Shown here: piece after piece, positions 1-13,516 of the stretch
How the letters are laid out: every line of letters begins with the position of its first letter
How positions within the stretch are numbered: position 1 is the stretch's first letter
Origin: a virus
Lineage: Duplodnaviria > Heunggongvirae > Uroviricota > Caudoviricetes
Reading direction: 5' to 3' (one strand)
DNA length: 13,516 nucleotides
Virus record (IMG/VR): IMGVR_UViG_2724679226_000002
Coordinates: 64,001-77,516 of that record
The notes under the pieces: model-generated
Database searches by the model: none
What the model saw: only the letters and a program-made list of their open reading frames with translations
Told to the model about the DNA's origin: nothing
Made by a program: the position numbers and the translations under genes

Positions 1-2
1 AG

Positions 3-32
3 AGTGCTTTAAGACAAGCAGGGCTACTATAG
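3..32 (+). CDS. hicA: HicA-family mRNA interferase toxin, 3' end only (partial)
   Basis: Frame starting at 3 reads SALRQAGLL-stop (TAG 30-32), matching the typical HicA C-terminus (SILKQAGL) and lying directly before a HicB-like gene. Confidence 0.7.
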   Translation, partial: SALRQAGLL

Positions 33-40
33 CCTTGCTT
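16..40 (+). other. Stem-loop over the hicA stop codon
   Basis: AAGCAGGGCTA (16-26) / loop CTA / TAGCCTTGCTT (30-40), 11 bp with one G-U pair; no long U-tract follows. Confidence 0.55.
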
Positions 41-71
41 GTACCTCAAAAAATAAAAAAGGAGGGATTTT

Positions 72-506
72 ATGGACGTAACTTACCCAGCGATTATAAC
101 AAAAGAGGAGGGACTTTTTTACATATGTTTTCCTGATGTTGTTTTAAATGAGGATGACAAAGGACAGGAATATATTTTATATTCAACATATGGAGAAAGT
201 TTAGAGCATGCAATAGAAATGGGGAAAGAATGGCTAACTCTAGCTCTTGAGGAATACGAGGAGGAGAAAAAAGAGTTTCCAAAACCTAGCTCTATTGAAG
301 AAATAAAAAAGAATATAAAAAATAATCAGGAAGTAGTTTATTTGACAATGAATTATGAATACGAAAAATCTTTGATTAGGGTATCATATGTCAAAAAAAC
401 GTTAACTATTCCAAACCATTTAAATATTCTTGCACAAAATAAAAATATAAACTTTTCCCAAGTTCTACAAAAGGCTTTAAAGAAAGAGCTTGGGATAAGA
501 GATTAA
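72..506 (+). CDS. hicB: HicB-family antitoxin with C-terminal ribbon-helix-helix domain
   Basis: N-terminus YPAII...FYICFPD...GESLEHAIEMGKEWL...FPKPS is HicB-like; C-terminus KKTLTIP...NINFSQVLQKAL is RHH-like; SD GGAGGG upstream. Confidence 0.88.
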   Translation: MDVTYPAIITKEEGLFYICFPDVVLNEDDKGQEYILYSTYGESLEHAIEMGKEWLTLALEEYEEEKKEFPKPSSIEEIKKNIKNNQEVVYLTMNYEYEKSLIRVSYVKKTLTIPNHLNILAQNKNINFSQVLQKALKKELGIRD

Positions 507-538
507 AGAAGCGAGAGAGAATCTTGCTTCTTTTTTTT
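505..538 (+). terminator. Intrinsic terminator after hicB
   Basis: AAAGAAGCGAGA (505-516) / TCTTGCTTCTTT (522-533), with T8 at 531-538. Confidence 0.85.
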
Positions 539-556
539 ATTTTTTTAAAAAAGTTG

Positions 557-585
557 TTGACATATATTTGAATATGGTGTATACT
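557..585 (+). promoter_or_regulatory. Near-consensus sigma70 promoter of the accessory operon
   Basis: TTGACA (557-562), 17-bp spacer, TATACT (580-585); A/T tract upstream could act as an UP element. Confidence 0.9.
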
Positions 586-593
586 ATATTCAA
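568..593. promoter_or_regulatory. Inverted repeat (putative operator) across the -10 box
   Basis: TTGAATATGGT (568-578) / ACTATATTCAA (583-593); the 8-bp core arms TTGAATAT/ATATTCAA are perfect. Confidence 0.65.
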
Positions 594-620
594 GAAAAGA
601 GATTAAAAGGAGTGGTAAAA

Positions 621-827
621 ATGACAAGGACAGAAATTTTAAAGGAAATGAATAGATTGGCTAACATGCTTCAAGAGTTGGACGGAGACCACAAGGTCGA
701 AAGAACAATCAGCGAAGGTATGGAAGTTATGAAATTTACGCTAAACCTTAATTATAGCGTAAGCTATGATAAGGACGAAGCTTTAGAAGTTGCAGAAACA
801 ATCAATGAAGATTGTTTCCAATATTAA
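621..827 (+). CDS. Small acidic hypothetical protein (68 aa)
   Basis: SD AGGAG (608-612) is 8 nt before ATG 621, which is preferred over GTG 612; first gene behind the strong promoter; 15 D/E versus 7 K/R. Confidence 0.8.
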   Translation: MTRTEILKEMNRLANMLQELDGDHKVERTISEGMEVMKFTLNLNYSVSYDKDEALEVAETINEDCFQY

Positions 828-843
828 GAAAGGAGGAAACTTT

Positions 844-1263
844 ATGAAAGAAGCGAGAATATGGAGAAGAGGAAATAGCGTTGTAAGCAAAACGCCTTAC
901 AACGAAGAATTTATAAATTTTGCTAGAGAACAAAAAGCAAAATGGAACTCTAGTGAAAAAACTTGGATTTTCGCAGATACAGATTTAGAATCTGTAAAAG
1001 CGGAAATGGAAAAATATTTTGATGTTGTAGTTGGAAAAATCCAATTACACGATGAAGGAAACTTTGCCATTCTAAGAGAAGAAAAACATGAATGGCAAGA
1101 ATTGAGCAAGGAGTTACAAAACTACTTGCTAGAAAGAGCAAAGCCGAGAGAAAAAAACGGCAAGCTCGAAATAAGTTTTGGAATGAGCATTGGGTTAAAA
1201 GTCAATGCGACCAAAACAGAAAATGGATTTACAATAGACGATACTGCTATTGTAAATGAATAA
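844..1263 (+). CDS. Hypothetical protein (139 aa), N-terminal HARP/DUF5710-like pattern
   Basis: SD AGGAGG before ATG 844 (the track start 790 overlaps the previous gene). TPYNEEFI...KWN...KTWIF resembles the HARP-like PY-x-WD-x-W pattern; the domain call is by eye. Confidence 0.7.
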   Translation: MKEARIWRRGNSVVSKTPYNEEFINFAREQKAKWNSSEKTWIFADTDLESVKAEMEKYFDVVVGKIQLHDEGNFAILREEKHEWQELSKELQNYLLERAKPREKNGKLEISFGMSIGLKVNATKTENGFTIDDTAIVNE

Positions 1264-1295
1264 AAAACTTTTAAAAAAATAAAGGAGTGAAGAAA

Positions 1296-1928
1296 ATGAA
1301 CACATTAAGTCAAAAAATAAAAGAATGCGAAGAAGCAATAAAGGATAAAAATCTTATCCTATTGGAATTGTATTGGAAAGCAGGGAAATTTCTATATTTC
1401 GAAGTACAAAAAGAAAAAGAATATCCTCTTTTCATTAAAGAAATAAAAAATCTAAAAGAAAAATTATCCAAAAGAGGATTGAATGTTAAAGAAATTAAAA
1501 ATTTTTTTCAAGAAGATGAAGCCTACAACAATCAAAGACTTCTTTTTTTCGAAATAAAACGAGTATTTGAAAAAGAAAATTTTATGAGAAAAACGAAAAT
1601 TAGAAAAACAATGATACATGAGTTTTCGCAAGAAGAACATTATCATTGGATTTATAGTAATAAAACAAAACATTACTATATGCCAAAACATTTTTGTTTA
1701 GACTATGAAGAGGCATATATAGTGGGAAATCATTTCGTAATCGACGACAAATGTTCACACAGAGAGTTGGCGGACGATATAAACGAAAAAAGTCTACTAA
1801 TTATGTGCTTAGTAGAGGATGTCGAAGAAATACATTGCAAACCCTACAGAATTTTCGTTGATTGCAAAGATAACGAAAATACAATCAAAGAAAAAGTAGA
1901 AGAAGCATTAAAATTTTTTAAAAACTAA
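1296..1928 (+). CDS. Hypothetical protein (210 aa), N-terminus resembling DUF1016_N (YhcG-like)
   Basis: SD AAAGGAG (1281-1287) is 8 nt before ATG 1296; LLELYWKAGK resembles the DUF1016_N LYW-x-IG motif; C-terminal half not recognised. Confidence 0.7.
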   Translation: MNTLSQKIKECEEAIKDKNLILLELYWKAGKFLYFEVQKEKEYPLFIKEIKNLKEKLSKRGLNVKEIKNFFQEDEAYNNQRLLFFEIKRVFEKENFMRKTKIRKTMIHEFSQEEHYHWIYSNKTKHYYMPKHFCLDYEEAYIVGNHFVIDDKCSHRELADDINEKSLLIMCLVEDVEEIHCKPYRIFVDCKDNENTIKEKVEEALKFFKN

Positions 1929-1965
1929 AAAAAGCCTACTTGGAAGTACCAGTTTCAAGTAGGCT
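1927..1965 (-). terminator. Minus-strand intrinsic terminator
   Basis: AGCCTACTTGGAA (1933-1945) / TTTCAAGTAGGCT (1953-1965); the A7 run at 1927-1933 gives a U-tract only on the minus strand. Confidence 0.75.
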
Positions 1966-1990
1966 ATATAAAAAATAGAGTGGTATCTCC
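1927..1990 (-). ncRNA. Putative ~65-nt antisense small RNA
   Basis: Bounded by a minus-strand promoter upstream and a minus-strand terminator downstream, with no SD-led ORF between them. Confidence 0.5.
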
Positions 1991-1996
1991 ATGTAT

Positions 1997-2025
1997 AGTA
2001 TAGCAAAAGAGGAGGGAAAAATCAA
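1997..2025 (-). promoter_or_regulatory. Minus-strand sigma70 promoter with extended -10
   Basis: Minus strand reads TTGATT (2025-2020), 17 bp, TATACT (2002-1997), with TG-n-TATACT (TG at 2005-2004). Confidence 0.6.
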
Positions 2026-2207
2026 TGGAAAATGGACATGGAGGAAAAAGGGAAGGAGCTGGAAGACCAAAAAGCTCAACGAAAATTTATAAAACAGTAA
2101 GACTTGAAAAAGACTTACTGGATAAAATCGAAAAAATAGAAGGGACCTTCACTAGTAAAATAGTGAGAGGTCTAGAATTACTTTTAGAAAAGGAGAAAAA
2201 ACAATGA
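2025..2207 (+). CDS. Small DNA-binding protein (60 aa): GGxRxGAGRP motif plus ribbon-helix-helix-like domain
   Basis: GGKREGAGRPK, then beta-strand YKTVRL, helix EKDLLDKIEK, turn GTF, helix TSKIVRGLELLLE; SD GAGGAGGG at 2009-2016. Confidence 0.75.
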   Translation: MENGHGGKREGAGRPKSSTKIYKTVRLEKDLLDKIEKIEGTFTSKIVRGLELLLEKEKKQ

Positions 2208-2785
2208 AAAAATTTAAATTAGAGGATAGAATAAAAAAAGAAGTCTATATGAATTTTTATGATTTACTTCTTGAATATTGCAAGAAGGGAAGAATAAAAA
2301 TGGAAGAAAAATATGGATATTTAGGAGAAGGAGATAAAGTTTATCTTGAAAAAATAAACTTTATTTATAATGAATGCTTCTGTAACAAGGAATTTGATTC
2401 TGCAAGAAAAGTTGCAGACATAACAAGTTATGTCTGTTTTCATGGGAATAATTATATTATGCCCGTGTTAAGACTTTTACTAGAAATCGAAAATCAAAGT
2501 GTTCGAAACGAATTATTCAAGCACTTTGGAGAAGTTTTGAAGAAAACAGAAGAGTTTGATAAAGAAAAAAACAAACTCTTAATCATAAACGGTTGGGAAG
2601 GAACTACCAACCAAATATCAAGAAGAAACTATACAGCACTTCTTGAGTTTAAGAGAATTGTAGATTATACAATTACTCAAAAGGAACTAGATTATTCTGT
2701 AGTTCCAAATATCATGATAGAAAGAGAAATATTTACTAATGAGAGTAAAGATTTTATCGCTATGACAATTAGAGAAGAATTTTAA
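2204..2785 (+). CDS. Hypothetical protein (193 aa)
   Basis: Long ORF coupled to the previous gene by an ATGA overlap (2204-2207) and followed by a terminator; no family recognised. Confidence 0.75.
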   Translation: MKKFKLEDRIKKEVYMNFYDLLLEYCKKGRIKMEEKYGYLGEGDKVYLEKINFIYNECFCNKEFDSARKVADITSYVCFHGNNYIMPVLRLLLEIENQSVRNELFKHFGEVLKKTEEFDKEKNKLLIINGWEGTTNQISRRNYTALLEFKRIVDYTITQKELDYSVVPNIMIEREIFTNESKDFIAMTIREEF

Positions 2786-2799
2786 TTATTCTATAGCTT

Positions 2800-2835
2800 A
2801 AGACTGTAAACAGAAATGTTTGCAGTCTTTTTTTT
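2800..2835 (+). terminator. Intrinsic terminator closing the accessory operon
   Basis: AAGACTGTAAACA (2800-2812) / GAAA loop / TGTTTGCAGTCTT (2817-2829), then a T-run to 2835. Confidence 0.9.
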
Positions 2836-2976
2836 ATTTTTTTTGAAAAAACAATATACTATTTTCGTCTTTTTTTATGTTTTTTTCTAAAAAAGCATAA
2901 AAAATGCAAAAAAATTAACAAAATTGTTAACCCTCATCTATTAGTAGAGAGCATAGTGCGAGGGAGGTGACTAAGA

Positions 2977-3927
2977 ATGAAAAAAAGATTGAAAGTGTTT
3001 GAAAGTGGTAATTATCCTCAAGGAAATTTTGAAGCAGACAGAGTGAAAGCTGTTTTTGAAAAAGTTGTAGATAAAATTCCGGGTATTTTTGCTCATAGCT
3101 CACATTGGGCAAAGAAAGAAGAAGAACCTGTTTCAGTTGGAGAATTCTCTAATTTCGAACTTTTAAATAAAAATGGAAAGTTGGTTGTATTTGGAGATGT
3201 GGAATTCAATGAAAAAGGAGCAGGATACTACAATGACAAGATTTTGGAGGGAGTATCTGTAGAAATAGATCCTAAGACAAATACTTTACACAAAATTGCA
3301 GTATTGCCAAAGGGTGTAAAACCACAGGTTGCAGGAGCGGAATTTGAGTTAAAAGAAGATGAACTACAAGGGATTTATTTACAATTTGAAGAATTTGAGG
3401 AGGAAAAAATGACACTAGAACAAATTATGGCAACATTCCCAGTTCTTTCTTTAGATGATAGAGCAAAATTAATCAATAGTTTGGTTTCGACTGTTACTGA
3501 CGAAGAAAGAAGCGGAATGAGAAAACTTATGGAATGGGAAAAAGTAGAAGCAATTCAAGTAGAACCGAAAGTTCCGAAAACAGAAGATGAAATTCGAGCA
3601 GAAATCACAGCTCAAATGGAATTTGAAGCAAAAAGAAATCAATTGATTGAAAAGGCAAAAGCAAAATTCACACCAGCACAACAAGAATTTATTGAATTTG
3701 CATTAAAGAAAGCAGGAGAAGAAAGAGCAATTGTTTTGGAATTTGAATCTAATGGAAAGAAAGAAAATATGTCTTATTTTGAAAGATTTGAAAAAGCGAT
3801 AGAAACAATGGAAGACGCTGCTAATTTTACAAGCAAGACAAAAGAATTAGAATTTGAAAACAAAGAAGAAAAAACAGATATGATGAAGCAAGCTTATGAT
3901 AGAACAAAAGCTAGATTTTCAAAGTAA
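2977..3927 (+). CDS. Prohead protease/scaffold protein (Mu gpI-like arrangement)
   Basis: First gene of the head block; globular N-terminal domain (LKVFESGNYPQG...GVSVEI) and acidic coiled-coil C-terminal half; SD GGAGGTG. Confidence 0.65.
   Translation: MKKRLKVFESGNYPQGNFEADRVKAVFEKVVDKIPGIFAHSSHWAKKEEEPVSVGEFSNFELLNKNGKLVVFGDVEFNEKGAGYYNDKILEGVSVEIDPKTNTLHKIAVLPKGVKPQVAGAEFELKEDELQGIYLQFEEFEEEKMTLEQIMATFPVLSLDDRAKLINSLVSTVTDEERSGMRKLMEWEKVEAIQVEPKVPKTEDEIRAEITAQMEFEAKRNQLIEKAKAKFTPAQQEFIEFALKKAGEERAIVLEFESNGKKENMSYFERFEKAIETMEDAANFTSKTKELEFENKEEKTDMMKQAYDRTKARFSK
3409..3927 (+). CDS. Putative internally initiated scaffold protein (172 aa)
   Basis: In-frame ATG 3409 (codon 145) with GGAGG at 3399-3403, at the start of the helical half. 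Confidence 0.55.
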   Translation: MTLEQIMATFPVLSLDDRAKLINSLVSTVTDEERSGMRKLMEWEKVEAIQVEPKVPKTEDEIRAEITAQMEFEAKRNQLIEKAKAKFTPAQQEFIEFALKKAGEERAIVLEFESNGKKENMSYFERFEKAIETMEDAANFTSKTKELEFENKEEKTDMMKQAYDRTKARFSK

Positions 3928-3939
3928 TAGGAGGAAAAG

Positions 3940-4041
3940 ATGACAAAAATAGGAGTTTTAATGTTTGTGTTAGCGGTAATTGGAACTGCTGCACATTTTT
4001 GGAACAAAAAACATAACGAAAGAAAAGGAGGGAAAAAATAA
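3940..4041 (+). CDS. Small single-pass membrane peptide (33 aa), not in the ORF track
   Basis: SD GGAGGA (3930-3935); MTKIGVLMFVLAVIGTAAHFWNKKHNERKGGKK; its stop overlaps the next start (TAATG at 4039-4043). Confidence 0.75.
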   Translation: MTKIGVLMFVLAVIGTAAHFWNKKHNERKGGKK

Positions 4042-4391
4042 TGGCTAAATATGAAAGAAAAGAAAAAGAGTTAGCACAAATTGTAGAAGATACTCTTACT
4101 ATAGCTGGAGTAGTGAAGCAAGATGAAGATGTGGATCTTTATTCTTTAGTTGCATACAATCATTCAGAAGAAAAATGGGTTAAGTTTGTTAAAGAAACAC
4201 ATAAAACTGGTTTTGCAATAGCGATGGTTAAAAAAGAAAAAGGAACAGAATTTGACAATACTGGAAAGGACGATGTAGTTCCATTATTAAAAATTGGAAT
4301 TGTAAATAAAGAGGTAGTAAAAAAGGCATTTTCAGAATTAGATGAAGAAACAGTAGGAATTTGTTTGGCACAAGGATTAGCAATTCTTTAA
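4041..4391 (+). CDS. Probable head decoration protein (116 aa)
   Basis: Size and position between scaffold and major capsid genes; beta-rich small protein; synteny-based call. Confidence 0.55.
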   Translation: MAKYERKEKELAQIVEDTLTIAGVVKQDEDVDLYSLVAYNHSEEKWVKFVKETHKTGFAIAMVKKEKGTEFDNTGKDDVVPLLKIGIVNKEVVKKAFSELDEETVGICLAQGLAIL

Positions 4392-4410
4392 TAAGAAAAG
4401 GAGGAAATGA

Positions 4411-5385
4411 ATGTTAACAGAAAGACAAAAAGAATACATTGGGGTATATGCAGCAATTCCAAGTCCTAATATGTTTTACTGGGATTTGTTTAGAGAAGCA
4501 AGAGAGGCATATTTGGGACTAGGAGAAACAATCAATTTAAATGAAGTTATGGCAGAAATGAAGGAAGCAGGAATTGTACCAAGAGATACAGAATTACCAC
4601 CTATGACAATAAATGGAAATGTAGCAGTTTCTATCACTCCTGACATCGTTGGAAACTCTGTTGGAATCTCTGCATTAGATTCTATCAATGCGAACAGAAC
4701 AGATACTGTAGTGGTAAATGGGCAACAAATGACAGCTTCTCAATATGATGTTGAGAACAAAACTATGACTTTGAAGAATTCTATTTGCAATACAACAAAT
4801 AGAATGGCCGCACAAGCTTTGCTGACTGGAAAAGTGAAATGTGCAGGAAATCAAGAAGTTGACATGAAGTTGCCGAAAGATGTTGAAGTAAACAGTAAAC
4901 CAAAATCTTGGGTAACTTTCTTTGTAGAAAAAATCAACGATTATCAAATTGAAACTGGATATATGCCAAGCTACATTTTGGTAGGATCTAAAATTGCAGC
5001 AGAACTAATTACAGAAATTCAAAATACAAAAGCAAGTTTATTGGCTGCAAAAGTAGAAAAGAAAGGACAATCTGCAATTATCAATATCAATGGAGTTTTA
5101 AGTGAAATTAGAACTTTACCACCTGCGATTGGATATACAAATTTAATCAAAGAAACAGAAGATAAAGTTTTCCTTATTAACAATATGAGCTTAGTTCCAT
5201 TATATGCAGGATTGGAATTTGTAGGAGATACAAATAATCCTGAAATGATGAGAGGAGATGTGTTTGTTGATAAAGGAGATGTCAATAAGCAAACAGGTAG
5301 AGCTACTTTGTTTGCAAAATCTGCTCCATTCCCAGCTATCGCATTACCTAAATTGATTAAAGTTTATAAAGTTACTTTAGGATAA
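4411..5385 (+). CDS. Major capsid protein (lambda gpE / phage capsid E-like)
   Basis: 324 aa, strong SD GGAGG, canonical position; FYWDLF...GIVPRDTELPP...TTNRMAAQALLTG...SAPFP pattern resembles capsid E family proteins. Confidence 0.8.
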   Translation: MLTERQKEYIGVYAAIPSPNMFYWDLFREAREAYLGLGETINLNEVMAEMKEAGIVPRDTELPPMTINGNVAVSITPDIVGNSVGISALDSINANRTDTVVVNGQQMTASQYDVENKTMTLKNSICNTTNRMAAQALLTGKVKCAGNQEVDMKLPKDVEVNSKPKSWVTFFVEKINDYQIETGYMPSYILVGSKIAAELITEIQNTKASLLAAKVEKKGQSAIININGVLSEIRTLPPAIGYTNLIKETEDKVFLINNMSLVPLYAGLEFVGDTNNPEMMRGDVFVDKGDVNKQTGRATLFAKSAPFPAIALPKLIKVYKVTLG

Positions 5386-5389
5386 TTTT

Positions 5390-5728
5390 ATGACTAAGGA
5401 TTTTTTAGAGCGATATAGCGAAAATGTTCAACTTTTTTTAAAAGAAGAATATGGGAAAGAAGTAGAGAAAAAACTTGAAGATATGCGAAAAGAAGCGGAT
5501 TTCTTAATAGATACCTACGGAATTGATGTGAAGAGCATTAAAGAAACGAATTTGGAACTATTACGAGATTTGCATGCTGATTTTCGTGTATATACAAGAA
5601 TGGCAAATGAAGAATTAGCAAGAGATGCAAAACAAGAATTTTATGACTTGTTGGATGCATATAAAGAAACGTTGGATAAGAAATCAGACACCAGCAATGC
5701 TGGGAAAGGAATTATGGTGTTTCTATGA
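5390..5728 (+). CDS. Probable head-tail adaptor (Mu gp36/DUF1320-like)
   Basis: 112-aa helical protein right after the capsid gene; EADFLIDTY...RVYTRM...FYDLLD pattern. Confidence 0.5.
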   Translation: MTKDFLERYSENVQLFLKEEYGKEVEKKLEDMRKEADFLIDTYGIDVKSIKETNLELLRDLHADFRVYTRMANEELARDAKQEFYDLLDAYKETLDKKSDTSNAGKGIMVFL

Positions 5729-6165
5729 CAAAAGTAAAAAGTACAGCGGAATTACTCAATCGAGTAAAAGAAATATTGCAAGAAATTCCTAGTGTTATTC
5801 CTTATGTTAAGTTTGCTTTCTTGGAAGATCAACTTTTCAAAAAACCAGTTAGCAACTCTATTCTTATAGAACCGTTGGGAGAGTCTATCTCTCCTAACGG
5901 TATCTCCTTAGCTCATCCTTTGAAAGAAACAAAAGGATTTATCATTCATTACTTATTTAAGTCGATGACACCTGATTTGCATATGATTCCTTTTGTAGAA
6001 AAAAAAGATGAGATTATTAATAAGTTGCTAGACGAAAGAATGATTGGGATAGAAGGATTGTTTCTTAATTATTCAATACAAACAGAACATTATAAATTCA
6101 CTACTGATGAGGTTGGAGAAGAAATTTGGGTAGTGAAGATAATATTTCGAGGACAATACAGGTAA
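5725..6165 (+). CDS. Probable tail completion/terminator protein
   Basis: 146 aa, ATGA-coupled to the adaptor gene and directly before the tail tube; synteny-based call. Confidence 0.5.
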   Translation: MTKVKSTAELLNRVKEILQEIPSVIPYVKFAFLEDQLFKKPVSNSILIEPLGESISPNGISLAHPLKETKGFIIHYLFKSMTPDLHMIPFVEKKDEIINKLLDERMIGIEGLFLNYSIQTEHYKFTTDEVGEEIWVVKIIFRGQYR

Positions 6166-6179
6166 AGGAGGGAAAAAGA

Positions 6180-7142
6180 GTGATTAAATTATTGATTGGT
6201 GTTCAGGATAATGCGAAAACAAAAGCAAACACTTTAAAAGCTTATTCAGCTACAGAAGTGGATTTGAATCCGGATTTTAATAGAGTGCAATCAGAAGCAT
6301 TTACAGATTCTGCTTATAGAGAAAAAGGATATGTATCTGAAAGAAAAGCTAGTGGAAGCTTTACCTTAGAAGTAACACCAGAAACATTAAAAGATTTATT
6401 ACCAGCTTTCGGGTATAGTCTTTCTGAAGTTCCCGGATTGTCACCTAGTGGAGAAATTACTTTTGATGGAATAGAAAAAATAACACATAAGGGAATTGCG
6501 AATGAAGGTGGAAAAATTGATAAGTTCTTCACAATCGTGGAACAAGATTTGGAATTTCAAGAAGAAAACATTATCACAGGAGCTCAATTTAATAGTGTAG
6601 AGTTGAACTTTAGTAAAGGATCTTATGTCACTATGAAAGTTGATGTGATTGGATATAAATTTGAATACAAAAATAGCAAAAGTGAAACTGGAGAAAATGT
6701 ATCTGACATTGATAATGTAATTACTTGTAACGGAATTCATCTATCTTTAGATGATAAAGATATTTCTGCAAATGCTCAATCTATAGTTGTTACGATTAAC
6801 AACAACTTAGAAGCTAGATTTGGATTGGGAAGTCCGGATGCAACTGAAATTAGAAGAACAAATTTCATTGAAGCAAAAGCAAATTTGACATTTGTTGGGT
6901 ATGAAAAAGAAAAATACAAGACTGCATATGAAAGATTAGTTGAAGGAAAAACAGGAAAGGCAAATATTAAATTGCTTGGAACTGAGAAAACGTCATTTGG
7001 AGTACAACTTCATAAAATTGGAGTATCTAGTGTACAAAAAACTGATAAAAAATCAGGAGCAGGAATGACACAAGAACTGGAAATTTTTAATGATAGAAGC
7101 AAAAAAACTCCAATTACATTTGTATTTGGAACTGTAAATTAA
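6180..7142 (+). CDS. Tail tube (major tail) protein, 320 aa
   Basis: GTG 6180 follows SD GGAGGG (preferred over track start 6126); beta-rich (ASGSFTLEV, SIVVTINNNLE, AKANLTF); precedes the G/GT chaperone and tape measure genes. Confidence 0.75.
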   Translation: MIKLLIGVQDNAKTKANTLKAYSATEVDLNPDFNRVQSEAFTDSAYREKGYVSERKASGSFTLEVTPETLKDLLPAFGYSLSEVPGLSPSGEITFDGIEKITHKGIANEGGKIDKFFTIVEQDLEFQEENIITGAQFNSVELNFSKGSYVTMKVDVIGYKFEYKNSKSETGENVSDIDNVITCNGIHLSLDDKDISANAQSIVVTINNNLEARFGLGSPDATEIRRTNFIEAKANLTFVGYEKEKYKTAYERLVEGKTGKANIKLLGTEKTSFGVQLHKIGVSSVQKTDKKSGAGMTQELEIFNDRSKKTPITFVFGTVN

Positions 7143-7159
7143 GAAAAGGAGAATAGAGT

Positions 7160-7549
7160 ATGCAAAAAATTTTAAAAGTCGGGACAGAAGAAAATTATGT
7201 GGAATACAAAGAACGCTTAAGTTTTATTGAACGACATAATTATAAAGAAAAAATTAAGCCAAAAAGCTTAAAAATGAATAGGAAAAAAGAAGATTTTACA
7301 TTGAATGTGGAAGAAAATAAATTTGAAAATTCTCCAGAATTTATGTTACTTCAAGCACAAATTACAAAAATTGTAGAAGAAGGAGAAGTTATTTTTGATT
7401 ATGAAGACGGAAAAAGAAAAATTTCTGCTCAAACATTTAATAAAATCTTTGAAAATGCTGACAACTTAGATGAAGTATTATCTAACGTTTTAAAAGCGAA
7501 TAAGTTGTCTGTAAAAGAAGAAGAGGAGGAAGAGGAAAAAAACGACTAG
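7160..7549 (+). CDS. Tail assembly chaperone gpG
   Basis: 129 aa between tube and tape measure genes, ending in the slippery heptamer A AAA AAC. Confidence 0.8.
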   Translation: MQKILKVGTEENYVEYKERLSFIERHNYKEKIKPKSLKMNRKKEDFTLNVEENKFENSPEFMLLQAQITKIVEEGEVIFDYEDGKRKISAQTFNKIFENADNLDEVLSNVLKANKLSVKEEEEEEEKND

Positions 7550-7815
7550 ATGTTCTTATTCAAGCAGCGGAACATTACTACCATAACCGGAAAACTTCTC
7601 CACAAGCAGAAAATTATGATGAAATTATGGAAATGAAAGAAAAAATACGCTTTTATATTCGTTATCTAGGAAGAGATTCTTTTACCGGGTTTTATGAATT
7701 AAGGTTTCTTCCTGACGGAGAAAGTGTTGGATATAATCATCACGATTGGGAAGATATTTGGTATTTAGAGAATGTGAAGAATGCTTTGAATGAGATCATA
7801 TCCCAAAAGCAATAG
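7160..7815 (+). CDS. Tail assembly chaperone gpGT via programmed -1 frameshift (about 218 aa)
   Basis: A AAA AAC at 7537-7543; the -1 frame is open from there (RLDVLIQAAEHYYH...LPDGESVG...) to TAG 7815 and contains the 7627-7815 track ORF. Confidence 0.8.
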
Positions 7816-7841
7816 AGGAAGATAAAACTTCCTCTTTTTTT
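7814..7841 (+). terminator. Terminator-like hairpin between gpGT and tape measure genes
   Basis: AGAGGAAG (7814-7821) / ATAAAA / CTTCCTCT (7828-7835), followed by T6 (7836-7841). Confidence 0.65.
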
Positions 7842-7860
7842 AGAAAAAGGAGGTGGAACA

Positions 7861-10800
7861 ATGATAGATAACAATATGACAATGACGGTGTCTTTGAATG
7901 ATGAAGCTAGTCCAGAGTTTAAAAAAATGGCAAATAGATTTGGTATGTCAACAAATAAATTTAAGAAATATCTAAAGGATATGATGGCGAAAGCGAAAGA
8001 AATGGAAAGAGAAATCAATAAACTTGATTTTAAAAAGCTACAGGAAAATATCAAAACTTTACGTCAAGAAGCACAAACTCAATTAGCAGAAATGAAAAAA
8101 TCTTTAGAAAGTTTAAAAGCAAAGTCTAAAGATGTTTTTTTGTCAATTGAAAAATGGACAACAAGAGCTGTTACTGCTATCGTTGCTTATACTACCATTG
8201 CAGGCAAACAATTCGCAGATTTAGAATCGAACATAAAAAAAGTAGAAACAATTTCAGATGATAGTTTTAAAAAGATTTCGAAAGAAGTTCGTAATATGGC
8301 TATGGCTTCAGGAACTTCTTCAAAAGAGTTAGCTGGAGCTCTATATGAGATTGTATCTGCTGTTGGAGATGTTCCTGAAAAATATAAAATTTTAGAATAT
8401 TCAAATAAATTAGCAATTGCAGGATTTACAGATACCACTACTGCTGTTGACGTTTTAACAACAATCTTAAATGGATATGGAATGGAAATGTCAGAAGTAA
8501 ATAGAGTATCTGATATTCTAATTCAAACACAAAATAAAGGGAAAATTGTTGTATCCGAATTAGCACAATACATGGGACCTATCATATCTACTGCTAAACT
8601 TGCGAAAGTATCTTTAGAAGAATTAGCAGGAGCTATGGCGACTATGACTGCAAATGGAGTAAAAGCTCCAGAAGCAAGTACATATTTAAAAAATATGATG
8701 AATGAGCTAATTAAAACAGGAACAGACGCAGATAAGGCATTTAAGAAAATATATGGAAAATCTTTCTTGCAATTTAAAGAGCAAGGTGGAACACTGCAAG
8801 AAGCGTTAATTTCTTTGAATGAAAGTGCTAAAAAAAGCGGAATGACTTTGATTGATGTTTTCTCAAGCATTCGTTCTTCGTCCGGAGCGTTGGTATTAGC
8901 AAACAATATGGATAAATTCATAGATAGTCTAAAAGCTATGGAAAATGCTAGTGGAACAACAGATAAAGCTTTTCAAAAAATGATGAATACTTTTACTCAA
9001 AAATTCAAACAAGTAAAGGAAATTTTAAAAGAATTTGGATTAAGAATATTTGAAACGATTGCTCCACAAATCGATAAACTGATGGAAAAAATAAAAAGTA
9101 TTGATGTTGACAAAGTGTTTTCACAAGAAAATATTGATAAAGTTGTAAGTTTTGGAAAAGCAATTGTGACTTTAGGAATTGCTTTGAAAGGTCTTAAATT
9201 TGCAAATGGATTTTTAGAGGGATTAAGAATTTTAACTGGTGCAGAAGTAAAAAAAGATATGTTAAGCGTACTTAAAAATGGCTTAGGAGCAACTAGAAAT
9301 AACATAAAAGCTCAAGGATTAAGCGTGATGTCTTATTTTGCTAAAAAAACTCCAGAACAAATGCAATTACCTGGAATGGGAACATCCGGAACAAAAACTT
9401 CTATGTTTGCAGGATTGTTAACTTCATTTCAAGGGATGATTGGAAAATTCAAATCATTATTTGCTGGAGGATTTACTGCTGCCCTTAAAAGTTTAGGCGG
9501 TGTTATTGGGCGAATCATTCCTTATATTTTAGGTTCTGTAAAAGTATTTGTAGCTTTATTAGGAAAACTAGCTTTAATTGGTGCAGTTGTGGGAGCAGTT
9601 ATATTAGCTTTAAAACTACTTTGGGATATTCTTTCTAAGAATAAAAATGTGACTCAAGTGTGGGGAAAAGTCTTAACAAATCTAAAAGAATTCATTTCTA
9701 ATATCATCTATGTTGGAAAGCAGCTATACACATTTCTATTAAATACTTTCACCGGAGATGGTGTATTCGGAATGGTTGGAAAAGCTATAGGTAGTGTAGC
9801 AAGTGCAATAGGAAGTTTTGTCAACTGGATTATAGAAGCAGCAAATAAGTTATTAAGAAAAATAGGAAAAGAGATTGAAGCTGTAAACCTTGATTATCAG
9901 AATAAACAACAAAATGGAGCAAGTATAGAATATTGGGAGCAACAACAAGCTGCATTGAATCCTATAGTTGCTAAAGGGAAAGATAAAAATGTAGTTCCTA
10001 CTGAAGGAAATGTTGCAGATTTAGCAAATTCTGCCGAAGATGTTGCTAAGAAATTCCGAGAGGGATTTGAAAAGTTAATGTCTGAAATTGGAGCTAACAT
10101 TACAAAAGAATTTACAAATGAAGAAAAGCTAGCAGAATTGGAAAAAGCAAAAGGTAAATATGGAAAATATATTGATGAAATCAATCGAGCAATCAATAAT
10201 GTCAAGTTAGACATTCTAGCAGATAAAATTTCATATCTTTCTAAGGGAATTAACATTGAGTCTATGGCAAAGTCATTTGAACAAAAAAAGAAAGATTTAG
10301 AACAAATGATAGAAGCTCAAAAAGAAATAATCGAACGCAAGAAAATAAAAGGAATTGACGAGTATGCTTTAAAAGAATTGGAAGACCAATTGAAAAATAT
10401 GGAATATACACTTCGTAAATTACCACTTGATGAGCAAAAAGAAAAACTACAAGAATTTGCAGAAGCAATTGAAAAAATGCCAATTGATGAACAAATTTCT
10501 CGTTATAACGCTTTAATTCCAGCTATTGAAGGACAAATTGCAATAGTAGAGAAAATGGTAAATGATGGTTTATTAGACGAAAAATTCTTGAAAGATTACA
10601 AAAAGTATTTAGATGAAATTAAGAAAAAACAACAAGATGTAATGGCACAAGGTTTGACGACTTGGCAAAAATGGGGACAAGGAATTCAATTGCTTGCAAA
10701 TACATTCTCTCAATTAGGAAGTGCAACAGGAAGCAAGACAATGAGCGGTATTGGAAATGTTCTTGGGAATGTTTTTAGTATCGGAAGTGCTTTGAAAAAT

Positions 10801-12552
10801 TGGGGTGGAATGTCTTCTATTACCGGAATGTTTAGTGGAGCTTCTGGTGCTTTCACCGCAGGAATGACTTCATTAGGGGCAATAGCTGGAGCGGTTACTG
10901 GTGGAATTGCTCTAGTAGGAACAATAGGCTCTCTATTCGGAAGAAGCGGAAAGAAAAAAGCCGCAGCAATTGACGCAAGAAATAAAGAAAATGAAGAAGC
11001 ATATAAGAAGCAGATTTCCGCATTACAGCAATTAACGCAAGCTATTCAACAAAACTCCGAAAGAATTAAAAGCTTTGCAGATAGAATGTTGACAGATATT
11101 GCGAAAAATCCAACTATCAAAATGATTTTCGGAGGAGAAAGCAACTTTGATTTGTTACATCATTCTATGATAGCGGGAAAACATTTTGCGGATATTACTG
11201 CTATAGAAAAAGGTTCTAAAAGATACCGTTCAGGTTTTAGAAAGAAAAGTAAATCCACATATACCAAAGTAGATATTGGAGAATCCGAGTTATTAAGATA
11301 CTTAGGGTTTAGTAAGTCAGAATTGGATGCGTTTACAGATGGTGAAATGAAGCAATTGGATAGCGTGTTGCATAACGTTAATCACGAAACATTACGAAGA
11401 GCAACCGGAAGAAACTTAACAGAATCTTCTATTGAAGAATGGAAGAAACAGGTACATGAGTTTGTAGAGCAGATTAAATACTTGGAAAAAGAAAAGGCGG
11501 ATCTGTTCAAAGGTTCTACACTAGAAAGCTTTACAGGCGTGGAATATAAGACAGAAAAAGAATTGATTAAGGAATACACAGAGCAATTCAAACAAATGGG
11601 ATTAGTTGGAGAGCAATACAACGAAACCATTAAAGAAATGGCGAAAAATAACCAAGTGTTAATTACTTCTATGTTGGACGTGCGAAATAGCACGATAGAG
11701 GGATTTGCAAGTGGAAATGGTGGATTCTTAAGTTCTATGAAGTCTTACTTTGAAAAGATATTTAAAAACGCTTCTAGCGTGGCATATGATGTGGTATTTA
11801 GTGATTTAGACAACTACTTAACACGAGCTTTTGAGAAAATATCAAATAAGCTCGTGGACATTAAGAAGAACGGGAAGCTTGATTTCAAAGGGTTGTTTAG
11901 TGACTTTGATTTTGAGAAGTTGAAGAACCTAGACATTATGGAAAAGCAAGTAAAACAATCTTTAGATGTCATAAAAAAAGAGCTGTTAAGCAATGGAATA
12001 GATTTATCCTTAATCAACAAAATGCTTCCGTGGAGTGATTTTAACGATAGGATAAACGACTTAAAGAACGCTTTATCGAGTGCTATGAACGCAGGATTGG
12101 AAGAACATAAGTTCTCTAGTTTCACAAAAGCATTGGGACAATCTCTATATGATAGCGTGAAAAATTCTTTGGTTAAGGCATTCAGTGAAAGTGCTTTGTA
12201 TCAAGGAATGATAGAAAAATTCATCCGGGCGGAAAATTTCCAAGCACAATTGGAAAAAGCAGGAAATTTCAAAGATGTCTTAGGAATAGCGGATGGAATT
12301 ATGAAGAAGTTCAGCTATGAATTAGAGGCAGCGGGATTTGGTGGATTTGACGCAATCAACAATATCAGAAGAGAGGAAGATACACAGCTGGGAAATGCTT
12401 ATTACACAGATAAGGCGGCAAATGTGAATATGACGTTCAATATCACTCACAACGGAGATGTATATGGCATTGAAGATTTGAATGGGAAAATTAGAAGAAT
12501 GTGGACAGAATGTTGGGAGGAACAAAGAAAAAAACCAAATGGAAGTAACTAG
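7861..12552 (+). CDS. Tail tape measure protein (TP901-type core)
   Basis: 1563 aa helical protein after G/GT; core motifs VSDILIQTQNKGKIVVSELA, VSLEELAGAMATMTANGVKAPEASTYLKNMM; Gly/Ala-rich hydrophobic stretches. Confidence 0.95.
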   Translation: MIDNNMTMTVSLNDEASPEFKKMANRFGMSTNKFKKYLKDMMAKAKEMEREINKLDFKKLQENIKTLRQEAQTQLAEMKKSLESLKAKSKDVFLSIEKWTTRAVTAIVAYTTIAGKQFADLESNIKKVETISDDSFKKISKEVRNMAMASGTSSKELAGALYEIVSAVGDVPEKYKILEYSNKLAIAGFTDTTTAVDVLTTILNGYGMEMSEVNRVSDILIQTQNKGKIVVSELAQYMGPIISTAKLAKVSLEELAGAMATMTANGVKAPEASTYLKNMMNELIKTGTDADKAFKKIYGKSFLQFKEQGGTLQEALISLNESAKKSGMTLIDVFSSIRSSSGALVLANNMDKFIDSLKAMENASGTTDKAFQKMMNTFTQKFKQVKEILKEFGLRIFETIAPQIDKLMEKIKSIDVDKVFSQENIDKVVSFGKAIVTLGIALKGLKFANGFLEGLRILTGAEVKKDMLSVLKNGLGATRNNIKAQGLSVMSYFAKKTPEQMQLPGMGTSGTKTSMFAGLLTSFQGMIGKFKSLFAGGFTAALKSLGGVIGRIIPYILGSVKVFVALLGKLALIGAVVGAVILALKLLWDILSKNKNVTQVWGKVLTNLKEFISNIIYVGKQLYTFLLNTFTGDGVFGMVGKAIGSVASAIGSFVNWIIEAANKLLRKIGKEIEAVNLDYQNKQQNGASIEYWEQQQAALNPIVAKGKDKNVVPTEGNVADLANSAEDVAKKFREGFEKLMSEIGANITKEFTNEEKLAELEKAKGKYGKYIDEINRAINNVKLDILADKISYLSKGINIESMAKSFEQKKKDLEQMIEAQKEIIERKKIKGIDEYALKELEDQLKNMEYTLRKLPLDEQKEKLQEFAEAIEKMPIDEQISRYNALIPAIEGQIAIVEKMVNDGLLDEKFLKDYKKYLDEIKKKQQDVMAQGLTTWQKWGQGIQLLANTFSQLGSATGSKTMSGIGNVLGNVFSIGSALKNWGGMSSITGMFSGASGAFTAGMTSLGAIAGAVTGGIALVGTIGSLFGRSGKKKAAAIDARNKENEEAYKKQISALQQLTQAIQQNSERIKSFADRMLTDIAKNPTIKMIFGGESNFDLLHHSMIAGKHFADITAIEKGSKRYRSGFRKKSKSTYTKVDIGESELLRYLGFSKSELDAFTDGEMKQLDSVLHNVNHETLRRATGRNLTESSIEEWKKQVHEFVEQIKYLEKEKADLFKGSTLESFTGVEYKTEKELIKEYTEQFKQMGLVGEQYNETIKEMAKNNQVLITSMLDVRNSTIEGFASGNGGFLSSMKSYFEKIFKNASSVAYDVVFSDLDNYLTRAFEKISNKLVDIKKNGKLDFKGLFSDFDFEKLKNLDIMEKQVKQSLDVIKKELLSNGIDLSLINKMLPWSDFNDRINDLKNALSSAMNAGLEEHKFSSFTKALGQSLYDSVKNSLVKAFSESALYQGMIEKFIRAENFQAQLEKAGNFKDVLGIADGIMKKFSYELEAAGFGGFDAINNIRREEDTQLGNAYYTDKAANVNMTFNITHNGDVYGIEDLNGKIRRMWTECWEEQRKKPNGSN

Positions 12553-12571
12553 GGAGAGGGGTTCCTCTCCC
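12552..12571. other. GC-rich stem-loop at the tape measure stop codon
   Basis: GGGAGAGG / GGTT / CCTCTCCC, perfect 8-bp stem, no U-tract on either strand. Confidence 0.6.
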
Positions 12572-12587
12572 GGATAGGAGGAAGAAA

Positions 12588-12740
12588 ATGGGAGGTCAAC
12601 AAGTTATAGAGATGTTACTGTTTATATTCTTTGGAAATAAATTATGCAAACAATTTAATATTAACATCTCCATTGATTTATTAGCTTTTGGATATTATTT
12701 TCTACTTCTATTTTCATGGGCAATAAAAGAATTTATATAG
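12588..12740 (+). CDS. Small hydrophobic membrane protein (50 aa), not in the ORF track
   Basis: SD GGAGGA; MGGQQVIEMLLFIFFGNKLCKQFNINISIDLLAFGYYFLLLFSWAIKEFI with two hydrophobic segments; its stop abuts the next SD. Confidence 0.65.
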   Translation: MGGQQVIEMLLFIFFGNKLCKQFNINISIDLLAFGYYFLLLFSWAIKEFI

Positions 12741-12749
12741 GAGGTAAAC

Positions 12750-13235
12750 ATGGAGAAGAAAACAATTGTAACAAGAATTTCATATAAAGATAACGCCGGA
12801 GAAATAAAAACTTTGATTTTATCAAGAAATGAAATAATGGAAGTTAACGAAAAGTGTTTGACTAATATGGTTTTAAGTAAAGAAGAACTGGAAGAATTGG
12901 AAAAGGCTTTTGGAAAAGAAATTGGAGCTATATTTTGTTATGTAGAAAATTCGGGATACGTTCAAAATAAAGTTGAACATGATACAAAAATCAAAAATTC
13001 CTGTTGTACTGATAAAAAAATAAGCTCAGAAATGGAAGAATTCTTATTAGAAATAGAAGCATTTAAGAAGAAAATGCAAGAATTGGAGTTTACATACAAA
13101 GAAGTTGCAGAACTGACAAAAGAGTTCGTAAAAGCAAGAGTGGTAGAATTGCCGAAGTACTGTAGCTTTAAAGTTTATTCTTGTAACAAGGATAAATCTA
13201 AATTTTTAAATGCTTCTAATGCACATATCACATAA
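12750..13235 (+). CDS. Hypothetical protein (161 aa)
   Basis: SD GGAGG before ATG 12750; no family recognised. Confidence 0.7.
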   Translation: MEKKTIVTRISYKDNAGEIKTLILSRNEIMEVNEKCLTNMVLSKEELEELEKAFGKEIGAIFCYVENSGYVQNKVEHDTKIKNSCCTDKKISSEMEEFLLEIEAFKKKMQELEFTYKEVAELTKEFVKARVVELPKYCSFKVYSCNKDKSKFLNASNAHIT

Positions 13236-13432
13236 TCATTATTCATGGTTAAGTTTGAAACATAACGAAAACCGACAGAAATAGGATACTGATATGCAGT
13301 TACGAAAATTTCAGTTTTTATTCCGTGATCTGTTTCTGTTGTTTTAAGTAATGGAGCTTTATTGTATTTTTTTAAAAAATTTTTAATTGTTTTATTCAAC
13401 AGTTCTTGATTTTCCAAAGAATTATCATCCAT
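13175..13432 (-). CDS. Hypothetical protein (85 aa), minus strand
   Basis: Minus-strand SD AAAGGAG before ATG at 13432 (MDDNSLENQELL...), preferred over track start 13492; the only minus-strand ORF with a clear SD. Confidence 0.65.
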   Translation of the reverse strand: MDDNSLENQELLNKTIKNFLKKYNKAPLLKTTETDHGIKTEIFVTAYQYPISVGFRYVSNLTMNNDYVICALEAFKNLDLSLLQE

Positions 13433-13505
13433 ATAGTTCTCCTTTCGTACTTCGGCAATACTATATATAACTTTTTTGAGGGAGAAAATCAAGATAGGAG
13501 GAAAT

Positions 13506-13516
13506 ATGCAACTATC
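13506..13516 (+). CDS. Start of a downstream gene (MQL..., partial)
   Basis: SD GGAGGA followed by ATG at 13506; truncated by the window end. Confidence 0.55.

Follow-up and report, generated by a model that had tools for sequence, protein, structure and literature searches.

Among the described regulators of phage accessory genes, Aca14 and the operons under its control are the closest known system to the locus analyzed here. Aca14 is a 66-residue RHH regulator of anti-CRISPR operons in Pasteurella multocida (bioRxiv 10.64898/2026.07.27.740549; PMC13551039). Its binding site is an inverted repeat on the −10 box, and it represses its own and a neighboring anti-defence operon; PAPS-reductase operons are among the Aca-regulated operons (bioRxiv 10.64898/2026.07.27.740549). 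In archaeal viruses, early anti-defence genes form regulons marked by regulatory sequences, and the motif can be used for finding candidates (PMC11065993). Likewise, in the present phage a single conserved motif of strong promoter and operator recurs at several scattered units of small uncharacterized genes; unlike those viruses, this is a bacterial phage with a sigma-70 promoter, three motif units per genome and candidate genes only.

The acr-aca1 loci of Mu-like Pseudomonas phages (the JBD30/D3112 group) reportedly have a strong promoter with inverted repeats, and the acr loci of JBD30-type phages are said to occupy the slot between a G-family gene and the scaffold/capsid genes. Lambdoid morons are reportedly units of promoter, gene, and terminator inserted between late genes. 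The immI region of P22, with Pant, arc, the sar antisense RNA, ant, and Mnt, is likewise embedded among late genes. To our knowledge, Fusobacterium necrophorum is a pathogen whose phage biology is barely explored, and we know of no anti-defence genes in its phages.

Layout of the Operon and Its Place in the Phage Genome

The window, that is, the whole analyzed stretch of 13,516 nucleotides, is the end of a 77.5-kb genome related to Fusobacterium phage phiFN37. The host phage is a temperate F. necrophorum siphovirus, kin of phiFN37. An original prediction, made from the letters alone, had described terminators, a promoter with an overlapping palindrome, five genes of 68, 139, 210, 60, and 193 aa and then the head block, and all of these are found at the places given for them:

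505–545, + strand: intrinsic terminator at the end of the upstream hicAB unit, insulating the operon (12-pair stem at 505–533, then a T-run)
557–585, + strand: sigma-70 promoter, TTGACA (557–562), 17-nt spacer, TATACT (580–585), 11/12
568–593, no strand: palindromic putative operator of 26 bp, TTGA-N5-GTRTATACT-N4-TCAA, an inverted repeat across the −10 box
621–827, + strand: g1, 68 aa, acidic orphan in a swappable first slot (ORF with AGGAG-type ribosome site, as for g2 to g5)
844–1263, + strand: g2, 139 aa, with a HARP/DUF5710-like N-terminal domain
1296–1928, + strand: g3, 210 aa, orphan, presence/absence gene
1933–1965, no strand: conserved hairpin between cargo and regulator gene (10-bp stem, fold z-score −3.2)
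1926–2025, − strand: candidate antisense small-RNA unit, ~64 nt (predicted promoter and terminator)
2025–2207, + strand: g4, 60 aa, basic, proposed repressor of the palindrome
2204–2785, + strand: g5, 193 aa, orphan
2800–2839, + strand: intrinsic terminator that closes the operon ahead of the head genes (13-pair stem at 2800–2829, then a T-run)
From 2977, + strand: 316-aa head gene (scaffold-like), the next gene past the downstream terminator

The coupling of the 193-aa gene to the 60-aa gene is also as described, since the g4 stop and the g5 start share an ATGA overlap.

The head module is of the Mu type: a gene for a Portal_Mu and Mu_F fusion is followed by a Phage_tail_S (Mu G family) gene, an accessory island of ~7 kb, the scaffold-like gene, and the capsid gene. 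The operon is the last unit of this island. It thus lies in the same Mu-type slot as the acr-aca1 loci, with the G-family gene ahead of it and the scaffold and capsid genes immediately after it, and shares with them a strong promoter with inverted repeats and a regulator gene at or near the 3′ end. The proposed analogy to the Mu-like Pseudomonas phages holds for the slot and the head module, but it does not extend to the phage itself: the close relative phiFN37 encodes an integrase and both phages have a CI-like repressor, so that the window phage, judged from these genes, is non-transposing and not Mu-like in lifestyle, with integrase integration and a CI-like repressor in place of transposition. 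Furthermore, its regulator is RHH-like and not of the helix-turn-helix type, the slot also holds the ~7-kb defence/toxin–antitoxin island, and the host is a low-GC Fusobacterium.

With its own promoter, terminators on both sides, a position in the virion block and a content that varies among close relatives, the operon is, like the lambdoid morons, a terminator-framed autonomous unit. It differs from them in its five genes and in a predicted repressor and operator of its own; because the operator is common to three units, coordinated and switchable rather than constitutive expression is implied. The island genes are mostly of the defence or toxin–antitoxin kind, such as HicAB in the window phage, ToxN/AbiQ in phiFN37, and a KAP NTPase with PBECR4 in two other relatives (L019 and L020), and a defence or exclusion role of the cargo is therefore a live rival explanation. 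The operon would then be a classic moron, a prophage-expressed defence or superinfection-exclusion operon whose low, self-limited expression from the sigma-70 promoter in the lysogen protects against other phages, and g4 and g5 may be a toxin–antitoxin-like or abortive-infection pair. The framing and variable presence of the unit, its position at the end of such an island, and the ATGA overlap of g4 and g5, as in antitoxin–toxin pairs, all agree with this explanation, which we nevertheless regard as unlikely in view of the regulator and cargo data below.

The Promoter and Its Palindrome

The promoter at 557 is the best sigma-70 match within positions 1–4500, without a canonical extended −10 element. 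Across this AT-rich DNA, promoter-like matches overall are about as frequent as expected (17 versus 16.6), so the weight of the promoter rests on conservation and not on its score. The palindrome, with arms of 11 nt that are 91% complementary and lie 4 nt apart, extends over both the −10 box and the point at which transcription is expected to begin. Promoter, palindrome, and leader are present in three copies in the window genome and in three copies in phiFN37; the other two copies in the window genome, at 4648 and 49044, each stand ahead of a cargo unit. Promoter and palindrome are also conserved in the other relatives. The outer TTGA/TCAA and the central GTATAC are the same in every copy, and the differences lie in the inner arm bases. 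An inverted repeat on the −10 box that also heads further operons is a feature shared with Aca14, where it serves control in trans; the operator sequences differ, being TGTATATG...CATATACA in Aca14 and TTGA-N5-GTRTATACT-N4-TCAA in the window phage.

The cassette is also found outside this phage group. In another Fusobacterium element, L011, the promoter and palindrome head an operon for proteins of 121 and 126 aa, an SNF2 helicase, a PAPS reductase, a ParB_N protein, a g4 homologue (65% identical to g4), and a 113-aa protein, followed by a terminator. A PAPS-reductase operon is thus common to this system and that of Aca14, as is a variable and often unannotated cargo. A strict operator pattern gave no match in the genome contig collection, and a relaxed pattern matched 16 metagenome contigs with GC contents of 0.29–0.56, in which the conservation of the fixed bases is partly due to the search design, as 22 bases were fixed in the pattern. 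In 9 of these 16 contigs, a gene encoding the GGxRxG[AT]GR arm lies downstream on the same strand, and in none does such a gene lie elsewhere on the contig. The operator and the arm gene therefore travel together. The architecture is in this respect more strongly acr-aca-like than originally proposed: the operator is repeated at three promoters per genome, and a regulator of this type accompanies it into further operons and onto distant contigs. The arm by itself is no predictor of the operator, as the palindrome was not seen at the 58 bacterial loci that were found from the arm motif.

Two other candidate binders of the palindrome were rejected: HicB, because the palindrome is missing from the hicAB promoter, and CI, because it is missing from the immunity region. 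The CI-type operators of that region (TATACGG-N5-ACGTATA) are of another type, which sets the palindrome apart from CI sites and leaves room for an active promoter in a lysogen, a point in favor of expression from the prophage.

In one contig, L036, the cassette lies inside an early recombination/replication region, between the genes for Erf and SSB and those for ParB and primase; the cassette is therefore not restricted to anti-defence cargo. Together with the helicase, PAPS-reductase, and ParB genes driven by the L011 cassette, and with the resemblance of the g2 N-terminal domain to the DNA-binding domains of HARP and DUF5710, this copy would suit an ordinary early operon that serves DNA transactions of the phage or takeover of the host and has no link to immunity, in which g2 would bind forks or DNA and the regulator would be a Cro-like governor of early genes. 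We give that explanation a rather low probability for the operon in the window. The flanks of the operon are 96–99% identical between relatives whose operon content differs, but core functions would not swap between such phages; the operon genes are orphans with 3–4 homologue clusters among 5.8 billion proteins; and the operon belongs to an accessory island of the head module and not to the replication region.

The Retained Gene g4 and the Hairpin before It

The g4 protein has an N-terminal HGGKREGAGRP arm followed by a strand-helix-helix pattern that is visible in alignments. Compared among relatives, as the original prediction had proposed, the cargo is swapped and g4 is kept: g4, single-copy in the window genome, is the sole gene retained in all locus variants, and it is found with four kinds of cargo (those of the window type, phiFN37, L007, and L011). 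It is a near-orphan in homologue searches. Pfam RHH models matched none of 10 members of the g4 family, and the family profile found no match in the PDB; PHROG 876, ‘transcriptional repressor’, was matched weakly (E 0.0023). Elsewhere, the arm and strand-helix module forms the N-terminal head of proteins that resemble S24-peptidase repressors, which supports a role of g4 as a DNA-binding repressor. Aca14 is similarly a small strand-helix-helix protein (60–66 aa for the two) encoded within its operon, and BLASTP aligned it with g4 over 30 residues, 11 of them identical (37%), at an E-value of 0.009 for a single comparison, which is a marginal similarity; the HGGxRxGAGRP arm of g4 is missing from the printed Aca14 sequence. 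No operon of the window-type cassette holds a known acr gene, unlike those of Aca14, and the role of g4 is a predicted one. g4 is likely to repress the promoter that overlaps the palindrome at 568–593.

The arm and RHH modules are also found fused to HicB-like proteins in Chlamydiae, a link to toxin–antitoxin systems that agrees with the moron-like explanation. However, g4 appears from its sequence to have no C-terminal extension past the second helix, unlike RHH antitoxins that hold a toxin, and the two genes do not form an obligate pair: g4 is found without g5 in L007 and L011, and a g5 relative without g4 in L025 and L026.

Between g3 and g4, the stem of the hairpin at 1933–1965 is retained in six relatives, and its loop is inverted in phiFN37. 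Because an A-rich sequence comes next on the plus strand, the hairpin is terminator-like for the minus strand only. On that strand, a promoter match at 2025–1997 (TTGATT, 17 nt, TGcTATACT with the TG extension) is followed by the 10-bp stem hairpin and U7, together making up the candidate antisense unit. This unit is invariant in near-identical relatives, but so is the overlapping ribosome site of g4, and its conservation is therefore uninformative. It is absent from L007, in which g4 starts 13 nt past the previous gene. No Rfam family reached its gathering score; SdsR_RyeB, with 30.8 bits (cut-off 38), falls on the terminator.

P22 immI shares with this locus a strong promoter with an operator inside it and a location among late genes, and its RHH repressor gene and short antisense unit have candidate counterparts here. 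By this likeness, the locus might be a secondary switch, in which an Arc-like RHH protein, a sar-like antisense RNA, and the larger g5 product, for example an antirepressor, tune lysis–lysogeny or prophage interference, and the upstream genes are passengers. The operator that overlaps the core promoter ahead of a small RHH-like gene, the ~64-nt antisense RNA, for which a separate promoter and terminator are predicted beside the regulator gene, and the embedding among virion genes all fit. The parts are ordered differently, however: in P22 the antisense unit is placed between the RHH gene and the effector, whereas its predicted counterpart here precedes the RHH-like gene. Furthermore, g5 has no similarity to Ant or to KilA-type antirepressors and is dispensable in relatives, being missing from L007; the regulator serves operons of very different cargo; the antisense unit is a prediction and is absent from L007; and no second, Mnt-like maintenance repressor was identified. 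A switch of this kind seems to us improbable.

Cargo Genes and a Possible Function of the Operon

The first slot holds three unrelated acidic genes: g1 of 68 aa (pI 4.4), a gene of 63 aa in phiFN37, and one of 125 aa in five other relatives. The last of these has a homologue in the third gene of L007 (E 6e-9), indicating that cargo shuffles between slots. L007 has a wholly different cargo, with proteins of 170, 543 (DUF4116), 122, and 134 aa. g3 is missing in phiFN37 and is present with 89.5% identity in L019–L023, and in L025 and L026 a 39%-identical relative of g5 is found by itself, with a promoter of its own.

For g2, only three homologue clusters were found. Its residues 1–63 are modeled with pLDDT values of 76–94, and Foldseek matched this N-terminal model to SMARCAL1, ZRANB3, HARP, and DUF5710 entries at E-values of 1e-3 to 1e-2, with Z of 5–6.5 at most against PDB folds. 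A match of g2 to PDB 21nr, ‘TLP-IPT’ (E 7e-5), was dismissed, as no matched stretch passed alone. For g3, family scans, the PDB, and the ESM Atlas gave no lead, and a match to PADLOC PDC-S02 (E 0.014) was dismissed as noise, as were SerK matches from the family scans. For g5, HMMER, run in full against 1.84 billion proteins, gave three matches; its model (pLDDT 63.5) has no fold match, the best neighbor being an uncharacterized 170-aa protein at TM 0.4, and the ESM Atlas gave sub-threshold leads only, to Imm30 and BrxL_N at 0.85–0.88. No toxin family was matched by g5 in Pfam, PADLOC, or the PDB. Its profile comparison with the 170-aa cargo protein of L007 was not significant (probability 3%), and g3 is not a paralogue of g5.

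Searches with g1–g5 in Pfam, PHROGs, NCBIfam, and PDB sequences matched no Acr, anti-restriction, or defence family, in agreement with the original statement that none of the proteins is recognizable as a known Acr; likewise, no known acr or anti-defence family was matched by the cargo of the other operator-headed units. The proposal of an acr-aca-like anti-defence locus is thus borne out in the promoter, the palindrome, the variable orphan cargo, and the conserved small DNA-binding gene, but the cargo itself lends it no family match. An anti-defence function of the cargo is a possibility to which we assign less than even weight. Concerning the moron-like explanation, a PADLOC scan of the operon proteins gave nothing better than E 0.014, and counter-defence, rather than protection of the lysogen, is the better fit for the small acidic genes in the first slot and for the DNA-modification operon that follows this cassette.

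We tentatively favor, at somewhat short of an even chance for the statement as a whole, an accessory operon of the acr-aca type that one of its own products represses. As we infer it, host RNA polymerase would fire the near-consensus promoter at 557 with no need for phage factors, and the transcript would carry the fast-swapping orphans g1–g3 and g5 together with the 60-aa g4, with its N-terminal arm and RHH-like body. The g4 protein, probably as a dimer, would then turn the promoter off by binding the 26-bp palindrome, which covers both the start site and the −10 box. The same palindrome may gate the two other cargo units, at 4648 and 49044, so that one regulator would serve a small regulon. 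The cargo proteins, produced in a burst as the phage enters, would most likely serve counter-defence or host takeover, and accumulation of the repressor may be delayed by the antisense RNA that is predicted ahead of g4.

A wider form of this proposal, which we consider unlikely as a whole and offer as speculation, is that the TTGA-N18-TCAA palindrome and the RHH protein with the HGGxRxGAGR arm make up an undescribed, portable Aca-like family. Each phage would have several counter-defence units under this plug-in master switch, namely protein cargo, an operon for DNA modification, and a unit beside an RNA anti-CRISPR array, and such phages would range from those of Fusobacteria to those of hosts of ~50% GC; g1–g5 would include new inhibitors of Fusobacterium immunity, and the antisense RNA would set the delay of the shut-off.

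These predictions are directly testable, as a cultured phage–host pair, phiFN37 on strain FN37, carries a near-identical locus. If g4 and the palindrome are a genuine Aca-like pair, g4 would add a second RHH-type family beside the recently described Aca14, and the 26-bp operator would be a cheap search key for counter-defence candidates in Fusobacterium phages and in unrelated metagenomic phages. Should the cargo turn out to shield the lysogen, that key would instead point to a regulon of defence genes carried by prophages.

Structure of the operon and its surroundings

The two terminators, the promoter, the palindrome and the five genes of the original prediction are all present, with a complete toxin-antitoxin pair immediately upstream.

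Features of the operon and its upstream neighbour (window coordinates)
2-136 and 72-506 (G000 63850-64506): hicA-hicB toxin-antitoxin pair, ended by the 505-533 terminator
505-533: stem of the upstream terminator, with a T-run after the stem
557-585: sigma-70 promoter, TTGACA at 557, 17-nt spacer, TATACT ending at 585 (11/12, the top match in the first 4.5 kb)
568-578 and 583-593: inverted repeat, arms 91% complementary, covering the -10 box and the expected start site
621-827 (g1), 844-1263 (g2), 1296-1928 (g3), 2025-2207 (g4) and 2204-2785 (g5), plus strand: five genes with AGGAG-type ribosome sites, the last two sharing an ATGA overlap
2800-2829: stem of the second terminator

Promoter-like matches are not enriched in the AT-rich DNA of the window (17 vs 16.6 expected), and the argument for the promoter therefore rests on conservation. 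HicA matches Pfam (E 5e-24) and HicB matches PHROG 497 (E 2e-30), and the hicAB promoter is devoid of the operon's palindrome.

The window makes up the terminal 13.5 kb of an IMG/VR virus record that is 77.5 kb long (G000:C1:64001-77516). Its first 8 kb are matched, at 97.8% identity over 89% of the length, by Fusobacterium phage phiFN37 (OR492271.1, 85 kb), whose host is F. necrophorum FN37. This phage is temperate, with a CI-like repressor, an integrase, Bet/RecE-type recombination genes and queuosine-type DNA-modification genes, and G000 encodes a 345-aa repressor with HTH and S24-peptidase domains. The head module is of Mu type: a Portal_Mu-Mu_F fusion is followed by a Phage_tail_S (Mu G family) gene, the island with the operon, a scaffold-like gene and the capsid gene. 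Position 2977 is the start of the 316-aa gene located upstream of the capsid gene. Between the terminator of the operon and the scaffold-like gene, where no sigma-70 promoter was found, a near-perfect 16-bp palindrome is seen at 2915-2930 (TTAACAAAATTGTTAA); because this interval has no such promoter, the palindrome may be a candidate late-gene activator site.

JBD30-type Pseudomonas phages carry acr-aca1 in this slot of the head module, and the positional analogy drawn originally to the Pseudomonas acr loci is sound, the operon being placed between a Mu G-family gene and the scaffold/capsid genes of a Mu-type module. The island around the operon, on the other hand, consists in majority of defence or toxin-antitoxin genes; that of phiFN37 carries ToxN/AbiQ, and that of other relatives a KAP NTPase and PBECR4. 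Thus, the surroundings argue in both directions. The locus fits the definition of a moron, and the island would suit an operon that protects the lysogen, a role that is nevertheless considered unlikely; the slot would suit cargo directed against host defence, which is plausible, if tentative, and more probable than lysogen protection, though short of an even chance.

Copies of the promoter/operator and the linked arm-type gene

The promoter/operator is a repeated and apparently portable element. Its 56-nt block of promoter, palindrome and leader is repeated twice in G000, with 95% identity at 49044 on the minus strand and with 80% identity at 4648 (palindromes at 49008 and 4659), and three copies of the promoter/palindrome are also found in phiFN37.

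Units headed by the further copies
G000 4436-5293 (L003 1289-2146), copy at 4648: a single 192-aa orphan as cargo
G000 48095-49044, minus strand (L002), copy at 49044: genes of 57, 95 and 68 aa, the last encoding a DUF7167 protein

The 4648 copy lies directly 3′ of a 52-nt tandem array (2.8 copies) and a terminator, and the 49044 unit is oriented opposite to the neighbouring DNA-modification and ParB genes. In another phage (L010), the promoter heads a 170-aa gene downstream of a lysis cassette, and in a further phage fragment (L008, 3345-5509) the promoter/operator and the 192-aa gene adjoin an ORF of 415 aa which, to judge by its sequence, resembles an IS605-family TnpB gene. TTGACA, the outer TTGA, the central GTRTATACT and the outer TCAA are invariant in all copies, while 4-5 inner bases per arm differ, at times symmetrically (TTGAATAT/ATATTCAA vs TTGATTA/TAATCAA). 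CI-type operators of the immunity region differ in sequence (TATACGG-N5-ACGTATA).

The proposed repressor of the palindrome is g4, which has an HGGKREGAGRP arm and is present once in the genome. Its homologue P0006 (65% identity) is found on short contigs, 3′ of SNF2-helicase, PAPS-reductase/DUF3440 and ParB_N genes. On the longest of these (L011, another Fusobacterium element), the operon is likewise headed by this promoter and palindrome, and a terminator closes it.

Operon of L011
223-4700: SNF2 helicase, PAPS reductase/DUF3440, ParB_N, g4 homologue and a 113-aa gene

The operon is of DNA-modification type and would share its switch with the operon of the window.

A relaxed operator pattern with 22 fixed bases gave no new hits among viral contigs, and hit 16 metagenome contigs (GC 0.29-0.56), where part of the conservation of the fixed bases comes from the search itself. 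The linkage of operator to arm-type gene, unlike base conservation, is not produced by the search pattern: 9 of the 16 contigs have, downstream of the operator and on the same strand, a small gene opening with GGxRxG[AT]GR. It is mostly the second gene, behind a small variable first gene; on one contig (L032), it comes after about 1.9 kb of cargo, and no other complete arm-type gene lies between it and the end of the contig. Six-frame translations give a single occurrence of the arm motif in the 77.5-kb genome and a single one in the ~85 kb of phiFN37 sequence examined; in the contigs, it is confined to operator-headed operons.

The reverse is not true. On its own, the arm motif is very common (>599 stretches), and a palindrome of the operator type is present in none of 58 bacterial loci chosen by that motif, which has no predictive value for the operator. 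The HGG(K/R)REGAGRP arm is very widespread in bacterial genome contigs (L046-L103), and the arm with its strand-helix module is also found in those loci as stand-alone proteins of 55-66 aa. As read from the sequences, the module is N-terminal in likely S24-peptidase repressors (Acinetobacter, Bacteroidales), and it appears to be N-terminal in IS200-like transposases, with many copies per Myxococcota/deltaproteobacterial genome, and C-terminal in HicB-like proteins of Chlamydiae. Because the module is shared with these repressor-, transposase- and HicB-like proteins, g4 would be one specificity class of a broad DNA-binding module, which supports its putative role as a repressor.

Cargo genes and a predicted antisense unit

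Comparison of the interval with phiFN37, L007 and five other relatives shows that cargo genes are exchanged or lost, with g4 retained. In phiFN37, flanks of 95-99% identity enclose an unrelated 63-aa gene in place of g1, and g3 is missing. Five more relatives, one of them a prophage in a 2.44-Mb F. necrophorum chromosome, have yet another gene in the first slot, of 125 aa. The products of the three alternative first genes are all acidic (pI 4.4-4.8), and that of 125 aa has a homologue in the third cargo gene of L007 (E 6e-9). The cargo of L007 is wholly different (170 aa, a 543-aa DUF4116 protein, 122 aa and 134 aa, with g5 absent), and its g4 homologue (60% identity) is kept as the final gene ahead of the terminator.

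None of the proteins had been recognised as a known Acr, and searches of g1-g5 against Pfam, PHROGs, PADLOC, NCBIfam and PDB sequences likewise gave no credible match. Among 5.8 billion proteins, g2, g4 and g5 have just 3-4 homologue clusters each. A full HMMER scan with g5 added one relative (39% identity), which has its own promoter (TTGACA-17-TAAAAT), lacks g4 and adjoins DUF4116 and DUF7167 genes; the model of g5 is of low confidence (pLDDT 63.5), and fold comparison gave no match. A type II toxin-antitoxin pair formed by g4 and g5 was rejected, since the two are not obligately paired: L007 has g4 without g5, and the 39% relative of g5 occurs without g4.

The g2 model is confident over residues 1-63 only. 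This N-terminal domain resembles HARP/DUF5710 in the model (Foldseek E 1e-3 to 1e-2 against SMARCAL1, ZRANB3, HARP and DUF5710 entries), and its matches to solved structures are generic (Z 5-6.5 at most). A domain of this sort could be cited for an operon of plain early functions, and the turnover of the cargo against it; this reading is less probable than lysogen protection. On L033, a contig of ~50% GC, the first gene behind the operator (294-677, minus strand) contains …KPNEAITSTLKSLGFKFSPYNGW…, a stretch that, by eye, recalls the HARP/DUF5710-like motif of g2. Cargo proteins behind the operator have an annotated function in none of the contigs.

A candidate antisense unit is predicted at the start of g4; its transcript would be about 64 nt long, from about 1990 to 1927.

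Candidate antisense unit (window coordinates, minus strand)
2025-2020: TTGATT, followed by a 17-nt spacer and TGcTATACT
1965-1933: 10-bp stem and U7, ~30 nt on

The promoter of the unit shares sequence with both the ribosome site and the start codon of g4, and the hairpin has a fold z-score of -3.2. The stem is retained in six relatives, which says little since the stretch is 97% identical overall. In phiFN37 (L004 7255-7295 vs window 1933-1965), the stem is the same and the loop is reverse-complemented, as if flipped by recombination across the stem. That the unit is a real small RNA is quite possible, if short of an even chance; such an RNA could lower or delay g4 synthesis, like sar in P22 immI. 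An immI-like switch, as a reading of the whole operon, gains something from this resemblance and loses by the absence of the unit from L007, and it too is less probable than lysogen protection.

Relation to known systems and significance

The closest known system is Aca14, an RHH protein of 66 residues whose binding site is an inverted repeat lying across the -10 box. It represses its own and a neighbouring anti-defence operon and occurs with unannotated cargo, and PAPS-reductase operons are among those shown to be Aca-regulated (bioRxiv 10.64898/2026.07.27.740549). On every architectural count g4 is alike, and BLASTP aligns the two with 11/30 identical residues (E 0.009), but the operator sequences differ. 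Members of the g4 family do not match the Pfam RHH models, and g4 is at most a candidate member of the Aca14 family.

The regulatory part of the original prediction, a repressor acting on the promoter palindrome, is supported, and it is extended by the recurrence at three promoters and by the co-travel of operator and arm-type gene. A single repressor, g4, would then control a regulon of three promoters through a portable cassette. The locus is of particular value because a phage and its host are in culture on which these predictions can be tested.
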